A DNA stretch of 64,000 bases from Oopsacas minuta (taxonomy: Eukaryota > Animalia > Porifera): positions 1,285,458-1,349,457 of the forward strand of contig JAKMXF010000332.1 in assembly GCA_024704765.1 (NCBI GenBank). The letters are read 5' to 3'. Made by a program: the position numbers and the translations under genes. Shown piece by piece: positions 1 through 64,000 of the stretch. The first letter of the stretch is position 1. Every line of letters begins with the position of its first letter. The notes beneath the pieces were generated by a model. It was not told where the DNA came from, searched no databases, and was given only the letters and a program-made list of their open reading frames with translations.

Positions 1-216
1 CTTGATTGTATGAAAGAAAACTCTTGACTAAATTCAAAGCGGAATGAACATTTCCTCTTCGCCATATTTATAGGTTTAGCTAATATAACAAAGTAACAAG
101 GACAAATAAGGACAATAAGGAAAAAAGAAGGACAAAAAGAAGGACAGAATGAAAAGAAGACAATTAGTCTAAAAAGAAGGACTGTCCTTCCAAAAGAAGG
201 ACATCTGGTCACCCTG
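1..216. mobile_element. End of a non-autonomous DNA transposon (MITE-like) with AAGAAGGAC subterminal repeats
   Basis: Four AGAAGGAC copies plus variants, ending in CATCTGGTCACCCTG at 202-216; the same terminus recurs near 56119-56133. Confidence 0.5.
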
Positions 217-2509
217 GGTTTGAGCCCCCAAATTTGTCCTGGCGCCGCTCCTGCTGAATGCTCGTATTCTCCGTTAGGGCTAATCTAGTTAGATAATCCA
301 AGAAAATGTTCATTCAATAACATCATTAGTTAGATACAAAGACTCTCAGCAACACGTAGAGATGTCAAGGAATTTTCTGGCCAACTCCCAGGCTCCAGAT
401 ACAACGCTAATGCCATGAAAAATCATCAATATATTCAAAAGAGTACAAAATATGAGATACCACATTGATTATTTTAGGTCTTATTCCGCATCCAAGTTTA
501 GGGCATCTAAGTCTATCTAATAAGCCTCAGGGTTTATAAAACTGCCTCAATTTCATAGTAATAAGGTGTCAATGATATCCATGGATATACACAGAAAATA
601 ACTTGGATACGGATTTGGACATATGCAGCGATCTTTGCAGGAATCAGCCTCTATTTGGGGGAACAACTTTTTTGGGGCAAATCTTTAAAATATCACATGG
701 TCTCGGATTCTGAGGCTGCTTTGCCATATTAGGAGGTAATAAAGTGCTTATAAAAAAGAGAACTAAGTTATGAAAAAGTTCTTGTTAGATGAAGCATGTA
801 TTATTAATTGTAGGCATGGCTTGGCGCCAGCTAGCACTTCTAATTTTGGGTTGTTGTTCGGGATACAGGATGTACTAGTGGGGTATCTAGCAACCCAAAT
901 TATACAGAAATTGCTAGAATATGCAGTAATCTAGTAGTTGCTGACAATTGCTTTGGAGCTACTAGCAACTCCTAGCACTTTCCTATGCTGCCAAACCTGC
1001 CCAGTCATGACTTACTATACTACAGATTGCTTAGCAAAGAATTGCCGAAATTATTTCAAGGTCATTGATAATATATGATTGGATCATTAAGAATTTCACA
1101 AATCGTAATGAATTAAACTATTATTAGCTTCTCCCATACGGCGGAAACATCTAGAACACTTTTGAGCAGGATTAGTCAGTAATTCTAACCACAATGACCC
1201 AACCACCAGTCACCTCCATGTATGGTAATTCCGTTTGTGCAAGATTTTTGATATATAATATAATATATTAATGAAAATATTTTCTAAATACCAATTCTTA
1301 GTACCAGTAACCAAAAATACTTTATTCATATAAAATATTACTATTAAAAGAACAAGATTAGTGATATTCGTTGTAAAACGGATTCTACAATATTAAATTT
1401 CAACAAAATACAGGAGTAACATATTCTATGTTTTTACAGTATTCTTTATGCCTGATACTAGTCCTGCTCCTATTCATGTTTTGTTTGGATTGGAAGCGAA
1501 TCAAGACTCAGTTCTTACGATTTAAATGTTTAGTCAGATTTGGTGCTCATTTTATAGCCATATTTACTAAACTGATATTAATTTTGATTGCGCAATTGTG
1601 GTTAGAATTAGTGGCTAATCCTGCTCAAAAGTGTTTCCGCAGAATGGGATAACCTAATACTTGTTGAATTCATGATCAAAACGAATATTATCTTGCTTAG
1701 CATGCCGTAGTATATAGTAAGTCATGGCCTAGTACCCCCCCAGTGGACCCCCAAAACTCCAACACCGGCGCCTATGGATATGGATGGGTTGTTTCATCTC
1801 CATGGCAAGACTAGATATTTTTACATTGGTTAGATTTTTCCGATATATTCCTGATATTTTGGATAATTTCTCCTATATTTTTGATATTATCGACATTTTT
1901 GATAATTTTTTGAGATCTCTATTTTATAAATTCCAAGTGTACCTGTTATTAACAGTATTATGTATTCATGACTGAAGGTCGAGAATCGCCCCCCCCGCCT
2001 CTTACTTCTCAGGGCTAATGCGATTATTCTACGCCTGTGCATCTGGATAACCTCAAGTTACTATAAATACCAAATCGTCATGGGATTATCGGGACATGTC
2101 ATATTAACATGTCTGGCCTACAAAAAGCGGAACAATTCCGCTTTTAGCAAGTTTCACCTGGACATTGGAACACAACACATTTTCGAAAGAAATTGGTCTG
2201 TTACGAATTTTCTGTATCCCATTTTTCCATAGGCTATGGATTTACCTAAATTAAGCACCAACCTGATTCCAACAGGCAGAAGCTAAATAATACCTCACTA
2301 GAAATTGGTTAATTCCACCGGCACAAATGATAAGAAATTAACAAACTTACTAGTGTGTTAGAGCTAGACCTCTCTTCATTTCTGTACCCAGAAATCTATA
2401 GAAATAATGAATATGATTCTGACTATTTCGATTCACAATACAAATTCTGCAAACAAATATAATGAATTTACACACAAAACATCATAGTAATTTAGCACAC
2501 GCTAGGATT

Positions 2510-20997
<18,488 letters not shown>

Positions 20998-21879
20998 TGC
21001 AGTTATGCTAGTTGATCTGATGAATAAACAGGGTAATAATTAGATTAGAAAGTACATTTTATTTACGAGCGCTTCTCTTCCTTGCGCTACGCTGTTGTGA
21101 ACACTTCGTGTCCACGCTCAGACCTACGGCCCTGAGTACATAAACTCATAATCTTAACCGTAGCAACATGATACTGCCATAATCATTAATCTGCATAATT
21201 ATGTTCCCAAAAGCGAACAAATATTTATGAAATGTTGTTTACAATATCATATTCCGACTCAGCATATTCGATTACCTCAGGATAACCATAGGAACCATGT
21301 TTCTAGCATAATTTTGAAATTTGTTTACTTTATGTACCTAAAGTAAACAAATATTCACAATATGTTGTTCATATTCAAGGTTGTAACCGAATAATTCAAT
21401 ATTTGGTTACCAAGCGAATATCAGTATTCAGTATTCAGTTGATCCAAACCGAATATTATCAATAGTATCCGGGTTGAAGTAACTGAATATTATCAGTGTT
21501 CGGTTAAGCAACTATTCATGGATACTGATATTCGGTTCGTTCGGTTTCAACCTTGTTTATAATATATTTGGACTCAGTATACTCGATTACATCAGGGGAT
21601 ACAGACAATTTGCGACAAGACTTTTCGTGACAGAGACTTTGAGTGACCAGTTGGGTACATTTACACATGGATACAGGTAATAATTTACACACTATAATTG
21701 TCGTGGTTACTTAAACAAGAGTAAAAAATAACCCTAAATTAAGGAACTTTCAATCTAGAAAAAGAAAATAGTAGGAAACTCTCTTAAATATTCAAACTTT
21801 GGGCGCAGCAAGTAATTCTGTACTAAATTTTGTAATGCTTTTTCTCATACTTCAAAATATTTGCGTTTGGAAGGATTCC

Positions 21880-23400
21880 GCCCACTTATATAAAAAACTT
21901 GTTTTCTCTTAAATATCGTTAGAAATGCCATATAGTTGGATGATGGCAAGACGTGTGACAAGTAAATTAACGGTGTCATGCCTCAACTGCATTATTTGTC
22001 TTTGGAAACCCATGCTGAACCATGAAGTGGTTGTACCACATTTCCAATGGAAATATCGATGAGGACATAAGGGGGGAATTAGCGATATGCCCACAAATAT
22101 CAGTAGCTTCAAGTATATTGCCAGATCGTAAGCTTACACCGGTAGTTGTAAGAAAAGGTTATTGATAAGTTCAGGTATGTCAGTAGGAGTTGCAAACGCA
22201 AGTGCAGGTAGCATTCACACTTTAATTGCGAATTCGACATCTTGTACATATTTTGCTGCAAGTCCTATTTGTTTAACTTTACGCCAGACATTATAGGGAT
22301 AGATAAAAGAAACAGTCTTGAACCTTTGTAGTTAGGAAGTATTGTGAAAATGCAATAAATAGAGACTATTTCAAAATCCATAATTAGATGTGTCGGGCAA
22401 GCGGTTGACATAAATCATGTACTTTGTTCCAGATGTTTGCATATGTTTCTTGGGCCTTGTTTGCTAGTAATACATATAAACATGGGAAATATGACCAGTG
22501 AATATCAGATTCGGCCCTCCTTTAATAGCATGTATCACGTAGAGTTGATAAAACAAGCTGGGCACGGTTTTAAAGGTGCCATCTGCTGACCAGACAGTTG
22601 CAGGTGAGAGTAAATCCACATTAGCTTGAGTTCCCAAGGATACGACCCTCTGACTTCCACTTTCCGCGCTAGAATCGTAGAGCATACATTGTTGGCCCAA
22701 TTTGTTTTAGTATAGCTTTCTGGTATCTCGAGATACTCTAGTAATAGTGGTTCAGGCGGAACGTTTTCGGCTTTATTTCTGCTCCACATTTTAGTTTTCT
22801 TCGAGCTATTTGTTTTGGGTAGATGTACAGCAGATTGCTCATTCATTCGCCAATAGAAGCTGTTAAGATTGAATGCGTTGCTACCTAGCTTTCACAAGGT
22901 TTGCGTTTCATTCCAGCCTTAGCTTGATTGTTGTAGAATATATAAGAATTACTCTCGTGAGGATGAATACTCTATCTGGCTATTACTACATTTCCCTTTG
23001 TGTGCAACCTTGATTTGCAGAAATTTCGGTGAACACACTGCCATTGTGTGACATCTCTTGTAACACGGCGTTTAGTTTAAGAAAAACCGTCTTCTAATAA
23101 GATAAATCTACCCTTAGATGTTTCACCAAGCGATAGTTCACTAGGAGTAGGTGCAGGATTACCTAAGTAACTATCCAACTCTTCATAGTCTTCATCATCT
23201 AGAGATTCGTATAAAAGCGAAGAATTAGGTGTGGAGGAATGTCCTGGCGAAAATGTATCAGATAAATAGACGATTTTGGTCATTTTCGGGGAATCTGAAA
23301 GCACTGATAATGGACCTGGAAGTAAATCATAGGCGTCACTCGAACCATAGTCTGTGAATGTTGAGTATGTTTGATTATACTACACGTTCGTTCTCTTGCG
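21880..23400 (-). pseudogene. Decayed FLYWCH-MULE (Mutator-like) transposase
   Basis: Fragments across frames: QWQCVHRNFCKSRLHT (FLYWCH), WSADGTFKTVPSLFYQLYVIH, FPKTNNAVEA, CHHPTIW; multiple stops and frameshifts. Boundaries approximate. Confidence 0.85.
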
Positions 23401-24089
23401 AATTATTACAAGTAAGCGGGAATTTTGTATAACTCATAAAATAAAAGAATTCTCTTATAGACCTTAAGAAAATGAACCTCGAAATAACTCAAATAAAGCT
23501 TATTACACTTGTATTGATGTCTATTATATTATTGGCCGAATTTCTAGTAGTATAAATAATACGATTTGTGCGTCATTCAAAATTATTTAATGTTGTTCAA
23601 GATTGATCAGACGAATGGTCGGATCTGGTCATAAAAAAGCTGAGCAGTTCCAACTCGGATCTGAGATATGCTTTCAACAGCTGACTAATTGTTAGGTTAG
23701 CTTTTCTATCTTCGTTCGCTCTGTCACTAGAAAATTGTCCCCGATATTCCATTTGGTCCTAACCTGAAAATTTGATCCCACCCATAGGTAGGGTGATCAA
23801 AAAGGTTTTTTACAAAACCTGAACATTTTCAAGTTAATGTGTATAGGACATACTCCAGGCAGCATTAGGACCCGATACTGTACTACTATTTAGCTCGATT
23901 ATTCAGATCGTACATTATATAAACAATTAATCAATTAATCCAGTATTTTCATTAAACAATATACATAAATCATACACAAGCAAGCTTACACACTTCTAAT
24001 ACGTATATCCAAAGAGAATACACCGTTTAGCAGATAGATGAGTCAAATGAGCGAATACTGATTAAATGTAAACTTAGGATCAACTATCT

Positions 24090-25094
24090 TCAACATATGT
24101 CCATGTGATCGTTCCACAAATGATGTTTTTCACTAATTTGTGATAATTGCAATCCTGCAAAGATAAAAGCTTCCTTGTCGCACCCAGAATTATCTGTTAC
24201 AATTCCGTTTGAATCAATTCGTTTTAATTCTAATCCACACACCCATACACCCATTGTTATATCATCGTGCCTGTACATCCTGAAGTCATCTGCGAAGGTG
24301 TGAATGAATTCTACAATGTCCCAGCTCACGAGATATCCCTCACCTCTTGGAAAAGGGAGATACGAATCCGGACATAAGAACCAATCAGGCTCTCCCCATC
24401 GTTCCCCTTCATCCAGCTGAACTCCTAACTTCCACATAAACTTCCCCAATATAACTTGGATCTTAGGGATTGAATAATCTTGGAATTGCTTCAACAGATT
24501 TTGAGGAATTACATAGCTATCATCCTGTAGTTTCAACAAATATTCAGACTCTACATTTTTATATGCCCAAACGTATGACTTGAGAACTTTCAGTGTAATA
24601 TTAAGTTGATTATCTACAAGGTCCTTTAGGAGGATAACATCTTTGTTTTCTCTTTCCTCAATTTCTAAGTGTACTAATTTACTCCCTGTTAGTGATCCTG
24701 TCCCAATAATAAATTTGTAACCTAAGTTGGGGTTTTTGTTAAGTTGATTAATCCACGTCTCTCTAAGCGTTTTCCGCATCTGTTGGCTATCAGGATCAGA
24801 CATTATCATGAAGAATATTTTGTAGGGACCTAAAAACTCTGGAGTGATTTCTTCTAGTTCTTTAGGCGTTGGTGGAATTGTTGTGGATGAAGCTTTCTCT
24901 AACTTAAACCTCTTCAATATCGATTGGATAATTGTGGCTCCATCCGTGGATTCTTGGCTTAATTCTGAACATTCTACCTCACTGGTACTAGTCCCTTTGA
25001 AGTAGTAACGAAATACGTAGATTTGCTCCAATATTATGCCCAAGACTAGGCTAAATACCAGAGTCTTCTTCAGGATACTCATATAATAAGACAA
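24090..25094 (-). CDS. B3GALT6: GT31 beta-1,3-galactosyltransferase, B3GALT6-like, 334 aa, intronless
   Basis: N-terminal type II membrane anchor; RKTLRETW, YKFIIG, DVILL.DL.D, LTLKVL-like, RWGEPDWFLCPDSYLP, GYLVSWDIV, DDITMGVW resemble B3GALT6. Orthology versus a paralog is not certain. Confidence 0.75.
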   Translation of the reverse strand: MSYYMSILKKTLVFSLVLGIILEQIYVFRYYFKGTSTSEVECSELSQESTDGATIIQSILKRFKLEKASSTTIPPTPKELEEITPEFLGPYKIFFMIMSDPDSQQMRKTLRETWINQLNKNPNLGYKFIIGTGSLTGSKLVHLEIEERENKDVILLKDLVDNQLNITLKVLKSYVWAYKNVESEYLLKLQDDSYVIPQNLLKQFQDYSIPKIQVILGKFMWKLGVQLDEGERWGEPDWFLCPDSYLPFPRGEGYLVSWDIVEFIHTFADDFRMYRHDDITMGVWVCGLELKRIDSNGIVTDNSGCDKEAFIFAGLQLSQISEKHHLWNDHMDIC

Positions 25095-25146
25095 ATGGTA
25101 TATTTATCGAATATTACTAATTGGGATAAATTTCTGATAATGCCGA

Positions 25147-25415
25147 AGAACATTTCACTTATTAGGGATACTATCCCCCCAGATTGGAATTGGTTCACTT
25201 TTCAGAACCCGAATCCAAATTCGAATCACAACCAGAACCTACCACAGAACACGAAACTGAATTTGACGAATTTAAAATTATAAGAAAGAATTTGGAACAG
25301 AAACAGGACCACCCGGACCACCCGATCCATTCTAGTTCAGGTCGGGTCGGGTTCTGAACAGTGAATAATATTCCAACTCTGATAGGGGTCATATGCCTAA
25401 GAAGTGAAATGTTCT
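25147..25415. mobile_element. Foldback/MITE-like element with ~65-bp imperfect inverted repeats just upstream of the B3GALT6-like ATG
   Basis: AGAACATTTCACTTATTAGG...TTCAGAACCCGA (25147-25212) pairs with TCGGGTTCTGAA...CCTAAGAAGTGAAATGTTCT (25347-25415). Confidence 0.6.
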
Positions 25416-25595
25416 ACTCAATTCATAATCTCCCATTATATACCAAGTTCGTGTATTAGTAAGGGAAAATCATCAAAATACGCCTCATGATAGGCGAACT
25501 CCACACTACTACCTTAGGGCCGTTCATTTAGATAATTCGATACCTCGAGGGGTAAAGCGGTGAGTTCATCACGAAGAAACGAGCTGAAAGCTAAT

Positions 25596-25731
25596 TACCG
25601 TATTTATTCATATAGTAGCCGGGGCGATTATTCGGGGTAGGCGATTATTCGAGAGAGGCGATTATTAATTTCAAACCCCCCAAAGGGAGGCGATTATTTG
25701 AATATGAGCTACTATTCAAATAAATATGGTA
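25596..25731. mobile_element. Tc1/pogo-type MITE with GGCGATTATT repeats
   Basis: TIRs TACCGTATTTATTCATATAGTAGC / GCTACTATTCAAATAAATATGGTA; four internal GGCGATTATT motifs. Confidence 0.7.
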
Positions 25732-26440
25732 TTGAAAATACTATTAGATTACCTGTAGGACTACTCGTAGGTATATAACTAGCATGGAATTATCCGATTT
25801 TTCTGTTTCATCTACCTTTCCAGCACATTATTAAAGTTGATTGTATAGGTGTCCAATTCAATTCCCGGGGTTACGTTCCTGTAAATTGCGTGAACGACAG
25901 TTCGCGAAAGCGAGACTATAGCTTAAAGAGAATAGTGGAGATACGTGCTTACGTCACTAGATTACAGGACAACGAACATACAGTGCTACTAAACACAATC
26001 AGAATCAATAATAGAGTTTTATTACTTGGTCGTGGGCAAAGTAGGGCAATCCTGTCTCTTGAAAATAGTTTTTTAGTCTTAACACATATCAAAATAGCAA
26101 ACATTGAGGTAGCTACATGATATGTACAAGTATAATGCCAATAGGGAAAATACAAACTCAATTCATGTGATGGCATAGTTGTCAACTCTTACGGATCTGA
26201 AATTTGTGTTTTGTAGACAGACTCACTTTCACTCTTGGATTCTCACATAAAATTTATTCGACGAATGGACAGTATTCCATCGTTGTGATAGATATAAATC
26301 GTAATAGTTAGCCTTATTGATTCTAATCCTTCTAAAAAACTAGCCAAATTACAATATTCTTCACTATATCCCACGGATCTAATTTTTCAAATGTTGACTA
26401 ACTATACGATGGTGATAAAAATATAGAGAATATTTATAAA

Positions 26441-27400
26441 AAATGTCCAGCCGACAGACTGGTAATGTAGTTCAGGGTTATTTGTTTTTGCTCTTTTCAG
26501 GGGGGCATGCCCCCCTGACCCCCTCGTATAGATAGCGGTAATGTACCAGACCCCGACTGATTTTGGGCTACTGGATCTGATAATATTTAAGGATATTGAA
26601 TATTATTCGTCCCTATATGTACTTCATGTTTTATCCTCAAACCCTATGGATAAGACTCCGAATAAATATATATCCCCAATTTCACCTTGTATAACTTTTG
26701 AAACAATTTCTCTAGCATCTATTTGAAATATGTGCAAACGCGTGTGAAATATGATTAAACATATGATTAATCACCGAGTGAGAGATTTGAAAATGTCAAA
26801 ATTAGAATCTATATACTCGATTATCCTCTGACTTGCAATTGAAAAGAAATCTCTAGCATAATCTGAAGTATAAGCAAAAAGTGTGAAAATATGATTAATA
26901 ATATGCCAAATTTGTAAATTGTAACTCTAAGACTCTGGAAAACTCAAATCGGACTCTACGCACCCAATTACCCACACAACTTGCTGAAACCTAATCTCTA
27001 GCATGCTTTAATCGAGTATGTAGATTCAAATTTTAATATTTCCGAATATCAACTTACATCAATTATTATGTATGATTAATCATATTATCACACCTTTATA
27101 AACATGTTCAAAATGATTTATTAATTTTGTTTCATTTGCTTGTCAGGGGTAATTGTGTAGGTAGGTTCCAAGTTTGATATTTGCACGACAATAGGGTGGA
27201 ACTTGGCCAATAAACTTAACCTATCTAGCATGCTTTTTAATTTACATACATAGAAAGGTGTGGAAATATGATTAATAACTAAGGTGTGAAAATTTAACAC
27301 TAGAAATATACGCACCCAAAGTTGGACATATCTCCGACACAAACTGTATAGAGGACTCTACCTAAGTACGTTATCAATGCGGTAGTATAGTGGAAACCGC
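26441..27400 (-). mobile_element. Helentron-associated (DINE-1/HINE-like) element copy with tandemly repeated interior
   Basis: Shares the 3' stem-loop end (CCAGCCGACAGACTGG) and internal blocks (AAATCGGACTCTACGCACCCAATT, ATCTCTAGCA, AAGGTGTG) with 46288-46770 and 51111-51475. Confidence 0.6.
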
Positions 27401-27672
27401 ATAATAGCAAAATCCGCCTAAAAGCAATTCTATTCATGAAATAAAGTGAAATTTTGTAAGGTAAATACCTCACATAATAGCCAAATTCGCGTATTAGCAA
27501 GACAATTTCTTGTAAAATACGATTTCCCATTAAGGTTCCGCTGTATCTGAAAATAGAGTGGCATACCTACATTTGTGGTCTAGTATACCATGTAAGACGT
27601 ACTAAGAATATATGTATGCGGAGTCCGAATATTACGGAATTAAATATAATCGGTACTAATAGAAAACCAAAA

Positions 27673-29613
27673 CTAGGTAAACAACTTAACCATACCGTCA
27701 GCTCCTGCTGAAAATAGCCAGGGTTGCGTGGGATGAAACACACATTCCAATACTCCCATATCCCCAGTAACAATGTGTCCCCTCAGGGCTTTGAGAGGAA
27801 CAAGTAGAGGGTTCCTGTCCAGATCACTGTATACCATGCCGTGATAAACAACAATAGAAGCCTCATCACCACAAGAAGCGAAGAGTGGGTAGATTGGATG
27901 AAAAATCACTGAACGGACAGCACCTTTGTGGTGTCTCAGGGTTTTGTATGGCTTCCTAGACAACTCCAAATCAAACCACATTACTTTACAATCCTGACTC
28001 CCTGCTATTATATTAGTACCACCTCGATGTATATTCAGACATGATAGCCACTGGACAGAGGGGGAGAGACGTTTGACAAGTGACTGCGCTACCAAATTGT
28101 AGATAAGAATATTGCGCTGTGTACAGACAAAAAATGTTGGGTCCATTGGGTGGAAGGAAACGGATTGGATTTGACCTTTTGATTTAACAAATGGTGTTTG
28201 CGATTTTTGTTTCGACAGCTGATGTATATATACTGATTTATGGCTGGTGTCATGCTGAACACTTGAAAAGTAATCTCCTCTCTTGTGCCAAACTACTTGC
28301 CTTACTTCCCTTCCAATTCCTATTTCTATCCCAGTTAACCCATTCGTAATACTGAGCTTAGACCAAGCTGGACCTCTCCTATCCGCTAGCTCACTACTGA
28401 CATTAAGAATCTCATTAGTTTCATCAATCAGCTGTTTATTCCCTACGCTGTAGCTTACTAGTAGTACATATTCTCCACAAGCTACTAGTAATAGTACGTA
28501 CATTTGTGTAGGGAAGAACTCAATGCTGCTCACGCTGTCTTGCAGCTGAATGAGCTTCAAGCATCTACCTGTAGATACTTCCCACACTCTCACAGTCTTG
28601 TCGTCTCCTCCAGACGCGATTATCCTCCCCATCGGGTGAGCTGACACACAGCGCACACACCCTGTATGTCCGTAATAACTGAATGCTAGTTGGGTAGGGA
28701 AGGGTTGGAGGTCTTTTGGCTTAGGCAACTGTGGTAGGATATCCCTAGGGTCGAGTTTGGGGTTTATCTTAAGTTTGGGCTCCCGGGGACACAAATATAA
28801 GTCTAGACAGCGAGAGAACCTCTCCTGATATATCTGCGAATAGAATGGAATTTCTAGCATTGAATCGTATTGAGTAGATAGAAATTCTCCTAACTTTTTC
28901 TCAGATTTGAATTTAGCATTCCATTTGACCTGTTCCTCAGGGGTAGGTAAGTATTCGGGAGGAGGCCGGTACGACTCTCTGTGGCCTGGGAGACGTAGTT
29001 TTGGAGCAGGAACAAATGGGAGCATTTTCGTATTGTCTTTCTTCTCCAATGGAATGTCGGTCCATATCTTATGGAAATATGGTTTCTCATCAATTTCGAA
29101 ATCTTTTTTCGGTTTAATCCAACCTTGTCTGATTGCATATACTAACTTCATTACCTTTTGATGCTCCCATTTTGAAGGAACAAACCTTCTTTTGGGTTCG
29201 TCTGCCCCTACCAGTGGAGTGTCAAACTTTTTAGACGTATAATACTCTACGGTTGGGGGGTAGGGGTCAAATTGACTGTCTGGATAGTCAGCCTTCTGAA
29301 TACGCTGAACCATGTCGATTTCTTTCTCTGAGAGCAAGAGATCAGTTCCTGGTAAATTTGGCATCTTTACGCTCTTCCATAGTCCAGAAGGGTCTTCTAC
29401 TCCCTCTAGGAATTGGTCTAGTTGATCTCCAGAGGCTGGTTTCAATACACGCTTGCCCTCTAGGTTATAGCCGATGTGCGGAAAATCTCTGTACCATTCG
29501 GTTGGTATGTCTCCAATCGTGTTCAAAACTCCTTCTTCATCTGATTCAGATAGAGAATCTCCAGCGTGTTCTAAGTTGTGAAGTAAATCAATTTCTCTAT
29601 TAGCACTCTCCAT
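27673..29613 (-). CDS. BOP1: Ribosome biogenesis protein BOP1/Erb1, 646 aa, intronless
   Basis: NTIGDIPTEWY, HIGY, PKRRFVPSKWE, LPGHRESYRPPPEYL, ERFSRCLDLYLCPR, WD40 repeats, C-terminal FHPTQPWLFSAGADG. An in-frame stop lies just upstream of the ATG. Confidence 0.96.
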   Translation of the reverse strand: MESANREIDLLHNLEHAGDSLSESDEEGVLNTIGDIPTEWYRDFPHIGYNLEGKRVLKPASGDQLDQFLEGVEDPSGLWKSVKMPNLPGTDLLLSEKEIDMVQRIQKADYPDSQFDPYPPTVEYYTSKKFDTPLVGADEPKRRFVPSKWEHQKVMKLVYAIRQGWIKPKKDFEIDEKPYFHKIWTDIPLEKKDNTKMLPFVPAPKLRLPGHRESYRPPPEYLPTPEEQVKWNAKFKSEKKLGEFLSTQYDSMLEIPFYSQIYQERFSRCLDLYLCPREPKLKINPKLDPRDILPQLPKPKDLQPFPTQLAFSYYGHTGCVRCVSAHPMGRIIASGGDDKTVRVWEVSTGRCLKLIQLQDSVSSIEFFPTQMYVLLLVACGEYVLLVSYSVGNKQLIDETNEILNVSSELADRRGPAWSKLSITNGLTGIEIGIGREVRQVVWHKRGDYFSSVQHDTSHKSVYIHQLSKQKSQTPFVKSKGQIQSVSFHPMDPTFFVCTQRNILIYNLVAQSLVKRLSPSVQWLSCLNIHRGGTNIIAGSQDCKVMWFDLELSRKPYKTLRHHKGAVRSVIFHPIYPLFASCGDEASIVVYHGMVYSDLDRNPLLVPLKALRGHIVTGDMGVLECVFHPTQPWLFSAGADGMVKLFT

Positions 29614-30059
29614 TATGTCCTACTAGGTGTCTGGTGATAATAATAATAATCTGAAATAAATAGGTAAATTAACCAACTTAGTAAACTGAATTCAAAATGG
29701 TCTTCTTGACCACTGCTCAGCCAATATACCTAGTAGAAGTTGGAAACTTGAATCACAGGTCCCCTCAATAAGCCAAATCTTCTGATATCATGATGTTGGC
29801 CAATGCAAACTTATCATGGGTGTATTATATAAGTATTATTCATTAAGTCATCATGACTTTACAAACAAATCTAAATTTCACGAATTTCGTGATTTAATAA
29901 TTTCATAATACTAGGGCACGAATTGCACAGATTACTATCCAAAAGCGACGTAGAAGCTCCAGTATCTCCACAGAAGGCCAATAAATCAAAATTGGGTGGA
30001 CCATGGATAATAGATATTAAAACCTTGGCTATTCTGTGAACTCGAAGCACATAGTGCCG

Positions 30060-31789
30060 GGAGACGCTCATTTGCGTACATTTCATGTGTACAGTGTATT
30101 TATTTCACAGTTACATATACTACACTGGCGTACAAATCTGAAAACACAAGAATACAAGTGGTTTTGACAAACTTAGACTTTTTGTGATGCATAAAATGTA
30201 CAAAAAACAACCGAATACTGGTAAAAAAATGATAAATGGCTACGAATGACTTAACCATTCGATTAGTGTCTTCATCAAAGAGGACAAATAAGTTATCTCA
30301 TGATGGAAACCTATACAAATTCCACCGGGGAATATTTAAGAAGGAATGGAGATGCGAGATCCGAACGTGCAAAGCAAGAGTCCACTCAGTCGATGATTTG
30401 ATTGTCAAAATGTCTGGAGAACATTCCATTCAAAAGAAAACGGCAAAGAGGAAGTTGCGATTGCGAAAGAGAACTTAAGGAAACGTGCAAGAGAAACTCA
30501 CGATAATCCACATATTGCTATTGGAGAAGAAAGGAGTTCTCTATCAGAGGCAGCATAATCTCTATTACTATCACAACATGCTCTAAAGCTGATGTATAAG
30601 AGACAACGTATTGCCGCACCAATTCCACATTCCGTTGAAGATCTAGAATTAAATGCGTCTAATATAAAAACACTATCTGATAAGAACTTCCTATTTTATG
30701 ACTCGGGACCCGAACCAGAGAGAATAGTAATGTTTGCTACAAGAGAAAATTTAGATTTCCGAACAATGTCAAGTATCTGGCTGGCTGATGGGACGTTTAA
30801 AACAGTGCCTACTCTATTTACCCAGCTCTACATTATTCATTGTCTTGGTGGAGGTCCGAATCCCTTTGCTAATGGACACTTACATCCTTGTATTTACGCA
30901 TTGCTTCCCAAATAAGAAAGCTACTACCTACACTAAAATGTGGAAAGTTATTAACGAAGCTTGCCAAATTCTTAACCTAACTTTCTCTTTGTGGATTTTG
31001 AACAGGCAGTTATTAATTCTTTTAAATCAATTTTTGGCCACTGACCCAAGTAAAAGCGTGATTCTTTCACCTGTCCCAGGCTGTGTTTCGAAAGATACAG
31101 TCTTTAGGCCTCCAGCAACAATACCAAAACAATCCGGAATTTGCCGTAGCGATGAGAATGTTACCAGCACTAGCGTTTGTACCACCTGAATTTGTTGGAT
31201 GGTCGTTTGATCATCTTGTTACGATATTTCCCGAAAATGCTTATCCCCTTTGTAAGTATTTCGAGGAAACATACATAGGGCTGATGAATCTAAATGGTGG
31301 TAGAAATCCTCCTTTATTCCCCGTTGATCTTTGGAATATTTTCCATCTTGTACCTCAAGGGCTACCTAGGACTACTAATTTGGTCGAGGCATGGCACCGT
31401 GGATATTTAACTACATGTGGTTGTCACCACCCCACAATATGGAAATTCATTAAGGCTTTGAAAACTGAACAAGCTAATGTAGAACTGAAACATGTGAGAT
31501 ATATTTGTGGAGAAGATCCCAAAATGCAAAAAAATCCATTCAGAACGAAAAATCGTTAATAAACTTGGTAAATTCTTTCGCACACAGACCGACACTATTA
31601 TACCTGTGTGGAGTTTGGTTCAAAATCTAACTATAAGAGTTGTGTGTTGGAGTTTATGGTTGTTACCAACCCATATTGAATTAAATGCATTTACTAATAT
31701 ACAGTTACATCATTAATTAAAGTTACCAATAGAATTATAGTTATGCTCAAAATGATAAATTGAATGCGTACACAAAAGTGATAGACTCC
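30060..31789 (+). mobile_element. Decayed FLYWCH-MULE DNA transposon with TIRs and TSD
   Basis: Broken ORF 30236-31559 (YKFH..WRCE..CKARVH, WLADGTFKTVP, CFFHL region, PRTTNLVEAWH, CHHPTIWKFI). Termini GGAGAC.../...GACTCC; 8-bp TSD TAGTGCCG (30052-30059) / TAGTGCCA (31790-31797). Confidence 0.88.
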
Positions 31790-31831
31790 TAGTGCCAAGT
31801 ATATTCTGTCGCGTAGCGACCAATAACACTA

Positions 31832-33144
31832 CAGGGTGGCTTTTAAGTTCTGTCCCATGATTTATAAGAACCATTTTTCCATGCTGAGTCTTTGCTATTA
31901 GATATATCTTATTAGTTTACCTTATTATACTGTATTTAACATAAATATACAGTTTCAGAGTACAATTGTAGAGAAATTTCAATTTTATTAGTGATGGAAC
32001 GTGAGAGGTCGGCAATTGTAGAATTATTTACAAAAGGACATCCTTCAAGGGAAATTTTGAAGATCCTGAAACTCCCTCTAAACAGAAGGAAATTTGTATA
32101 CCGCACTATTAGGCGATACAAGGATACTGGAAAAGTTGAAGATAGGGCGAGATCAGGCCGTCCGTGCTCAGTAACCACCCCCAGCTTAGGGAAAGTCATC
32201 GCCCAGCGAATTCGCCGAAATCCTAGACGTTCCATAAGGAAAATGGCTCTAGATCTGAAGGTATCAAGATGTGCAATGACTAAAATTGTGAAAAGGGATT
32301 TAGGGATGAGTTCATTCAAGCGTAAGAAGGTACACTTCCTTTCTCAATTGGTAAAGGAAAAAAGGGTTGCAAGATGCAAAGGTGCGTTGGGCCGGTACGC
32401 TGTTGAAAATCTAGAAAAAATATTATTTTCAGATGAGAAAATATTCACTATCCAGGAGGCAACCAATGTACAAAATGATCGTATACTTGCATCATCTCCT
32501 TCCAAAGTCGACGAGAAGTTCAGATATGTTAGCCGAATACAGAACCCTAAGTCGGTGATGGTTTGGGAAGGGGTGTCAAAAATGGGCCGGACACCATTGG
32601 TTTTTGTACCACAAGGGGTAAAAATCAATTCAATTAATTATCGAGAAATGGTTTTGGAGTCAGTATTGAAGAATATAGGCCGAGACATGTTCGGAGGTAC
32701 TTCATTTGTTTTCCAGCAAGACGGGGCGCCAGCACACACTTCTAATGTTACCCAGTCATGGTTACATGACAATTTTCCTGGTTTTATAACCAAGGAAGGA
32801 TGGCCTCCTTACAGTCCTGACCTGAATCCCATGGATTATTCTGTGTGGTCAATTCTCGAGACGAAAGCTTGTGTTAACTCTCACACAAGTATCAAGTCAC
32901 TGAAGAGGAAACTTTGCCAAGAGTGGAATAAAATTCCCCAAAAAACCCTCCGTACTGCTATTGAGGCCTTGCCAGATCGAATTACACGTGTAATACAAAA
33001 TGAGGGAGGCTATATTGAATAAAATTCGCGAAATATGTTTTGTCTCTGAATCATAAATTAGAGCAATAAATATCATTACCAAGCTATATATATATATTGA
33101 TAAATAATAGTTTTTGCATGGGACATAACTTAAAAGCCACCCTG
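31832..33144 (+). mobile_element. Intact Tc1/mariner-superfamily element, DD37D (maT/Bmmar1-like)
   Basis: 28-bp TIRs CAGGGTGGCTTTTAAGTT(C/A)TGTCCCATG with 1 mismatch, TA target duplication on both sides, 1313 bp. Confidence 0.95.
31991..33022 (+). CDS. DD37D transposase, 343 aa, uninterrupted
   Basis: HTH and GRP motif, FSDEK, FQQDGAPAH, WPPYSPDLNPMDY; 37 residues counted between the second and third catalytic D. Confidence 0.92.
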   Translation: MMERERSAIVELFTKGHPSREILKILKLPLNRRKFVYRTIRRYKDTGKVEDRARSGRPCSVTTPSLGKVIAQRIRRNPRRSIRKMALDLKVSRCAMTKIVKRDLGMSSFKRKKVHFLSQLVKEKRVARCKGALGRYAVENLEKILFSDEKIFTIQEATNVQNDRILASSPSKVDEKFRYVSRIQNPKSVMVWEGVSKMGRTPLVFVPQGVKINSINYREMVLESVLKNIGRDMFGGTSFVFQQDGAPAHTSNVTQSWLHDNFPGFITKEGWPPYSPDLNPMDYSVWSILETKACVNSHTSIKSLKRKLCQEWNKIPQKTLRTAIEALPDRITRVIQNEGGYIE

Positions 33145-33471
33145 TATAAAATTTAGCTATTTTGATACTTAAGCTATCGCGCAGCCACCTAGCAAGCGAA
33201 GCGCGCTAGTGTTAAATTAACCCTCCAAAGTTTATGAATTGAAACTTTTTATGGTAAAAATATATAAGAAATACGTTAAGACTAACTAAAATGTTCAAAT
33301 TGGTAGGTATTATTGCCATAAGCTATGATATTACAAAAGTAAGAAAGCAATAAAAATACAAAATATCTCACATGTAATATTATATCTGAAATATAGAAAT
33401 AAAAACGATAAAATATCCTGAAAGCAACCAGTAAGTAAATATGTACACCAAATGCAAATAGTGGAAACACT

Positions 33472-36400
33472 TTAATCTACAAACACAAAGGATTCTAGTC
33501 CAGGCTGAGGTAGATGTGGTAGAACGATATCTTTAGGAAACGTCTTGCGGACAGTTAACTCCTGAAGCTCTTCTTGACGCTTAAGTAGATCAAACAGGTC
33601 TTTCGGGTCATCTAAATAGGTGTCTTCTAGATGGATACCACGGATATTCGTCCTTTGTCCCAAACCGCGAATAACTGGATCCATCGAGTGGAGCGTACGG
33701 GTCAAATCAAGAAATTGTACGTCATACCCATTATCATCATCTGTCTTCTTCTTCTCTCTGGCGAGAAGCAGTTTACGTAACAGAGAAATAGTATTTTCAC
33801 GATCATCTCCCTTATTTATAAAGTCACAAGCATAGAAACGAAGACCAATACTCCTCTTGGGGATTAGTTTCATGTAATGATCTAGTGTTTTAGGATTATT
33901 GAAGTTAGCACATTCAACATCCATGTAGAATCCGGAGAAAGTGTTCTTTCTACAAACAGAAGTAAGTGTGGTAAAGTACTCTCTGTATTTTTTCCCAATT
34001 CTGTAATGATCTTCGTTATCTAACTGGGATCCGCTAAACTTTATGTGAACAATTCTTACAAAAGCATTTTTCAAGCTCTCCACCATCAGCTCGTAATCTT
34101 CTCTATCCATTCGCATCAAATCAACACTAATACATACAAGTGGAGTCTCATATAAATGTTCAGAAGAAAGCACTCTACAGTAGGATGAGAATTCGATTGG
34201 ATCCAATTTCGTGTTTGGGATTATGAAATAGAATTTCCCCAATTGACTCTTTTTCCCATCTTCTGGAGTTGCTTGAGCTTCTTGAGCTTGTTTGAATGCT
34301 AGCATATTTATGTGCTTCGTCTCTACGATATAAGGCAGCGCGCCCAGATGAGATTTCGTATATTTCGCGTACTTTTCCCTTCGATCTACAGTGAGTGTAC
34401 GGATACATCCGTCAAACGGAAGCCATTTTACTTGATCTTCTTGGAAGATACAACTAATCAAGAATACAGCCTCTTTACCCAATAGCCCACAATTGAATTT
34501 AGCTACCATTCTATAGATTTTCAATTTCTCGCCAGTAAAATATTCGAGAAAACCTTTGCGTTTTGGTGCTAAAATTTTTTCTTTTTCATCTTTGAGGAGT
34601 TTTCCTTGGTTCTCATCCTTATACAGATATTCATAACTCATATAGAATGCAGTTAAATACTCCTGAATTGTCAAATGAGGAAAACTGTGATCAGTTTTAG
34701 TGTCTTCGAGTTTCTTGCGCATGGAGGAAACTAACAGGCCAAGCCCGATTGGGAGTTCTTTCCCTTCTAACCCAGGGTTACTTCCAATTTCGTGCTCACG
34801 GAACATAATCTTCCTGATTTTGATTCCATCGAAGGCAATGCGACAAATTTTGAGGTAATAATCATAGACGAAATTTGGCATATTTTCAAGTGTCTCAAAA
34901 GCATAAATTTCAATAGTCTGACTCCTTCTTATTTGACGCCTAATTAAAAACATGATAATTTCCTTGTATGCATCAGTTAGCGTGTTGAGCCCTTTGCTGA
35001 GGAGACTTTGGCTTACTCCTGACTCTTCAATCAGAGAAACTAGCAACTCAATTGTGACAGGAATAAGGGATAACGCATCTAGCTCGCGTTGATTTCTTAA
35101 AACTCTACGCAATCGTCTCTCATAAATTGGAGATTTCTCTCCCAAACGTTTCTTAATATATTCGTTCCTTTGAGCTTTATTAAAGCCTAAAACTTGGTAA
35201 ATCTTTCCCAAACTGATTATAAATCGATACTTATTCATCATTCCGTTGAACGCCCCGACACGACTTGTAATCAACAAACTGCATCCTTTCAGAACATTCA
35301 TCTTCAATATTTGTAACAATAAAGAATCCTCAAAGTAATTCATAGGGAATTCATCCAGTCCGTCAATAATCAGCAGCAAGTTCTTCCCATGTTGGTCAAT
35401 AATGTCCTCTCTTATCGCTTTCCAATTCTCGTAGTCCTCCAAAGCAATTTCAATGAACCGGTCCAGTTTGTCCTTTAGTTTTATCTTTTCATCCTTTTCA
35501 ATCTCTTGCCATTTACTATCTCTGCATGTTACTAAGAGGGTCCAGCGATTCTGAGGGAGATCACCGCAGACATACAGATCTACTATTTTCCTACAGTAAA
35601 TAGATTTACCTGTTCCGGGATTACCGATTAGGACAATTCGTTTGTCCTTATCTTTCGTGAGTTTGTTTAGCAGATCTTTGCCTTTATTGGCATCTGCTGA
35701 ATCGTATTCTGGGAGCCAGGGTCCGCTCCTCTTGACACAGTTCTCTATTTCGAGTTGTCCACTCTCTTCATTTGCTGTAACTTTGTCCACGTCATCAGTA
35801 ATCATAAGATCTACGTATAGATCGCGAAATCTACCAGCTCCACTCTCTGAGGCCAGGATAGGAATATCTACAATGTTAGTTAGCATCAGCTCTTTCAATT
35901 CTAACATTAAATACTCATTTTCAACGTTTGGATTGTAGAGAAATGCGTATAATTCTTCTTCAAATTGTTTCTTGTTTAGCTTAGAAATTTCTGGCATAAA
36001 TTCTCCAATTTCTCTAGCAAGAGCTTCCAAACCATTAGTTTCTTGAAATATGTTCACTAATGGAGTAAGATCATTCGATAAGTAATTCGTTTTTAGCATT
36101 TTGATTGCGAATTTCTCAAAAGTATCTTGTTTGGAATCTGCAAGCATTTCGCCTATATCCTCTTTAGTTAATTTGTTTTTCAGCTTTAACATTAAATTAT
36201 ATACAGTCTTCTCCTCTGTAATACTTTTGGAAAACTCTGTAGTATCCATCCTCTTCACTAAGACCTCATCTAGTTTACGTAACCTATCACCTAGGTTCCG
36301 AGCATTAAAAGAATAACAGTATTCAGATAATTCCATGGGAGTGATGTTAGAATTCAGAAGAACTTTTTGAAGAAGAAGCTTACCGTTCTTTATTTCATTT

Positions 36401-36531
36401 TGTGGGTCAGAAATTTGACAGGTTTCCTTGAGTTGGTGTAACAGATCCTCTCTTATCAGTTTCCCATTCCTGCTACAGAAAATATCGATTTTATCCTTAT
36501 CTTTCTGTGTAGTTCCATCAATCGAGGCCAT
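33472..36531 (-). CDS. NLR-type protein, 1019 aa: predicted tandem DED + NACHT + short degenerate LRR region
   Basis: DLYVDL pre-NACHT motif, Walker A GNPGTGKS, Walker B LLLIIDGLDE, sensor-1 LLITSR, VLGF, winged-helix FPHLTIQEYLTAFY, HD2 YRMVAKFNCGLL; about 4 LRR-like units (VQFLDL, IRGIHL, LQELTV, LESFVF). The N-terminal ~190 aa resemble caspase-8 tandem DEDs by eye. Confidence 0.9.
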   Translation of the reverse strand: MASIDGTTQKDKDKIDIFCSRNGKLIREDLLHQLKETCQISDPQNEIKNGKLLLQKVLLNSNITPMELSEYCYSFNARNLGDRLRKLDEVLVKRMDTTEFSKSITEEKTVYNLMLKLKNKLTKEDIGEMLADSKQDTFEKFAIKMLKTNYLSNDLTPLVNIFQETNGLEALAREIGEFMPEISKLNKKQFEEELYAFLYNPNVENEYLMLELKELMLTNIVDIPILASESGAGRFRDLYVDLMITDDVDKVTANEESGQLEIENCVKRSGPWLPEYDSADANKGKDLLNKLTKDKDKRIVLIGNPGTGKSIYCRKIVDLYVCGDLPQNRWTLLVTCRDSKWQEIEKDEKIKLKDKLDRFIEIALEDYENWKAIREDIIDQHGKNLLLIIDGLDEFPMNYFEDSLLLQILKMNVLKGCSLLITSRVGAFNGMMNKYRFIISLGKIYQVLGFNKAQRNEYIKKRLGEKSPIYERRLRRVLRNQRELDALSLIPVTIELLVSLIEESGVSQSLLSKGLNTLTDAYKEIIMFLIRRQIRRSQTIEIYAFETLENMPNFVYDYYLKICRIAFDGIKIRKIMFREHEIGSNPGLEGKELPIGLGLLVSSMRKKLEDTKTDHSFPHLTIQEYLTAFYMSYEYLYKDENQGKLLKDEKEKILAPKRKGFLEYFTGEKLKIYRMVAKFNCGLLGKEAVFLISCIFQEDQVKWLPFDGCIRTLTVDRREKYAKYTKSHLGALPYIVETKHINMLAFKQAQEAQATPEDGKKSQLGKFYFIIPNTKLDPIEFSSYCRVLSSEHLYETPLVCISVDLMRMDREDYELMVESLKNAFVRIVHIKFSGSQLDNEDHYRIGKKYREYFTTLTSVCRKNTFSGFYMDVECANFNNPKTLDHYMKLIPKRSIGLRFYACDFINKGDDRENTISLLRKLLLAREKKKTDDDNGYDVQFLDLTRTLHSMDPVIRGLGQRTNIRGIHLEDTYLDDPKDLFDLLKRQEELQELTVRKTFPKDIVLPHLPQPGLESFVFVD

Positions 36532-37119
36532 GAAAGAATCAAGGATGTAGAAAGGAAGTCGAGACTTTTTTCTATTGATAAAACTACCTATCGACAGATG
36601 GAATGTGAAATAGCACAGTCGGGTATGCTTATCATGAATAGACTACATAGGCTTATAGGGTGTATATTGTATGTTATACTAGCTGGGTTAGCGGTCGCAG
36701 GGCTCTCAACCTGGAAACCTTCAAAATTGTTAGATTAGCAATTTAGTATTATTGTTCTATGAAAAGACCAGGGATTCTGCAGTATTTATTGACCCGAAAT
36801 TGTTCGAGTATTGCTGCTTTGCAGAATATATACCAGTACTTCAAATTTTGAGCTGAGCGATCACAACACGACACGAACCGTTTCGTGTCTGGTTGATATA
36901 TTCGTGGAGGTCATATCCCAAGCAAATCTTAACCAAAATATGTACATATGAGCATGTACAAATCCTCGGACAGCTAAAACCCACAAATATAGTGCCCCGG
37001 AGGGCACTTTATTTTGTCAACCGTTATACTGTAGTAATCGGGTAAGCTGATTACAAATATGAATTTATCACCAACGTACTGTGAATATGTTGCTACTTTT
37101 ATATTTTGCTCAATTCGAG

Positions 37120-37176
37120 GCACGAAGTGCCGAGGCCCATGCAAGCCGCACAGCGCAAGCAAGCGAAGCGCGCTAG
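37120..37176 (+). mobile_element. Helitron-like 3' terminus
   Basis: GCAAGCGAAGCGCGCTAG|T, identical to the termini at 33209 and 60086. Confidence 0.6.
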
Positions 37177-38852
37177 TCTTAAGTAAACACAGTGGCTTTA
37201 AATGGCTATCCGTAGGCTTTAGGGTCTTGGGTACATTTAAAGTGCATAAAATGTATTATGTACCTATGGGTTATTGCCTATAGCTAGTTGATTGACAGCA
37301 AAATATTTTTGGTATAGCTTCTATTTTTGAGCTATGATGACGTAATCATAATTTACGCAACATATAAACGAGCGTACAATCTATCTAGGTTGTAGTTAGG
37401 GGTATAAAATCTATTATTTACTTATGGGTTAATCACTATTTAAGGTAGATTGACAAGATTGAGAATTTTATAGGGCTTCTATTTTCTTGTTATGATGACA
37501 TAAGCAAAACTATAAAAGTTAAATACCGGAAGTATCTGTGTTATTTGAGTTATTTAGCTAAAGTGTTCACACTAAAATTATGTACCAAGGAATAAAGTGT
37601 TTAGATTATCAATTTAGCGTTCTTTTTGAAGTATTATTACGGAAATAGCAATTTTATCTAAGAAACGAAAATAATTAAATTTTGAAATTTGTCGGGTAAC
37701 TCAGACGTTTTTGCGTGTTCTTAATAACCAACGGTTAATTATTCGTTAAATTTAAATTTAACTATTATAGCCTTATTGCAATTCAAGCGTTTCGTCATGT
37801 CATGGACTCCTCAGTTGCCTCGCCTTTTCCGCAATACACATCAGATGGATCAGTGTTACTTAACGTTTACGTCACAGGGGATATGCCGTTGCGGGTCGCG
37901 TTTCCATTATCTGGGTTCGCCATGATCGGGATTGCGTTGCCTGAATAGCCTCGGTCCCACAAAGTTCGATGTACCTTGCCTTTGAGCGCTTTCGAAAACT
38001 ATTTGTATGGAAGTTGAAGAAGGAGGGCAAGACGGTACTCAAATATTAACGAATAAATAATGTCTTGATCGTTAGTCTGGTGAAACAAATTTGTACATTT
38101 CAGCCTGCAGGTGTGTCCGATTCTTCCATATTCTTTACACTTAAAAACATTCGAAAACCTATCACAACTGGACAGATAGATTAATACGCACTGAAGCACC
38201 ATGTTCAGACTTCAATTCGCTGTATCTTCTCCGAATTGAGGAGAATTCGCCATCTGAAAGATCAAATATCTGGAAGGGAATCGACTGCCGTTCTGAAAGA
38301 TGGTTGAGAGAGAAGAAAATCAAGTGCTTCCTGGTTATTGATTTAGAATTCGAATAGTTGCTAGAAATTTGTTAAATAAAGTAGTATAATTATGAATTGC
38401 TTCAAATTCTGAAATTCGTAAATTAACGGGTCGCTCTATAAATGCGGATACCGACATTTCGCTACTTATTTGATTGGTCAATTTTAATTATTATTTTTAA
38501 TTAAATTATTCCCCTTAAATATTATAAAATCTACCCTTGTAGAATCCCAGTTATAGTTTAGATTATTGTAAGCCGTTCAAAGTATTGCGTCTAAATTGCA
38601 TTGAGTATACTTTCAGAAGTTACGTCAATCAAATAATTCGAAACAACTGATAATGTTTATACATTAATTGGAATGTAAAGCTCAGCAATCATCATCAAAT
38701 TCTAGACTCTGTAAACATCGTACAGCTGTTTTAAGAAGTCAATAAGCTCCAAAATTCAATAAATAGGATTGCTTACTTCAATTGTTCAGATCAGTTTTTC
38801 TCAAACTAATTATTCATATATTCTTATTGTATTTTTTCAATTTTATTCATCG

Positions 38853-40267
38853 ATGGCAGAGCCTCCTTCTGATCAACCATTCAGGTGATCAACACCATCA
38901 GAGGAGGCAAGAAGATGATGGAGGGAGGCTATAAGTTTATGGTATAGAGGAGGATTGGAGATGTGGTGCACTGGCAGTGCGAGGAGAGGGGAAAATGTAA
39001 GGCAAGAATACACACCAAAGGTACAGAGATAGTGAAGCGCACAAGTGAACATACTCATACACCTGGCGAGTAGGCCGTGAGCTGCTGCGAGACGAAGATG
39101 GGTATCAAGAGGAAAGCGCGGGAGTCCCAGGATAGCGCACACCACATAGTGGGCGAGTGTTTGCAGACAGCATCAGAGGGTACTGCTGCTAAACTACCCA
39201 AGCTGGACAGCCTGAAGCGGACAATACAACGCCAACGTGCTAGCGTACTTGCAGCGCCAGTACAGCCTACCACTCTAGCAGAGCTAGCTCTACTAGCAGT
39301 CTACCAGCAGGCAGCCAAAGGAGAACAGTTCTCACTCTACGGCTCTGGTGCAGACGATGTACACAGATTCCTCATCTTCGGGATGCAGCAGCGAAGCAAG
39401 ATCTGGCTAGCTGATGGCACCTTCAAGCCGGCACCTCCCCTCTTCGCTCAGGTGTATGTGGTGCATGGACTCCGTGGAGGAGATGATCCTATGAAGACCG
39501 ATCATCTGTTACCGAGCCTGTTCGTGCTACTGCCCAACAAGACGGAGGCTGCCTACCTGAGGATGTGGGAACAGATCCGCCTACTCTGTCCACTTGCCCA
39601 GCCTCAACAGATGCTCCTGGACATTGAGAAGGGCGCGATTACCAGCTTTGAGCATGTCTGGCCTAACACAGTAGTGAAGTGCTGCTTCTTCCACCTCACA
39701 CAGAATATCTGGCGACATGTGCAGTCTGCCTACACACATGACGAAGAGTTGGCTATGCGCATCCGGAGGATACCAGCCCTTGCTTTTGCCCGACCAGCAG
39801 ACGTACCCGATCTGTTTGATCAAGTGGCAATGGACCTCCCCCTTACGCCTGAGATAGGCGAACTAGTCGACTACTTTGAGAGGACGTATATCGGCCGCAC
39901 AGTTGCCAGCGGATACCATGTAGCGGCGACGTACCCTATTCACTTGTGGAACAACCACATCGGCACGCCCTTAGGGCTCCCCCGTACAACCAACGCTGTA
40001 GAGGCATGGCACCGCAGCTTCAATGCCACTGTCGGCTGCCATCACCCCACCATATGGAAGTTCATCCTCTCCTTCAAGCGTGAGCAGGGCCTAGTGGAGG
40101 TGCGGCATGCTAACTACCTTGTTGACAAACCACCAACCAAGCGGAGGCGGTCCCAACAGACTGAGGAAGCGTTGAAGACTCTAGTTCGTGGATATTATTC
40201 TACAGATCGTTCTAAAATGGAGTTCTTGCAGGGTGTAGCACATCATTTCAGTCTGGGAGCCGATTAA
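38853..40267 (+). pseudogene. FLYWCH-MULE transposase pseudogene, relatively GC-rich
   Basis: GYKFMV*RR..HWQCEERGKCKARIHT..HTH, two in-frame TAG stops and an apparent frameshift near the start; then a 396-aa ORF with WLADGTFK, CCFFHLTQ, PRTTNAVEAWH, CHHPTIWKFI. Confidence 0.9.
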
Positions 40268-40688
40268 TTTGTTAATCTAAAGGATTATCTCTAATCAATG
40301 TATTTGAGGGCTAGATAATACTTTGATTAACATATTAATCGGCTCCCAGACTGAAATGATGTGCTACACCCTGCAAGAACTCCATTTTAGAACGATCTGT
40401 AGAATAATATCCACGAACTAGAGTCTTCAACGCTTCCTCAGTCTGTTGGGACCGCCTCCGCTTGGTTGGTGGTTTGTCAACAAGGTAGTTAGCATACCGC
40501 ACCTCCACTAGGCCCTGCTCACGCTTGAAGGAGAGGATGAACTTCCATATGGTGGGGTGATGGCAGCCGACAGTGGCATTGAAGCTGCGGTGCCATGCCT
40601 CTACAGCGTTGGTTGTACGGGGGAGCCCTAAGGGCGTGCCGATGTGGTTGTTCCACAAGTGAATAGGGTACGTCGCCGCTACATGGTA
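39914..40688. repeat. Long inverted repeat (foldback) of the MULE 3' end
   Basis: Arms 39914-40290 and 40313-40688, ~22-nt loop. Only one mismatch seen in the ~350-bp coding part (CAT/TAT). Confidence 0.95.
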
Positions 40689-41461
40689 GATGCTCTGAAT
40701 ACAGAGAGATGGGTTGCAAAAGTGTGGTAAGAATATCAAATCATCAAATTGTATATATATATATATATATATCCACCCTATGACAATAATTATGAAATTC
40801 ATTAGTAATACAATACGAACCAGAGTAGTAATTCATCTTTAAAGTCCAACAAAGGATCACTCGATAGGGTGGACAATTTTGAGAATGGAATGTTGCTACA
40901 TTCCTGGGATATTCTAACGTTGCAGGGAAAATATAATCCTGAACTTCTCGAGTGACCACTCAAACGACGTGGAATCCTTCAATGATTACAATTATTGACA
41001 TAAAGTTACGTTTCAGATTACACTGAAGGAGTTGTGTCCATTTTAACATTTCAGAATGTCTCCAAGTGTCAATTTTAAGTGGCTAAATATAGAATGCCAA
41101 GCGAGTTATTCATTACACTCACAGTTTCTTAAACTACATGGTCTAGAGAACTAAAAACTGCAGAGAAATGATTGTTGCCAGATGTTGCAAGGTTTCTAGA
41201 AAATATATGTCTGTGCCACCAGACTACAGGCACATAAAAAAATGGAAGACTCTGATTCTAACTATAATTTCTATTCCCTTCATTAACAGTAAAAGTTTTA
41301 AAGAAATCGGGAATATACTTAACCTGATACTCACAACAAGCTTATAAACATGTCAAGCATTGACATATATTTTACATAAATTGTAAAAATGAAGACTATC
41401 AACACAGTCAAGTCTAAATTTAGATCATAAAATATCCATAACACAGCTAGCCTTTAAAATG

Positions 41462-42154
41462 TTAGGAATCTAAGGGCTTGTTAGGATCTTTAACTTTACT
41501 TTCTAAAGGCATACCCTGATATTTAGTTTTCATCTGTAGCGAATAACCTTTGTGTAAATTCTGCTTTGGACTATTGATTGCTTCAAGAAATGAGGATACT
41601 TCTGATTTAAAACATTCCTCACTTAAAGAGGAAATTTCTTCCTTAAGATCTTCGATATCTTTAGCAAGCAAACACAAATCATTATTTTCAAGCATATCTA
41701 CTAATTCAGTAAGATCTTTTGATACTATTTTTGTTACGAATATTTCAAAATTATCTTGACCAGGGAGCTTCTTACTGATGCACTCAGGAGATAACTCGGT
41801 TCGCAGCATTCTCATCAATTTATAGACTGGACTATCTTCAGTAATAGTTTTAACATCCTTTTCATTAGCATCTATTTTTAACCCCAAAGATTCCGCTAAT
41901 TCATATGACTTTGCACCGAGATCAGGAGCATTGAAAGTACGGCAATACTTCGCTAAATCTCTGGGGTCAATATTTTGTTCCTTTAGAATTTTTCCCAAAA
42001 GACTCGAACCTTTTAATTCATTGTCTGCGTCTTCAATAAGACAAACCTCTTTGAGTTTCCGCCCAAGATCATCTGAAACTAGTTTACTATTATTCCTACA
42101 GAAACTGTTGATTTTATTTTCATCACTAACTGCCATAACATGCTTTGAGGCCAT
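41462..42154 (-). CDS. Tandem-DED-like-only paralog of the NLR N-terminus (230 aa), or truncated NLR pseudogene
   Basis: Aligns colinearly with NLR residues ~1-235 (KINSFC/KIDIFC, LKEVCLI/LKETCQI, YCRTFNAPDLG/YCYSFNARNLG, SITEEKTVYNLM/TITEDSPVYKLM) and stops just before the DLYVDL motif. The ORF is uninterrupted. Confidence 0.7.
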   Translation of the reverse strand: MASKHVMAVSDENKINSFCRNNSKLVSDDLGRKLKEVCLIEDADNELKGSSLLGKILKEQNIDPRDLAKYCRTFNAPDLGAKSYELAESLGLKIDANEKDVKTITEDSPVYKLMRMLRTELSPECISKKLPGQDNFEIFVTKIVSKDLTELVDMLENNDLCLLAKDIEDLKEEISSLSEECFKSEVSSFLEAINSPKQNLHKGYSLQMKTKYQGMPLESKVKDPNKPLDS

Positions 42155-43348
42155 ACTTGTCAGTATTGTATGATAAATATTGACAGGCTAATACGTATAA
42201 TTCAAAAGATATTATAAAGCTTAAGACCTTCAGAACCAGGATGAGAATCTACTTGAAAGAGTGTTAACCTTGTTACGTCACATATATATGTAAATTTGCT
42301 ATATTTCATAAAGGTATGATTATCGATGTATCTCAACCAAAATAGGAATGGCCCTGAGATCTCCTGCCCTCCCTCAGGAAATTTGAAGAATTTCAAGTGA
42401 TAGCTATAATTATCATTATATAACTTTAAAATTTGATCTCCCTATTATGAAATCCTGTGAACAGGGTGCTTATATTTTTCTGGGCTTACGGGACCAATTA
42501 TTTTTCAACAAGTCTTACGGTAGAGAATTTACCTCATGGCCCCAATAGCAAAATTGGTGTATACGCGTATTAATAATACAATATACAGTAAGTTATCCGA
42601 ACAGGATGGAACCGATAGGGTTCTGATAACTAAAATTCTACTGCATTAGGCGCCAAGTTTGGGTATCTGGATCCCCAAGTTTGAAGGCGGATAATGTATT
42701 TATGCGAAATTTAGATGGTAGCAAGTAGCAACAATTTCGCCTGGTGGACCCGCCCCCCAATTTTGAACTTGTTCCCTAAAACCTGACGCCAATGTGTATA
42801 GTCAAATATTAGTGGTTTTCGGGTTAGAGGAAGAATGAAACATTATTGGATGGAAAATACATGCGTCCGACCTGTACGAATAACTTCTACTCTACTGTGT
42901 GTATTTTAAATTCACCTGGGAACAGGATGCAGAAGAAAGAGGCCATATTCACTAAGATTTCCTAAAAATATTATTTTCATTTAGTTGATTTTTTACTTAA
43001 ATATATTGCTTTATCTTGTTCAGACTGAAAATCTCACTGCGGTCCACCGTATCTTACAGGAACCTAGAAAATGCGTATACTGCCTGTGAACTAAGAATAT
43101 ATAGCTGTTACAAATTTAGTAAGACAGTCGAACCTCTGAGATTCTAACTAAAACACATCTCAATACCCTAATGAAATAACCTTGATATTTGGGAATAGAA
43201 AGTCGAAGAATATTGTAATGACAGAAATTCAGGTAAATCTAAGTTACGGTCAGTCGGGGCACCCTCAGACGAATTTACTGAATTAATAAGGTTATAGAAC
43301 TAGTATGATTTAACTAAGATAAAATCGGAATCTTACAATATAGCGTTA

Positions 43349-46300
43349 TTACTTTCCAACACCAGGTATATTCTTGATAAGCATAGAATTATACCTACGC
43401 AGCTGTAGACAAACATTCCTTGCTATGGGTTGGTAGTCTGTCTCTTTTGTTTTGTTAGATATAAACTCTTCCATAGCGAAATTACTCTGTTGATGATGTT
43501 GCCATTTCCGTTCCAGGTTGCAAAGTTGAACGTAAGTTTCATTATCATTCAGCAGCTGTTTAGCAGATTCATACGTTTGAGTGGTACGGGTTACCAAGTT
43601 CTTAAAATGTTCTCTCTGTAGAGTTAGATTTTCCTTCTCCTCGCCAAGACGAAAACGCTTCTCGGTTTCTGACTGTTCAAGTGCATTGAAGTCTGAGTAG
43701 AGTTTAATCTCAGAAACGAGGGTATTAACTTTACCCTAATTGTAGATATAAATCATAATAAATATTCTTGACTCATTAAATATACAAATAGCCAGGATCT
43801 TCCCGTATAGCATAACCAACTGGGATCCGAGTCTATTTCTAGAACTTGCATGGTTCCCTGTGGTACCGCCACCAGAACTTTGAGGATCTATTATGGATTC
43901 ACAAAATTTGATAGCAAATCTTGTATAATAGTGGTGCATAAAATTTGGTAAAATTACGACTTTAAAATTTGAACATTGAGGTTACCTGTCTCATGCTAAT
44001 CATAACCATATTTCATTTATGTTGGCAATTATTGTATTATTTTGAACAACAAAATTGTATATAAATCATAGGAATTAGGGATAAATATTGTTAAATAAAT
44101 TGATATATAAATTCGGCGTTCAAATTTCTAAAGTTAGAAAATGACCTTAAAAGTGAATTGGAATCTGACCTAAAATATTTAGGGGAGTAAGAAATGACCT
44201 AATTACAACAAAAATTAACACCCTAGGTGATGAGGGAGCATACATTAGCCAGAAATTGGTTTATGGTATGGTCAGAATGTTTGTAAAGTAGGTATTTGTC
44301 CAACTTCACATCTTCAGAAACCCCTTCACATATCCCAAGAAACAATTACTGGCTAGCCATAGCCAAGCGTTCGTCGGTCAAAATATGAACCCAATTCTTC
44401 AGGAGCACCTTAAAATATACTTAATTAAAACGTTCTAGGTCATTTTCCTAATGCATTCGATCAATTTCCACGTTCCCATAATTCCATCAAACTCTGGTTT
44501 TCTTCAAGCCTCCAAAGATAGGTGGTTAGTCTCCTTTTATAATATTTTCAACATATGTATTGGTAATTTAATCTAAACTGTCTCCTCAAGGAGTATAACT
44601 TAAGAGCCTCTCCCCATTTTTGCGATATCCTAGAGTAGGTAAGCCTCGAATTCATCTTGTGTACTTCAGCAGTTAATAATGAATTGCTCAATAAAAATAA
44701 ATACACATATATTACTCACATTCAATTCCTCCAGTTCTGTCTTGAGCTTATCTTCCAGTTGACTAACCTTAGTCAAATCTGACTGCAATCTAACATTGTC
44801 TAATTCTAGAGTTTGGGCAGTGGCTTCAGATTTATCTTTCTCAAACTTTTTATGCTTTAGGTCAGCCTGAAGTTGTTCATACTCTTGTAAGCTAGGAAGT
44901 TGTTTCGAAGAAGACAACACGCGACTAATGTCCTGCAGCTGGTCCACAATGGTCTGTTCTATGTTAGATCGCCGTTCTGTTTCTGTAGACCAGGCTTCTT
45001 CAAATCCTTCCATAAACACTTTCATGTCTCCCTCCTTCTTCTTCATTTCCTGATACTTCTGGTGCTTCTCGCTATTAGCCTAAATAAAACACACAGATAG
45101 TTGCAAATTAGGTATTCACTCTATAATCCGGGAAGTAAGTTTCCCGCTTAATGTCATACTTCTCGTGCGTATGTGGCATTATCCGGGATAATCTAATATG
45201 TATGTATGTGTTCAGTACTAAATAGCAACAAAGGTAGACACAACAACTACAGTCAAAACCGGTTATTTTCTGACTTGCAAAGAAATAGTAAGAAAAAAAC
45301 AGGTTTCTACTGTAAATGCAAACGAGTTTGTTCACACCGAAAACTTTTGCAGACAATATTTCCAAGTGTTTCCTTCTAATAGATTTTTACAATGAACCTT
45401 CAAGCTGTAATTGACATTCAATTATCTTATATTATCCGGGAAGGATACCAAATCTGACCACATTTTTATGACGATATCGGGATATGACAATAACCGATGT
45501 TTTGAGTACAAGAATTGACTAGTGTGGTTTAGGATTTGAACTATTTATGATAATAAGAGGTTATTCTATTAAGCGGTATGATAATACGGAATCCATCTAC
45601 ATTCATTTATACAGAATTGTTCAACGGTTTGTGGTTAGAAGAAATTTGTTTACATTTAGTACAACTTAAGATAAGTTTTGATAACCCTATTACGTATAAG
45701 GGAAAATAGCTGAAAACTGTCATTTAACTACCTAACTTTCGGAAAATGGTGCCTGGTTAGGAGGTGACCGGATCTTGGAGGTGTGACTGTATTTTCTATT
45801 TTAGAAATATCGAAATGATATTATAATATAATACAGTCGAAACAGGTTTATTCTAACTTTTCATGTAATTCTTAATTTCTAACTACGTATTTGTAACGAT
45901 TTATGGTGCAAGCAGGTGCATTAAATCCCAACTTAACTAGTATTCTACATCGGATTATTCTAACTACAGTCGATCCTCCGAGATCCAGAACTCAAAGATC
46001 TGAGCACTATTTTACAAAAAGTTCGAAATGTATTTGAATATTTTCAGTTAATTTCCTTTAAAATAGAATTATCTTCAGCTGTATTTCACATCCAATAAGT
46101 TTCCCACTAACCACATACCGTTATGACATCTACATTCGCCAATTCAAAATACATCAAAATATAATATGTTATAAACAAAATGGATATCCCATAGAGTTAA
46201 TGTTGTTCTGAGATCCAGGCAGTCTCCGCAAGAGACTGCCTGGATCTCAGAGGTTCGACAGTATTAGACCTCCAAAGAAATGGTTAGAAAATAGTCCAGC

Positions 46301-49300
46301 CGAGAGACTGGTAGTGCAGCTCAGGGTTATGTATTTTGTATTTTCAGGAAAAGCACGCAATCATATGATAAATCATGTAGATATAGACTTGAAAGTATGA
46401 ATTTGTAATCTACAGACTCGATTACCTTTGACTAGCAGTTAAATTGAGATCTCTAGCTTGATTTTGAATAATATGCGAAAAGGTGTGAAATATGACTAAG
46501 CATATGATAAATCTGTGAATTTGTAACTTTCAGACAAAATCGGACTCTACGCACCCAATTACCTTTGACAATATGTTGGAACCTAATCTCTAGCAAGAAT
46601 TTTGAATATACATAGAAAGGTGTTAAAATATGATTAATCACCAAAAGGATGTGAAATATTCACTTTAGAAAAATTCATACCCGAGGTGCAAATCTTCGAC
46701 CCAAAATGTATATGTATGCCCATTTTCGTGTTAATTGGACCGCTAGATTTCTCTAAATCTTATTCAGTCATGTTGTTTGTTGTGACAATGTATAAATATA
46801 AATCTTGATAATTAACAATAGATTTAAACCAAACTAATGAAAACTTTAGAGTTCAGACAATCAAATTGAAATATTTTGGATAAGATTGTACTACGTACGT
46901 ATAAGTTGAAATTTAATATTCCTGATTGTAATTAATATACTCTACCTCTTCCATATCCCTGTCCACTTGTGTTATGTCAGCTTGTAGAGACTGTACTTGT
47001 TCCTGCGTTTGGGACAATCTGTCCTGTAACAGAGTTATCTCTTGATTATCTTGCTTAACCTGCTGTAGTAACTTTTCTCTCTCTTGTTCTGGAGTCAGGT
47101 TAGATCTCTCATCAGCTTCCCTCTGAAGCTCTGATCTCTTCCTCTCCAGCTCCTGCAGCTGTGTCATTAGACGCACTGCTTCAGTCTTTACTTCACTGTT
47201 TAGAATCTATATCAAACACAATGTACAATTTATTTGACAAATCTAGCTGTGTATAATTATGATTGCTTCAAATTCTGAAATTCGTAAAATTAACGAGTCG
47301 CTCTATAAAAATACTTGGTGTTCATTTGGGAGAGGCTGGATCTAGTTCTAAATTATAAATAATATTTTGACAAAGCACCCTAAAACTTGATAAAACCTGG
47401 CCACGACTGGCCACAGTGAGTTTTAGGGGTAATTAAGCCAAGGTAATATGTGTTCGGACACATCAAGTGACGTCAAAAGCTATGCATAAATGTTTCGATA
47501 GAGCCCGCAAGGTAAAACAGTATATTATAAATTTATAATATATTTTGTACTAGTAGTGTGAGTATGTGAGAAATGCGAACATACACGGTCAAGAGGGTCA
47601 GTAGTCTGGTGGCAGAGGTGCCAAACCTTACGATATTTGGTAGCGATCATTTCTCTTTTAGTTTCCTAGAGTCTAGACCATGTACAACGGGCGTTCAAAA
47701 AGTTCCCGACCCTACCCCATATTTTTGTAACTATACAGAATATACATGTACAATTGTTATATTTTCTCGAAATAATCACCATTAATGTCTATGACTCGTT
47801 GTAGACGTTCTAGCCATTTAAAAAATACATTTTTATAGTCCCGGTGGGATGTCTTTTGGGGATCTCCAAATTGCGTTCCCTAGGTCGATTCTGGTATCAA
47901 AATGCCTGCCTGCCTACAGGTCCTTTTTCAACTTTGCAAATAGCCAGAAATCACAAGGAGCGAGGTCAGGTGAGTAGGGTGGGTGGTCTAGCTCAACAAC
48001 TCTCATTCTATCCAACTCTGACTTTACGAGCTTAGTTTTATGTGGCCGTGCATTATCTTGCAATAATCGCATGCCCCGCGGTCCAGACTTTGGCCTCCGA
48101 CCCCAGTAATGTTTATCTACTTCTGAGAGGCAACTGTTGGCATAAAAGTCCCGGTAATTGTTTTCCCTTTTGGCATTATAATCTGGGTAACTAGGCCATA
48201 TGCATCAAAGAAAATTGAGTACATGACCTTCTGATCTCTGAAGTCCGGCCTAGGATTGAGAGGAGGCGCCTCACCTTTTACGACACATACCTTATTTCTT
48301 TCTTTGGATAGTGGCTCGTCGTATCTTATCCAAGTCTCGTCACCAATAATGATTTCTGCCAGCCTTCTTGGATCCGAGTCTTTATACTCAGAGAACATTT
48401 TTCTTGCACAAGTTACCCGAAGGTCCTTTTGGTCCTTTGTAAGGGAATGCGGGATCCACCTCGAACAAATTTTGGTAACTCTCAGCTCATCGATAAGTAT
48501 GGAATGAACAGCTCCCGTTGAGATCCCTACACTCGTAGCTAACTCCTCAACAGTGATATGAGGATTTTCTTCAATTCTCCAGCGAATTTCAGAGGTGTTA
48601 CTGCTAGTGACGGCTGATCTGGGAAGCCCGATTCGTTCCTCATCTTCCAGTGACTCTCGTCCTTCGCGAAACCGCTTGGCCCACTCCTTCACAGTAGTAT
48701 ATGAAAGGCTAGCATCTCCATAAACGACTTCCAAGTCAATGAGAATATCCTTCGGGCCAATACCAAGAAGCGTGCGAATTTTGATATAGTATCAGGGCGT
48801 TCAATAAGTCTTGCGGGTCATGTTATATCTCAGGAAATAGTCAAGTAATATATCTAACTTTCATATATTATAAGCCCATATAGTTAAACTCCATATACTG
48901 AAAGTTTCAAGCTTATTCAATACAAATTATGAATTTTTGAGATATTACGTGTAGTCAATTCATACCTACTGTTCAATTTATAGCTTCAAAGGATGATAAT
49001 TCAACCTCAAATGGCGAGCTTTCATAGAGTTTCGCACACTACTCAAGATCTAGCCCGTACAGATCTTCAGCGAGTTACAGAAGATATTGTGCGTGGATTG
49101 CCCTTTCAGATCTACTGTAGAGCATGGGCTGCCCGTTTTAGATCTGGTGATGCTGATGTCACAGATTTGCCTGGATTTGGAAGACCGGTATCCGCCACTA
49201 ATTCAGAGAATATCACACTGATTGAAAGTACGGTCATGGAAGACAAGTGCATTACTGTCAATCAGTTAGGACAAAGAGTGGAGATTTCATTGGGAGCTAT

Positions 49301-52267
49301 TCATACAATTCTGACGTCACCAAAAATTGTGGGTTAAAAGTATACTACGATACGTCTTCATTGAAAGACGTATAAACAACTTAGGTAACATAAGGCCAGG
49401 TTAACCTGGCTAAAACTTGGTCAGTTTGCATTACTTACACAGTCCTAAGCTATACAAGAGGTGAGCGAAGGCCGCCTTATGGGAACACGATCACGAAATA
49501 ATCGCGAACCGCAGAGTGTAAGAAAGTTTTGCTTGCTTGTATAAATAAATAATGATGAATAAATCCTATTGCTATAATTGTTACCTCTTCTTCATACATT
49601 TGTGCTAGTCTCCTAGCTTTCAATAGCTGTTCTTCTTGCTGGTCAATATTCTGCTGCATTACTTCTATTTCTCGACGTATATCTCTGTACTTGTCTTGTT
49701 CTACTTCTTCCAACTGCCCCACTACTCGCTCAGTCTGCTGGCGCTCTTCTAACATCTGTTGTTCAGCCAATTGTACTTCTTCTTCTTTCTTTTGTCTCTC
49801 TGAGAATACCTATAACCATTAATTAATGATATTTGGCAAAATATTCACTAGAAGCATCAAATTTCCTAACCATATGTAACGAATTTATCATTCACGCATG
49901 TTGGTATAACGGGTCTAAACGATTTCTAATATTCCAATGAATGTATCGCAATATTTGACTACAGCAATTATACTATAGTCGGAGAGCCTGCTAGTTTCTG
50001 AATCAATAACTTCTAATTATTAATCTATTTAGATTGGACGTGTTAATCGAATTTCGAAACGTTTAGGTGCGACCACTGGACATCATTAGAGCAGTTATAC
50101 CTAGCCCTTATAACCCAAATGCGATATTTTACACATTCAGTAGACCCCCTTCATAGAATGCAATATATAATTTGAGAACCTGTGGACCCCCTGATATCGT
50201 CTGTGGACCATCAAAGGTCCATTGGGAACCGATACTTCATAGGAAATACGATTGCTGTTAGAATTTCAAATGATATCAATTGATAGAAATCTTCCGCGAG
50301 GTATATATTTATCTATACAGCTATGGAAAGTAGCATAAAACGTCAGATCTCATCCCAATAAAAGCATGTATGAGTATCAAATGAAATCTGAAAGATATTC
50401 TGGCATCAATGGGTGGTTTACTTTGTTATGTTAAATTGTGTTGCATTCTCACAAACTAAAATATATAGTTAGGAGATGTGGCTGATGGAAACTGTACCAT
50501 ACTTCATATCTACAGGCCTCATCTATTAAGCTTATAACTTCAATAAAGTATATGTCCAAAAGCCGTAACCAGACTTCTTAAAATTCCCGCCATGGATTTT
50601 GGAGTGATCCGGTTGAAAACTCACTCGCCATAGAAACAGTAATATCAGCACTAAAAAGATCAACCGTCTTGGTGGACCCCAAGTAATAGTTGTCCCAGGG
50701 TCTATCAAGGGGAAATTGGAAGTTGTTTGGACATATTTTTAATATACTAGTAGTTGACAACCCCTAATTGTCGTTCCAGGAACTCTTGAATGACAAAATA
50801 TAGGCAACGGATATTCTAGGGGTGAAAGCTCAGGGTAGTAAAATCCCTATACAAAAGTTGTGATTCTTCTAAAGACAATGTAATTAACTGATATATCCCA
50901 CACGTCCTAATTGCTTTCCTAGCAAATAATCCATTCATAATTATCATTATAACTATGTATAGATGAGCATTTACAAACAATCTAATAATTAGATACAAAT
51001 ACACGAAAGATACATCAGGCTGTGAATCACGATATCCATCAAATGGACTATACATTTGTACCTACAATTTATCAAGAGCTTTTTATTAAATATAGTACAA
51101 TATAAAACTAAAATGTCCAGCCTTAGGAAACGAAGTCTCTAGCATCAATTTGAAATAAGGTGTGAAATAATAAATCTGTGAATTTGTAACTTTCAGACTC
51201 TCAAAATCTCAAAATCGGACTCTACTCACCAAATTATCCCTAAAAACATGTTGAAACCTAATCTCTAGCATGAATTTGAATTTACCATAGAAAGGTGTGA
51301 AAAATTCATACCCGAGGTGTAAATCTCCGACCCAAAAATGTACACGTTACCAATTTTCGTGTAAATCTGACTGTTAGATTTCGCGCGGCGGCGCAGACAG
51401 ACAGACAGACGAACGAACGACGTCGCACATCGTCCATGCCACTATGGCATCTCCCTATAAGAGCTGCACTAAAAATACAATACCGTCCCCGGCCCAGCTT
51501 CCCACAAAATCATAGATAAGAAAGGAGCAATTACTTTCCATGGCCAAAACTATATAATTTAGATTATGTAAATCTAATCATTACACAGAAGACATCCTCA
51601 GGGTATCCGAATTATTCATTCAATATATTTCCAAAAGTTATTTGATAGATAAATACTAATTGTGATGAGTATAACATTATATGGTGCTATCATAAACATG
51701 AACTTGTGATACCTTGCGGATCCCTAAATTACTTCATATCGTTTCGTAGCAATAATTTTCACATAATTGAGAAGTAGTACTCACTTGCTCTACAATCATA
51801 GCTTCCCTCTTATTCTCCATTCGTATAGCCTCACACTCTTGCACAACATCCTCTATCCCAGAACCTGTTCCCACTCGCTCCATCAACAGATTATAATCAT
51901 TCATGTCTCCTCTCAGCCCTGATATTTCTGTAGCTAATTGCTGTGCTCTCTGCTCGTACAAAATGTAATTAGCATTGTCTTCTTCATATACGTCTAACTC
52001 ACGAGTTATCTTAGCTTTCTCCAACCCCAGCTCTTGGATTTTACCTCTTAACAGTCCTAGATAGTAAGTGCGGTCTTGTACTGACCTCTCTGGTCCAAGA
52101 CCTTTAGCGGCGGTTTTCACCCCAGTGAGTCCCTGCTGAGTAACTGGCCGGTCTGGTACTCTGATGTTAGCTCGACTACCAGGACGAGGAGGAGGAGCAC
52201 CTGTAGCTAGACGACGAGTGGAGCTAGGTCGAGCTGACATTCCATTCCCACCTAAGTTGCTAGACAT
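43349..52267 (-). CDS. IFT74: Intraflagellar transport protein 74, 5 exons, 571 aa
   Basis: Exons 52267-51785, 49809-49585, 47206-46946, 45079-44720, 43735-43349, all phase-0 GT-AG. Motifs RPVTQQGLTG, YYLGLLR, EREKLLQQVKQDNQEI, NETYVQLCNLERKWQH, DYQPI. Confidence 0.95.
44220..44640 (-). pseudogene. 3' relic of a non-LTR retrotransposon reverse transcriptase, in IFT74 intron 4
   Basis: Manual translation gives LKLYSLRRQ and DVKLDKYL..SDH, resembling the C-terminal LYSLxRRR and LDKYL..PD motifs of LINE RTs; many stops. Confidence 0.45.
45967..46261. mobile_element. pogo/Tigger-like MITE containing a perfect 20-bp hairpin
   Basis: TA|CAGTCGATCCTCCGAGATCCAG ... GGATCTCAGAGGTTCGACAG|TA; hairpin at 46207-46251. 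Confidence 0.65.
46288..46770 (-). mobile_element. Helentron-associated (HINE-like) element copy
   Basis: On the minus strand: subTIR GAGCTGCACT, then stem-loop CCAGTCTCTCGGCTGG, then TTTT; interior shared with the 26441 and 51111 copies. Confidence 0.65.
47684..48790 (-). mobile_element. Decayed mariner (DD34D) in IFT74 intron 2, 5'-truncated
   Basis: WAKRFREG, WIPHSLT, IIGDETW, LLQDNARPH, HPPYSPDLAPCDF (34-residue spacing); frameshift near 48140 and stops; terminus GGGCGTTCAAAAAGTT. Confidence 0.88.
48792..49337 (+). mobile_element. 5' fragment of a second mariner, head-to-head with the first
   Basis: TA|TCAGGGCGTTCAATAAGTCTTG terminus; WAARFRSG..DLPGFGRP..ENI..V.ED remnant, no catalytic domain. 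Confidence 0.75.
51111..51475 (-). mobile_element. Helentron-associated (DINE-1/HINE-like) element copy with 5' end
   Basis: On the minus strand: TTTTT-AGTGCAGCTC subTIR (51470-51461), short hairpin ATGCCA-CTA-TGGCAT, (GTCT)n microsatellite at 51393-51410, shared interior. Confidence 0.7.
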
Positions 52268-52741
52268 CTTCAGCTAATATAGGATGACATTTGTACAGGA
52301 TATTCGCCAAAATTACTGTGTCCATGATTTTAATACATAATTACAGGATTCTCGAGATTATAATTTTGAATGGAAGGGTGTGATTAGAGAACGACGCTCA
52401 TGAAGAATGTCAAATTTACCCAATGTACGATTGCTATAGATCATGACTCATATTAACATGCATGTAGATAACATATAATCTTGCTTTCACATAGCTCGTA
52501 CTTTACACATTCCCGAAAATATACAAGAACTTCTTAAACTGGCTATCACTACAGCAATGTTAAATGAAATTTCACGCTATTTCTATTACAAAACTAAACA
52601 TCAATTTATAGTTTTAATCAGTGCCGTCTTTAGGAATTAGTAGGCCCCAGTACCGGATCTAAGGTGGGATGTGGCCATGTGGGGGATGCAAATTTGGGCC
52701 CAAATATGTGTCCCCAGCATTATCACTATATCCATTATACA

Positions 52742-55429
52742 CATCGGCGTAAAGTTTTGTCCAAAAGTCACAAAATCTGGGGGGGTGGGGCGTGAATACA
52801 ACATACGTTAGCACATGATTACCGTAACTAACTCAAACATATAATTTTCTACTATTAGTCTATTGCAATCTCTAATTTAAATGGATGGCTAGGTCCGAAC
52901 AAGTTACGGCGCTGCATTGTTCTGCCAATAAACTCTTCCATTAGAGGTCTGATATCCATTTCTTCAGTGATGTCCTTGTGTGCTGCAAGAACAGCGCAGT
53001 GATTGAGGCGCTGCTGAGACTGAGAATTTCTCAGCCAGGTGTGGATCCTCCACATCATACTAAAGGAGCGCTCAGCCTCATACACTGATACTGTTAGACA
53101 TACATAAATGGTGCATACCATGTGCAGATTTGGTAGTAGAAACTTGAGTGCTGTCTCTTCTACGAAATTCGAACGCAGAATTTTGATGGTTGGTACGACT
53201 CCATTTCCTTCACATAGGGCGAACCAATTGCGCAGTTCTTGTCTGAGCATCTCAAACTGTACATCACCTTCATAGAATTGAACCAATTCAATTAAATCTG
53301 CATCTGACATTTTGGGGTCTTCTAGAGATTTGCACACCAGTTCCACTATTCCTAAGTCATTAGCAGAATACCTAGCTATGAGTGCATTCGAACGAACATT
53401 CATCACAGCCAAATATAGACCAGTGTAAAACTCTTTTATTTGATCTTCTGTCACCGGGTTCTGGGTAGCAGTTCGAGTCCGTGCACCACGTGCTCGTTCA
53501 ACTCTGGGCAATGCAGGCAAACCAGATGTGGGTCATCAAGGGCCGAAAACTTAGCAGCGACGTACAGCTCTGCTGCGTTTGTGCAGTTGATTACTTCAGC
53601 CGAAAGAGATAAGGCCAAAGTACCAACCCAGTTTCTGACTTCTCCTGCTGTAGCATGCCTGCTCTGGCATTGCACATGGATTGGGTAAACTTTCCATAGA
53701 ACAGCCTGGACAATTCTGAGGCAAAAATAGTTTTGAAATGTCTCAAGACCCCTAAGATAACTCTCGGCCCACTCTTTGTTCTTAGCAGGCTCGGTGCGAT
53801 CATTCCTAAGTTCATCCATGAACTCCAAAATAGAGGCGTAATGAGCTAAGAAAGCGTCCACAGCAGGCAATCGCATCACTCAGCGTGTAGGACAAAGAGG
53901 TCTGAGAACAATGTTGTGAAGGTGAGGATTATCATCCATCTCCAGATCTTTGATGACATTGTTGAATCTGTTGAGCTTCTTTGGTGAATTCTTGATGAAG
54001 TGAACCACAGAATACATAAGCTCCAGGGCTATGGACACCTCAGGAATCACTCCCAATGAATCTTGGACGCACAAGTTCAACTGGTGGCCGAGACAATACA
54101 GGTACAATGCTTTTGAATTTCAGTCGACAGTTTAGCCTGCAGCCAATTATGTTTTCCGGCAACATTTGCTGCTCCGTCATATCCTTGTCCTCGAATCCCG
54201 GAAAAAGGTAAAGCAAAAGCTAGCAATGAAGTCTTCACAAGATACAGAAGAGTGTCGGCGTTAGTTCTACTTGTTGTGTGAAAACCTAGAAAGACCTCTT
54301 CACTTTCCATATGGGCATAACAGAAACGAATGCAGAAGAAAACTTGCTCCTTTCTGTTGATGTCGGATGTCTCGTCCAGAATTATTGAGTATATAGGCTG
54401 TTCTTCCAACAGATCCTGAATTAATGCGAGTAATAAGATGGAGCTGGGGGCCATGGGCGAAGATCTCCAAAATTTCGTTCTGGTATTGAGGTGTCAGATA
54501 TTTGAATTTGTTGTCGGTAGTGATGTAGTTTTGAACAGAAGTATTGAACTCTCCAATTAACTTGAACAAGCAGTTGAAGTTGCCAGTGTTATCTTCATCA
54601 CGGTGACCACGCAAAGCCAGACCCTGGTGCCCACATACTCTTACAACCTCGAACACAGCCTCCAGGCCAATCCTGTTCTGCTCGTAATCATTCGCGACCC
54701 GTTAATCTAAAATCACCCGATGAATATGTGCCAGTTTCACCGCACTCAGCGCGTATTCTCCCCTCTTATGAATTCCACTACCGTCGTGTTTCAAGATCCC
54801 ATCGCGCCCCTTTTTGAAGTGGCCCATCCAGCCTCCTTGTTGATCCACAACATATTATTGCCACCTTCATATGTCTCGTGTCAGCATGGTTGAAACGCTT
54901 GTACTTGAGAACCCAAAACAGGTCATGCAGTACAACGATTTCCTGTCTTCTGCCAACTTCAAACAGGAAAACTCTCCAAACCAACTACTGTTCATCTTGT
55001 GATTTGATGTGTTCGTCTTAGGCATTTGGTAAGGAAGCTCGTACATGTTCTGGGTATCAGGGATCTCCAGTTCAATGACTTCAATAGGAGAAGCAGAGTT
55101 CGCGTCACCAAGTTCTTCACCATGCTCAGCAATTTGCAGAACATTTCCCAAGTTCTCTAATACGGAAGCCGTGGTTTCTAAGGGAGAAGTCATCTGCTTC
55201 TTGGAAATGAAGTGGGTCAAAAGAGTTTGACCTTGCTTCCTTTTCGTGGACTGCTCTGTCATAACAAAGAGGAATAGTATTATACTTAAGAAGTATTCAG
55301 TACCTAAGATAATTAGCAAAGACTAATCTACAAGAGAGATAACAAAATTGAAGTAAAATACACAAAATCTTCTCAAAAAACTGGGGGGGGGGCGGAAGTA
55401 CCTTCGTCCCCCCAGACTTTACGCCTATG
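52742..55429 (-). mobile_element. Decayed hAT transposon (ZMYM1/DUF4371-type transposase) upstream of IFT74
   Basis: TIRs CATCGGCGTAAAGT / ACTTTACGCCTATG; 8-bp TSD ATTATACA / ATTATAAA. Frameshifted ORF fragments: LALRGH..GNF, ILDETSDI, GQGYDGA, HCLGHQLNL-like, PTR, AERSFS, LRNSQSQQRLN. Confidence 0.9.
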
Positions 55430-56221
55430 ATTATAAATAATGTACCTTGTATTGATCTACGGACGGAAGTTGCGTGAACGGGTAATGCTGGGTATGTAAA
55501 ACTAATAAGAGCAAATACAACAAATAAGTATCATCTGATACGTTCAAGCAGTTGAGGACAAAACTCAAACATTACTGTAGCTACCAAATATATTTGAATA
55601 TACCCTGTGCAAATAAATATAACATATCCTATACAGCACTGGGTTACAGCTATTACCTACTAGCTTAACTGTAATTGTATAGTTTTTTCTGTTACAACAA
55701 ATTCAGATTGAAATTTCGCAAGCTTTAGCTCCTGCAAATTCATCTATCCAATCATAGAATCGCGGCTATATAAATTTAGTACGTACAGACGGTATTTCTT
55801 ATTATTTCTTTGCACGGAATCAAAGTACTTAGTTAAAAAAACTGATAAAATGAATGTAATACTCACATCCTTTACAATCTGAGCATGAAAATAAAGAACA
55901 AAAAACCGATAAGAAAAACCAGTTTCGACTGTATTTCATATGGCTTAGCCTATATAATTAGCAACAATTCCTCTCATCAGGAAACTGTAGGCACTGGTTT
56001 TATACATATACATTTACACAGTAGAGCCTCGTTAATACGAACACGGTTAAGAAGTAACTCCAGATAAGGAGTACAAATTCGGTAAAAGTGATTCATTGTC
56101 CAGTATTTGGTCCAAAACCATCTGGTCACCCTAGCTAATAATAGCTACACAAGTTGTGCTAATACAGTTCAGGCATATACGTAAAGTATAAATTTTCTCG
56201 ATTTAACTCTTCGATTTCTCA

Positions 56222-56700
56222 TCTATAATCTATATTATTAAATCTCAATGATTATTTGTCTGTTTGTCTGTCTGTTGTCAAGGAAGGATTTATGGTATGC
56301 AATTTTGAAATTGTCTCATACTATATATTTATCGTGCTTATCAAGGAAGTAAATAGAATTCAATAAAATTGACTAATATATCAAACATGCTGAATCCGAT
56401 TTTCACATTTTGGATTAATCATATGTAAATTTATTGTTGTTTTAGGAATATAGAGTAAACAAATTTCAAAATTGAGGTAAAATCATACTTTCAACGACTA
56501 TCCTGGAGTAATCGAGCATGCTGAGTCCAAATATGGTATTGTAAACAACATATTGTCAATATTTGTTTACTTTTAGGTACATAAAGTAAACAATTTTCAA
56601 AATTGTTGTAGAAACATGATTTCAACGACTATACTGCATACTGGGGTAATCGAGTATAGTGAGTCTGAATATTGTAAACAACATCAATAGTATTAAATCT
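56222..56700 (+). mobile_element. Helitron-like non-autonomous element, 5' portion with internal repeats
   Basis: A|TCTATAATCTATATTATTAAATCTCAAT plus GTCT/GTTT microsatellite; internal blocks recur inverted near 21240-21380 and 21555-21600. Confidence 0.55.
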
Positions 56701-57585
56701 CAATTGTTGTTGTCTGTTTTTGTCCTGTGAGTACCTCGAGGCGCAATGCGCGCCGAGTTCATCGCGAAGCGACGAGCCAAGGCTCGTGTAATGTAAATTT
56801 GTTTAACTTTTCAATGAAAATTTTCATTTTCTTGAATATTTGTAAATTGTGCGAAATGGGACAGTAAAGGAAAGAAATCTAGCAATTCTATTTGCTTGAT
56901 TCATTTCCAAGTGGCGAGGTATTAAATGTCAACCCGCATGTGAAATCAGGTAAAAAGTGTAACAATGTGGAATAAATTCAGGAATGTTCCGAAACAGTCA
57001 ACAAGCTCGTTTTAAAATCTTCTGACTCCCTCCCAATGGAAATGTGTTTAACTAGTGCAATTACAACTTTCCACAACGTGAAAAATGTAAATACATAATA
57101 ACCTTATCTTATCTCAAAGGTAAGTTATACGCGTACAGCATTGCTAATCCCGAGAGGATTAACATTGTCAATAAGTGAGAAACAATATTCCAAAAGTGCT
57201 GATAGTTAAATTCCTATTATCTTACAAAAAAGCATGGGAACGAAAGGTAGAGAATGGGATTCAAATAATTTCAAAATTAAGAAACATGGACTGTCCGGAT
57301 CAGACATATGACAACACAAGGTAAACATCCCTCATAAATTAGATAAAATATTCGAATACAATATAGAAGGATAATTCAAAATTGTAAACTCACAAATCAG
57401 CTAAAATTCAAAAAATACAAATAACATTAATAAATTATAAATAATTACACTTTACCAAAGCCTATACAATTCAATAGAAATAAAACAGAATTAATATTTA
57501 CACAAACAATATATAATATAATTTTGCGCTAAATTACATATAAACAGATAAATATATCTATACAACCTGTCCGTGTATTCTGCGG

Positions 57586-60500
57586 TTAGCTAGTACGATT
57601 ATAGGAAGGTTCTAGAAAATGAAAATAGAAATCAAGCCTATCGATCGTTACGAGTATCAGACAAATAACAGACCAAATAACAACTCCAATCAAGAATATC
57701 CAATGGGAGAAAGGAGATTTATGTGGATTCTTATATTCACCCCTTTCGCGAATTATGACACGTCTGCTTGCAAACACGAGAGCGACAGGAATAAGATACT
57801 GCACACATACTCCAGCATAAGAACCTGTAATACCAACCAAAAGCTCAACATCCATGGTGAAGAATGCAATAATGAATGGAGGGACCATGGCCAAGAAGGG
57901 AAATATGACTTTATCAATAAACCAGTGATCAAATATTGGAAATCTAGCTACCAATGATGGGATAAGACACTTGAAGTACCCGTATAGAGATTTGAGGTTC
58001 TCTCGTAGAGTAATGCCGATTATAGGAAAGTTAGTGCTGAGAGTGAAAACAGGGAATAAAGCGAGGTAGTAGGATACAGGGTCAAATCCAATATTGAAGA
58101 AGTTAAGTGTGTACACATCTTCCATTTCGGAAGGGCTGAATCTATTAGAATATATAACGCAAAATTAAGCATGAAAAATGAAAATTTCTTAATCATGAGT
58201 GGTGTAATACATCGGCCTTGGTGAGAAAATTGTCTAATATCGGCTATATGTAAATATCACCTTTTCAGGTGTGTATTATTAGAGCTATAGCTGAGGAATA
58301 CACATACATAGTTACATACTATGCTGAATACGATACTTATTAAAGAGGTGTATAATTAGTACCTGAAAACTGCAGAGAATGACAGAGCCGCATAGTAGAG
58401 CAGTACACTAATATAATCAAACAGAATGAGAAGGTTTACTCCTTTCTTTCTCTTGAGAGGTGTTATCATTCCAGGCAGAGAGTGCTGACACATAAACGCG
58501 TATATTATAACTCCGAACAGATTGGGCAGATAAGCTATGTTGGCTACTGTAGCAATGTGATAGTTTCCTCTAGCTATATACACGAGAGCTATTAGTATCA
58601 TCATTACAAAAGCAACATTACGCATTATAGCAGTAATCAGTTGTAACCATTTAGATTTGCTTAAATTGAAGAAAAGGAAAGGTCCAAGGAGTACAATGAA
58701 TATAACCAAGTAGATCCTATCAAGATAATATTAAATTAGTTGTCATTCGTTATAGCGGGATTAAATTCATTACTTGTAAGCTATGTGATTAATATGAATA
58801 ATAGATACGATACTACTCTAAGAGTTCAAATAAACGGGGTTTGTTTCAACCACGCAGTTCATTAAATTCAAAATTGTAAACCCACCCCGGTCAACAGTTT
58901 ATTCGAACCCCTGCATTAAGTTATAACTAATAAGAAGAACATTGTTGTATGATAAAGTTATAAACTTTTCAAAATGAAAATTAGATGGAAGGATTCTGGG
59001 ATTTTTGACAACTTCTGTTAAAACAGTTATATCCAACTTGGATAATAGCATAACCAGATGTAGAATCCCGTAAGTATGTGTTTTGGATAATATTAACTCC
59101 GGGTAATAAATACTAATAAATTTTGTGAACACAAATTCATAAACCCTTACATATCAATCTAAATTCTCGGTTATAGTAAGTATTAACTGAGTTCTAGTCT
59201 ACTATCGTAGACATCGGAATTTTCGCTCTCCGATGCTTTGTATTTCGAAAAGAACGAAAATACTTAAATAGATTAATATGTGGATAACGTATAACACGTA
59301 TTAAATGTATAATACGTTTTACGATATTTATACGTCTAGGTTAATCTCGAAATAGGAGACTTTGATAATTGTTAGACATGTTTTCTTCACAAAATTAACA
59401 TCTACAGTGGACTCTCGTTAATACGAACACTGTTAATACGAATTTCCGGATAAGACAAACTAATGTTCACCTACAGTTGGGTATATTTTTCCAGAATTGA
59501 TTGAAGAAAATGGAGGATACCCAAGGCTGATATTTGGGATACAGGGGTATTTTGGGCCTGGCTCGGACAATTCGAGGCTTAGACGAAAATTCACACCTAT
59601 GACGAAATTATGACGTCATTGTCACCCTTTTGGATTTTCGAAAAATCACATTATTTACCACTGCTCAGCCAATATACAAGATAGAAGTTGAAAATTTGAA
59701 TTACAGGTACCCCTTAATGTGACAAATGTCCTGATTCTGACCAAAAGCTAACTCATCATGGGATTAATACGTTATCATGACTGTACAAAAATCAAAATTA
59801 TCCAAATTTCGAAAAATTTCAGAATTTCTAATACCAGATGCATAATGGACCAGATTAGTGAGCCAAAGACACGTAATAGCTCCAGTAGTACCACAAAAGG
59901 CAATTTGGATGGACTGTGGATAATAAAATCTTAAAATTTTAACTATTCTGTGAATTCGAGGTACGTAGTGGCGAGTATATTCTGTCGCATAGCGACAAAT
60001 AACACTACAAAATTGGCTGTTGAATACTTAAGCCAACCCGTAGTACTAAGCTGTCATGCAGCGACCTAGCAAGCGAAGCGCGCTAGTATATTATAAATTG
60101 GTTAACTATGCTGAGATTTGGCATCAAGATTTCCAGAAAAAAATCTTGATGCCAATTCTCCAATAGATATTCTGTTTTCATACAAAATATCTATTGGAGA
60201 ATTCAGCCTAATATAAATTACGTCACCAAAAATTGTAGGTTGAACGTATAATATGTATCCTAAAATACTTTCTATACCTTATGAGGCGTATTTTATAAGT
60301 TATACGTAATAGGTTTCATTAAAAGATGTATTAAACAACTTAGAAAATACAAACAAGAATTAGAATTATTCGTCATGCACAGAGTTATGTAAATTATGAA
60401 TCCTCGAGCGAAAATAAATTTAAATGAGAATCTGTAGACACAAATATTTTAAAATATATAATTATTTCAGGGACATATTTCCATACCTGTATAACCATAT

Positions 60501-62261
60501 TGGTAATAGAAATCCATAACATTCCTTTATTGAAAGTGTTGAGTTCACAAAATGCGGAATAATACAGGTTACGTTAACCAAACTCTTCGGAACAGTAACA
60601 AGATAGATAGCCATATCTCCGTAGAGATATAATATTATAGCGATGTAATATAGAACAATGCCTAGCTTGTTAAAGAACAAGTTAGCCATATCTCCTAGCT
60701 CAAATCTCTTGTTGATAGTGTAAGCTGAGGGAGAGGGTACACACTCTGTTAAGGTTAAGCTGGACTGTATCAGAGGAGATTGTAGCTCTGAAGACTGTTC
60801 AATGAGTGTAGCACTAGAAAACAATTGACGTGATATCGTCATGGTCTAGAAACAAGTTATTATAATAAATATGCTATTGATCAGGCTACTGTTCATGAGA
60901 AACTTGTTTGAGCATGAGATCCACCCAATTATTGGCCCCAGGACAGAATAACTAAATCCCAGGGTGGCGGAGAAAATCGAATAAACAGAGCAGTACGTAA
61001 CGTAACAATTGGTCACCCAACCTGTATTACATTCATGCAGGCAGCTAAGCGATATTAATTGTATGTAAATCCACCATTTGTCATGCTGTATGACCGTTTC
61101 CTTACTTCTATTACCACAACCAGGGATACTTCACATCCATTGGTAGTTTCCTTAACCTCTATGCTATGACTTCATATTATATACTTCTTATTTCACATCG
61201 AATTAATTGTATAGTATTCACAACGGAAATAATCAGGGTGGTGAAAATGCTGTAAACAGGCCAGTAATGTCTGTTCAGCAACAATTTTCCAGGACTGACA
61301 GTTTAGCTTTGTAGTTATTTGCATCTAAGCCAAGTATTACAGTAATAGTCTTATTTCGAACCGCTAACAACCTACTTCTGAATTTAGGTATTATACTGTA
61401 GAACATAGTAAATTCGAATATGTTTAAGGTCCCCCTGTCATGGTTCCCATCTCGTAGGCTCTGGATCCACCTGAGCATGAATGCGAGATTTTGGTTCATT
61501 ATTATTGTTATCTCATTATTTTATGACGTATCAGCTGAAAATTGGTTCATTCATAAGAGAAATTTAAAGGATAAAGTCAAATTTGATATAATCATATTCT
61601 AGACGAACAAAAAGTCATCTCGATTATCCTATTAGCTAGTTTATCACTGATGTTACCGAAAATTTCACTTTATCGACCAGTAATGGATAGTGTGAAACTT
61701 CCGTGACAATATATTTACAATTGGAAAATCTGTATAACAGCTTGTAGGTTGTTGTAATTTCATACTCCATAGGTTCCCACAGGATCATATTTTTTAGTCA
61801 TTTTCACGAACATTCGGCTAGTACATGAACATGGTGCTATGAACATATTACTAATATGTTGCATTAAAATTTTAAGGTGAAATATATCTTACCTTCATAT
61901 TTCTATCTTCAGGTTTTTCCTTACTCTTCCCATAAGCATTAGCAGTAGCCATTGCCTCAATAACATATGTAGCTGTCATATAGCTCAGTAGAGCCAGCAC
62001 TATCAATAAAACTAGGCCCAGTAGCCAGCCTGCCAAGGCGATTGCTTTAGGCATTGCTATTGCTCCCACTCCAACTATCAGATTCAGAATATACACAAAT
62101 GCGAATATTCGCGAGTAAGATTGTTCCTGAGGTTTACTCAACTTCTCTTCGTTACCCTCAGTATCATCTTGTTGATAGAGAGAGTCTGAATTTATAGCTC
62201 CAAAAGAAGAACCCCTTGGGGAATATTCGTCCTGACTTACCACCAAATCGTCATTATCCAT
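57586..62261 (-). CDS. TMEM104: Transmembrane protein 104 (SLC38A12, amino-acid transporter-like), 4 exons, ~545 aa
   Basis: Exons 62261-61893, 60845-60487, 58716-58363, 58141-57586 with consistent phases. Motifs NLIVGVGA, YLYGDMAIY, FMCQHSLP, LFPVFTLSTNFPII, LVGITGSYAG, HKSPF. The ORF extends upstream to 62426, so the start is uncertain. Confidence 0.93.
59660..60086 (+). mobile_element. Helitron-like element, 3' portion, in TMEM104 intron 2
   Basis: Uninterrupted homologue of the 29708-33209 host element; ends CCTAGCAAGCGAAGCGCGCTAG|T. Confidence 0.65.
60110..60207. other. Two abutting perfect hairpins closed by a short outer stem (Y-shaped fold)
   Basis: GGCATCAAGATTT-8 nt-AAATCTTGATGCC (60120-60153) directly followed by AATTCTCCAATAGATATT-14 nt-AATATCTATTGGAGAATT (60154-60203); outer GCTGA/TCAGC. 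Confidence 0.75.
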
Positions 62262-63518
62262 CGAAAAAGTGGTAAACCTGAATACTACTAGATTAGGCAA
62301 TAAGTATATTGGGCAGCGAACTGTGTAGTTCACGGTTGGACACACAAAACTATGAATTGACGTGGAGTGACTGTCCCAGAAAAATAAGGTCAGGCATATA
62401 CTAAAAGTACTGAGAGCATGCTTCATTTGTACTCAAAGCATGTTCCATTTGTACTTAAAGCATACACGCGCCTCAAAATACCCCAAAACAACATTCAAGC
62501 AGGTGGCCACTAACAGGGCAAATACACACTCCAGCAAGCAAGGAGTTAAAATGCCTAGGATATATACAAACCATATATTTAATAGCGTTAATCAATTGTC
62601 CAGATGGAGTATGCTCTCAGTGCAGATGGAGCATGCTCTCTGTGTAGATGGAGCATGCGTTGAGTACATTTAATACCTCACTTGTTGCAATTAAACTACT
62701 GACCAGGTCGCCCATACAGCCATAGCAATACCCATACTTGCCAACTGCCCCGTTTTTGGGCGGATGTCCCGCTTTTTCGGATATGGGTTAATTATCTACA
62801 TATAAAGTTAACATGTTAGTAGATCCCAGTGCGTCGTGTGGCTTTGAAATCTGGGGGGACAAATTCAATCTAGTGTGCAACAAGTTCTGGATGAGGTTTA
62901 TGGGCACTGTAAACAATCAGTAAGGTCTAGGAGCGAAACTCATCGTAAGAAATAATGTTTGATTTGCAATTATCTAAGGAAGTTGACACTTTCTGTCCTT
63001 TGGAGTAATGATGTGGGAGCTCGAAGAATATTTTGGATATTCTCTAAATACACAAGGAGTAAGGTTGAAAATTTGGGTGGGTATGTCAGGAAAAATTGGC
63101 CAGGCTAGACCAATTATGGTCCTACCTGGCCAAAATTGGTCGGGCCTAGATTTCTTCTAGAAGTAGAGTTAATTCATCAAAAAGATGTATTAAGAACTCC
63201 AAAACACGCAAAGAGACACTGGTAAGGTAACGTCAGGTTAATTAGCTAATTAGATAACAAAGCCATATCCAGAGCATTAAGTGCTCTTCATTTTTCGGAG
63301 CGTGCACTCGTTCCGGGCTCCCGCCCTGGAAAAGAACGGAGCTCCCACACCGCTCCTAACTCAGAAATGGAATGCTCTCTGGCTCTTGCTACCAATCGCG
63401 CTCATTTTCAATCACGCTGGACTCGAATCCAAGCAAGAGTTCAAATCCTCGTGTCATATAGTAGAGATAAATGATAGTAAAAATTGGTCCCCCCGACCAG
63501 TTTTAACCAGCCTAAACT

Positions 63519-63918
63519 GGTCCGTGTAATAGCCCAGATTATACCTCTTCCTCGAATATACCCGGGTATATTTGTCCTAGGACAGATTATACTCCCTGCC
63601 TTCATTATGTCATGTGCAAAAGTGTGGAGCGTCTGGTGTCATCTATGTAATTATAAAGCCCACGATACATGATGCAAATTTATTGGTTGCAACAAGGGGA
63701 TATACACATTACAACGTTTTGTTGCGTTTTCATGCAGCAATTTGCATCATGTATGGTGGGCTTTATGAATACATAGATGACAACAGACGCCCAACACTTT
63801 TGCGCATGAAGTAATAAAGGGAGGGAGTATAATTTGCCCCAGCCCATATTATACGATATATATTCTAAGGTAACCCGCTTCATACCAGATGGGATAGTCT
63901 GGGCTGCTACACCGGGCC
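63519..63918. mobile_element. Foldback MITE, ~400-bp imperfect inverted repeat
   Basis: Core arms ~63579-63695 and ~63720-63840 (TTATACTCCCT..GCAAAAGTGT..GTCATCTATGTA..ATAAAGCCCAC.ATACATGATGCAAATT) plus outer arms (GTGTA..AGCCCAGA). Confidence 0.8.
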
Positions 63919-64000
63919 TGCCAACTCTCCCGCTGACAAGCCGAGCACCACAAATCTAGAAACGAACTTGAAAATAAAAAACTGGGGATTGAAAATGAGA

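Follow-up and report, generated by a model that had tools for sequence, protein, structure and literature searches.

A NACHT gene of the glass sponge Oopsacas minuta is accompanied by an expressed paralogue of its death-fold-like head

A head-only paralogue lies upstream of an NLR-like gene

The window under study, a stretch of 64,000 nucleotides, comes from contig JAKMXF010000332.1 of the glass sponge Oopsacas minuta. Its minus strand carries an intronless gene for a NACHT (NLR-like) protein of 1019 residues (33472-36531) and, 4.9 kb upstream, a 230-residue open reading frame (ORF; 41462-42154, annotated as gene P0002) that is paralogous to the N-terminal module of the longer protein only. 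Both ORFs lie on one strand, where a preliminary description had placed them. GenBank models the longer gene (LOD99_12174, P0001) as 988 residues with a 93-nt intron, and the ORF translation equals this annotated protein except for a gap of 31 residues. The segment spliced out in the model (36291-36383, minus strand, signals GGTAAG...CCTAG/G) is in frame and encodes residues 51 to 81, which are the best-conserved part of the first domain and are kept in both homologues.

Pfam recognizes a NACHT NTPase domain (PF05729) in residues 298 to 463 of the long protein (35143-35640, minus strand) with a score of 62.3 bits (cut-off 26.7; E 6.4e-17), and more weakly NLRC4_HD2. The NACHT domain expected of an NLR is present. 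The C-terminal ~320 residues (33472-34434, minus strand) have no match in Pfam when E values up to 10 are allowed, and no Pfam leucine-rich repeat (LRR) was found in residues 678-1019 up to the same E value. Language-model neighbours of this C-terminus belong to NLRP-type LRR_6 clusters (0.75-0.80, below the reliability line of the tool) and serve as a lead only; the region possibly consists of divergent ribonuclease-inhibitor-type LRRs. Because C-terminal LRRs were not detected, "NLR-like" is the best name for the protein.

Using BLASTP, we aligned residues 1-198 of the long protein with residues 1-190 of the short one at 82/199 identities (41%, E 5e-35), which bears out the proposed paralogy. 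As the NACHT domain spans residues 298-463, this similarity ends about 100 residues ahead of the Walker A loop. It does not reach up to the NACHT domain, as the preliminary description had it. With the long protein as query, a tblastn search of the window found no NACHT-like sequence behind the short ORF or between the two genes. The short protein is composed of the head and a disordered tail (residues 195-230; 41462-41572, minus strand; pLDDT 28-42) without similarity to the NLR, and GenBank annotates its gene as a single exon of 230 residues. No orthologue was found in protein collections or in any other assembly.

DNA similarity between the copies is limited to the coding part and is absent from the flanks, indicating that the duplication is old. 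Although the copies differ at 38% of nucleotide sites, the short frame is still open, as first noted. All gaps in the protein alignment correspond to whole codons, which has left the short ORF in one frame throughout, and the best-conserved positions are spread over both domains of the head.

Between the genes lies MULE transposon sequence (39077-40802) composed of a plus-strand transposase ORF of 396 residues (39077-40267) and a partial copy in inverted orientation on the minus strand. A DDE_3/HTH transposase of 343 residues is encoded at 31991-33022. Since both are long open frames, the description of the surrounding transposons as decayed was overstated. In another species, the copy of the long gene (L002) carries nonsense codons in a full-length NLR, showing that this NLR family does decay. 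The recent truncation of a full-length NLR, named beforehand as evidence against a functional pair, thus occurs in that long-gene copy but not at the short gene.

The second domain of the head resembles death effector domains

The head consists of two helical domains of ~95 residues each. AlphaFold models of both proteins are confident for residues ~106-186. In the NLR, domain 2 (residues 106-200; 35932-36216, minus strand) is modelled at pLDDT 80-91. When residues 106-186 were compared with 48,161 chains using VIA-align, the top 11 matches were all death effector domains (DEDs), with Z 6.4-7.8 and rmsd 2.3-3.9 over 73-94 aligned residues. They include PEA-15 (Z 7.8), MC159 DED2 (7.6), the DED2 of caspase-8 and cFLIP (6.8-7.3) and the FADD DED (6.4), followed by a PYD (5.9) and a DD (5.3). 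Domain 2 of the short protein (residues 106-193; 41576-41839, minus strand; pLDDT 73-93) gave KSHV vFLIP DED2 (Z 6.7), MC159 DED2 (6.6) and PEA-15 (6.5) as best matches, and superimposed on cFLIP DED2 with Z 7.0 and rmsd 2.3 over 67 residues at 22% identity. Its residues 107-177 gave Z 5.4-7.0 to the DED2 of cFLIP, vFLIP, MC159 and caspase-8. In both proteins the best matches are DEDs throughout, for the most part the DED2 of tandem-DED proteins. All these Z values are below 8, a range in which, as the tool warns, common helical arrangements can score. The models give good support, not proof, for a six-helix death fold whose nearest solved structures are DEDs, and they do so for domain 2 only.

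Sequence searches did not return a DED. Pfam detected none in either protein or in their separate halves up to E 10, with a faint Death_3 match (E 0.087), and PDB sequence and profile searches found none for either protein. A classic DED carries an RxDL motif (charge triad) in helix 6. By inspection, the three proteins have N-A-R-N-L, N-A-P-D-L and N-A-F-E-L where a second glass-sponge family of NLRs, here called A6, has N-R-x-D-L, so the arginine of the motif is missing from the proteins studied. In domain 2, the N-R-T-D of A6 aligns, again by inspection, with N-G-L, N-D-L and D-K-D.

Domain 1 is probably a divergent DED

Domain 1 of the NLR (residues 1-105; 36217-36531, minus strand), a candidate DED1, has six predicted helices at pLDDT 31-53 and no Pfam or PDB sequence match. 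Its counterpart in the short protein (residues 1-105; 41840-42154, minus strand) has five helices at pLDDT 47-68. Structural comparison gave no death-fold match for domain 1; that of the short protein, which is poorly modelled, matches unrelated helical proteins. With whole models, Foldseek ranked the tandem DEDs of vFLIP, cFLIP and caspase-8 first or close to first in alignments of 173-192 columns, at non-significant E values of 0.75-4.7.

The A6 family (P0005-P0011, ENA assembly ERZ25072730) has the same plan, a double helical head of ~200 residues followed by NACHT, and one member is located 6 kb away from the single relative known for the O. minuta NLR. The two heads are collinear in hhalign (7-215 against 1-206), with a score of 36.8 (P 8.7e-5) compared with at most 19.6 in 36 column shuffles. 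Five of the seven A6 members match Pfam DED with a sub-threshold E of 1.2e-6, and the domain that does so is the first, with which domain 1 of the NLR is collinear. As judged from this sequence relationship, domain 1 is probably a very divergent DED. Together with the DED-type domain 2 this makes a divergent tandem DED the most likely identity of the head. Of the tandem DED originally proposed, the models support the second domain, while the first is without death-fold match and neither is recognized by sequence.

The two families also differ. A6 retains N-R-x-D-L and the sub-threshold DED matches, both of which the O. minuta pair lacks; member P0005 additionally matches FISNA in Pfam; the NACHT domains are only 25% identical; and no head-only paralogue was seen beside A6 genes.

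The short gene is transcribed and its frame has stayed open

Evidence for expression comes from one run (X4) of one sample, read as contigs. This run is RNA, since its contig ends coincide with exon joins of a neighbouring gene. Over 41542-42189 the contigs reach a depth of 1400-2300 compared with 94-193 in the flanks (about 10-20x), similar to the exons of the housekeeping neighbour. One contig spans 42032-42189 and then leaves the genome at a TAG splice acceptor (42188-42190, minus strand), ~33 nt upstream of the ATG, continuing with 11 letters that are absent from the whole window. As trans-splicing of a spliced leader has been documented for glass sponges (PMC10282587), the mRNA is probably capped by a trans-spliced leader. 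Among the contigs listed, those of high depth end at 41542, and a 629-nt contig of mean depth 193 continues downstream of the gene. The contigs thus show a transcript of the short gene and its foreign 5' leader, but do not place the 3' end.

The pairwise dN/dS of the long and short copies is 0.44, rather than the value near 1 that the preliminary description had named as counting against it. At dS ~1 this ratio is not assignable to the branch of the short gene because dS is saturated. At local base composition, a random frame of 230 codons is open by chance with a probability of ~1e-7, and simulated neutral drift leaves the 230 codons open in 4% of runs after 0.1 substitutions per site, falling to 0.4% after 0.2. 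Overall, the short gene looks real and selectively maintained.

A possible regulator of the neighbouring receptor and alternative explanations

The reading we favour, with slightly better than even confidence, is a pair specific to glass sponges, in which an NLR-like protein with a divergent tandem-DED head is accompanied by a maintained, expressed head-only gene whose product would tune the receptor. An old partial duplication would have created a free-standing head-only gene beside the NLR, which would then have kept its frame under selection and been expressed as its own mRNA. By analogy with POP1/POP2, CARD-only proteins and cFLIP-S/vFLIP, the short protein may bind the NLR head, or the downstream partner of that head, by homotypic death-fold contacts. 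It could in this way cap, compete with or bridge the NACHT-nucleated oligomer, and receptor output would be tuned by inhibition or by help. From POPs, COPs and cFLIP-S we infer a decoy or adaptor role. A variant in which splitting of the NLR-like head independently produced a FLIP-/POP-like regulator, with the head signalling to an effector other than a DED caspase, is in our view improbable.

The short ORF may instead be a non-functional relic of duplication that is transcribed through a kept promoter or trans-splice site and open by luck. Such a relic would agree with the failure to find an orthologue in any other assembly, with the disordered tail unrelated to the NLR, with the nonsense codons in the other species' full-length copy and with a nonsynonymous branch ~1.45x as long as that of the NLR head. 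DNA runs X2 and X3 moreover both carry a different letter at 42090, inside the short ORF, which by hand translation changes the invariant Asn22 to Ser. We nevertheless regard this explanation as rather doubtful, as neutral drift would seldom leave 230 codons open, the frame is intact across gaps with a dN/dS away from 1, RNA depth equals that of the housekeeping neighbour and domain 2 is still predicted to fold, at pLDDT up to 93. Less probable still is that the 230 residues are not the true product but belong to the opening coding exon of a gene that continues further downstream, or to an alternative first exon used by the NLR. The unplaced 3' end of an abundant transcript, the contig of depth 193 that runs on and GT dinucleotides resembling splice donors at ~41499 and ~41513 (by eye) would fit such a structure. 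On the other hand, high-depth RNA is collinear past the end of homology (41585) into the tail, which rules out splicing from the domain boundary to the NLR; the X4 contigs report no splice joint inside 41462-42189, no NACHT-like coding sequence separates the genes and the GenBank model has one exon.

PEA-15 is a single-DED regulator of ERK, and it is the top structural match of NLR domain 2 and near the top for that of the short protein. The short gene might accordingly encode an independent death-fold adaptor or regulator, like PEA-15 or FADD, with partners unrelated to the NLR and linkage as a mere trace of duplication. The age of the duplication, with flanks that share no similarity, is compatible with this, and between heads only 41% identical homotypic specificity may have drifted. 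We consider such an adaptor unlikely, though less so than the other two alternatives, since the best-conserved positions run through both domains, as would fit a shared interface, and known death-fold-only paralogues usually act on the pathway of their parent (PMC3775265). Because the gene pair is small and intronless, binding, filament and speck assays are straightforward.

Comparison with known death-fold receptors and regulators

Amphioxus, sea urchin, cnidarians and demosponges have DED-NACHT and DD-NACHT NLRs in which, as predicted here, a death-fold head is fused directly to NACHT, and such receptors have been proposed to recruit death-fold caspases without an ASC-like hub (PMC2575513, PMC3879445). 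For DED-NACHT proteins of amphioxus, sea urchin and Nematostella, direct caspase recruitment was put forward earlier (PMC2575513). Such fusions, and the idea that they recruit caspases directly, are already described; the FADD-independent recruitment of a DED caspase suggested beforehand for the O. minuta NLR would be of this kind. According to the parts of these reports considered here, the heads of those NLRs are detectable by Pfam, whereas the O. minuta heads are not, and no linked head-only paralogue is reported (PMC2575513, PMC3879445). The O. minuta protein further differs from them in the lack of a Pfam-detectable LRR. A survey of Aphrocallistes vastus found no bona fide NLR (PMC12909245); our data indicate that glass sponges, reported to be without them, nonetheless possess NACHT receptors, whose death-fold heads have diverged too far for Pfam to recognize them.

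cFLIP-S and the viral FLIPs (MC159, KSHV K13) are tandem-DED-only modulators of DED assemblies, and in both sponge proteins domain 2 finds its best or nearly best structural match in their DED2. FLIPs are paralogous to caspase-8, whereas the short sponge protein is paralogous to an NLR. No DED sequence model recognizes the sponge proteins, which unlike FLIPs also lack the RxDL arginine and have a domain 1 that is a candidate DED. The control of cell death and inflammasomes by death-fold-only decoys such as cFLIP, POPs and COPs is commonly described as a late acquisition of vertebrates, primates or viruses. If the variant with a non-canonical effector is true, a death-fold decoy circuit exists in one of the earliest animal lineages.

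Genes for death-fold-only regulators are neighbours or derivatives of their parent genes. POP1 is 14 kb away from ASC, CARD16/17/18 (the COPs) are found beside caspase-1, and POP2 descends from an NLR of the NLRP2/7 type by loss of the NACHT and LRR parts (PMC3775265). Like these small primate proteins, which come from the duplicated head of a neighbouring or parental gene, the short sponge protein is limited to the head, has a signalling protein as its paralogue and is expressed. POPs and COPs consist of a single PYD or CARD and have diverged much less, with at least 64% identity, compared with a double, DED-like head and 41% in the sponge. Since the lineage is that of a glass sponge, the pair originated independently of them. 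If our reading is true, regulation of this kind evolves easily and independently in any lineage with death-fold receptors.

The two genes and their neighborhood

Two related ORFs lie on the minus strand of the window, an NLR-like ORF of 1019 codons (33472-36531, -) and a short ORF of 230 codons (41462-42154, -) situated 4.9 kb upstream of it. The short protein (residues 1-190) aligns with the N-terminus of the long one (1-198) at 41% identity (BLASTP, E 5e-35), bearing out the paralogy that the preliminary description had seen. We refer to these common ~200 residues as the head, composed of domain 1 (about residues 1-105) and domain 2 (from about 106 into the 190s). Pfam places a NACHT domain at residues 298-463 of the long protein (62.3 bits, cut-off 26.7) together with a weak match to NLRC4_HD2, and detects no LRR there. 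A language-model search leans toward NLRP-type LRRs for the last 320 residues, with scores that serve as a lead only.

GenBank lists the short ORF as a separate 230-residue gene. The long gene is annotated as LOD99_12174 with 988 residues, differing from the ORF by one in-frame 93-nt "intron". The segment cut out (36291-36383, -) is bordered by strong splice signals (G/GTAAGC ... CCTAG/G) and encodes NLR residues 51-81, where domain 1 is best conserved across all three homologs. It is either spurious as an intron or an optional in-frame intron whose excision would gut domain 1.

Using tblastn we found no NACHT remnant behind the short ORF, and at the DNA level the two loci resemble each other in the coding part only. 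The short gene thus goes back to an old duplication, which either was partial from the start or cleanly lost the remainder afterward. The two genes are now separated by MULE transposon sequence (39077-40802), with a 396-aa transposase ORF (39077-40267, +) and an inverted partial copy (40335-40802); on the other side of the NLR-like ORF is a 343-aa HTH/DDE_3 Tc1-mariner-like transposase (31991-33022, +). Both transposase ORFs are long and open and look potentially active, not decayed as had been supposed of the surrounding transposons. The upstream neighbor (43349-51800, -) has multiple exons, encodes a coiled coil and, from its ORFs, looks like IFT74; the locus sits between this neighbor and a BOP1-like gene. 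A gathering-threshold scan of the whole window matched no Rfam family, curated hammerhead models included.

Relatives of the head in glass sponges

A word-index protein search for homologs of the head recovered nothing beyond the two proteins. One true relative, P0003 (E 3.9e-28), came from an exhaustive profile search of 1.84 billion representatives; a further hit of that search, the repeat-rich kinase-like protein P0004, owes its score to the sum of six weak repeats and was discarded as a false positive. The head is thus nearly an orphan.

P0003 corresponds to codons 1-198 of a gene at locus L002 of ENA assembly ERZ25072730. This gene (L002:10001-12904, +) shares 50% identity with the Oopsacas NLR across 1017 residues in one frame and is its sole known relative. 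Two of its codons are nonsense through single-base changes, reading TAA in place of the GAA and AAA of Oopsacas. The first of these stops sits right at the end of the head, which is why gene calling gave a head-only protein of 198 aa. The L002 copy is therefore a full-length NLR, either recently broken or mis-assembled, and not a head-only gene. The preliminary description had named a recently truncated full-length NLR at an orthologous locus as one case against its reading; a broken or mis-assembled copy of this kind does exist at L002, as a copy of the long gene and not of the short one, and its neighbors differ from those in the window.

A different NLR, P0005, lies 6 kb from this copy (L002:625-3975, +). 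Its head matches Pfam DED and FISNA, and we retrieved six paralogs of it (together P0005-P0011). The family comprises at least seven glass-sponge NLRs of ~1130 aa each, in which NACHT and an LRR-like tail follow a double head whose Pfam DED matches are sub-threshold. Precomputed annotation assigns them NACHT-type NTPase families only and no DED, which suggests that death-fold NLRs of glass sponges are probably under-counted in surveys.

Structural analyses of the head

Sequence searches gave no indication of the fold. Pfam finds no DED at E 10 in either whole protein or in the half-domains, and searches against PDB sequences (phmmer, profile), run with the two proteins and with the alignments of both half-domains, yield chance matches only; the profile of the P0005 family has no match among PDB sequences either. 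An ESM Atlas search by features with NLR residues 1-205 gave no usable match, and searching the Atlas by fold with the model of the short protein returned only unrelated families at TM < 0.35.

We modeled both proteins with AlphaFold2 from a three-sequence alignment. Domain 2 is modeled confidently, with pLDDT 80-91 in the NLR and 73-93 in the short protein, whose tail is disordered. We compared the NLR model exhaustively by structure with 48,161 PDB representatives, and the top eleven entries are all DEDs. They include PEA-15 (Z 7.8), MC159 DED2 (7.6), cFLIP and caspase-8 DED2 (6.8-7.3), KSHV vFLIP (6.9) and the FADD DED (6.4), followed by pyrin domains (5.9), death domains (5.3) and CARDs (about 4.6), all values lying below 8, the caution line of the tool. 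The short-protein model points the same way; among re-aligned Foldseek candidates its best match is cFLIP DED2 (Z 7.0, rmsd 2.3, 67 residues, 22% identity). The order of DED over pyrin domain, death domain and CARD, combined with full-domain coverage in two independently modeled proteins, argues that domain 2 very probably adopts a DED-type death fold.

Domain 1 is weakly modeled (pLDDT 31-53 in the NLR, 47-68 in the short protein), and these poor models show no death-fold match for it. Three observations speak indirectly for a DED there. Whole-model Foldseek searches rank tandem-DED proteins first or close to it across 173-192 columns, at E 0.75-4.7. The three-sequence head profile is collinear with the seven-sequence P0005-family profile (7-215 versus 1-206; hhalign score 36.8, P 8.7e-5), compared with at most 19.6 in 36 column shuffles and 14.1 for the reversed profile. 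Domain 1 of the P0005 family in turn matches Pfam DED at E 1.2e-6 in five of the seven members (29 bits, cut-off 35.9). This full-length comparison with seven sequences is the only informative one by hhalign: domain 1 against domain 2 gave no internal-repeat signal (E 0.17), and the half-domains against the single L002 neighbor sequence were insignificant. RxDL is a motif of canonical DEDs, and it speaks against a canonical form here. Its Arg is kept in the P0005 family and replaced by Ala in the three head proteins, which lack the motif in domain 2 as well. We consider it reasonably likely that the whole head is a divergent tandem DED. Of the tandem DED proposed in the preliminary description, the second half stands on the AlphaFold2 models; neither Pfam nor PDB sequences contribute a DED match, and domain 1 is supported indirectly.

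Divergence and expression of the short gene

Could the short ORF be a decaying remnant that happens to be open? Pairwise dN/dS between the copies, on which the preliminary description made its reading partly depend, is 0.44 with dS about 1, and the gaps between them keep the reading frame intact. Neutral-drift simulations left the 230 codons without a stop in 4% of runs at 0.1 substitutions per site, falling to 0.4% at 0.2; between the two copies, 38% of aligned nucleotides differ. Taken together, these values make it unlikely that the short ORF is a long-dead pseudogene, but they do not single out selection on the short branch, whose nonsynonymous length is ~1.45 times that of the NLR-head branch; branch-specific dS from three sequences was saturated and inconsistent and was left unused.

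A second haplotype is present in contigs of two DNA read runs from the same sample (X2 and X3). It is marked by a 9-nt insertion at 42156, two bases upstream of the ATG of the short gene, and by a T>C change at 42090 that by hand translation turns the invariant Asn22 into Ser. The latter is the only difference inside the 693-nt ORF, versus six single-base differences in the ~750 nt upstream.

None of the four available runs, whose contigs were examined over 40900-46800, is recorded as RNA; one of them, X4, was recognized as such by loose ends at exon joins. Its contigs are deep on the exons and shallow on the introns of the IFT74-like gene, and loose ends at 43735, 44719 and 45081 read the exact sequence of the next exon, which identifies X4 as RNA. 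The contig ends confirm IFT74-like introns at 43736-44719 and 45082-46947. Transcription of the short ORF is seen in X4 contigs across 41542-42189 with a depth of 1400-2300 (summed bins up to 4600), similar to the IFT74-like exons, against 94 in the upstream spacer and a mean of 193 in a 629-nt downstream contig. As contig depth is a mean along the whole contig, it does not place the 3' end of the transcript. The abundant RNA runs collinear with the genome past the end of the homology, and on this ground the short ORF as an alternative first exon spliced to the NLR was rejected.

At 42189, ~33 nt before the ATG of the short gene, the X4 contig departs from the genome at a TAG acceptor (42188-42190, -). 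Beyond this point it carries 11 letters, in mRNA sense AAAAAACTTAC, which occur nowhere in the window. The junction agrees with the spliced-leader trans-splicing known from glass sponges (PMC10282587), and AAAAAACTTAC is probably the 3' end of a glass-sponge spliced leader. A comparable TAG is present ~40 nt before the ATG of the NLR.

Comparison with known death-fold regulators

The O. minuta genome paper makes no mention of NLRs, caspases or death domains, and a recent survey of the glass sponge A. vastus reports no bona fide NLR (PMC12909245); the gene pair therefore appears to be undescribed. Overall, the short gene is best read as a head-only paralog of a death-fold receptor, here with a double, DED-like head that a glass sponge has derived from an NLR-like gene; this reading draws on predicted structures, a single RNA run and analogy. 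Of the sensor/decoy module first proposed, both ORFs are confirmed, and the interpretation is supported in part.

By analogy, assembly of the NACHT domain would nucleate a death-fold oligomer, which the short protein might join, cap or bridge; that the short protein acts on such an oligomer is inference only. cFLIP-S and the viral FLIPs consist of tandem DEDs only. Among pyrin and CARD proteins, POP1 lies 14 kb from ASC, three CARD-only proteins adjoin caspase-1, and POP2 is a pyrin domain from an NLR that has lost its NACHT and LRR parts (PMC3775265). The further idea of the preliminary description, that the NLR may recruit a DED caspase directly with no need of FADD, had earlier been put forward for DED-NACHT proteins in amphioxus, sea urchin and Nematostella (PMC2575513). 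Death-fold domains are the common NLR heads across animals, including one demosponge (PMC3879445). Like the POP, CARD-only and FLIP regulators, the short gene fits the design of death-fold-only regulators.
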